A stretch of DNA of 64,000 nucleotides from Salarias fasciatus. Lineage: Eukaryota. The stretch is from contig NC_043762.1 of NCBI RefSeq assembly GCF_902148845.1, forward strand, positions 29,026,760-29,090,759, written 5' to 3'. A program made the translations under genes and the position numbers. Position 1 is the first letter of the stretch. The number at the start of each line of letters is the position of its first letter. The notes beneath the pieces are model-generated. The model was not told the DNA's origin. It did no database searches and saw only the letters and a program-made list of their open reading frames with translations. Below, piece after piece: positions 1-64,000 of the stretch.

Positions 1-11827: not shown

Positions 11828-11927
11828 CAAGAAGCCGATGACAACAGTTCCGTCTTCTTCACCGAGCAGCCACACGCCACTGTCGTCATCACGGATTATA
11901 GCATGGATACGAACAGTGACGTGCCAG
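11828..11927 (-). CDS. tep1: TEP1 exon
   Basis: Donor TTCTTG|gtgagtt. The peptide is (S)WHVTVRIHAIIRDDDSGVWLLGEEDGTVVIGFL, resembling human SSFLCASSDGILWNLAK. The acceptor choice (ggaag|CTGGCAC) is uncertain. Confidence 0.55.
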
Positions 11928-12141
11928 CTTCCAATGAGAAGCACACACAGAGGGGATCAGATTCTCCTTAATGGTGCAAACTCTTGAATGTATGAACAAA
12001 ATTCAGTAACTGCTGAGTATTTAGTCAAAATGGATTCCAATATAACAAATGAACAAAGAGGATTTACTGACGATTTGCTGCATTCAACAATCTTTCAAAC
12101 AGTGGTTTTCCCTGAATTTTCACTTGTTTCACAGAAATGTT

Positions 12142-12152
<11 letters not shown>

Positions 12153-12201
<49 letters not shown>
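12153..12201. repeat. (CA)n microsatellite, about 24 units
   Basis: A perfect cacaca run is directly visible. Confidence 0.95.
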
Positions 12202-12203
<2 letters not shown>

Positions 12204-12274
12204 CATCTGTTTCAAAAGCTAAAAGGTTGTGATTAGGTTACAATATATGAAACATACGGATATAAACTCACTTT

Positions 12275-12414
12275 GTGATCACACTTTCCCACATATTGCT
12301 CATGTCAAGTGAGACTTCGAATATCCTTCCATAGCAGGACACCCCCAGCAGGGCTGAGCAGTAGAAGAGGTGCTGCACTTCCTCTTTCACTTTGTAGGAG
12401 GTCGCCTTCACCAG
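12275..12414 (-). CDS. tep1: Probable TEP1 exon in the C-terminal low-conservation region
   Basis: Acceptor gttccttgcag|CCTGGTG and donor ACAAAG|gtgagttta. The peptide is LVKATSYKVKEEVQHLFYCSALLGVSCYGRIFEVSLDMSNMWESVITK. Its position and splice signals fit TEP1, but the human alignment is weak. Confidence 0.45.
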
Positions 12415-12489
12415 GCTGCAAGGAACAAACACAGAACAAAGAACAAAGAGACCAACTTCACACAGACGCCCAGAACGCAAGATGCTGCA

Positions 12490-13030
12490 CCGATCCATGT
12501 GTCAAGCTCACGCTCCATCCTCCCCCCAGTTATGAACAAGACCCTGAGATACTTGAACCCCTCCACTTGGGACAGGGTCTCTCTACCGACCAGGAGAGGG
12601 AAAACAAATCCTGACCATGGCCTTGGATTTGGAGGTGCTGATCATCATCTCTGTCGCTTCAAGGGAAGAAAACTGCATCGTTCCTCCCGAGGTTCAACTA
12701 CCGGTCGATTCTTTCCCTCCAGTACCCTGGAATAGACTTTCCCTGGGAGGCTGAGGAGTGTGATCCCCCTAGTGTTGGCAGGCACTCTCCAGTCCCCTTT
12801 AAAAAAGGGGGAACCACCACCCAGTCTGCCAGTCCAGAGGCACTGTCCCTGACCACCATGTGATGTTACAGAGCCGCGTCGACCAAGACAGTCCCTGAAC
12901 ATCCGGAGACTGAAGGTACTCGGGGTGAACTCAGGATTGAAATGATCCTCAAAGTATTTCTTCTACCATCCAATAATACTCCCAGGTGAGGTCAGCGGCT
13001 CCCCACCTTCACTGTCAACAGCAGTGGTGG
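12490..13030 (-). mobile_element. LINE (Rex1/Babar-like) fragment
   Basis: It shares sequence with the LINE copies at 51560-51700 and 52200-52340 (cacgctccatcctcccccc ... gaacaagaccctgagatacttgaac ... ggctgaggagtgtgatccccct). Confidence 0.6.
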
Positions 13031-14160
13031 GGCAAGGGTCCTTGGGGGCTCCAAGCAAAAAAATTCATCGGGCCCCCCATCCGTGCACACCGAAAAAAAA
13101 AAATTCTTTGCTCTCGCAGTGCAGGACAGGTTCGGCTTGTTCACCCCCCATAGCGTTATTCAGCCAGGCTGGGCCAGGCATACATCCACACTAAAATATA
13201 TAGAAGTGAATTGCATAGCTTGCATGTGTAGACGCAGCTCCCAGACCCAACTTTGAAAAGCAATGATAACGGCGACATTTTTTTTTCTCGCGCTCTAAGA
13301 GTCTCGTGGTAACGCAGCACGTTACCGCCGTTAACGGCCCAGCTATAATATGTATACTGAAAAACTTAGAGAACCCTGAATCTCTTCTGTTAGACCCAGG
13401 GACCAACAGAAGTCCTTGAAAGCCCTGGCTTATCAATAATTATATGATACAATAAACCTTGCGGCTCGCCTGATTGACGCAGACAGCGCTGAAGGCTGAT
13501 AGGGCCGTGCGGGGCCCCCCCAAGGGGGTTTGCTACGTCGTTGTTTCATAATTGCATCATAAATGTCGATTGTTGTCGTTTCTGTGCAGTACATGTATTA
13601 GCACTTGGGGTACCCAGTCTCTCAGGGGCCTCCTTGCGGGGCCCCCTAAAAGCCGGGGCCCCAGGCAATTGCCTGGTTTGCCTGTTGGCACGCCCCGCCT
13701 CTGGTCAACAGTGTTGGTGGAGACCTGCTGTCCCCTCCTGTGGCACCGGACGGGTTGCCAGAATTTCTTTGAGACCAACCGGTAGTCCTTCATGGCCGAA
13801 GGCGCAGGGTCACAACCCTCTCGCTCACCGTGGGCAATGCCGAAGAAGTGGAGAGTCCAGCTCCTCCTGACGGGCTGGCTTCCAGAGCCCCGGCTGTGTG
13901 GACCTGAGCCTGACTCTATCTAGTCAGTACCTCTCAACCCTCTTCACAATCCCAGGCTCCTTCTTCCTCAACAAGGTGGCAGTCCATGTTCCAAGAGCCA
14001 GTCTCTGTGTCCAGGGATCAGGTCGCCGTGCACCCTGCTGTGAGCTGCCACTCAATCCACACTAGACCCGGCCAGTAGGCGGTTCCTCCAGCGGGTGATG
14101 AGTCCACTGGCGGTTGGGCCCACGTCGTCTGTTCTGGCTGAGCCTGGCTGCACTCGCATT

Positions 14161-14456
14161 CAAACCTCAGCCCGGGGTGTAGCTCAGGGGTGTAGCTCGG
14201 GGGTGTAGCTCCGGGGTGTAGCTCCGTGGTGTAGCTCCGGGGTGTAGCTCCGGGGTGTAGCTCGGGGGTGTAGCTCCGGGGTGTAGCTCGGGGGTGTAGC
14301 TCCGGGGTGTAGCTCCGGGGTGTAGCTCGGGGGTGTAGCTCGGGGGTGTAGCTCCGGGGTGTAGCTCGGGGGTGTAGCTCAGGGGTGTAGCTCCAGGGTG
14401 TAGCTCCAGGGTGTAGCTCCGGGGTGTAGCTCGGGGGTGTAGCTCCGGGGTGTAGC
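14161..14456. repeat. Minisatellite: 14-bp unit ggggtgtagctc(c/g)g, about 21 tandem copies, embedded in an unclassified repeat (13700-14680)
   Basis: The tandem array is directly visible, with unit variants differing at one position (ccgg/cggg/cagg). ORF 14018-14470(-), with its repeated TPELHPRATPRSY, is the array read in one frame. Confidence 0.9.
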
Positions 14457-15472
14457 CCTGGCTGCGCCATGCCAGGTGACGCCGCGGTCCTTGTTATGAT
14501 TCTGCTTGTAGGGCCTTTTGAGCTGCTCAGTCTGGCCCGTCACCCAGGGGCCGTGACAGACCCTACCAGGGGAATAAAGCCCCAGCTCCTGGGCTCATGC
14601 AGGCACTCAAACTCCCCGACCACATTAAAGTGGCACTTCAGGGGGGAGGGCTGCAATTACACTCAGAGCAAATAGACCTATTTTGATTATATGTGTAACC
14701 AGTTGATGCAGCAAGTTTGTGACTGAATGCTTGAACAGAAATCAAGAAGGTTCACTGACACGAGTTATATCAGCAAAAAGCTCCAGTTTGAAAATTTTTT
14801 TTTTTTTTAGATTTTGGATTATTTTTGGATAAAATGGAGGTAACGAGGAGTAAACCTGGTAAATCTTGTCAGGAGAAAGAACAGGAATAAAAGGGTCATT
14901 TCAGGAATGTAACTTTCTCTTCCACTGGTCGTTGCTGTGACAGTATGGGACTACAGGAGAGCAATGTTTGAACGTCACAAAGAAAGGTGGAAATAATGTA
15001 GAAGTGCCTCAATGTTAATTTTAGACTTTACGAGAAACAAACAACAAAAACTACAGATGTGGGTTCAACAATCTGACTAAAATGGACAATATGGAAACTG
15101 CAAATAGTATTTGGTGAAAATAAACAATTATTTAGCCTTCTATCACCACCTGAACAAAAAGAAAGGCTCTGATAACTAAAGCTATCATCATTTTTAGGTA
15201 AAGAAAGGTTTTAGAGTAAGATTAGATTGACTACAAAGAAGAGAGATATCAGAACTCTGATATTTACCTGGCCTTGTTGTGTTCTTCATTCCACATCATC
15301 TCCCAAACATCAACCTGCAGCGATGTCTTGTTGCTAATAGCTAGCTGGTCTTTGGGCATGAAGCAGGCTGCTGTGATGGGGGAGTCGGACACCTGACACA
15401 AACATTCATCTGGTTCACTTCAACATGAAAACATATGTCTGCATCGATAACCTTTCTCGTGGAAATACTCAC

Positions 15473-15602
15473 CTGTTTGTGGGTAATAATGGCGTGGTGA
15501 CGCCACACCTCCACCAAACCGGACTCATAACCAGCAACAAACATTTCACCATTTTCAGAGTAGCTCATAACTGCAACCGAGTTCTTCTGGTCCTTAGGAT
15601 AG
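15473..15602 (-). CDS. tep1: TEP1 exon (WD40)
   Basis: Acceptor ctttctggacag|ACTATCC and donor AAACAG|gtgagta. The peptide is (D)YPKDQKNSVAVMSYSENGEMFVAGYESGLVEVWRHHAIITHKQ, matching human AAVTAVAWAPDGSMAVSGNQAGELILWQEAK. Confidence 0.7.
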
Positions 15603-16267
15603 TCTGTCCAGAAAGGGGATAATATGGTTTTTAAAATGAGTCCGACATGACACCAGAGAGCTGAAGAGGGAACTGTACACATCTAACTTTGCTGCAGCTG
15701 AACAATTTGCATCTGTACATCTACACTTGTGAGATTTTTTTCAAAAAATTGAGGTTTTTTTATTTTCCTGGACATTCAAATGCAGCACTTTAAATGGAAG
15801 TACATACATCTATTAACTATAGATGAAGAAAAGCTCTCTACACATAGAAATCAAATTTGATTGGTGTTTTGTCTCAGCAACATTTGAATAATTTACATTA
15901 ATCTAGCATTTCCTGCTTTTAATTTATCCTGTCAAGTGTCCCTTTATTTCATTAGTCCTAAATTCAGTTTTATCATAAATAATTGAACATGCATCGTATT
16001 GTTCCATTAAGAGGGGATAAAAATTCTTTGACAAATTTAAACAGATTCTTTTTCAAGAAATGCAACACGTAGTTTGCCTACTAATTAGATACATTTGAAA
16101 TATTATAACTCAGTTACTAAATCAGTTACTTTTTTTAAGTAAATAGCAACTATAAAATCAGTTTTAAAAGTAACTTGCTCAACACTGCTTCTATGTCAAT
16201 AAAAATGATCCCAACCTGCATGAGAAGTGTCACATGAACACAGTTTGGATGATCAGCTGATCTGTAC

Positions 16268-16394
16268 CTCGACCCGATGCCCACATGCGAACTGAGCGAT
16301 CTCCAGACACTGTGATGATTTCGTTGAATTCCTCCCTCAGAACAAAACCTTGAACGGCTCCACTGTGACCGTGGAGGGAGGCGATGTGCTCCAC
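16268..16394 (-). CDS. tep1: TEP1 exon (WD40)
   Basis: Acceptor tttctgaccag|GTGGAG and donor TCGAG|gtacag. The peptide is VEHIASLHGHSGAVQGFVLREEFNEIITVSGDRSVRMWASGR, matching human CQTHTLLGHSGPVRAAAVSETSGLMLTASEDGSVRLW. Confidence 0.8.
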
Positions 16395-16635
16395 CTGGTC
16401 AGAAACACAGACAAGATGCTGCAAATGTGAAGATTAAAGCTAGGGTAGGCGATGTTGTCCAAAAGCACTTCTTGTCATACTGAGTGAAATGCTCCGGAAA
16501 AAGGTGCGGAAAAAATCTGACAACTGTAGCGGCCAAAGGAGTGTAAAAACTCCGATCAATCGTGAGGCGCGGACCGCTCTTAAGAAACCAATCAGATGCC
16601 GTGCTCCGCTGTCTGACCAGCCCCGTCTGCTCCGG

Positions 16636-16672
16636 TCCATCTGTGTGCGTGCGTGCGTGCGTGCGTGCGTGT
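16636..16672. repeat. (GTGC)n microsatellite
   Basis: The run gtgcgtgcgtgcgtgcgtgcgtgcgtgc is directly visible. Confidence 0.9.
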
Positions 16673-17009
16673 GAGCGGTGGCGCAGATCGGCTCACAAGG
16701 CCCTCTCTCGGTAATTACGTCGTGCAACAAAGTATCAAAGTACTGTGCAAAGCGCTGGTCAATTTACGTTTATGTGCTATGAGAAACATGAACCCCGGAC
16801 ATTTCCTTGAATTTACAAAAACCCGCCCGGACGCCCCGGACAGGACGTAAAAAGTGGACATGTCCGGGTAAAAGAGGACGGACACGGCGCGGTCACGTTT
16901 GTGGGGGTGTGGCATTGGGCCAAGCACTGATTGGAGTAGGAGGAGCTTAGGGGGGATGGGTTGAGGTGTGGGACTTTCAAATCTTGCAGGCTCTTAAACA
17001 TCGTCTACC

Positions 17010-17450
17010 CGAGCTTTAAAGGTGCTGTAGGCAGGATTTTGCTAGTCAATGCTAATTTTTCTGTGTTTTCTTTGGATTAAATGTTAGAGTATCCATTGAT
17101 AATCCTTTAGGAGTGGAGCATAACTGCACTACCGCGAGGGCAAAGCGTTTCCATCTGTCTCTGTTCTGAGCTGAAAAGGAATCTCGACAGCTCCAGGTAT
17201 CTTTGACCAATCAGAAGAGCCCTGAGGCTCTAACCGTGATTGGTCGAGGGGTGTTCGTCGCACGTTCTTGTGGGAGGGGATTAACTTGCGTAAGGGCGTA
17301 ATGTCAGAGAAAACAGGACCGGATTGGCTGTGCTGGGTTTCAAATCGCCATCTTAGATGGGTCAAATCGCCATCTTGCTTAGGTAACCCTAAGCAAGATG
17401 GCGGAGATGTGGAATCCTGCCTACAGCACCTTTAAGTCAAATCAAACCTT
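17010..17450. mobile_element. MITE of about 440 bp with roughly 25-bp terminal inverted repeats
   Basis: ctttaaaggtgctgtaggcaggattttgc at 17013 is the reverse complement of ggaatcctgcctacagcacctttaagtc at 17410. Internal motifs ccaatcag and caagatggcgga are each present twice. Confidence 0.6.
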
Positions 17451-17591
17451 TGTTTTGACTCTCAACAGCAACTATAACAAAATCATACAACAGGTGAGGA
17501 TAAATCTGAAAGTCAGTCATTACCATTAATGAGTGGAGCTGCTTTCATGTGGCGTGTGTATCAATTAAGATATAATTTCATACCAACTGAC

Positions 17592-17677
17592 CTGCAAAGG
17601 CTTCCAGACCTTCACCATCCCATCATTAGATGCAGTGAACACAGTCATCTCTCCTGGCTTGATTTCTTTTGTCTTGT
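17592..17677 (-). CDS. tep1: TEP1 exon (WD40)
   Basis: Donor TTTGCAG|gtcagttgg. The peptide is (D)KTKEIKPGEMTVFTASNDGMVKVWKPLQ, matching human AAGQPGSELLVVTVGLDGATRLWHPLL. The acceptor (attaaag|ACAAGAC) was chosen to keep phase and is weak. Confidence 0.6.
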
Positions 17678-17762
17678 CTTTAATTCAAAGCAAGAAAAAA
17701 AGAAAGTTAAAACAAAAAACAAAGATTGAGCATCTGCTCTGTCTTCCCCAGAAGTCCAGCAC

Positions 17763-17892
17763 CTGTGTTTGCCTGGAGGCAGCAGTGGTTGATGCGTTGC
17801 TTGTGAGCGGCGATGTGGCTGACCTCTGCCTTTGTTTCCCACTCCCACACATGCAGCTCCCCGTCTGCAGACCCTGCAATCACATGTTCTCC
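17763..17892 (-). CDS. tep1: TEP1 exon (WD40)
   Basis: Acceptor ctgtgagcag|GGAGAAC and donor ACACAG|gtgctgg. The peptide is GEHVIAGSADGELHVWEWETKAEVSHIAAHKQRINHCCLQANT, matching human EEHVVSVSRDGTLKVWDHQGVELTSIPAHSGPISHCAAAMEPR. Confidence 0.8.
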
Positions 17893-17969
17893 CTGCTCAC
17901 AGGGAGCTCAGTCAGTTCAGCCTCAACATGACAGATTCTCCTGGAGACACAGTGGAGCAGTTTACTCAC

Positions 17970-18074
17970 CAGGCAGCAGACTGAAGTCAGGGGACTCTTC
18001 CAGGAGATTTCTCTGATGCACTGACCTGCCTCAAGGTCCCAGAAACAAAGTCTCCCATCATCTGAGGAGCTCAC
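17970..18074 (-). CDS. tep1: TEP1 exon (WD40)
   Basis: Acceptor tctgtctcag|GTGAGC and donor TGCCTG|gtgagtaaa. The peptide is VSSSDDGRLCFWDLEAGQCIREISWKSPLTSVCCL, matching human ISCSSDGSVGLWDPESGQRLGQFLGHQSAVSAV. Confidence 0.8.
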
Positions 18075-18234
18075 CTGAGACAGAAACCAGTCCATGAAGA
18101 CAAAGCTCTCTGAGATAAATCAACAATGTTCAGTGCTTTCAACATATTTCAAATACGTTCCTCTTTGAGCCACTGAGGGACAGAAAACACATCAGGAGTG
18201 AATATAGCTACTAGTCCAAAAAGGTTCATTGGTC

Positions 18235-20272
18235 TTCCAAGTTATAATCCAAAACAAAGGTTCTTTTCCAAAGACCAGGGAGGTATTTTGTTATTTACCT
18301 GACGGTTTCGGCAGCTGTCAGCTGTCTTCTTCAGAGTGTCACGTGATGTTGTGGTGACGTATCTTGTCAGCTGATTTATACAGGTTTTGGCGCTATTCTC
18401 CCACTAGTGGAAGCGGGAGAACAGCACCAACTGCAGTCCGACTTCTTGAGTACAGCATCCCAGGTGTGTGAAAGCAAAAAGGCCCCCTCATCCCGGTTCA
18501 CTGTCTCGGGGGCACGTTTCCGAATTTCAATAGCCTCTTTTATCCAGCGTCGGTGTTTGTTCTCTTCTGTCCCGATGACTCTCGCTCCGTCCCAATCCAT
18601 AATGTGATTTTCTCTTTTGCAATGATCTGAAATGGCCGACTTGAGTTGTTCCTGTTCAGCTTTTCTTTTTGTTGCTCGTGTTTGTGCTGTTGTGGTTTCG
18701 TTCTCACATTCTGTCTTGTGTTCCTTTTTTCGCGTGCTGAAAGTCCTCCCTGTCTCTCCAGTGTATGTTTTGTTAGATAACTTACATGGGATTTCGTAGA
18801 TAATATTGCATTTTTGTTCCGGTTGTATTCTGTCTTTGGGGTGTACAAGTATTTGTCTGAGTTTTCTATATGGTTTTACTGGAGTATTGATGTTTTGTTT
18901 TTTTCATTGCTCTTTGTACTTTCTCTGTGATGCCCCTGATGTATGGGAGGGTTACCATCGTGCTGCTCTCCATCCGCTCTCTCTTGTTTTCTTTTGGCTT
19001 GGGTCTCTTTTTCTTCTCCTGAACCTGCCTTCTTCCTTTTTGTATTGCCCAATTGGGGTATCCGCATTGTTTAAGCGCTTGAATGATGTGTTGTTCTTCT
19101 TTTCTCCTGTCCTCCTCCTCTGTGATTATATTGGCCCGGTCAAAAAGTGTTCTTATTACAGAGAGTTTGTGCGCTGTGGGGTGTTCAGATGTCCATAAGA
19201 GATATTGATCGGTGTGCGTTGGTTTCCTGTAAATGTTTATTTTAATGCTGCCGTCCTCTTTGTGGGAAATGTTGATATCCAGAAAATTTATTGCATGGTT
19301 CTCTTCTTCTTCATGTGTGAACTGTATTTTTCTGGTGGTGTCGATTGTGTTTAGATGTTTTGTTAATTCTTGTGTGAGTCCTTTTTTTATTTTCTCCAAG
19401 ATGTCATCCACATACCTCTTCCACATAGTAAGTCCACATTGAGCTGGTGCAGTGTTGATGGCCTTCTCCTCCAGATCCTCCATGAAAAAAACACTCATAA
19501 TGGCTGAGAGGGGGTCCCCCATGGCGAAACCCTCTTTTTGTCTGTAAATGTTTTGTTTATACTGGAAATATGTTGACGTGGAGACAAAATGTAAAAGCCG
19601 GGTTATGTCCTCTACTGTCAAATTGGTGCGTTTCTTGAGTGTTTTGTCCGTCCTGAGTCTGTTTTCCACTATGTGCAGGGTAACATGTATGGGGGTCTTT
19701 GTGAAGAGGGATATGGCATCATGCGAGATTAGGATTTCATCTGGGTGTACTTGGATGTTCTTAAGTTCTTCTGCCAGTTCTCTTGAGTTTTTGCAATGTT
19801 GTTTCGATTGTCCAAGTAATGGTTTAATTAAATCCACCAGTGCTTTTGACAAGTTGTAGGTAACTGATCCTATGCTGTCAACTATGGGCCTCAGGGGGGC
19901 ATCCTTTTTGTGGATTTTAGGTGTGCCATATATACGTGGAGTGATATAGAAGAGAACAAACACCGACGCTGGATAAAAGAGGCTATTGAAATTCGGAAAC
20001 GTGCCCCCGAGACAGTGAACCGGGATGAGGGGGCCTTTTTGCTTTCACACACCTGGGATGCTGTACTCAAGAAGTCGGACTGCAGATGGCGCTGTTCTCC
20101 CGCTTCCACTAGTGGGAGAATAGCGCCAAAACCTGTATAAATCAGCTGACAAGATACGTCACCACAACATCACGTGACACTCTGAAGAAGACAGCTGACA
20201 GCTGCCGAAACCGTCAGGTAAATAACAAAATACCTCCCTGGTCTTTGGAAAAGAACCTTTGTTTTGGAATAT
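18235..20272 (-). mobile_element. Penelope-like element (PLE): RT plus a GIY-YIG endonuclease remnant, with about 370-bp inverted terminal copies. It fills almost all of one TEP1 intron
   Basis: ORF 18866-19963(-) carries Penelope RT motifs (YGTPKIHKKDAPLRPIVDSIGSVTYNLSKALVDLIKPLL ... FAMGDPLSAI ... RYVDDIL). ORFs 18376-18600(-) and 19910-20140(+) carry the GIY-YIG tail (KHRRWIKEAIEIRKRAPETVNRDEGAFLLSHTWD). These sit in inverted copies (18290-18425 is the reverse complement of 20090-20230). Confidence 0.8.
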
Positions 20273-20358
20273 AGCTACTGCCAGCATGAAAACCTTGGAT
20301 AAGAGCCAATATGGGGCTGACACTGACAGGCAGGACTCCAGCTGTGCTGAAGACTCAC

Positions 20359-20467
20359 CACACAGCCGTCAGTCCAGGCGCAGCCGGTGATCCAGTCCCG
20401 GTGAGCGTGATGCAGAGGTTTGGAAAGACGGCCAGGCACCGAGCTCACGTCCCACAACATCAGAGCC
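20359..20467 (-). CDS. tep1: TEP1 exon (WD40)
   Basis: Acceptor ctgcttgtttcag|GCTCTG and donor TGTGTG|gtgagtc. The peptide is ALMLWDVSSVPGRLSKPLHHAHRDWITGCAWTDGCV, matching human SLLCWDVRTPKTPVLIHSFPACHRDWVTGCAWTKDN. Confidence 0.85.
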
Positions 20468-20689
20468 TGAAACAAGCAGAGCATTTCAACATTATGTCTT
20501 ATTACATGAGGACATTTTAAAGGGAGTATTAAAGGTTTCACTCAATACATTAACCAAACTACTTTAGATAACTTACATTATTGCGATTCTTGAAAAATAA
20601 ATAAGTCATGAAACAAGTGATTCTGCAGCAACTCTTATAAAAATGTCAACTATTTGCCAAATAACCTCTGATTAGATGATTTAGGGTGA

Positions 20690-23110
20690 ATTCCAATTCT
20701 CCCCTCAGCCCTTGCCCTTGGTTCTAACCCTTCGTTTTGAGCGTTCACGTGAAGTGGTAGGGGCGTCCCGATTCTACTGCATGCATGCCCTAAACATGCT
20801 CGAAAACTCACCAAATTTTGCACAAAATTTAGTTGCGGTTAAATTTTTTTTTTAAATATATGTTTCAGTATTGGGATTTAAAAATTGGCTCTACAGCGCC
20901 ACCTGCAAATATCAAAATGCATTGCGTAGATGGGAGGGGGTCCGCAATAAACTTTGTCGTACAGCCACAAAATTCGGGATACACATGCGCCTTGTCGGGA
21001 TAAACAAAAAATGTTATTATGACGCCGCCCTCAGAAAAGCTGGAAAGCAGCTATTTGGGATTGAATTTTCAAAAATGCTGAGTCATCGTTTTCCAGGACG
21101 TCTTAAAAAATGTTCACTGTGATCGCGCGCTTCTCCAAATGAGCTGAAATTTGGTGGAAACCATCTACACAAGTAGACAATTAAAAGTTATCCAAATCAT
21201 AAATCTTCAGATCACGGTTTCCGCGTGGCAATGCCGCAAAGTTGATGTCAAATTTTGCCCTTTTTTGAGTTTGATAAATGGCTTCCATTCCTACATAACG
21301 AATTCAATCTCAAGCAAACTTTAAACACTTATTGACCCTTCCTATCTGGACACATTGACAGTGACATTTTGACAATCGGCATTACAGCGCCCCCTACAGA
21401 ATCAAAGTAAAATCTGTATGGGGAGTAAAATTGTTAGTTTGTCAGAAACGAATGAAATTTGGGTGACTAATCCTTTATGTGGTCCCAATCAAAAAAGCCA
21501 ATGGTAATCATATTGTACTTTCAACAGTGTTGCCGTGGCGATGGCTGAATTTTCCCATGTTTTTCTGATGGGCCCAATTGAAAAATCTCCCATTAGATCA
21601 AATTTACTTGTTACCATGGAAATGTAGCAAATTTGACATATGAATTCTGACACACATGCAGGTCAAAAACATCAATGAAAGAATAAAACGGGGCGGGTCA
21701 GGTAAGCGGCGGGCGAGGGCCTTTTGACGCCGCTTGCAGCTTTAATCTTCTTCTTCTTCTTCTTCTGTTCTTTAAACTGGAATTTGACCCCCTAAACATG
21801 CTGGAAAACTCACCAAATTTTGCACAAAAATCAGTTCCGGCGAAATTTTTTTTTTAATATATGTTTCAATATTGGGATTTAAAAATTGGCTCTACAGCTC
21901 CACCTGAAAACATCAAAATGCATTGCGTCAATGGGATGCGGTCCGCAATAAACTTTGTCGTACAGCCACACACATGCGCCTTGTCGGGACAAACAAAAAA
22001 TATTATGATGACCCCACCCTCAGAACGGCAGGAAAGCAGCTATCTGGGATTGAATTTTCAAAAATGCTGAGTCATCGTTTTCCAGGATGTCGTACAGAAT
22101 GTTCGTTTTGATCGCGCGCTTCTCCAAATGAGCTGAAATTTGGTGGACACCATCTACACAAGTAGACAATTAAAAGTTTTCCAAATCATAAATCTTCAGT
22201 TCACGGTTTCCGCATGGCAACGCTGCAAAATTGATGTCAAATTTTGCCCTTTTTGGTGCATGATAAATGGCTGCCACTCCGACATAATGACTCCAGTCCA
22301 AACCAAATCTTAAACACTTTTTGACGAGGCGGGTCAGGTAAGCAGCGGGCGAGGGCCTTTTGACACCGCTTGCGGCTTTAATTCACTTTGCTTTTTATAC
22401 AGGGAAGAAGAATAAGAAGAGGAAGAAGAGCAACAAGCTGATTCACTTTTTGAAAGAGGAAAGAGCAAAGGAGCAGAAGTGCCACAAAGACAGTGAAGTC
22501 AAAACGGAGCGTTTTCTTGAGCCTTTTTGCCAGATGCAAATAATTAATCCTTGTCCAACCATGGTGTGTAAAACCCTTTTGCACATTTTATTATTGTTAT
22601 GGTTTGTTAAATATATAAGAGTCCGTTTTTGTTTTGCAGAACTACTGGTTTGAAAAAAATGTTTATTTTGGTTGTTGTGCAATATTGATGGTGGCTGTTT
22701 ACACACAGCTTAATCCTTTTATATGTTTATACTATTTTATTAATTTTGGAGCAAAAAAAGTTAAAACTGTTGCTGGTAATGCCAATTGCATAATAAAATG
22801 CATTCTTTCTAATTTGTATGAATTATTATTAACATTTTTATGCAGCACACAGAAAAAGCAGAAAAAAACAAGGAGAGGGAGATCAGTGCAGCTGGAGACG
22901 CATCGTAAACAATACCGGTGTCATTTTACTACGTCACGGGCGACGACTGATGACGTATGATGATCTCGAAGGGTTGTCCCATTTCTTAGGGGGGGAATTT
23001 CAGGCCCTACCCCTTGACACTCTGTTTCAAGGTGTAGGGAGAGGGGAAGGGTTAAGGGCTCAGGGTAGGGGAAGGGATGAAAAATAGAATTGGAATTGGG
23101 CCTTAATCAT
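20690..23110. mobile_element. Composite non-autonomous element with about 45-bp imperfect TIRs, containing a roughly 1.05-kb internal unit tandemly repeated about 1.6 times (20740-21786, 21786-22340)
   Basis: TIRs: gaattccaattctcccctcagcccttgccc at 20693 is the reverse complement of gggctcagggtaggggaagggatgaaaaatagaattggaatt at 23060. The tandem units both begin ccctaaacatgct(c/g)gaaaactcaccaaattttgcacaaaa and end gggcgggtcaggtaagcggcgggcgagggccttttgac(g/a)ccgcttgc. Confidence 0.6.
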
Positions 23111-23345
23111 CCAAAAAGTGATGGCTCACTCCTCCTTTATTATTCATGGGGTAAATATTGTTTGCTCTAACTGCCCTGAATGAGCTGCGACTGACTGCAG
23201 CTCCCTGTAACCCTGGACAAGATAAAGCAGCAGAGAAGACTGTCATAACATTAAAGTTCTTCCATTCGATTCATGTGAGCATTAATCAGCATTTCTCTTG
23301 ATTTTTTAAAAAACAACTCAACAATCAGAGGAATATTTGCATTAC

Positions 23346-23497
23346 CCGATCTTTCCCACCAGAGAGGAGCTGTTTCCCATCAGGACTGAAGGCCAGGCAG
23401 GTGACTGCTTTACTGTGGCCCTTCAGCAGCGCACATGGAAGGTCCGGTGGGTCATGAGCAAGAGTCTTTATCCGCCACAGAGCAACAGTATGGTCCT
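23346..23497 (-). CDS. tep1: TEP1 exon (WD40)
   Basis: Acceptor cttttcccatcag|AGGACC and donor GATCGG|gtaatg. The peptide is EDHTVALWRIKTLAHDPPDLPCALLKGHSKAVTCLAFSPDGKQLLSGGKDR, matching human EDFTVQLWPRQLLTRPHKAEDFPCGTELRGHEGPVSCCSFSTDGGSLATGGRDR. Confidence 0.85.
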
Positions 23498-23585
23498 CTG
23501 ATGGGAAAAGAAATACAACATGACTGACATCTGAAAAATGTTGACAGTTGACTTGAGTATCAGTGTTAAAACCAGTCCTGCTTAC

Positions 23586-23732
23586 CGGACGCTGTTGCCA
23601 GGTAAGTGGAGTTTTGCGCCATTGCCAGGACGACACCCGACTGCGAAGCAAACATGCCTACATACTCTAGGCTCCCCTCCTTGTTGTTGTACACCCTCAG
23701 TCGTCGGTCACTTCCTGAAAACACCAGTACTT
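23586..23732 (-). CDS. tep1: TEP1 exon (WD40)
   Basis: Acceptor aaaagacag|AAGTAC and donor GCGTCCG|gtaagcag. The peptide is EVLVFSGSDRRLRVYNNKEGSLEYVGMFASQSGVVLAMAQNSTYLATAS, matching human KVLVSGAEDGSLQGWALKECSLQSLWLLSRFQKPVLGLATSQELLASAS. Confidence 0.8.
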
Positions 23733-24009
23733 CTGTCTTTTCCTTCTTTGTCTCCACAACGACCCACAGCATGCAGTGGATGGACAGTTCGATGAACTCA
23801 ATGGACTGGATCTTCTCTCCTGCAGTCACATCACATCATGTTGTGGTTGGTAGAGCGTGGCCATGAAGATGATGCAACTTATTGTAATAATGCTCCTTTG
23901 ACCTGATAACTATGATCCATTTATGAGTGAAGCTTGAAGAACACTTTCAGTTTTTATTCCTTCTGATGTACAAGTTTGTTGAAAAACCATTCATATCACA
24001 AAAGCATAC

Positions 24010-24136
24010 CCGAATGAAGACTGAAGATGTTGATGCTGTCAAGGTGGTATCCCACTGCAACGTAGTCTCCGTGTGCAGCCACACACAGAGCAGCCGGTCC
24101 AGATGTGTCAAGCTGGTTTCCCTTCTCTGTAGGCTC
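24010..24136 (-). CDS. tep1: TEP1 exon (WD40)
   Basis: Acceptor ttgtctgcag|GAGCCT and donor CATTCGG|gtatgc. The peptide is EPTEKGNQLDTSGPAALCVAAHGDYVAVGYHLDSINIFSLHS, matching human SLSPALSVALSPDGDRVAVGYRADGIRIYKISSG. Confidence 0.75.
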
Positions 24137-24724
24137 CTGCAGACAATGGTTTGAAGAACAATAACAATGCTCCTTGAACATTCACTCACACAGTTGCACA
24201 CAGTTACTTTACATTACTGTAGGCGAGTTTTAATGTGGACACAATGGTGAGGTCAACTGGAAGCTTTTATTGGACACAAACTTGTCAACATTAAAGATAA
24301 TGAAGTGAATTTAATATGAAATATTGGTTGCACAACTTAAGTAGGAGCTTACTGACCTCAACACTTTTCAACGTTGCGACTGAACGTCCGAGTCCACCTG
24401 ACCACAGACGGATCTGTTTGTTTTTTGAACATAAAAACAACAAAACAAGAATACATTAGAAATACAAAAGCAAGAGTGTTTTCTTGTTCTTCCTGTATGT
24501 GTGTGAGGTGGGAGGCCTCAGAGGAACCAAGATGCACATGAATGATGATGCACTCATTCATACATTCAAATATGCAAGTATGAATTTGTTCACTGCCCTC
24601 GGTCCACACTGTGCTTGTGGACAAATGTACAAATATTCCTGCCCACATAAGAGCAGATGTAAAGGTTTGATGTACATGAGAATATGCACCTGTCCTGTCT
24701 TCAGTATGTAAAGTAAAGCCTCAC

Positions 24725-24937
24725 CGTGTGATCAGAGCCAGCTGTCAGCAGCAGCAGTTCTTCCTCCAGGAAACTCAGAGCCTCTGTGGCTCCGTCATGA
24801 GCCTGGAAACATCCCACACAGGTGGAGGTGGGCACCGACCACACCCGCACCTCTCCGGAGATGGAGCCAGAGCAGAGCATCGAGGACGTAGACGAGAAGG
24901 CCAGACTGCGCACGGACCGCTGGTGACCACGAAGCAA
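24725..24937 (-). CDS. tep1: TEP1 exon (WD40)
   Basis: Acceptor cctcag|TTGCTT and donor CACACG|gtgaggc. The peptide is LLRGHQRSVRSLAFSSTSSMLCSGSISGEVRVWSVPTSTCVGCFQAHDGATEALSFLEEELLLLTAGSDHTV, matching human LDSMVELWAWREGARLAAFPAHHGFVAAALFLHAGCQLLTAGEDGKV. Confidence 0.8.
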
Positions 24938-25027
24938 CTGAGGAGACGAAAAAACGCAGAGGAAGGTTTTGGCCGAATGCTGCAGCGGTCTGGATGAACT
25001 GTAATTCTGGATCAGACCAGAGTCTCA

Positions 25028-25195
25028 CAGGAAGCTGCTGATTCTGGAGCCAGTTCCACACCATCACGTCTCCGTTCCAGCAGCCAGCAGCCAGCAAGTG
25101 AGCTTCAGGGTCAAAGGTCACACAGTTCAGGGGGCTGATGCTTGAAAGAGAGGCCACTTCATGGCCTTTAGTGGAGGACCACACCTGAAGAGCAG
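25028..25195 (-). CDS. tep1: TEP1 exon (WD40)
   Basis: Acceptor ctcttcag|GTGTGG and donor CTTCCT|gtgagac. The peptide is VWSSTKGHEVASLSSISPLNCVTFDPEAHLLAAGCWNGDVMVWNWLQNQQLP. It sits between neighbours with stronger human matches. Confidence 0.65.
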
Positions 25196-25249
25196 AACGT
25201 TTTACTCATTGTGAAAGACGTTGAAAAGATCAGAATTGTTGAAATGTTT

Positions 25250-25358
25250 GAGACTCACTTTTAGCTTGAAGTCAAGGGAAACCGTCACAAGGTGCTTCTT
25301 GTCTGCACTGATGTTACTGGCTGTTATTGCATTATTGTGGCCTTCAATCAGAGCAGTC
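25250..25358 (-). CDS. tep1: TEP1 exon (WD40)
   Basis: Acceptor ctcactgcag|GACTGC and donor CTAAAA|gtgagtc. The peptide is TALIEGHNNAITASNISADKKHLVTVSLDFKLK, matching human QHTYPKSLNCVAFHPEGQVIATGSWAGSISFFQVDGLKV. Confidence 0.65.
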
Positions 25359-25459
25359 CTGCAGTGAGAGGAAGCAGAAATCAGGACACCAACAAGAGCA
25401 TCATTTGTCGTTAGTTTAACTGAGGATGTGAAAGGATTTCCTCTGAACGCTCGTCTCAC

Positions 25460-25585
25460 CTGCATCCATTCTCCACATCCCAGAGTTCAATGCGTCCATC
25501 AAAGGAGGTGGTGGCAAGACGCCCGTCCTCCACAAACATACAGCTTGAGATGCCATCGCAGTTGCTCACCAGAGACTTCACTTCC
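25460..25585 (-). CDS. tep1: TEP1 exon (WD40)
   Basis: Acceptor tttgtgagcag|GAAGTG and donor GGATGCAG|gtgagacg. The peptide is EVKSLVSNCDGISSCMFVEDGRLATTSFDGRIELWDVENGCR, matching human EEKSVVSGCDGISACLFLSDDTLFLTAFDGLLELWDLQHGCR. Confidence 0.9.
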
Positions 25586-25735
25586 TGCTCACAAATGGAA
25601 GAAAGAAGACATGCAACATGAAGTTGTTTTCCTGAAACAATGCAATCTCAGTTGTGGATGAGATGACGTGTGACTTCCACCAAGTGGAACAGAACAGAAG
25701 GGAGAAAATAACATTTCCAGAACTTGTGTTCGTAC

Positions 25736-25866
25736 CAGTCCAGTCTGTACATTGAGGAAATGCAGCATTCCCTCACAGCTGCCGACCACCATCTGCAGTT
25801 TATCCGGACTCAAGGCAACGCAGGTTGGTTCAGAACGGAGAGTCGACCTCAGCATGCTGAGATGAA
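25736..25866 (-). CDS. tep1: TEP1 exon (first WD40 blade region)
   Basis: Acceptor tcatctcag|CATGCT and donor GGACTG|gtacgaa. The peptide is MLRSTLRSEPTCVALSPDKLQMVVGSCEGMLHFLNVQTGL, matching human SLSLAVSSSPTAVAFSTNGQRAAVGTANGTVYLLDLRTWQ. Confidence 0.8.
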
Positions 25867-26198
25867 ACACAGAACAAAATAATCCCATCTCAATACAATC
25901 CTAGCTAAATATCTGTCAGGATCTCAAGTTAAGTTATGCTAACAGCTGATCTATCACAGAGTTATTAAGTTTTAACACCTCATTTACCGATTTCTGATTG
26001 TAAGGGATGTGCATTAAATGGTTCTGTATTCTCACAGTATTTAAATAGGACTGACATACATTTTTTTAATTAAGAAATAAATGGAAGCCTAGCTCAGATC
26101 TATGCAAGTTCAAATATCTTCAGTTTAAAAAAAAAAATGTATTCAAAAATGTAAATCTTGCAAAGACTGAAAGCCAGTTTTGAAAAAGACGGGTTTAC

Positions 26199-26409
26199 CT
26201 GAACTCTTGAGGATCATATTTTAGACGAGAACGACACTCAATAATCCGGTTTCCTCCTTTCCCCACCAGACCTTTGGCCCAGGACTGAGCAGAGGTCTCT
26301 GGAGGACAGTGAAGGGCTTCTTGGATGAAAAGAGCCGGCCAGGAGGAGAGAACGGCACTGTGGCCCCAGAGGAAGTTGTGGCAGTCCCAGACGTTTCCAC
26401 AGAAGGGTC
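26199..26409 (-). CDS. tep1: Probable TEP1 exon (linker before the WD40 domain)
   Basis: Acceptor gtcttgtcag|GACCCT and donor AGTTCAG|gtaaac. The peptide is PFCGNVWDCHNFLWGHSAVLSSWPALFIQEALHCPPETSAQSWAKGLVGKGGNRIIECRSRLKYDPQEF. The splice signals are good but similarity to human is low in this linker. Confidence 0.55.
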
Positions 26410-26654
26410 CTGACAAGACAAAGACGTGATGTGATGAGGACTGAAAACACACTGAGCAACAATTCCAAGGCTAAAGGTTGTTTAAACACTTACTTGAGTG
26501 GCCAGATTTACTCTCCTTCTCTACAGGAAAGACAGAAATTCACAGGATTGCAGACATCAGGATGTTTCATTTATTACTATCAAGACTACTATTATAGACA
26601 AAACAGCTTCAGAAGACGTTCCTTCTATTATATGAGCTGATCATCTGTACTCAC

Positions 26655-26768
26655 TGTACAAGTCGTACATGTCCATGAGGTGCTGCAGGAGCCCGTTCCT
26701 CACGTTAGCATACAGGAAATAATAGTTGGACAGCAACGACTCGACTGCCTCCATCTGTCCACTTTCAA
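26655..26768 (-). CDS. tep1: Probable TEP1 exon
   Basis: Acceptor ggtcag|ATTGAA and donor TGTACAG|gtgagta. The peptide is IESGQMEAVESLLSNYYFLYANVRNGLLQHLMDMYDLY, resembling human LTNLHVVAAHLELGLVSRLLEAHALYAS. Confidence 0.55.
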
Positions 26769-27884
26769 TCTGACCAAAGCCAAATAAAGACATGTAATAG
26801 TTAAAATATTCAGTAAATATCAAGCTCAACCATGCTTAAAAGTGTTTGGTTTATTACTGAACTGAAGATATTCTCATCATTAGAGATTTGCTGGAACGTC
26901 CTCCTGACAACCAGGAAAAAAAATATTGTCCAAACTGTTTTGTTCTTCCGACGTAAAACGTGGGCCAGTGTGTTCCATGTTTTAGATCTTTCCCTGCTTC
27001 AACACACCTAAATTTGACACTGAAGTCTTCATCAAGCTTGTACACATGCCCAGAAATGAGTCGTCATTGCAGTCAGATATGATGCAACTGGGAGAGACCT
27101 GAAGCATGCAGGACACCGGCCCCCCCAGGACCACAAATGAGCACCCCTGCTGTCGGAACTCAAAATTCGGTCAGCCAAGTCCATGCTCCCACACAATTCT
27201 AGCCAGACTCAGACATCCTTGCCTCATTTTGGTGAAGGGGGGCCTGATTTTCCACAAGAGATCACATTTTCTGCAATAAAATTCACCATTCTGAGAATAA
27301 CTCCCTTTATTGTCATTTGGAAAAAAACAGAAGAAATTGTAGAGAATAACTACATTTGTCCTCTATGGAGGATATTTCTTCAACACTTGGATACCATGCT
27401 AAAATACAGTTAAAATAATTCAGACAATGTTTTTATGTGTTAAGAGACTTATTTAAAAGATATCAACAACACTTCAATCTAAAATTTTCTCAATGAAAAG
27501 TTTTGTGCAACTCGCTTTTCCTCTTACCAAAAAATACACCTGAGCAGGTGAATGCAATTTTCCTGAATATGAGAAAAAAGGTCTTAATGCCCCAACCCTT
27601 TACATTTGGAGTCATTGAAAAGTGCTAAATGTCCTCTGTAGAGGGCAAATTTGAATTACTGGTAGCCACAAGGTTAAGATGCTCATTTGCTGCATCAGAG
27701 GACTGTCAAACTGTTGAAGTGTGAAGTAGTATTGATGAAACCAAGGCTTCCTCACCAGGCTTTGGGGCAGGTGCATGACAGAGTTGACCTCACAGTGAAA
27801 GAAGGTCTCTTGTCCCTCAGGATCAGCTCGTGTCCACAGATGAGCTACAGATAAAGGAAACTTTTAATGAGCATTCCATCCATC

Positions 27885-28930
27885 CAACCATTTTCTACCA
27901 CTTATCCACGACCGGGTCGCGTGGGCAGCAGTCTCAGTAGAGATGCCCAGACTTTCTGTCCCCAGACTCTTCCTCCAGCTCTTCGGGGAGGATCCCAAGG
28001 CATTCCCAGGCCAGCCGAGAGGCATCGTCTTTCCAGAGTGTCCTTGGTCTTCCCCGGGACCTCCTCCCGGGGGGACATGCCCGGAACACCTCTCCAGGTA
28101 GGGATCCAGGAGGTAACCTTAACAGATCCTGAGCCTCCTCAGCTGGCTCCTCTCGATGTGGAGGAGTAGTGGCTCTACTCTGAGCTCCTCACCCTATCTC
28201 TCAGAGAACACCCAGGCCCCCTACGAAGGAAGCTCATTTTAGCCGCTTGTCTCCGGGATCTTGTGCTTTTGGTCATGACCCAAGGCTCATGAGCATAGGT
28301 GAGGGTGGGGACGTAGATTGACTGGTAAACTGAGAGCTTCGCCTTTCAGCTCAGCTTCTTCTAGACCGCGAGATACGTAAACTCCTCAACTTGGGCCAGG
28401 GTCTCTCCACCCACCTGGAGAGGGCAGAGCACGTTCTTCTGGTCAAGGACCATGGCCTCGGACTTGGTGGTGCTGATCCTCATCCCTGTCACTTCACACT
28501 CGACTGTAAACTGCCCCAGTGCATGCTGCATCTCCAGTTTTAATGAAGCTAACAGGACATCATCGGCAAAAAGCAAAGAAGAAATCCCGAGGTCCCCAAA
28601 CCGGACCCCCTTCGGCCGCTGGCTGCACCTAGAAATTCTGTCCATTAAGATTATGAACAGAACCAGTGACAAAGGGCAGCCCTGCTGGAGTCCAACATGC
28701 ACCGTGAACAGGTCCGACTTACTGCCGGCAATGCGGACCAGACTCCTGCTTTGGTCATACAGAATGGTCCCTGGACTCAGTACTCCCAGAGCACCCCGCC
28801 AAAAGACATCATGAGGGGCGCAGTACAATGCCTTCTCCAAATCCACAAAACACAAGTGAACTGGTTAGAGGGTATAGAGCTGGTCCAGTGTTCACGACCA
28901 GGACGAAAACCACATTGTTCCTCCTGAATC
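27885..28930 (-). mobile_element. LINE (Rex1/Babar-like) 3' fragment with an RT domain
   Basis: ORF 28361-28855(-) carries RT motifs (CFVDLEKA ... GLQQGCPLSLVLFIILMD ... LLFADDVLLAS). The same family occurs at 51040-52345. Confidence 0.8.
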
Positions 28931-29022
28931 TGAGGTTCGACTATCAGTCAAATCCTCAGCTTATCTGTCGAAGTAAGCAGTCACCTACAATATCATAGTA
29001 AAAATACAAAAAGAAATTTTTA

Positions 29023-29157
29023 CCAGCCAGTATGAGGTGGGCTCTCTTTGTTTCACTCTCTGCTGGAAGGAGAAAGTCCTCAAAGGCTCGCTTCACCTCC
29101 ACATTTTTCAGAGTCAGCAAGTCGCTGGTATTGTAGCAATGAGATGGATCCATCAGG
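29023..29157 (-). CDS. tep1: TEP1 exon
   Basis: Acceptor tttcctgcag|CCTGATGG and donor TGGCTG|gtaaaaa. The peptide is LMDPSHCYNTSDLLTLKNVEVKRAFEDFLLPAESETKRAHLILA, resembling human CPPEALGDLPYHLLQSGNRGLLSKFL. Confidence 0.55.
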
Positions 29158-29357
29158 CTGCAGGAAACAGACCAAAAAGATGTAATGCTTCTTTAAAATC
29201 ACAATAAATCGTATGGAATTGAGGTTGTGATTCAATTAGGACCGTCAAGGAAAACGGCATCTCATATGGTGAAATAATAATGAAATAATGAAAGAATGCA
29301 TTACATACATATACAGTATAACATTACAAATTTCTTATGGGTTGTTGAGAATTCTAC

Positions 29358-29516
29358 CTTTGTAAACTGTGCACTATGCGGGTGAAAGCTGCCATAGGAA
29401 TGCGTCCTGTGGGCTTCCTGTACAGCTGCAGGACTTCCTGCCATGTGACCTGTGCTTTCTGAGAGGATAGACTGTTACATGTGTTCAGCACAGCATACAA
29501 GTCTCTCTCTTTCAGA
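29358..29516 (-). CDS. tep1: TEP1 exon
   Basis: Acceptor ctcctttctcag|GTCTGA and donor TACAAAG|gtagaat. The peptide is LKERDLYAVLNTCNSLSSQKAQVTWQEVLQLYRKPTGRIPMAAFTRIVHSLQR, resembling human LTVDQLHGVLSVWRTL...PMGPFACLVQSLRSLL. Confidence 0.6.
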
Positions 29517-30267
29517 CCTGAGAAAGGAGAAAAGAAGAAGATAGACATGGTTGGTTCAGTCTCAGCATCTTCCTCAAAGTTTCAATATCATTAAATATCA
29601 ACATATAAGTTTGAGGATGGAGGTGATTCTATTTGGACACCTTGGATCTGAAGACACAAACACAAAAAAAAGAAAACCAAACAACCATTCACTCAAATGC
29701 TCTAAACTAAACCACAGTTGAATAAATTGTAGCGGCCGTGGGGGCCGCTGGGGGTCGCTGCCAGGACTGACTGTGCCTTTGGGAGCCACAAGGCATTGTG
29801 GGAGGGAATGTTTGTGAACTTTGGGGGTTATTTAGGGGTTTATTTGTGTTTATTGCCATTTCATTTATGGTTCATTGTGTTGTTTAAGTTCTGTTCTTGT
29901 GTCCTGTGAACATTTAGGTGTGTTTCTTTATTTTTGTGTTGTACCGTGACTCGGGAGGGGTTGCTTGGGGAGTGGCCTCAGCCTGCGAGCCGGTATTAAC
30001 TGTGTGGTCCAGAGTTCTTCTATGTTTCACAATATAGCCCTGGTGTGTTCACTTGAAACCTCTATCGTCATTTCTGCCTCAAGTCACTGCTCCAGCATCA
30101 CAATATCATTTATTTTGATCTATCCACAAATTATCCTATCTGTGTCATTGCCCTAATAATATCCTTACAGTCATGAGATTCCTCACACTCATTCAATTGT
30201 GAAGACATACAAATTTTAAAATAGGACTAACACCAGCATTATAAAGTATGTGCATGACCAATCTTAC

Positions 30268-30403
30268 CAGTGGTGCTGACAGTGAGCACTGCCAGCGCCC
30301 AGCGGAGTCCCTGCATGTCTCTGTAGTGTGAGCAGAGTCTCTCCAGGCTGTACTGCACCAGCTGGCTCAGAGACCCTGGGATACCCAGAACATTCTCCTT
30401 CAA
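30268..30403 (-). CDS. tep1: TEP1 exon
   Basis: Acceptor cctcag|TTGAAGG and donor CACCACTG|gtaagatt. The peptide is LKENVLGIPGSLSQLVQYSLERLCSHYRDMQGLRWALAVLTVSTT, matching human LRTLPATVPLLLQHILSTLEKEHGPDVLPQALTALEVTRSG. Confidence 0.7.
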
Positions 30404-31559
30404 CTGAGGCAAAAAGACAGATCAGAATGCATTTAATGTAACAGTTATTTAACAAGCTGAGTAATCAAACAGGTAATGTAACATCCTCATGCTGGGGCTA
30501 ATCCCCAATGCACACTGGATGCGGCCTGGCTCCGGAACGGCTGCGGTACGGACACCGCAGCTAATCCGTAGTCATTAAAATCAATGCTGTGGTTCACACC
30601 GGCTGCGGTCCAGCTGCGGTCCAGCTCCGGTCCGGCTCCGGAGCCTCTGCGGAGCTCCAGTATCTTTCCGCAAGGATCCTATTTTTCCGGATGCCGGAGC
30701 CCTACCGCGTCAATTCAGACAGAAGCAAGTTGGGTGCCCGGAAGGAAACGCACTACGTGTTCCAAAATAAGTGACCTCAAAATAAAATCTGTCGTGTTTT
30801 TGCCTTAATATTCTATTTTTTTACTTCTTCTGGTAGAATACAGAACAAACAACGTGATGTAGTCATTATACACATTAGAAGAATGAACCGTTTTGTACTT
30901 CATCACTGCTGAAAAGTCAAATGACTCCAAAATGGCTCAAAACAGCTCTGTGACTGGAGCAGCTCCGTGTTGCCAGATTGGGCAGGTCTCTGCCAAATCA
31001 AGCGTCTTTTCTGAACACGTCGGACGGGTTGATGAAATGATTATGTGTTTATGACGTGTTTTTTTTATCATACAAATACGGTTTTAATGTGCATTTTCAA
31101 CCGAGATGGCGGTTTGGGCTGCTTTGTATTGAGTTAAACTGGTTTCATATTGTCTACGGGGGATAACGACAGATCTGGCAACCTTCTCCAGCGGACTGCA
31201 GAGACACCGCAGGCAGTGTGAATCACAGTGCTGCGGTATACCGGACTGCAGCCGGAACGCAGGCGTACCGCATCCAGTGTGCATCGGGGGTATACAGCGT
31301 AGAGGCGCGTCCCCTGGGTGGCGGACAGGGGTGCCCTCCTTCGGGGGGGTTGCACCTGAATAAAACGGAATAGGGTGCCGTGGGCCAACATAGCCTAGGA
31401 GAGGGACAACTCTGACTCCAAACCTGGGTAGACAGAGCTCGTTAGCCTTGGTAAGCAGTCTGTATAGGAGAAAGGCAACTCCGACTACAAACCCCAGCGT
31501 GCCGGTACGCTGTGAGGTGGCAGCCCCACCAACCGGCTATACTGCGGCGGGCCAACAAC

Positions 31560-34500
31560 CCACCCAGGAGAAACCTTTTTTGTTACGAAACTGACCAGAG
31601 AAAGAAGCCGGACTGACCAACACGGTAACGGACCCCAGCCTGCCCCCGACCAACGAGTACAGATCGACCTTCGTCATAGGACCCGTGTTACCACATGGAA
31701 TGTCCAGACACTCCTTCGCCCCGGAGCTGCCACCCTGCTGTCCCGAGAGCTCTGCCGCTACAACATCTCCCTGGCAGGGCTCTGTGAGGTCAGATGGCAA
31801 GGTAATGGTGAAACAACAGCAGGCGACCATTGCTACATCTGGAGTGGCCCCGAGAGCCGGACCGGCCTTTATGGTGTGGCTCTTGCCATTCCAAAAGCCC
31901 TCCAGAGGTCCCTCATCAGCTGGACACCTCTAAGCGACAGACTACTGTCTGCTCGCTTCCTCCACCACCAAGGCAAGATGACAGTGGTTGTCGCCCATGC
32001 CCCCACGAATGTCGCTGATGAGGATGTGAAGGACGTGTTCTTCGACCAACTCCACCAGGCTGTCAACCAAGCTCCACCACACTACGTCACCATCATTCTC
32101 ATTGACGCCAGCGCCACTCTATCCAGCAGCGATCGGTCCCCCGGCTCACCTGTCGGCACCACCCTCATCGATAGGAAAACAAATGACAATGGCAACCGCC
32201 TCCTCCTCCTCTGCCACCATAACAGCCTCTGCATTGCTGACACCTGGTTTCCTCGGAAACAAATCCATCACTGGACGTGGTACGGCCCAGATGGCAGAAC
32301 CAGGAAGGCGCTGGACCACATCCTCATTTCTCGATGCTGGAATTCATTTGTCACCAACTGCCAGGTGCACAGAGGAGCACAGCTTGGCAACACAGACCAT
32401 CGTCTGCTGGTGGACCAGCTTAAGCTAAAGCTCCGAGCCAACCAGCACCAGACCCTGCCTCGCCCCGACTCCTCCCGACTCAATGACCCCGTCATTGCCA
32501 CAGACTTCAGCTGCTCCATTCGCCGCACTCTTAATGCCCTGGCTCCCGACAAAGTGACAGATTGGGTGACCTTCAAGGAAAGTGTCCTCCAGTCTGCTCA
32601 CAATGTCCTCGGACACTCACGACCATCCCCGAGAAAGCCCTGGACATCAGAGAGGACACTAAACATCATTGACCAGTGGCGTGAGGCCCGGCTCCGAGGC
32701 GACTGAACCGCTTGCGCAATGTGGCCATCACTGAGGATAGGGAGAGGTTCTGGGAAACAGAAGCCCGACAGCTTGACTCCATGGCCAACAACAATAACTA
32801 GAGCCGTGTAATCAGTCTACTGCGCCAAGCCCATGGCGGCCCACACATAAAGACAGCCTTGGTAAAAGATTCTGACGGTAATCTCGTTACAACTGAAGCC
32901 AACTGCCTCGAGCACTGGAAGGCACACTTTAGCCTCCTCCTGCAGCACAGCACCATCCCGGCTGATCCCACCCTCCTAGAGGCTGCCAACGCTGCCCCCA
33001 GTAGCGACGCCTGCTGCACAGACCCTATAACACCCGGGGAAGTGAGAGCTGCCCTGAAGAAACTGAACATCAGGAAAGCCCCTGGCATCTGTGCCATCAC
33101 CAGTGAGATGCTCAAAGCCGGAGCTGACGGTATGGTGGAGTGGCTAACCCACCTCTTTTTGGCTGGCTCTCGGAGGTGGCGGACGCTTTTTCTATCGCTC
33201 CCTGTTTGCTCCTCCCTCCCTATTGTCTCTGCTTGCTGCTCTCTGTCTCGTCTGTTTTACTGGAGGAATCACTTGACTTGGTTTTTCGAACTAACCAAAT
33301 ATCAACCATGGAATTGATCAGCTGGTCTCTCTATGCAATTGATATGAGTTTTTCAACAAAGAGCACAGGAGCGGGGATCCTGCCTGTCCGGACGGGACTC
33401 AGCATGCTGGGTATGTGATGAACGCCCGGGAGAAGTGGAGGGGTATCACATGCCTGCCACCCCTGTCCGTCAAGGTCATTGTGGATGATTACATTTTTGG
33501 ATTTATTATGATCGGCCTGCTGCTGATTGGCTTGTGCTGCGACCTGATCCTCTGGAGGATTAAGAAGACCGCCACCACAAAAGACGTCCACGGGAGGACG
33601 GTCTTTTCAAATCAATGGGCAAAAGCTGAGACTGACCGTTTGTGCGAACTCTTTCGAAAGGTGGACAATTTGGGTTATGGACGATTGAGACGCAAGTTGG
33701 ATGTCACCAGCTTCTGTCTGAAATGTGGAGATACCGAGCAAAAGAAGGTCAAATGGTTCCTTCTACACTAAAACAAGATAACTTCTGATTATGTCTGGCG
33801 CCCCTGGAAGACTAAACATCTCCCTGAAAATTCAAGGACAAGATTGATTGCTCGCTCTACCTTCCCTCTCTCTCTCTCCCAGCTGCAACCCAAGTTCACC
33901 TTTGGACTGCTTTGTTCAAGGCCCGGCAACGACCATCCGAGTTGGAGCGCAAAGGTGAGGCGGGCCAAACCACACACACACGTACACGGATTGATGAACT
34001 GAAATGCCACATACACGCCACACACACTCCCTCCCCAACTCTCAATGTCTCCACCACAGCTCTCTGCTGACGACTAGTGGTGATGACGTGTTGCCCTGAT
34101 GCTATTGACGTGTTGCGCTGATGCTATAGCTGCGACCGCTGATCCGCTGGTCTGATAGCAACTTGTGTCATGTGTCTTGCTGTATATGTGCACAGGTTGG
34201 CTTTTTTTTAGTCTCTCACTTCTAATCACGACTCCCTTTTGGAACCGTGATCTGAACTGATGTATCTTTTTTTTAACCACCACCCTACCCCCCTCCCCCA
34301 ATTTCTGTCTGAGTTTCTTTAACTCTGTTTCTTTTTCAAGACGGAGCACCGTAATTGGCTGCCTGGGCGTCTTTAAAACCCAAGTAATTTCGTTGTAACT
34401 TGTAACTTCGCTAACTTGTTGCGATGACAATAAAGGCTATTCTGATTCTATTTAATCAGGTGTGGGAAACAGAGCAGCTGCCCACCGACTGGACCAGAGG

Positions 34501-36215
34501 GGTCATCCTGCCCTTCTGGAAACGTAAGGGTGATCGGCTTGTCTGCGGAAACCATAGAGGCCTGCTCTCCATCCCTGGCAATGTCTTCACCAGGATCTTG
34601 CTTAACCGTGCCCTTCCAGGGATCAGAAGCCGCCGCCATCCCCAGCAGGCTGGCTTTATGCCCAATCGCTCCACAATCGACCACATCTCTGCCGCACGTC
34701 TGCTGATAGAGAAGATCCGTGAATTCCGTAAAGACCGCCATCTGTATATCGGATTCATTCATCTGAAGGCCGCCTTCGACACCATCTGCCACTCCTCACT
34801 GTGGAACATCTTCCAAACCCTTGGAGCACCACCCAAGATCATTGCTCTGTTCGAGCTGCTCTACAGCAACGCAGAGAGCTGTGTCCGTATTAACGGTACT
34901 GACTCCAGCTGGTTTACCATCTCCAGTGGCGTTCTCCAGGGCTGTGTGGCTCCTGATCTTTTCAACTGCATCATCGACCATCTGATGTCCCAGGTCTGCG
35001 AGCGCATCCCCAGAGTGTCCTTCAGCAACTACCACCTGACTGACCTGGAATACGCTGACGATACCATCCTGCTCAGCACAACCTACAGTCAGCTGACAGA
35101 CGCTCTGGGCTTTATAGTGAGGAGGCAGCACAGCTCAGCCTCCAAGTGAGCTGGACTAAAACCAAGTTCATGTATGTCGGTGACGGACCAGATCCACCTC
35201 CCATGCAAATTGGGAGCGACATCGAAGAGCCTGTCAAGAACTTCATGTACCTGAGGTCCATGGTGACAGACAGCGGGGACCTAAAACCAGAGATTGATCG
35301 CAGACGAGCCCTGGCAGCATCTGGTCTGCAGTCCCTCTGGAAACCACGGTGGCGGCACCAGACCATCTCACCAAGACGGAGCTCCAGATTTACAAATGAG
35401 CCGTACTCTCCCTACTGCTTTATGGCTCAGAAACGTGGCCCCTGAACGACACTCTGGCCGCCAGAATCAATGGCTTCGATAGCAGGGCTCTGAGAACCAT
35501 GGAGAACATCAGGTGGGCAAGACACTTCACCCACCTTGCTTAAGTATAAAAGTAGTGTGAGAGGGAATGGTTGGTGGTGGTCGGAGGGGCCGATGGCGCA
35601 GATTGGCAGCCTCGCTTCCATCAGTCTACCCCAGGGCAGCTGTGACTACAATAGTAGCTTACCACCACCCAGTATGAAGAGAATGAATAATGCAATGTAA
35701 AGCGTCTTTGAGTGTCCAATAAAGCGCTATATAAAACCAATGCATTATCATTATTATAGGTGGCCCCAGCAAGTTTCCAATGAAGTGCTCAGAGCCCGCA
35801 CAGGCCAGCCCCGAGCATCTTCCCCGGTCTCACAACACCACACTCGCTGACTCGGCCATGTCCCCCGTCTACCCCCAGAACATCCGATGTGAGCCATTCT
35901 CCAGTTTGACCCGAAGGCCGCAGGCTGGAGACGACCTCGATGGAAAGCCCGCGCCCGATGGCTCGACGTCATTGTGGCCAACCTCCAACAACACGGAGTT
36001 GCTGTGGAGGATGCAGAGCAGCTGGCACAAGGCTGCCAGCACTGGAAAAATCTGGTTCATCTGGTAGGCTCAACGCACCAGGACGGGATACCCTGACCCT
36101 CGCTGGAGCACTAAGTAAGTAATTAGTAATGTAACATCCTGAATGTCCCCCCATTCTGAATCAATGTTTGTCACTCAAAATAAATAAATAAATAAATAAA
36201 TAAAACTACTGCAGA
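31560..36215 (+). mobile_element. Non-LTR retrotransposon (LINE) with APE endonuclease and RT. It is interrupted by about 1.2 kb of foreign sequence (33180-34420) and a roughly 230-bp insert (35530-35757), and ends in an (AAAT)n tail
   Basis: The APE domain lies in ORF 31876-32706(+) (GTVTWNVQTL ... LCEVRW ... VVVAHAPTNVADEDVKDVFFDQL ... NGNRLLLLCHHNSLCIADTWFP ... TRKALDHILISRCW). The RT domain is ORF 34424-35149(+) (AGFMPNRSTIDHI ... HLKAAFDTI ... LEYADDTILLS), with the C-terminal motif RWPQQVSNEVLRARTGQ. The tail is aaataaataaataaataaataaa at 36181. Confidence 0.85.
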
Positions 36216-36243
36216 GGTGGCTGAAAAGCATCACGGCACCAAC

Positions 36244-36336
36244 CCTGTCAAAGGAGGCAAAGTTCCTCAGGTCTTCACAGGCCAGGTGCAGGTAGAGAGG
36301 ACTCAAAGCCCCCTTCTTCATGATCAGCGTCTGGAG
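36244..36336 (-). CDS. tep1: TEP1 exon
   Basis: Acceptor accttttcag|CTCCAG and donor GACAGG|gttggt, which is weak. The peptide is LQTLIMKKGALSPLYLHLACEDLRNFASFDR, matching human MRLLLVKRESGRPLYLRLVTDHLRLFTLYEQ. The exon lies 28 bp beyond the LINE tail. Confidence 0.75.
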
Positions 36337-36423
36337 CTGAAAAGGTGAACCAGTACAAGTTTAACACAATAAAAAGCACAGACGTTACACAGATATGGTG
36401 CCTGCAGTAGAAAAGAAGAAAAC

Positions 36424-36603
36424 CTGGCTGTTGAACGCAGAGTCACTGAGTTTCTTCCCGAAGGCGTCCAGCTCCTTTTTAACGATTTCCCTGCGGTCCG
36501 GCACGGTGAGCGGTCCCAGGGAAAACAGGACTGTGCCTGTTTTCTTGACCAGCGTTTGTAACAGAGGCGCTTTGGAGGTCATGCTCACAACCAAACACAC
36601 ACC
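36424..36603 (-). CDS. tep1: TEP1 exon
   Basis: Acceptor gttcttcag|GGTGTG and donor CAGCCAG|gttttc. The peptide is GVCLVVSMTSKAPLLQTLVKKTGTVLFSLGPLTVPDRREIVKKELDAFGKKLSDSAFNSQ, matching human ...GAHVLALGPLEASARARLVREELALYGKRLEESPFNNQ. Confidence 0.8.
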
Positions 36604-36702
36604 CTGAAGAACAAAAGACAACCTGAGTGGCATAAACGTCTGATGACGAACAAAACACACTGTGAATTTAAGACTTACTCAACTCATTTGAGACATGTTC
36701 AC

Positions 36703-36901
36703 TTCGGTTATTTGATGTTCATGAGCATCAGTGATGAGTTGCAGATGCAATCCACTGACCTTTGGAAGCTTTGGAGGGAGCCAATCACAGCTCAGCTGAC
36801 CTCTGCCGTCTCTGATCAGGTCTACTCCGTCAATCAGCAGCACCAGAGGAGTTGTCATCGTCATGGTGGTCAAGGTGGAGTGAAACTCTGCCAGCAAGTC
36901 T
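36703..36901 (-). CDS. tep1: TEP1 exon (NACHT region)
   Basis: Acceptor tcgtctcag|AGACTT and donor ACCGAA|gtgaac. The peptide is DLLAEFHSTLTTMTMTTPLVLLIDGVDLIRDGRGQLSCDWLPPKLPKVSGLHLQLITDAHEHQITE, matching human HPGQTQVLIIDGADRLVDQNGQLISDWIPKKLPRCVHLVLSVSSDAG. Confidence 0.8.
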
Positions 36902-36979
36902 CTGAGACGAAAGAGAGAAAACTCATCACGTCAGCACAGAAGACGAAATGTGATGAAAAATCAGACGACAGTCACTTAC

Positions 36980-37167
36980 TTATACGAGCGAGGAAGAGGT
37001 GATTCCTCCTGTGTGTCTTTAATCTTTCTCAGCAACTGAACGAGGCACCCAACAAGGTTTTCCCCGGAGCGTGCCGACTGGCTGGCAGCCGTCGAGTAGG
37101 AGACGACTCGGCAGACGAGGTTTCTCCTGGACTTCTGTCCAGTCCGGAGGGCTTCTGCCAGACCAGC
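36980..37167 (-). CDS. tep1: TEP1 exon (NACHT)
   Basis: Acceptor ctcctacag|GCTGGT and donor CGTATAA|gtaagtg. The peptide is AGLAEALRTGQKSRRNLVCRVVSYSTAASQSARSGENLVGCLVQLLRKIKDTQEESPLPRSY, matching human ASLVSALQAPDGAKVAPLVFFHFSGARPDQGLALTLLRRLCTYLRGQL. Confidence 0.8.
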
Positions 37168-37284
37168 CTGTAGGAGAGTAAAGGTTTAGGCAGTGGTCAC
37201 TTTTAGCAGAAGTGACAGTGAACCTTTCTGAAGCCAAGTCGATCAATTTTCAATTTTTCATGTTTAATCTTCTGATAGATTTAC

Positions 37285-37473
37285 CATGAAGAGAGTTTTG
37301 CCCTCTCCAGCTCCTCCTTCCACCACCATCATGTGCCCCTTGGTCTGCAGCTGCTCCACCATCTCCACAGCAGCTGACAGCAGCTTGGACCTGCCAAAGA
37401 ACTGCCTCTGTAGCGCCCCCTGGTGGACCTCCTGCTCATAAACCTCTGCTGCCTCCTCACGCTCCTCAGACTC
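37285..37473 (-). CDS. tep1: TEP1 exon (NACHT P-loop)
   Basis: Acceptor tcatcatag|GAGTCT and donor TTCATG|gtaaatc. The peptide is ...RSKLLSAAVEMVEQLQTKGHMMVVEGGAGEGKTLFM, which includes a Walker A-like GEGKT. Human has RPRLLQDTVQQLMLPHGRLSLVTGQSGQGKTAFLA. Confidence 0.85.
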
Positions 37474-37679
37474 CTATGATGAACAAATGGCTCAGTGGAC
37501 TTTAAAGAGCTGTGATTAATTAAATACCAAACAATAGTTCATATTGCACTGTTCTTGACATTAACAACTGTTTGCCAATATTTGAGGCAGAAACTGGAAT
37601 AGAACAAAAAAAAAGCTAAATGGTATGACTTTTGATTATTTTGAAGGATTCTCATCAGTACATGTTCAGAGTGACTCAC

Positions 37680-37797
37680 ATCCACAAACAGCTTCTTGAC
37701 AGCCGTCCAAAGATCCTCCAGAACGGCTTTGCCAAACTCATCCAGTTTTGTCAGATGTGGTTTCCCGTCCACGACGCCTCCCCACTCACAGGAGTAA
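37680..37797 (-). CDS. tep1: TEP1 exon
   Basis: Acceptor tgatcacag|TTACTCC and donor GTGGAT|gtgagtc. The peptide is YSCEWGGVVDGKPHLTKLDEFGKAVLEDLWTAVKKLFVD, matching human [38 protein letters not shown]. Confidence 0.9.
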
Positions 37798-37955
37798 CTG
37801 TGATCAGCACACAAGACAATTCAGCAAAATGCTCCCATCATGCCGTCATGGTTCATTTTATAATGCAAGTTGTTCATTTATTCAAGTCGAAAATGTGATG
37901 CATTACAAAAACATGGCATTTGATTTTACAAATGGACATGACTGAAAAAACTCAC

Positions 37956-38069
37956 TTTTCAGTGACCTTCACATTGCTGTCTCTGAGTGCGTTCTTCAAA
38001 GTGGTCATTTTCTGCTCAGCATCGTTTGATTCAGGGGTAAAATGAGATCTCCAAGCAACAGGAACTGAT
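37956..38069 (-). CDS. tep1: TEP1 exon
   Basis: Acceptor ttttgccag|ATCAGT and donor TGAAAA|gtgagt. The peptide is SVPVAWRSHFTPESNDAEQKMTTLKNALRDSNVKVTE, matching human [36 protein letters not shown]. Confidence 0.85.
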
Positions 38070-38189
38070 CTGGCAAAACAGAACAAATACAGGATGGAGC
38101 GCTCAATATCAGTTCTTGTTATGTACTGAACTGTAACAGCAATAACTCAAGGAACTCAAACTACAAATAAACTCATTCAAAGTGCATAC

Positions 38190-38312
38190 TTGATGATTGC
38201 TGGGTCTCTGAAGTAGCAGAACATCCGCTCATGTGCAACACCCGGGTAGAGAGACTGGAACTGACGGATCTCCATCTCAGTGACGGACAACCCCTCCGGC
38301 GCCGTGGCCAGC
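38190..38312 (-). CDS. tep1: TEP1 exon
   Basis: Acceptor tgtgtccag|CTGGCC and donor ATCAA|gtatgc. The peptide is LATAPEGLSVTEMEIRQFQSLYPGVAHERMFCYFRDPAII, matching human [41 protein letters not shown]. Confidence 0.85.
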
Positions 38313-38439
38313 TGGACACAGAGAGAAAATTCAAGGAAACTCACTTGAATAAAACAATTTTATGTCAAATGAAAATGAAAACCACATGTCACTCAATTCA
38401 GAGACCTGATGAATACAATGGCTGTGCCTTATTTAGCTT

Positions 38440-39700
38440 CCCTTCAGCTCAAAGGGCTGGACTCCCCACTTCTCTGGTGTTGCCTATGGTCATAGGCGGA
38501 CTGGTCTGAGGTTGCTTATAGGCCCACAGCTCAGCTGCCATGTGTTGGAGTTCACCCCAGTGAACGAGAGGGTCACACTTCTGCGCCTTTGAGTCAGGGA
38601 TAGGTGTCTCGAGCTCACTGATACACATTGTCGACAGTAAGTCGCACCTGGTCCCAGGGCATGTGGACTCAGGGCTGACCTTTGTCACCGGTGCTGTCCA
38701 TAATTTTCATGGAATGAATTTCTAGGTGCAGCCAGGGACCGGAGGCGGTCCGTTTCAGTAAGCACAGGATTTCATCTCTGCTTTTTGCAGATGATGCTGT
38801 CCTGGACATACAGCATGCACTGGGATCCGTGGTTCTTGTGCTGGACCGTCCAACGGACTGTACTCAACATAGTCCTAAGCTTTACTTCTTATTGTCTCAT
38901 GCTAGCTGTTGCCAAAGCTGTCCGTCCCTGGGAGAGGGATCCCTCCATACTGCGGTTCTCCCCAAGATTTCTTCTTTTCCCACTGGGTTTTTGGAGTTTT
39001 TTTTTTTTTGCCGGATGTGAGGGTCTAAGGCGGTGGTTGCTTCGTTTTGTCTCGTTACTGTGAATTTGACATATTAACATTATGCTTATTCACTGTTTTT
39101 ATTTTTACCAACCAATGTAACATCTTGAAGCCTCTGAGGCAACTGTTGTTGTGATACTGGGCTATACAAAAAAATAAAATTGAAATTGAAATAAATTGAG
39201 TGGTTTGCAGCTGAGTGTGATGCGACGGGGATGGCATCTCCAAATCCAAGGCCATGGTCCTCGACCGAAAGAAGGTGGTCTGCCCTCTCCAGGTCAGCAG
39301 AGAGATCCTGCCTTTAGTGGAGGAGTTCGAGAATCTTGGGGTTTTGTTCATGAGTGGGTGACGGATGGAGTGTGACATTGACAGGCGGATTGGTGCAGCG
39401 GCTGCAGTGAGCCAGTTGCTGTATCGGTCCTGAGCCAAAAGGACAAGCTCTTGATTTACCAGTCAATCATCGCTGCTGCCCTCATGGATGGTCATAAGCT
39501 TTGGATCCTGACCGAAAAGACAAGATCCGGATACAAGCGGCTGAAATGAGCTTCCTTCGTGGTGTGACTTGTCACTCCCTCAGAGATAGGGTGAGGACTC
39601 CTCCACATTGAGAGGAGCCAACTTGGGTGGTTTGGACTTCTGTTTGAGATGCCTCCTGGACGCCTCCCTTGGGAGGTGTTCTCACCTCACTTTCTGAGTT
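38440..39700 (+). mobile_element. LINE fragment (RT portion, plus orientation) with internal rearrangement. It lies immediately next to TEP1 exon 39785-40076
   Basis: The RT YxDD box reads ISLLFADDAVL at about 38765-38800 (+). Further RT-like sequence lies at 39230-39600. The read-through ORF 39572-40123(-) simply continues past the exon donor into this repeat. Confidence 0.6.
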
Positions 39701-39784
39701 AAACTGACAGAATTTTAGATTTGGGTAGCAGTGGGGTTCGCACACAGCTAAACTTAATACTGCTCTAATTATTTTAAGTCTTAC

Positions 39785-40076
39785 CCAGCTGTACTGCGGC
39801 AGATCGGGAAGGGCAGGCCGATCGGGCACCTGGCCGTACCTCTCCCCCAGGATTCCCACCAGGATCTGGTTGCGGCACACCTCCGACAGGCACAGCTCGG
39901 TGGCCCGCTCCGACTCCTCCTCCGTCACACCCCAGCGCAGTTCCACCTCCTGCAGGTAAAGGCAGTGTGGTGCGGCACGGCGGCGAAGCTCTGGAAAGAC
40001 GCTCTGCACCAAGACGTCTCGCTCAGAGTGCATGTCCCTGAAGGTGGAGGAGATGAACACCCGCACACCTTTCCAC
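39785..40076 (-). CDS. tep1: TEP1 exon (start of NACHT ATPase domain)
   Basis: Acceptor ttggtttccag|GTGGAAAGG and donor CAGCTGG|gtaagac. The peptide is [97 protein letters not shown]. It matches human [96 protein letters not shown]. Confidence 0.95.
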
Positions 40077-40252
40077 CTGGAAACCAACAAATGAGCCCAG
40101 GTTACACAACCTGTGACCCACAATTAAGAAAAGTGTATCAATACATTGATGATGATCACTACTGCTGCACATGTGAGTCCTGAAGTCAGCCAGCTAACCA
40201 ACAAGATGGACACATCCTAAGTTTTGTATATCTTCTTTGAAGAAAGTATTAC

Positions 40253-40443
40253 CTCAGCTTTGGACTGGGTGGAATCATTGCAACATCCTTGGTGGTCGGA
40301 GCGCCTTTAGCGCCCTCTGCTGGTTTGATGTTGTGCAATCTGTCCAGATGCTCCACATGTTCCAGCAGCCTGGAGGATCCCCGCTCCGACACAAATCTGG
40401 TCACACAGTCAAACTCAATCCACTTTTGGCCAGCAAAAAACAT
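40253..40443 (-). CDS. tep1: TEP1 exon
   Basis: Donor GCTGAG|gtaatac. The peptide is MFFAGQKWIEFDCVTRFVSERGSSRLLEHVEHLDRLHNIKPAEGAKGAPTTKDVAMIPPSPKL, matching human TDAILKFIAEHGASHLLEHVGQMDKIFKIPPPPGKTGVQSLRP. The acceptor (ggttgag|ATG) is weak. Confidence 0.75.
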
Positions 40444-40586
40444 CTCAACCTCCCATATATGTACAACAGATTCCTGATGATGTTTCTGAAGTAGCCGTTA
40501 GCACTATGACAAAATAAACATTTAAAAAAAGTATTTCAACATATGATGAAAACAAAAGTAAAACTGATAAAATTTGTCCACTTTAC

Positions 40587-40652
40587 CTCAGGATTTGCTC
40601 ATTGAAACCAACCAGCCACACAGTGTTACCTCCAGGGTGAAGTTTGGAGAAG
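40587..40652 (-). CDS. tep1: TEP1 exon (TROVE/vWA region)
   Basis: Acceptor agacacag|CTTCTC and donor CCTGAG|gtaaagtgg. The peptide is FSKLHPGGNTVWLVGFNEQIL, matching human NSKCLFVGILLRRVQYL. Confidence 0.6.
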
Positions 40653-40735
40653 CTGTGTCTAGATATACAAACACGCATTGGGAGTAAATTTAAATCAGAA
40701 AGTAGATGAACAAATGCATTGTTTTATTTAATGTA

Positions 40736-40933
40736 TCAGGGGGGACCCAAAAGAAACCAGACTGTGGTTATAAAAAAAAAAAACAAGAATGATTTCAGAC
40801 TTTTGGCCGTTATATGTCGCTATAGCATAGCCTTAAGCATAACTGTGAAAAATTTCACCTCCCAAAGACACACAGGCAGCTCACAGGCAGTGTTTATGTT
40901 ATTACAGTCCGGTTTCTTTTGGGTCCCCCCTCG
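40736..40933. mobile_element. Mariner-derived MITE (about 200 bp), an internally deleted derivative of the mariner family found at 56911-57856
   Basis: TIRs: tcaggggggacccaaaagaaaccagactgtggttataa and ttattacagtccggtttcttttgggtcccccctcg. The internal sequence matches the 5' end of the mariner transposase ORF (SIALSITVKNFTSQRHTGSSQAVFMLLQS versus SIDLSITVKIFTSQRRTGSSHAVFMLLQS). Confidence 0.8.
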
Positions 40934-41037
40934 TTTCTGTAATCAAGCAAAGCAGTCATCACTGTATTTTTGATATTGCCGAGAATCACATCCAGGCAGA
41001 ACAACATATATGGTATGTAAGAAAAACAATACATTAC

Positions 41038-41159
41038 CTTGCTTCAAGGAAGATTTGCATGACCACGGCTTTCCTGTTCACATTGGCTCTGTAGCTGTTG
41101 ATTTCCCACTCAACTTCTTCAGTGAACCAGTTGTCAGTAAGCATGATGATGTTGTCCAC
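41038..41159 (-). CDS. tep1: TEP1 exon (TROVE/vWA)
   Basis: Acceptor cattatag|GTGGAC and donor GCAAG|gtaatg. The peptide is VDNIIMLTDNWFTEEVEWEINSYRANVNRKAVVMQIFLEA, matching human VDRVILLGQSMDDGMINVAKQLYWQRVNSK. Confidence 0.7.
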
Positions 41160-41552
41160 CTATAATGAATGATTTTAGGTTTTTAGTCTCTTGCAAATCA
41201 GCCCACAGAGTCCCAAAATAATACTATAGAAACTGGAGTACAAAAAAAAACTAAATAAAGTATTATCCACAGGTGATATTCCCTTAAATATAAACCAATA
41301 ATCCCTGCTACATGTCACTTCCTTCTGCTCTGAGTTCTGTTTATATTCTGCTTAGGTTGCATGCAAATACTCAGCTTCTATCAATAATGAATGTAGTCAA
41401 AATAGCCAGATCTGATCTCTGGTGCACTTGATTTGTACAAAACAAATAACAATCCTACAACTAATTCATGAGAAAGTTAAATTTGAAACTACTAGCTTAT
41501 GTCACCACAAGGGTAAAAAATTGCAAAAAGTCATAAAGACAAACAAATATAC

Positions 41553-41625
41553 CTTATTTTCCTTTGAGAACAGTCTGCTATAGAAGCTGGTGTTCTTAGA
41601 TTCGTAAGATGTCTCCTGGCATGTC
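41553..41625 (-). CDS. tep1: TEP1 exon
   Basis: Acceptor ctcatgttcag|ACATGC and donor AAATAAG|gtatat. The peptide is TCQETSYESKNTSFYSRLFSKENK, resembling human NDGWSLNTFGKYLLSLAGQR. Confidence 0.55.
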
Positions 41626-41740
41626 TGAACATGAGAAAGAACATTATCTATTACCAGCCAAATAAAGGAAATGCGTCACAGATGTTCAAACAAGTAAAAG
41701 GTCTCCATGTGAGTACATAAAGATAGACAAAGAGCCTGAC

Positions 41741-41894
41741 CTTCATTTGCTTGACCACAGTTCTCACGTTATCCAAAAGGACATCAGACTTCAGCTTGAT
41801 TTCTTCACAGTGACCGTGATCCACTAAGCAAAACTGACAATCTTCTGCACTGCTCCTGATCAACAGTGCAACCAAAGCAGCCACCTCCTCCCCC
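41741..41894 (-). CDS. tep1: TEP1 exon (TROVE)
   Basis: Acceptor ccctcacag|GGGGAGG and donor AATGAAG|gtcaggc. The peptide is GEEVAALVALLIRSSAEDCQFCLVDHGHCEEIKLKSDVLLDNVRTVVKQMK, matching human LNYALLLIGMMITRAEQVDVVLCGGDTLKTAVLKAEEGILKTAIKLQAQVQ. Confidence 0.85.
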
Positions 41895-41979
41895 TGTGAG
41901 GGTATAAGCATGAGGCAAGTTGAATTATTTTGTTGGTTTCGCTCTCATGAGACAAAAGAGAAGCAGCACAATCACTCAC

Positions 41980-42247
41980 CGAAGGCCCGAGCTTCTCAGT
42001 CTTTTCAACATTTTTCCGTCTGTCATCGTTATCGTCCTCATCATCCTTTTTGTCTTTTTGCTCTGGGTCTGGAGGGAGGCAGAAGTCTTGTTTTTTAAGC
42101 CAGCTCAGAAAACTATTTACTCTTGCGTAGAGAAGGATGACTGTCCGTCCAGGGAGCGGGGGCAGGTTGTAACGGCAGGAGATCTGAACCGCCGTCTCCA
42201 GAGCTTTGCGGTAACGGTCCAGCAGAGCCACGGTGAACACCTTCTCC
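41980..42247 (-). CDS. tep1: TEP1 exon (TROVE), which includes a D/K-rich insert
   Basis: Acceptor ctactcgcag|GGAGAAGG and donor GGCCTTCG|gtgagtg. The peptide is EKVFTVALLDRYRKALETAVQISCRYNLPPLPGRTVILLYARVNSFLSWLKKQDFCLPPDPEQKDKKDDEDDNDDRRKNVEKTEKLGPS, matching human EMLNRYRQALETAVNLSVKHSLPLLPGRTVLVYLTDANADRLCPKSNPQGPP. Confidence 0.9.
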
Positions 42248-42757
42248 CTGCGAGTAGACATATGGAGAGACCTCAAAAACCTTCGTCTAAAATGTATCAG
42301 TTATAAAACATACATTAGCCAATGAAACTGGCAGCTGCCTCTCAGGGTTGAATAACTCTTAGATCTTCGTGCCTCCAAGCTGTAATCGAAAATATGTAGA
42401 ATATTATCAAAGCTAGAAGATACAATCTCCCTTCCAACTTTAAAATGGGAAGCACTTTAATGGGGGCACTGGCTCATGCCGGGTGGGGGCCAGTTGTCCT
42501 AGGTAAGGTCATGGCCCTCTGACTGAGTGGGAGGGGTCGGCTCGTGGGCTCTTGGGGCCCTGGACCCTCTGCTCTGCCCACCCTGGGCATCTGGTGAACG
42601 GCAGGCTTGGTTACTTTCATGCCGAGGCAGGAAAGACCTCTTAGGCATTTAACCAGCTGCTCATTTTCCCACTGCAAATTAATATTAGTGCTGCTTTCAG
42701 GAAAAAAAAAAATAAAAAAAAAAAAAACATAAAATATTTTTAAAAAAGTCCACACAC

Positions 42758-42950
42758 CTTGCTTTCTTCAGCTGGGCCTTCTGTTGCTGGTACAGTCGAT
42801 AGATGAAAGGCACGCCAAGCGTCACCTTCAGCCTGCTTCTCCTCGTCTTCTCCCACTGCCGATGGCTGAAGTGACTGCTCTTGAGAACCTTCTTCAGGAT
42901 GCCCCGCAGGATCTTTGTAGTGCTCGCCGTTGCTGGCTGGGTTGCAGAGG
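42758..42950 (-). CDS. tep1: TEP1 exon (TROVE)
   Basis: Acceptor ttctttaag|CCTCTG and donor GCAAG|gtgtgtgg. The peptide is ASATQPATASTTKILRGILKKVLKSSHFSHRQWEKTRRSRLKVTLGVPFIYRLYQQQKAQLKKA, matching human NITLMRRILTRNEKNRPRRRFLCHLSRQQLRMAMRIPVLYEQLKREKLRVHKA. Confidence 0.85.
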
Positions 42951-43312
42951 CTTAAAGAATTGAGTGTTCAGTTGAGGTCGTTTGCTTACCATTTGTGGCT
43001 CGTACAGAGTCGACTTATTTGAGTAGGAAAACAGATTCTTTTGCATTTTTACTTGATTTTTTCGGTTGTCCTTACTTTTTAAAAGTTCAGGTATGACGTG
43101 TACTCAGAGCAAAAACTAAATTTGGTGGAGTTGATCACATGAAAGTGTTCCTTTAAAGCCTTGGAAAAAAAAGTGAATGAATCAGCTTCATCATCAGTTT
43201 TATCTGGTTCAGTTTCAGTCAAGCTGCTGCTAGTTTCCTGCATGATGGTGTAGCCGTATGCAGGTTTCAGGTCGTGGACTTCCTCTTACACCCCAAAAAC
43301 AAGACTTTTTAG

Positions 43313-44346
43313 TAGGGATGCACGATATTATCGGCACAATATCGGTGTCGGCGATATCGGCGATAAAAACACGTTTATCGGTATCTGCAGATATGAAAAT
43401 TTCTGCCGATATTCACAGCCGATAAGGTGACACAGTAATTGGGCACGTGCGGTGACATCCATAGTGTGCCCAAAAAAAAAAAAAATTTTTAATTGAAATG
43501 GTTTTGTTCTTCATCCTCATTCCTTATACTGAAATGGACTGGCATTTTAGGGTTGAGCTAGCTAGATAAAATTTTTGCACTGCTTGTTTTTTGTTAAAGC
43601 ACTTTGTTAGTATTATTTCAAGGAAGCACCCTGCAAGTCGGCTGTTCAGTTAGGATTATTATTGTTTTCCATCTGAAAAAGCTCCTTAGATAAAATGTAG
43701 CACTTCATTTATTTGCACTGCAGAGCTCTGTGTCTGTCACCAGGTTGTTACAGTAGCTCTACAGTCAAATGCAACTTGGTTATGTTTAAATTAGTACTGT
43801 CAGTTTTAATCGCATTGATCACAATTTAATCGCATTGATCGCAATTAATCGTGATTAATTCATGGAGAACTGTCAACAATTAACTTTTTTAAAGTTGAGA
43901 TCAATTGCAATGAAGAATCTAATCCTCATAAATCAGTTCCAATGTCAGGAAAAAACACTATTATCCTCTAGTTCTTTTCTTTGACCCAATTGGCAGACCT
44001 CAATGGATTAATCGCGATTAAAATTGACAGCACTACTTTAAATATGCATTGCACATTTAAAGTTCATGTGAGCTAAAGAAATTATTTTTCTGTATTTCAA
44101 CAGAGTTTGAAAAAAAAATACATTTCTTATTTCTGGTAAAATCAAATGTTTTTTGTCTTGTTTTATGTGTGTTTCTTAAACAAAAAAGATTGTCACAATA
44201 AGAGTAACATGTAAATTCCAGTACAGGGGAGACTTGGCTTTCTTTACAGTGAAAAAAAAACCTTGTGATTATGGGTATCGGTCAAAAGGGGTTTCGATAT
44301 ATCGGCATATCGGATATCGGCAAAAATCCAATATCGTGCATCCCTA
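43313..44346. mobile_element. hAT non-autonomous element (about 1.03 kb) with TIR tagggatgcacgatat and an 8-bp TSD ctttttag
   Basis: The left end reads ga[ctttttag]tagggatgcacgatattatcggcac and the right end gatatcgtgcatcccta[ctttttag]agatc. There are internal short repeats (aatcgcattgatc ...). Confidence 0.85.
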
Positions 44347-44559
44347 CTTTTTAGAGATCTTGAACTGCCCACAGGTTGGAACGAATGTGTGTGTGATTGT
44401 TTCTGTCCTGTGATGGATTGCAAATTGGACAGGGTGTAAGCTTTGAGCCTTTGCTCAACATTAGCCGTGATCACCTCATGACTTTGACTTGGATAAAGCA
44501 GAACAGTAGATAAATAAGTTGATGGTGCAGTCACAGACGTCACACTCAAAAGGCCCCAT

Positions 44560-45250
44560 TATACAATTTGTTGTTAAAGGGACACGTCAACATTTTGGCA
44601 AATTGGCCCATTTAGTGCAATTCCTGAGTCATTTCGAACAGCATACTTACTTTTTTTGTGAGGACGAGATGTTTTTTATTCAGAGGTGAGTCGGGGAAGG
44701 TTTTCAGGACGGACACAATGGAAGTGAATGGTATTTTTGGTTCCCCTCGTCAAACTCATCAAATACACAATCCAACAACCCCAAAACACTTTGGTGGACA
44801 CGTTATAATCCGCACATTCACTACGCTGTGGAACACCAACAAATAATATTGTAGCGTTACGACACTGAAGCAAATACTGGGAACTACTTTTTCTTTTGAA
44901 ATCACTACGCCCAGACGCCATGTTTAGTAAGTAGTTCCGTCTTAGCAATCTTCGTATAAACAACTCAATCTCGTAATTGTGCATTAATATTTCACAGCGT
45001 AGTGAATGTGCGGATTATAACGTGTCCACCAAAGTGTTTTCGGGTTGTTGGATTTTGTATTTGATGAGTTTGACGAGGGGAACCAAAAATACCATTCACT
45101 TCCATTGTGTCCGTCCCGAAAACCTTCCCCGACTCACCTCTGAATAAACAACAGCTCGCCCTCACAAAAAAAGTAAGTATGCTGTTTGAAATGACTAAGG
45201 AATTGCGCTAAATGGGCCAATTTGCCAAACTCCAAAAGTTAGGAATGCAA
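44560..45250. mobile_element. Foldback/palindromic MITE of about 690 bp
   Basis: 44580-44830 is the reverse complement of 44990-45200, for example gaacagcatacttactttttttgtgagg ... cagcgtagtgaatgtgcggattataacgtgtcc. ORFs 44658-44846(+) and 44676-44984(-) mirror each other. Confidence 0.75.
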
Positions 45251-45307
45251 AATTTCTTGATGCAAGTGTGAACTGGACAACTATTGTTGACACTTGATGT
45301 ATCTCAC

Positions 45308-45386
45308 CAACTGGGAGAAGCTCCAACATGACTTTATAGGCAGCCAGGAATCTGAAAGGAAACTGACGGCTCTCCATGACTGCTTT
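45308..45386 (-). CDS. tep1: TEP1 exon (TROVE)
   Basis: Acceptor cctttttcag|AAAGCAG and donor CCAGTTG|gtgagat. The peptide is KAVMESRQFPFRFLAAYKVMLELLPV, matching human HAKSVIHSRQFPFRFLNAHDAIDALEAQL. Confidence 0.85.
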
Positions 45387-46666
45387 CTGAAAAAGGCACA
45401 AAGGTTAAAACAACTCAATTTACTGCATCTTAGGAGTTCAATCACCAGAGAAACAAGCACACTGAGTTAGAATATGATGTGGCTGTGGCTTGGTTGGTGA
45501 AGTGGTTCGTTTGACAATTGCAAGGATGGAGGTTCAAATCTGTTTCACATTCAATTCACGTTTTCTCACGATACAGTACAGCTTAGATAGAGATGTTGAA
45601 TGGAAAGGATTTGGCAATAATTATATCTGCTCAAACCAGTGGAAGCATTCTGTCTTTTGACCATGTCTTTAAACTTCACTTAGCATGAAGTTAACCACAC
45701 TTGAAAAAGTCCTATCAGAATCGATGAAAAGCAAACTGCATCAAAACTATCCAGAAGGCTGAACAGTAATAAATTACAAAAAGAATCAACCAGAATTTGT
45801 CCAAATAATGAAAAGAACTCCAAAAAGGATTTCATATCGCCCTTTTCACCCTGTCCATGTGTCAAAGTGTCCCTGGGATAAGACAAACAATTTGTTGTCA
45901 GTAGTGTGAGAACATAACGGCTCTCATTTATCAAACGAACGTACGATGGAAAACTGGGCGTACGGCCATTTCCACAACAGGATTGGCATTTATCAATTTG
46001 GCCGTGAACGTACGATACGATCAAATCTCGTGACAAGTTTGGCATCGTGTACCCAAGTTTGAGTCAGTGTGGATTTGTGTAGCAGCACAGCAGACCCTGG
46101 CGGAATCTGAAAATAATTATTAAGCAAACCTCAAACATGTCATAAAGCACAAGGAGCCACATGCTCAGTACAGAATAAAATGTAAAAGAAGCAGGAGCGC
46201 AGTTGTTGCTGTTTAGTAAAACTTCGGACTGCTCAAAGTGGCTCTGTCTCAGCCCAGGGGGGGAACGTTGCTGTTTACCCCCAAAAAGGTGACATTGTGG
46301 GTGTGACATTATTGTGTCCTGTGCAGTTTTACACAGTACTGCATTGGCCAAGGAGAACATTTTGATGTGCCAGCACCACGAGAGGACCCGATGTCCAGGG
46401 AACCAGCAGAGGCTCCACTGGGGGCTGGACGGAGGAGACAGAACCTGATGAACCACTTCCGAAATGTAAAGTATTATTTAAAGTTGAGCAAATGCTCTAT
46501 TTAATCATGTAATGCAAATAGCCTGGAGATGGCCTTTTGGCTGAAGGGAGATTAAACACAGGCAGGAGACTACATTTAGTCAGACCTTTTATCTAGATTT
46601 TTTGCCAACAATGCTGGTGTGTGAGTGTGAACGATACATAGTGCATTTATCACTTGTCTGTCAGAC

Positions 46667-46776
46667 CTTGTCAGTCAGCCTCTTCAGGATCTTGTTGTGA
46701 TGTTGCTCGCTGATGCCCGCAGTGATCATGTTCCTCAGGTTCCTCAGCATGGCCATGAATGGAAGAGACTTGTTGT
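46667..46776 (-). CDS. tep1: TEP1 exon (TROVE)
   Basis: Acceptor ctgctgcacag|ACAACA and donor GACAAG|gtctgac. The peptide is DNKSLPFMAMLRNLRNMITAGISEQHHNKILKRLTDK, matching human ENGKLPFMAMLRNLCNLLRVGISSRHHELILQRLQHAK. Confidence 0.9.
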
Positions 46777-46819
46777 CTGTGCAGCAGAGAAATTATCATC
46801 ACTGCACATGCAAGCATGT

Positions 46820-46821
<2 letters not shown>

Positions 46822-46853
<32 letters not shown>
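46822..46853. repeat. (GT)n microsatellite
   Basis: A 16-unit gtgtgt run is directly visible. Confidence 0.95.
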
Positions 46854-46857
<4 letters not shown>

Positions 46858-47086
46858 GCTTGTATTGTAATCCAATAAACAGCTTACAGGTATCATTTCT
46901 CCAATTAGGGATATTTAACTTAAATATGAGACTATTTAGATCAAAGATCTATATTCAGATGAAAGAAGAGTTTCAGCAAAGACTCAAAGTACTTTTGTTC
47001 CTGAGTGTCAATAATTTTTTAAATGAGATGTAATACTCAGTCATGTTATCAGTCAGCTTGACAGGGTTGGGATTTGCACTACAGAC

Positions 47087-47244
47087 CTATGAGCTTCTCC
47101 CAGGTAGCAGCTTTGTTGCCTTCACGACTGACAAGCCGTTCCCACGTCTGTGGCTCCTGGAGCTTCATTCGCTGGCCGGCCTTGTCCGGGTCCCACTCAC
47201 CCTTTAATCCACTGCGACTGAACGCTCTCTGATCACTGGGATAC
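47087..47244 (-). CDS. tep1: TEP1 exon (start of TROVE domain)
   Basis: Acceptor ctccccag|GTATCCC and donor CTCATAG|gtctgtag. The peptide is YPSDQRAFSRSGLKGEWDPDKAGQRMKLQEPQTWERLVSREGNKAATWEKLI, matching human YPSNLQLFSRSRLPGPWDSSRAGKRMKLSRPETWERELSLRGNKASVWEELI. Confidence 0.9.
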
Positions 47245-47336
47245 CTGGGGAGAAAAGCACAATTAATTTCAAAAACTAAAGGAACTGAATTTTGTTATTG
47301 TAAATACAAAACACAGAGGAAAGCATTTCATGCATG

Positions 47337-49064
47337 TAGGCATGTGCCGATATGAAAATTTGATATCACGATATTATCATGATATTATCACGATATTTGG
47401 CACATTGCTTTTAATACTATTGAAAATGCTCAAAAACACTGTGAAATCCATCAACATCTGTCAACAACACTGTGTTTTTTAACATGCCTGAGCACATTTT
47501 GATAAAGTAGAGGGAAAAAAATGAAACTTTTACCCTCGCCTATTTTTTTTTCCAGATTCCATATTGAAAAACACCATGATAACAATGAAGCAGTCATAAA
47601 GCTGCCACTGACTACATTCAGCAGCTCCTGGACTACAACTGGGCCAGGTTTTTATGAGATCAGCATAAAGCACACAGATTTTATAGTGTTTAGTTTGGAT
47701 AGAACCAGGAGAATCCTTCATTTGGCCATTTGGAGACCAACCTATGCCAAACTATAATAAGTAGGTTTATAACTTATTTGAAAGGAATCTGACTTTAAAA
47801 TACTTTTAATTTCCACTACAGGAGCCTGTATGCAATGCAGCCGTTGGCTCTGATATTGAGCCACTATATCATACATTTCTGCACAGTTTTTGTGCAGAAA
47901 CTTATAATTTTGCACAGTATTGTGCACAGTATAAAATACTTTTTTAATAAATGACTGAGCCATAGCATTTAGTTTCCAACTGAAATATATTTATAATAAT
48001 AAAATCAATACAAAAATAGCCAATTATATGACAGGGAAAACAAAAAAAAAATCCCCTTAACAACATGTAAACACATCAAGAAATAACAAAAACAATGTGC
48101 AATAAGCTGTAGAAACGCGCAATGAAGATAAATGTGCACGTTTCAGACTAAAAAATTGCCAATATCACAGAAACAATCACTGATTGCCATCGTCGTGTGT
48201 CTCGCTCTGCAGTGTGCACTGCTGCGTCTTTTAGAACCAAGATGGCGGCGGCGCTCGTATGGTTACGCTAAAAGAAGTCTCCCAGCTGGATGATGCCTCA
48301 GTCACGTGTATCATATCGTATGAAAGCTCACCAGACGCGAACGAATGTCAACAAACTTTAAACTCCCAAGATTAAAGCCAAGCCCACAAGATGGCGACAA
48401 TAACATTCAGGCGCATGACGCGCTGTCACTACTGCAGAGGATTATGAAGTTAATTTTGGTCAGAGGAGAGCCTGGATAGGTGGAAAATGACCACAGAACG
48501 GTAAGGAAATAAAACATGTTGTGTTTGGTGTGAATAGCTTTGAGATTTGGCGAAGAAGTGTGTGAGAAACGCGCGATCTGAGGCGCTGGCTGTGAAATGT
48601 AAAGATCGGTTTCCGGTTTGTTTTGTCGCTGACGGGAGGCGGTCGGCTCAGAGAAGATTCTGCCTGGTGTCATCTTAAAGAGCAGGTTTTTCAAGTTTCG
48701 CACGAGGCCCAATACATGGGGCTGGAGCAGACAGATCTCTGGTTCTGTTGCGTTTTGTGTCGGGGGGGTGCGCTGAGGAGGGCGGTACAGTGTCTGTCGG
48801 GTCGGAACGCGTTAATGCCTCGTTTTAATCATCCTGGCATAAAATTACTTACTTTTGGGGTTTTCTATGGATGTGGGACTTTTGTGGTGGTTTGTAGTAC
48901 ATTTTGCTGCAGAGGCTTTGAGACCTTGGGTTAGATCAATAGCTGTTTCGGTAACAGGCTTGTCTCCAGATTAAACAGACGATATCTTGTAAATGACATG
49001 ATATGATAATCTCGGCTGTCCAATATCGTAAATCGCGATTATATCGTAAATTGGCACATCCCTA
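47337..49064. mobile_element. hAT non-autonomous element (about 1.7 kb) with TIR tagg(c/g)atgtgcc and an 8-bp TSD catgcatg
   Basis: The left end reads t[catgcatg]taggcatgtgccgatatg and the right end cgtaaattggcacatcccta[catgcatg]acag. Internally there are only short unconvincing ORFs and a CpG-rich stretch near 48180-48480. Confidence 0.75.
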
Positions 49065-49219
49065 CATGCATGACAGTGTGGAGGAGATGGAGTGGATATT
49101 AAATGTCTGCTACATCAAACTGAGGCAGGTTCCAGCCAAAATTCAACTGATTGAGAAATATTGAATCCATGTCGTGTCCTCACATCAACAATGCATTTTT
49201 ACGTATTTGTGTGTCTTAC

Positions 49220-49344
49220 TTTCTTCCCAGAATGGCCATAACGTATTCAGCCGGTTCTTTGATGTGAAGCCTCTTGATCAGCTTCTTCAGACTGAACTCG
49301 CTCTGCTTTTTTTCCACTTTGCCTGTATTTTGCTCGAGCTGCAA
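49220..49344 (-). CDS. tep1: TEP1 exon
   Basis: Acceptor gtgtgtgcag|TTGCAG and donor GGAAGAAA|gtaagac. The peptide is LQLEQNTGKVEKKQSEFSLKKLIKRLHIKEPAEYVMAILGRK, matching human EEQRKFEKAGDTVSEKKNPPRFTLKKLVQRLHIHKPAQHVQALLGYR. Confidence 0.85.
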
Positions 49345-50557
49345 CTGCACACACACACAAACATAGACACACAAGTGTTAGTTTGGCTTACACACTGCGA
49401 ACAGAACAAAAAGAAACATAGATACATTATTAATTTTATGGATTTAGTCATTGTTTTATTAGATTTTTTAAAATCAGAAGTCATATCCACAAGAGCATCA
49501 GAGACAAAGGACTTATTTTTAATAAAGCAAAAGCATTTTAGATAACAAGCAACTGCATGTTGACTTACAAATTTTGTCAGAATGGTTTCATCTGATCCGA
49601 GCTTGTTCGCCCACAGTTTCAGCTGTTGGGAACTTGGTTTCTAAGAATCACAGATAAATTTACAACAAAGAGTTATTTCATAATATGACCAACAGAAAAC
49701 AGACAAATGTAAACTGTGTGAACAATAAATGTTTTAATGCTGACAAACCTACTATTTAAAGGACCTATATCATGCAAAATCCACTTTTTTAAGGTTTTTA
49801 GAATGCCCCAAAGTTGAATTCCCTTAAAAACCACCCCCAAAAGGTTATTTGCTTCTTCCACGCATGTCTGAGTAATCTCTTTCAGTCTGCTGCTCTCTAC
49901 AGCAGCCCCTCCCTTCGGGTAGAAAACAGCTCGTTTTAAATTCTTCAAACCTAAGAACGTCACAAAAGTTGAACTCCTCCCCACCACTTCTCCACCCCAC
50001 CCCCGCACAGACAACAGCCCATGTCCTCTGACCAGCTGCAGCTGATTCGCATCCCCCCCCCCCCTCCCCAGGCCCTCGGCGTTGCCACTTTTTGTATCTC
50101 CGATTACGGATATAAACTTTAACCAACGTCTGAAAGCAACAATCAAGCAAGAGCAAGAGTCCGAAGGGTCTGCGCTTGGTGAGTTTCTAACAGGAAAAGA
50201 TGTTTTCGCGTGTCTTTGCATGTAGAGAAGCTAAAGCTAAAGAGCTAAAGCTAACCCTTAGAGACGCTAACATAGCTCCGATTGGTTGAAGTACGCTGTC
50301 AGTCAAAGTCCACAGGGGGAGAGGCGGGATTTTCAGTGAAACTGAGCGTTTTCTCTTCCGGGTTTCAGAATTAACCTCCGAAAATCCTTTATATAACACA
50401 AAATGACTTTTTCTTAGCGCCAAAAATAAACTATTACCATGTTAATGCCAATAATAGGGTTTGGACGAGCTAAAAAAGCAGGATACAGGCCCTTTAATCA
50501 TCTGACAGTAATTGTGACTAGTTGTGCAACAAAGGACCACATGATGGGTCTTTGTAC

Positions 50558-50695
50558 CTTTCCTTTGAGCTTGTTCCGGTTGTGTTTACAGCGATGTTTG
50601 CGTGTATTGTATTTAGCCAGCTGATACTCGCTGAATTGCTTGAACTTGTCCACCATTGCCTTCTTCAGGCACGACGGCAGGGAGCGCTTGAAGCA
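50558..50695 (-). CDS. tep1: TEP1 exon
   Basis: Acceptor ctgatttcag|TGCTTC and donor GGAAAG|gtacaaag. The peptide is CFKRSLPSCLKKAMVDKFKQFSEYQLAKYNTRKHRCKHNRNKLKGK, matching human KLVPLPACLRTAMTDKFAQFDEYQLAKYNPRKHRAKRHPRRP. Confidence 0.9.
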
Positions 50696-50777
50696 CTGAA
50701 ATCAGACAATGACATGCTTTATACAAACTCAAAGCACCAGGATAGAAATCCACCAGGAGACATTCCCTGAAACTCAC

Positions 50778-50942
50778 CGCTGTGTAGATTCTGACCACTT
50801 CCAGCCAGTCAGAGGGCAGCTGTACGGCAGCACAGAAATATCTGCGAACATGCGACTTGGTTTCGTCGAGACTGGCAGCCAGAGCCAATAGGAAGTTTGC
50901 AGTGATGCGAATGTTTAACCTCTGTCGAGTGTACAGCGCCAC
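50778..50942 (-). CDS. tep1: TEP1 exon
   Basis: Acceptor tgctatccag|GTGGCG and donor CACAGCG|gtgagtttc. The peptide is VALYTRQRLNIRITANFLLALAASLDETKSHVRRYFCAAVQLPSDWLEVVRIYTA, matching human SLYARQQLNVRNVANNILAIAAFLPACRPHLRRYFCAIVQLPSDWIQVAELYQS. Confidence 0.9.
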
Positions 50943-51039
50943 CTGGATAGCAGGCAGAGAGAAAACACACCCAGGTGGAGTCATTAAAATGAGTCCATCG
51001 TGAATTCTGAACCAAACACAATGTTTGATGTTACTACAA

Positions 51040-52345
51040 CTGTAATTCATCCATCCAGCCATCCATCTTCAACTGCTTATCCTCAACCGGGTCACAGGGG
51101 CAGCATTCTTGGCAGGGGTGCCCACACTTCCCTGTCACTTCCCTGTCCCCAGACACTTGCTCCTGCTGTTCTGGGAGGATCCCGAGGCATTCCCAGGCCA
51201 GCCAAGAGACATAGTCTCTCCAGCGTGTCCTGGGTCTTCCCTGGGGCCTCCTCCCAGCAAGACATGTCCGAGCAACCTCAGCTGGCTCCTCTCAACGTAG
51301 AGGAGTAGACGCTCTACTCCAAACTCCTCCCTTGTGACTGAGCTCCTGACCCTATCTCTCAATGAGAGCCCAACCACTCTGTGGAGGAAGCTCATTTCAG
51401 CCGCTTGTATCTGGGATCTTGCCCTTTAAGTCATGACCTCATGACCATAGGTGAGGGTACGAGTGAAGATTGACCGTTAAAATGAGAACTTCGCTTTTCT
51501 GCTCAGCTTCTTTACCAAAACGGACCGATACAACAATCACATCACTGCAGACACTTCACCGACCCACCACTCAAATCTCACGCTCCACCTGACCCCCACT
51601 CGTGAACAAGACCCTGAGATGCTTAAACTCCTTGACTTGGGCCAGGATTTCCCCACCGACCTGGAGAAGGCAAACTACCTTCTTCCAGTCGAGGAACATG
51701 GCCTCGGGTTTTGAGGTGATGATCCTCATCCCCATCGCTTCACACTCACCTGCAAACCGTCCCAGTGCATGCTGCAGGCCCAGGTTCAATGAAGTCACCA
51801 GGACAAGCTCATCTGAAAAATCAGAGAAGAAATCCTGTGGTTCCCAAGCCGGGCCCCCTCCGGTCACTGGCTATATCTAGAAATCCAGTCTCTAAAAATT
51901 ATGAACAAGACCGGTGACAAAGGGCAGCCCTGCCAGTGTCCGGGAACAGGTCCAATTCACTGTCGGAAATGCAGACCAGACTCCTACTTGGGTCATATAG
52001 AGACTGGACAGCCCTTAACAAGGGTCCCTGGACTCCATACTCCCAGAGCACCCCCCACAAGACATCACAAGAGATGCAGTAAAATGCCTTCTCCAAATCC
52101 ACAAAACACATGTAGACTGGTTGGACGAACTCCAACGAACCCTTGAGCACCCGACGGATGGTGTAGAGCTGTTCCAGTCTTTCATGACCAGGATTAAAAC
52201 CACATTGTTCCTTCTGGATCCGTGGTTCGACGATCGGTCGAATCATCCTCTACCCTACCCTGAAATAGACTTTCCCGGGAAGGCTGAGGAGTGTGATCCC
52301 CCTTTAGTTGGAGCACACCCTCTGATCCCCCTTTTTAAACGGGGG
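51040..52345 (-). mobile_element. LINE (Rex1/Babar-like) fragment with RT, same family as 27885-28930
   Basis: Minus-strand ORFs 51571-51867 and 51899-52246 give RT motifs (MCFVDLEKAFYC ... LQHALGRFAGECEAMGMRI). The fragment is collinear with the 27885-28930 copy. Confidence 0.8.
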
Positions 52346-53142
52346 GACCACCATATATGCAGATACAGTATATGTTTGATTTGAATTTACTACTTGGTGC
52401 AGTTAAGAAGTGCACGCATATCTCGACACCTACATCTAGATATCTATATCTATATGTCTAGGCGGAAGTGTGACGTAAGCGGGAGCTACGGAAGCCGCAG
52501 TGTTGTTGTATGTGTGTTTTTTCGACTGCCGATGCTAACGCATGTTTCTTATACCTATTATACCTGATACCTGATGTCTATTCGCAGACGTGCAGCAGTT
52601 TGTTGCTCTCTGACCAGCCGTTCTTCTCTTTGCCTCTGCGCTCACCTTTCGATGAGCTCTTCATCTGTATATTCTGACTCAAAACTGTAAGGACACCCTT
52701 CATATTCAAAGTTCTCGTCCACAACATATTCATCCGACAGATATTCGTCCATTTTACACTAAACTGGAAAAAAAAGCACCGTGTGCAGCCTCAGGTTACC
52801 CTGGAAACAATGAGCCATATTGCGCATGGCGCGGCAGCCGTAAACAAAGCTTTCAGTTCAGAGGTCAACAAAACAACCAAAACATTTATCTCTGTAATAT
52901 GCTTGAATGAAGTCCTGAGGCGTTTGGCAGCGTGAGGATGTTTATTCAAAGAGCAGGAATCCGAAACATGCGTTAGCATCGGCAGTCGAAAAAACTACAC
53001 ACAACAACAACACTGCGGCTTCCGTAGCTCTTGTCACACTAGTGCCTAGACATATAGACATAGATATCTAGATGTAGGTGTCTAGATATGCATGTACGCC
53101 AAGTAGTAAATTCAAATCGAACATATATCTGCATATATGACA
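52346..53142. mobile_element. Foldback MITE (about 800 bp) with roughly 190-bp inverted arms and a 400-bp centre
   Basis: 52352-52560 (catatatgcagatacagtatatgtttgatttgaatttactacttggtg ... ctagatatctatatctatatgtctaggc) is the reverse complement of 52960-53142. Confidence 0.7.
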
Positions 53143-53418
53143 ATCTCGACACCGGGCTGTCATGGAGGAGAGGCGTGAGCGGACCATGATGACATATTGG
53201 TGAAACGAATGAGTTTTTGGACGATTAAAGCCGTTTTAGGAGCGGCGTTACCGATACCCCATATGCTAGACCTATATGGATGTGGGCCGCTCCATTTTGG
53301 ATCTAAATTTCTCCTGAAGCACTGTTTGGATCAGAAAAGCCTTCTGGGTGAGTATATTGTTGTACTTCATTCTATAAACAACGTGAAAACTGTTTAAACC
53401 GAACTTATCCTTTAACAG

Positions 53419-54610
53419 TAGGGCTGCCACGATTAGTCGATTAATCACGATTATGTCGACTATTAAAATCATCGACGACTAATTTAATAGTCGACGCGTC
53501 GGGGTTTTTTTTTTTTTTTTAATGTTTGTTTTTGTCTCGAAACTGCTGCGGTACCTTCCACTGCTGCGTCTGCCTCGCTGTATTTGACACACATGCGCAG
53601 TCGTGTCAGCCGCGACAACACCAGACTGGTGTCATGGCTACCCGGCAGCAGCGGAGCTCCAAAGTGTGGGAGCATTACAAGAAAACGTCAGAGAAAAGTG
53701 TGCAATGCAGTATCTGCCTTCCACGGCAGCACAACTGCGATGCATGAGCAGCTGAAACGGAAGCACGTCGTGGCTCGTGACAAAGATGAAGAGGGACCGT
53801 CGTCTCGGTAAGCTAATAATATTAGCATAGAGGGCTAACTTTCTGTTTACTCATAGCTGTCAACGTTAACATTAGCGGTGACGACATGATTTATTAGCTG
53901 CCTTTAGCACACATTTCATGTTTTCTGTAACGTTCTAACAGTGATGTGTTTTAATAAGAAGTGATGCCAGGCTAATATTTTCTAACGTTACGTTTCAGAG
54001 CTTCACCCCATCGGAGCGGATTTTCTCCGCAGCAGAACATCTGCTCCAAAAAGAAACCAAGTCTGTCTCCCAACACATGTAGAAATGCTGACTTTCCTGA
54101 ACAAGAGCCGTGTGTAGTTTGGGATTATGTAGAGTGAGGGTGTAATAAAGTTGTATACAGCTGAGCACTGAACACAAAATGCACTTTTGTTTTATTTGAG
54201 TCAGTGAGATGAAAACTTAAATAATTCCGTAGTTACAGGTGCCTGCCTCATTGTTGCTCTGCTTGATGCCAAACACAAATTAAGGAATAAAAAATGAACA
54301 AAGGATTTATTTTTGTGTTGTTTAGGCAAGTGCCTTTTCCGTATTTTACTCAAGTATTTGCACTTTATGGTACACAGTAATATTTCAATAAAGGTTTAAT
54401 GAACTATCATCTGAATTGTCTTTATATTTATTTAGTATATACCTTAAACACTTAAAGCTGAAATATAATTACGGTTATATAAGAGCAGCTTCTTGGTGGT
54501 GCGATAAACTATGTTTTACATTTAATTTACATATGATGTGATTTGTCGACTAATCGAAAAAATAATTGGTGATTAGTCGACTACCAAAATAATCGTTTGT
54601 GGCAGCCCTA
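53419..54610 (+). mobile_element. hAT non-autonomous element (about 1.2 kb) with TIR tagggctgccacga and an 8-bp TSD tttaacag. It carries a BED zinc-finger mini-gene of 2 exons plus an AATAAA signal
   Basis: The left end reads c[tttaacag]tagggctgccacgattagtcg and the right end tcgtttgtggcagcccta[tttaacag]tgg. ORFs 53526-53747 and 53584-53811 encode a BED-like finger (SKVWEHYKK...VQCSIC ... HGSTTAMHEQLKRKH). A donor follows (PSSR|gtaagct), then an acceptor at about 54000 (tttcag|AGCTTCACC) reading ...ETKSVSQHM*, and aataaag at 54146. Confidence 0.75.
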
Positions 54611-55259
54611 TTTAACAGTGGAACAAAACGCAGTATTTATTCTGACAAACAACCCCCACCCCCCCCAACAGAAAACAAGTGACCAGTTGCTCGAGCGCTC
54701 CTCCCTACAAACTAAACAGAAAATGCTGCACAACACGGTAAGTCCATAAAATAAAAGTAAAAAAGGCTCCACAATGTCCTATAGTCTTTTGCCCAAAGTT
54801 CCATAAAGTTCAAAGCGCACGTCCCTTCAGGTGACCGACTGAGTGGCCAGCGGAAGTTAATTACTCATGCCCGGTACAATCCTCAGCCCTCTGGTCCCCG
54901 ATGCTACTCCTCTCCAGCCCGATGGCTCCGTGGCAAAGTATTTCATAATCTAGTGGATCCAAAGGCACAGGGTTATAATCCCTCTGGTGCAGAATCCCCC
55001 TGGCAAACACTCCACGGCCTCGCTCTTCCGGCAGGTGAGTTCTTCCACGACAGCATGTGACGTCACTACCCCCTTGCGCATGCGCTGCTTCCCCTAATAT
55101 CCCTGCTTCAGATACAAATATCCAGATATTGTCTTAGCATATGTTTTTTCAGACAAAATGTGCCCCTTGATTAAAAAAACCCTGTGACCCAAGTCTGACA
55201 TATTAAGATGACAGCACAGGAAAACATTTAATCATCCCTGCTGGGTGACACATGTAGGG

Positions 55260-56900
55260 ACCTATCCAGTCATTACAACCTGTCAACCAAGACAGTCTCT
55301 GCTCATCTAGAGACTTAAGATACTCAGGGTGAATCTCGTCCACCCCCCGGTGCCTTGCCTACGAGGAGCTTACCAACTACCTGGGTGACTTCAGCTTGGG
55401 TGATGGACGAGTCCACCTCTGAGACCTCAGCCTCTTCTTCCTCCACGGAAGACGTGGCGATGGGATTGAGGGGGTCCTTGAAGTATTCCTTCCACCGTCC
55501 TATGATATCCCCAGTTGAGGCCAGCAGCTCCTCACCTCTACTGTACACAATGTTGGCAGACATCAGTGTTCTCCCCGAGTTGGTGGATGGTTTGCCAAAA
55601 TTTCTTCAAGGCCGACCGATAGTCCTCCTCCCAGATCTGAGCTTCTGCCTCCACAACTGCTTGGGCTGCAGTTCACTTGGCCTGCCGGTATCTATAAGCT
55701 GCTTTGGGAGTCCCAAGAGCCAACAAGACTCGATAGGACTCCTTCTTTAGCTTGACGGCAGCCGTTACTTCCGGTGTCCACCACCAGATTCAGGGGTTGC
55801 CACCAAAGCAGGCACCAGAGACCTTGGGGCCACAGCTCCAAGCAGCTGCTTAAACAATGAAGGTGGAGAACATGGTCCACTCGGACTCCATGGGCATGTT
55901 CATACCGACTTGGGTCGAACCAGGACCGCTTTTGGAAGTGTGAATTTGTAAATCTGCATCCTCATAAATAACTGAATCGTGTTCTCACCATCGAACCAAA
56001 AGAGCGGAGCGTGATGCGCTCTGACTGAAATGATGCGGTGGGGAGCGTCACGGCGTCACATTGACGGAAAAAAATGTTTCCGTTGAGTAAAAATTGTCGG
56101 CCCAGATGTCCATAAAAACACTTGTTTCTCTGGAAGTCCAGGTCTGCCCACAGTTGCTCTCCGCCATGCTCGATGTGCATGTTCAGAAGAACAGGAAAAG
56201 ACGTCCCCACAATGGAGTTACGTGTCGTGCATTATGGAAGTCTCACACGGACAAAAGTGTGGCAAATGAGGAAAGTTGGCTCAACCCAGGGATCGACCGT
56301 GTTCTCACTGCATCTAGATCAAGCTGGGGTCGACCTTGGACCTCCTCCTCGAAGCAGCCAAGGCTCGACCCAAAATTAGGTCGACCCAACGTGAAAAACG
56401 TGTTCACACTGTCGCTCCCGGCTCGACCATGGGCTGCTACATCTGTTAGGTCGAGCCAAATACCTTTGGTGGGAACACGGCCTCTGTCCCCAGCCTCACT
56501 TGGGATCTGGGAGAAGCTGAAAACCATGTTGACAGAAGGTTCCCCCAGAACAGACCCTCACAACACATCTGGGTCTGCAAAGTCTGTCCAGGTTCCTCCT
56601 CCACAAGCAGATCCAACTCATCACCAGGTGCTGATCAGTCAACAGCTCAGCAGCTCTTCACCCAAGTGTCCGAGACACATGGCCGGAGGTCAGAAGACAC
56701 AACAAGTAACAAGTAAGTAAGAGACGATCTGGACTTGAACCAACAGCCGACAAGCTGAGATGAGAGTCCTCATCACTCGATCACTGTAAAGTCCAGCATC
56801 AGTGTGACAGCTTTTACACTCGAAGGCTTTTCTGCCGCAACAGGGATTCAGGCCCAAGTCTTCAGCACTCAAAGCAAAATGTGATCCAACAGAACCTCCA
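55260..56900 (-). mobile_element. LINE fragment (5' or APE-proximal part), disrupted; the mariner copy abuts it
   Basis: ORF 55324-55563(-) reads GRWKEYFKDPLNP ... SSITQAEVTQVVGKLLVGKAPG, a typical LINE ORF2 linker. The 55962-56527(-) ORFs resemble a LINE N-terminus. The boundaries are uncertain. Confidence 0.4.
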
Positions 56901-56910
56901 GAGGCAAATA

Positions 56911-64000: not shown

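Follow-up and report, generated by a model that had tools for sequence, protein, structure and literature searches.

A short fish hAT element is very probably a decaying internal-deletion derivative of a ZBED1-like transposon and carries a broken BED finger

The hAT element at positions 53419-54610 (1,192 bp) of the 64-kb window, by which we mean the whole stretch of DNA that was analysed, is very probably a decaying, non-autonomous, Ds-like internal-deletion derivative of a three-exon ZBED1-like hAT transposon of ~3 kb. This reading follows from sequence comparison, because both ends of the element align to the ends of a full-length relative and the remnants between them are collinear with exon 1, intron 1, and exon 3 of the parent gene. 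The window copy is not a DNA-binding mini-gene, because any transcript would encode only a 37-residue peptide with the CxxC half of a BED zinc finger. The initial annotation had called a non-autonomous hAT element carrying a spliced BED finger gene. The first part of that call stands, as the termini, exon 1, intron 1, and the 3′ coding remnant all align to a full-length fish hAT that is flanked by a different 8-bp target-site duplication (TSD).

Three relatives (L001, L002, and L003) were found by protein searches with the frame-repaired remnants, and their contigs were then aligned to the window. DNA identity between the window copy and its closest relatives is 72-90%, and the parent is known here from these relatives in other species. 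The full-length element, L003, is located in Astatotilapia calliptera (NC_039310.1, element 9752-12784, 3,033 bp) and has the same 12-bp terminal inverted repeat (TIR), asymmetric ends, TAGTCGAC repeats, and its own 8-bp TSD, TCGGTGAG. Its three exons (10001-10182, 10445-10706, and 11053-12456) splice to an open 615-aa protein with a full zf-BED domain (42.2 bits) and a Dimer_Tnp_hAT domain (78.7 bits); comparison of this protein with the Hermes transposase gives an E-value of ~1e-28, with significant alignment mainly over the C-terminal domain. RefSeq places two models at this locus, one a 163-aa ZBED1-like protein that uses the same intron-1 splice and the other of 427 aa. The RefSeq protein ‘zinc finger BED domain-containing protein 1-like’ (P0002) lies on the L003 element. 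L001, in which the TIR (TAGGACTGCCAC) differs from that of the window copy at one of 12 positions, lacks parent residues ~104-412 and has several frameshifts and an intact exon 1; judged from the alignment, it is a second, independent deletion derivative with different breakpoints. L002, a fragment of a contig, has exons 1 and 2 intact. Exon 1 in all three relatives matches zf-BED at 42-52 bits over profile positions 1-43, and its dN/dS between lineages is 0.05-0.13, a constraint that is as expected for autonomous transposases and not specific to a mini-gene. The features of the window copy, in order, are the following.

53411-53418, no strand: 5′ TSD, TTTAACAG (8 bp), with the identical 8-mer on the other side of the element
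53419-53430, plus strand: 5′ TIR, TAGGGCTGCCAC, 12 bp and perfect, the same as at the 5′ end of L003
53431-53500, plus strand: 5′ subterminal region, with TAGTCGA / GTCGAC repeats at 53434, 53455, 53472, and 53488
53634-53807, plus strand: remnant of transposase exon 1 (BED zinc finger), from alignment to L001, L002, and L003
53808-53998, plus strand: intron 1 of the parent transposase gene, kept in full, with donor GTAAGCTA and acceptor GTTTCAG
53999-54002, plus strand: deletion junction AGCT, at which exon 2, after its first bases, meets codon ~573 in exon 3
53999-54117, plus strand: remnant of transposase exon 3, last ~40 codons (SERIFS...VEMLTFLNK), aligned to L003 12333-12535 and L001 1585-1756
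54118-54537, plus strand: 3′ untranslated and internal non-coding region, with AATAAA at 54144, 54286, and 54387
54538-54598, plus strand: 3′ subterminal region, with GTCGACTA repeats at 54545 and 54576
54599-54610, minus strand: 3′ TIR, plus-strand letters GTGGCAGCCCTA, the reverse complement of TAGGGCTGCCAC
54611-54618, no strand: 3′ TSD, TTTAACAG (8 bp), an exact match to the 5′ copy

The 8-bp TSD described by the initial annotation was recovered exactly on both sides of the element, and its sequence fits nTnnnnAn, the target preference of Ac-type hATs. The inverted repeat is likewise present but shorter than the 16 bp first given: it is perfect over 12 bp, position 13 is a mismatch, and further in the likeness between the two ends is limited to the subterminal repeats. 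The TIR 12-mer has exactly two exact occurrences in the 64-kb window, which are the two ends of the element. The TAGTCGA and GTCGACTA motifs are clustered in the first ~80 and last ~70 nt of the element; all three TAGTCGA sites in the window fall in the two element ends, as do four of the 12 GTCGAC sites. These subterminal repeats are putative transposase binding sites. In the DNA alignments, the 5′ subterminal region has 90.6% identity to L003 9750-9834, and the 3′ end of the element has 81% identity to that of L003 over 231 nt. The element has a G+C content of 40% and a CpG observed/expected ratio of 1.02, compared with 0.55 for the window.

The defining features of the hAT superfamily and the BED pattern Cx2CxnHx3-5[H/C] have been described (PMC4890040). 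An 8-bp TSD, short TIRs, and subterminal repeats at both ends are all found in the window copy, together with homology to transposase in the form of remnants only. A host gene, in which the locus would be a domesticated ZBED-type exon or gene fragment instead of a transposon copy, has next to no probability in our estimate. The closest named protein is indeed annotated ‘zinc finger BED domain-containing protein 1-like’, but the element on which that annotation falls is bounded by TIRs and a TSD and also codes for the remainder of a hAT transposase, and in the window copy TIRs, a TSD, and subterminal repeats surround a disrupted ORF. The domesticated-ZBED interpretation was rejected on the TIRs, the TSD, and the broken ORF.

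Within exon 1, comparison with L001, L002, and L003 reveals that the window copy has lost 14 nt immediately past the TGC at 53715-53717, because of which the BED finger is split across two reading frames. The ATG frame begins at 53634 and ends at a TGA at 53745-53747, giving 37 codons (translation MATRQQRSSKVWEHYKKTSEKSVQCSICLPRQHNCDA), and it contains three stops ahead of the intron-1 donor. The His half of the finger, FHGSTTAMHEQLKRKHVVARDKDEEGPSSR, is in a frame other than the ATG frame, and a tblastn match to the finger is likewise divided over two frames. The single BED finger ORF described by the initial annotation was quoted as a peptide with an ellipsis, behind which there are two frames: SKVWEHYKKTSEKSVQCSICL sits in the ATG frame and HGSTTAMHEQLKRKH in a different one, and the frameshift between them was hidden. 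The third zinc ligand has also changed from His to Gln in the window copy (CAG at 53749-53751); this His is invariant in all of the relatives (xHLKRKH), and related fish copies read CxICKAE(F/L)A(F/Y)HGSTTAMHEHLKRKH.

The zf-BED profile search that the initial annotation had proposed as a check of its reading was carried out and yielded a half-profile match below the cut-off. Pfam zf-BED (PF02892) matches over profile positions 1-22 of 44 only; the 37-aa ORF scores 20.5 bits against a cut-off of 20.6, and frame-joined peptides score 16.2 or 13.2 bits, also below it. A disrupted ORF and a failed profile search, the two outcomes which that annotation had named as counting against it, are what this copy presents. 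Repair in silico raises the score to 30.5 bits when the 14 nt are restored and to 41.5 bits when the His is restored as well. The pattern Cx2CxnHx3-5[H/C] in a single frame and above the Pfam gathering cut-off, by which we defined a functional finger, is not found in the window copy.

Intron 1 is complete. The donor reads TCGTCTCG/GTAAGCT (the slash marks the exon boundary), with the GT at 53808-53809, and the acceptor reads GTTTCAG/AGCTTC, with the following exon beginning at 53999. The intron is collinear end to end with the introns of L001 (to 1030) and L002 (to 1112), and L003 carries the same donor, TCGTCTCG/GTAAGCTA, at which the RefSeq model P0002 is spliced. Intron 1 and the 5′ UTR of the window copy align poorly with L003; intron 1 aligns well with L001. 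The GT donor and downstream acceptor of the initial annotation are thus both present, conserved in L001, L002, and L003, and used by P0002, and these alignments identify them as the true splice sites of intron 1 in the parent transposase gene. Exon 1 in every copy has an in-frame TAA inside the donor (CGG/TAA or CTG/TAA), and retention of intron 1 would therefore give a BED-only peptide.

Past the acceptor, the window sequence continues at once with the SERIFS region, close to the exon-3 end (L003 ~12333, L001 1585). Approximately 1.9 kb is absent at this junction, including the entire catalytic core (parent residues ~62-572), and tblastn finds parent residues 1-66 and 569-607 alone in the window. 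An intact transposase ORF with a DDE / RNase-H-like core, which defines autonomy, is thus absent from the element. The junction sequence is GTTTCAG/AGCTTCACCCC. Exon 2 starts with TGCT in L001 and GACTGCT in L003, exon 3 of L001 at 1585 reads AGCTCCATCCCATCGGAG, and the window reads CAG/AGCTTCACCCCATCGGAG; the AGCT of the junction overlaps the GCT of the exon-2 start and the AGCT of exon 3. The junction microhomology, as judged from relatives of other species, is just 3-4 nt (GCT). The left breakpoint is situated 1-4 nt past the intron-1 acceptor, and it is by the accident of this position that a complete intron has been kept.

The exon-3 remnant corresponds to the C-terminal part of the hAT dimerisation domain and retains the ancestral stop, TAG at 54115-54117. 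A 2-nt deletion (~54035) and a 1-nt insertion (~54070) spread its reading over three frames (SFTPSERIFSAA, NICSKKKPSLSP, and HVEMLTFLNKSRV followed by the stop), and there is a 6-nt deletion in addition. Once its frame is repaired, the remnant matches Dimer_Tnp_hAT at 24.6 bits (cut-off 21.4) over profile positions 50-82 of 84. The second exon of 27 codons in the initial annotation has its origin here: the frame SFTPSERIFSAAEHLLQKETKSVSQHM and the stop that ends it do exist (53999-54082), but they are a frameshifted tail of the hAT dimerisation domain and no new exon. Read in that way, the 27 codons gave no Pfam match, and the frame is in phase with the ATG frame only, being out of phase with the frame of the His half of the finger.

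Downstream, an AATAAA said to follow the stop by about 100 bp is present at 54144, where the actual distance is 62 nt. This hexamer was rejected as a conserved poly(A) site, since the aligned position reads CCAAAG in L003 and AGTAAA in L001. Positions 54199-54381 have no L003 counterpart in the alignment. A scan of the whole window with Rfam gave no match, and an RNA-gene explanation was rejected on that result.

For this copy, then, the compact spliced BED mini-gene does not hold, given the finger split by the 14-nt deletion, the His-to-Gln change, and the ATG frame of 37 codons. Predicted spliced and unspliced mRNAs both encode the same 37-aa stub with the CxxC half of the finger, and the two-exon appearance is an artefact of reading across the frameshift. 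Restoring the 14 nt puts the end of exon 1 in phase 2, and the next exon is then read as ASPHRSGFSPQQNICSKKK..., a 46-residue tail outside the SERIFS frame. A KP-like repressor would be recognised by an open frame with an intact DNA-binding domain, in place of which the window copy has a 37-aa ORF and a disrupted finger. The suggestion that it acts as a repressor, or represents a domestication intermediate, finds no support in this copy, with its destroyed finger and its ORF of 37 aa.

A version of that suggestion can be framed for the family, in which the short element as first formed, or its siblings, would express a BED-only peptide that occupies the TAGTCGAC repeats and damps transposition, or that marks a step in domestication. 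With splicing, the product would be exon 1 (~62 aa) plus a short tail; with intron 1 retained, it would be just exon 1. We consider this improbable, by a wide measure. The intact exon 1 of the three relatives speaks for it, as does the retention in the window element of the promoter-proximal region and both intron-1 splice sites, and the TAA inside the donor of every copy helps slightly, through the BED-only peptide that intron retention would give. There is also precedent in the P-element KP, a short non-autonomous element that encodes a DNA-binding repressor (PMC7776569), and zinc-finger regions of hAT transposases are required for binding of the element ends (PMC4890040). On the other hand, the finger is destroyed and the ORF reduced to 37 aa in the one copy at hand; the spliced frame with 14 nt restored enters 46 out-of-frame residues and no conserved exon; the exon-1 dN/dS is what selection on autonomous transposases alone would give; and the short BED-only fish proteins that were found include none fused to the SERIFS remnant. 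By analogy, and with a probability that we would put slightly lower again, retention of intron 1 in full-length elements, or short derivatives before their decay, might yield in teleosts a ~62-aa BED-only repressor of the KP or 66-kDa type that competes for the TAGTCGAC repeats, with the window copy as a dead example.

The preferred reading, a deletion derivative of a ZBED1-like hAT, suggests the following history. A deletion of ~1.9 kb with 3-4 nt of microhomology would have removed the sequence between the first bases of exon 2 and codon ~573 in exon 3, taking out the whole RNase-H-like catalytic core, and abortive gap repair after excision would leave a junction of this kind. It is by abortive gap repair that the canonical non-autonomous forms of Ac, P, Tc1, and Mutator have been proposed to arise (PMC3814204). 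The TIRs, the TAGTCGAC repeats, the 5′ UTR, exon 1, intron 1, the last ~40 transposase codons, and the 3′ UTR would have been kept, and the repeats are putative cis sites through which a full-length transposase could mobilise the element in trans. Decay would then account for the 14-nt deletion in the finger, the His-to-Gln change, and the two frameshifts and 6-nt deletion in the C-terminal remnant. Our verdict is that the copy is decaying neutrally.

Whether the element moved in its short form bears on the alternative that the large deletion and the small lesions all arose at this locus from a full-length insertion, such that no 1.2-kb family exists. Abortive gap repair makes deletion derivatives at the donor locus itself (PMC3814204), and there is one copy of the element in the 64-kb window. 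Searches of 5.8 billion protein clusters yielded no ORF with the Gln or the frameshift of the window copy, and exact look-up of five element ORFs in a collection of 15 billion proteins found none; the host genome is probably outside both collections, so that little follows from absence there. The perfect TSD and TIRs and the CpG ratio of 1.02 against 0.55 suggest that the element inserted fairly recently, which fits a long history in situ with five indels less well. We regard an origin in situ as possible but unlikely. If it were correct and no 1.2-kb family existed, expression ‘from many MITE copies’, as the initial annotation put it, would be inapplicable.

Other searches for sibling copies were similarly constrained by the collections. 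A scan with the TIR and subterminal motifs returned 0 matches in metagenome, prokaryotic-genome, and viral contigs, collections that apparently hold no usable fish DNA for this family, and a scan with the conserved BED-exon motif returned 0 matches in the metagenome contigs, of which the same appears to be true. Protein searches gave just BED-exon ORFs of other fish hAT copies or families, from which the canonical finger could be defined. The short BED-only predicted fish proteins represent BED exons from various hAT copies, and a fusion of that exon to the SERIFS remnant occurs in none of them.

Elsewhere in the window, minus-strand ORFs match TROVE (50613-51062 and 41860-42276) and DUF4062 (39572-40123), and these indicate a TEP1-like gene. 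The element probably sits in an upstream intron of that gene, in antisense orientation to it. In annotation, we would mask the locus as a non-autonomous hAT (ZBED1-like, Ac-type) and call no gene there. Two cautions follow for similar loci, namely that an ellipsis in a quoted peptide can conceal a frameshift and that N- and C-terminal transposase remnants can look like a neat gene of two exons when a retained parental intron joins them. Significance beyond annotation is small, this being an ordinary element of a known type for which the transposon call was right; wider interest would attach just to regulation of fish hAT activity by BED-only products of intron retention or deletion derivatives, if that is true, and this copy is no evidence for it.

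Comparison with known systems places the element among transposon derivatives. The L003 protein shares with the transposases of Hermes, Tol2, and Tgf2 a BED finger, a catalytic core, and a C-terminal dimerisation domain, although the relationship is distant and the window copy retains no catalytic region. In hATs generally, there are subterminal repeats, and an N-terminal zinc finger serves to bind the ends (PMC4890040). The KP and 66-kDa repressors of the P element are alike in concept, in that a short element or an intron-retaining mRNA encodes an N-terminal zinc-coordinating DNA-binding domain without a catalytic part (PMC7776569). They belong, however, to another superfamily (THAP as opposed to BED), the KP ORF is 207 aa compared with 37 aa in the window copy, and the window finger is split by a frameshift and has lost a zinc ligand.

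The A. calliptera element is much closer, sharing the identical 12-bp TIR, asymmetric ends, TAGTCGAC repeats, exon-1 donor, and, at 72-91% DNA identity, a homologous BED exon, 3′ coding end, and 3′ terminus. It differs in being full length with an open 615-aa ORF, whereas ~1.9 kb is missing from the window copy, which carries frameshifts, and the two come from different species or subfamilies. The label MITE, which was applied initially, is loose for an element of 1,192 bp with exon 1, intron 1, and exon-3 remnants, given that MITEs are usually shorter than ~800 bp and without a coding remnant; ‘canonical deletion derivative’ is the better name under the distinction made in PMC3814204. The Ac/Ds-type derivatives show the same combination of traits: termini of an autonomous relative, an 8-bp TSD, a deleted catalytic core with both ends of the transposase gene kept, microhomology at the junction, and breakpoints that vary by copy (residues ~62-572 missing from the window copy, ~104-412 from L001). 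Nothing essential sets the window element apart from them, the difference being one of family, a teleost ZBED1-like hAT as against maize Ac.

A full-length hAT relative of the window element is present in Astatotilapia calliptera:

L003 9752-12784 (NC_039310.1, within 30281036-30301789, reversed): hAT element, 3,033 bp

This copy is flanked by an 8-bp target-site duplication (TCGGTGAG), is bounded by 12-bp terminal inverted repeats, and contains an open transposase reading frame of 615 aa in three exons. The element is apparently intact and possibly autonomous. It lies within a gene whose product contains ACBP and ECH domains. In RefSeq, the transposase is divided between two models, one of 163 aa ('ZBED1-like'), in which the intron-2 donor is read through, and another of 427 aa.

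Comparison of this element with the window element and two further fish copies (L001, a second deletion derivative, and L002, a fragment retaining exons 1 and 2) reveals a common arrangement at the exon-1 donor:

window 53806-53811: exon-1 donor
L001 ~812-817: exon-1 donor
L002 ~919-924: exon-1 donor
L003 10181-10186: exon-1 donor

Exon 1 ends in phase 2 in all four copies and, as a consequence, a TAA within the donor G|GTAAGC follows the BED exon directly and in frame in each. If left unspliced, a transcript would thus be translated into a ~61-63-aa BED-only peptide. The in-frame TAA may be a mere by-product of the donor consensus. A protein search also returned P0013, a 62-aa fish-type hAT BED exon (KSSKVWEHF...HGSTTAMIQHLKRKH). 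Its record, 'MAG: hypothetical protein [Plesiomonas sp.]', belongs to a 3.9-kb contig, and the most likely explanation is that DNA of a fish host was mis-binned into a bacterial metagenome-assembled genome.

The CpG observed/expected ratio is 1.02 in the window element (53419-54610) versus 0.55 in the whole window, a hint that the insertion is young or unmethylated, indels notwithstanding. The TCGA-containing subterminal repeats account for much of the ratio. Within the non-coding 3' portion of the element, ~180 bp (54199-54381) have no counterpart in the L003 element by alignment and no second copy within the 64-kb window, and could represent lineage-specific sequence or a small insertion.

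Other transposon remnants and repeats populate the window:

869-1725, 18866-19963, 28361-28855, 51899-52246, 56973-57784, minus: transposon remnants
31876-35149, plus: transposon remnant
869-1309, minus: Tc1-like DDE_3 fragment
18866-19963, minus: reverse-transcriptase (LINE-like) ORF
34424-35149, plus: reverse-transcriptase (LINE-like) ORF
56973-57350, minus: mariner-like C-terminal ORF
14172-14456: 13-bp tandem repeat CCGGGGTGTAGCT, ~22 copies, 93% match
10751-11543: low-complexity stretch, 30-bp imperfect tandem repeats

Further fragments lie next to the reverse-transcriptase ORFs. The mariner-like ORF was assigned by eye only and has no Pfam match at E<=0.001. The 13-bp repeat gives rise to a repetitive, artefactual ORF at 14018-14470. 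The low-complexity stretch contains long ORFs, Glu/Asp-rich on the minus strand and Pro/Ser-rich on the plus strand, and may represent either an acidic coding exon or simple sequence.

Three exon-like ORFs have matches to DUF4062 or TROVE:

39572-40123, minus: DUF4062
41860-42276, minus: TROVE
50613-51062, minus: TROVE

These domain matches point to a putative TEP1-like (telomerase-associated protein 1) host gene across much of the window. The hAT copy would lie in an intron of this gene, in antisense orientation.
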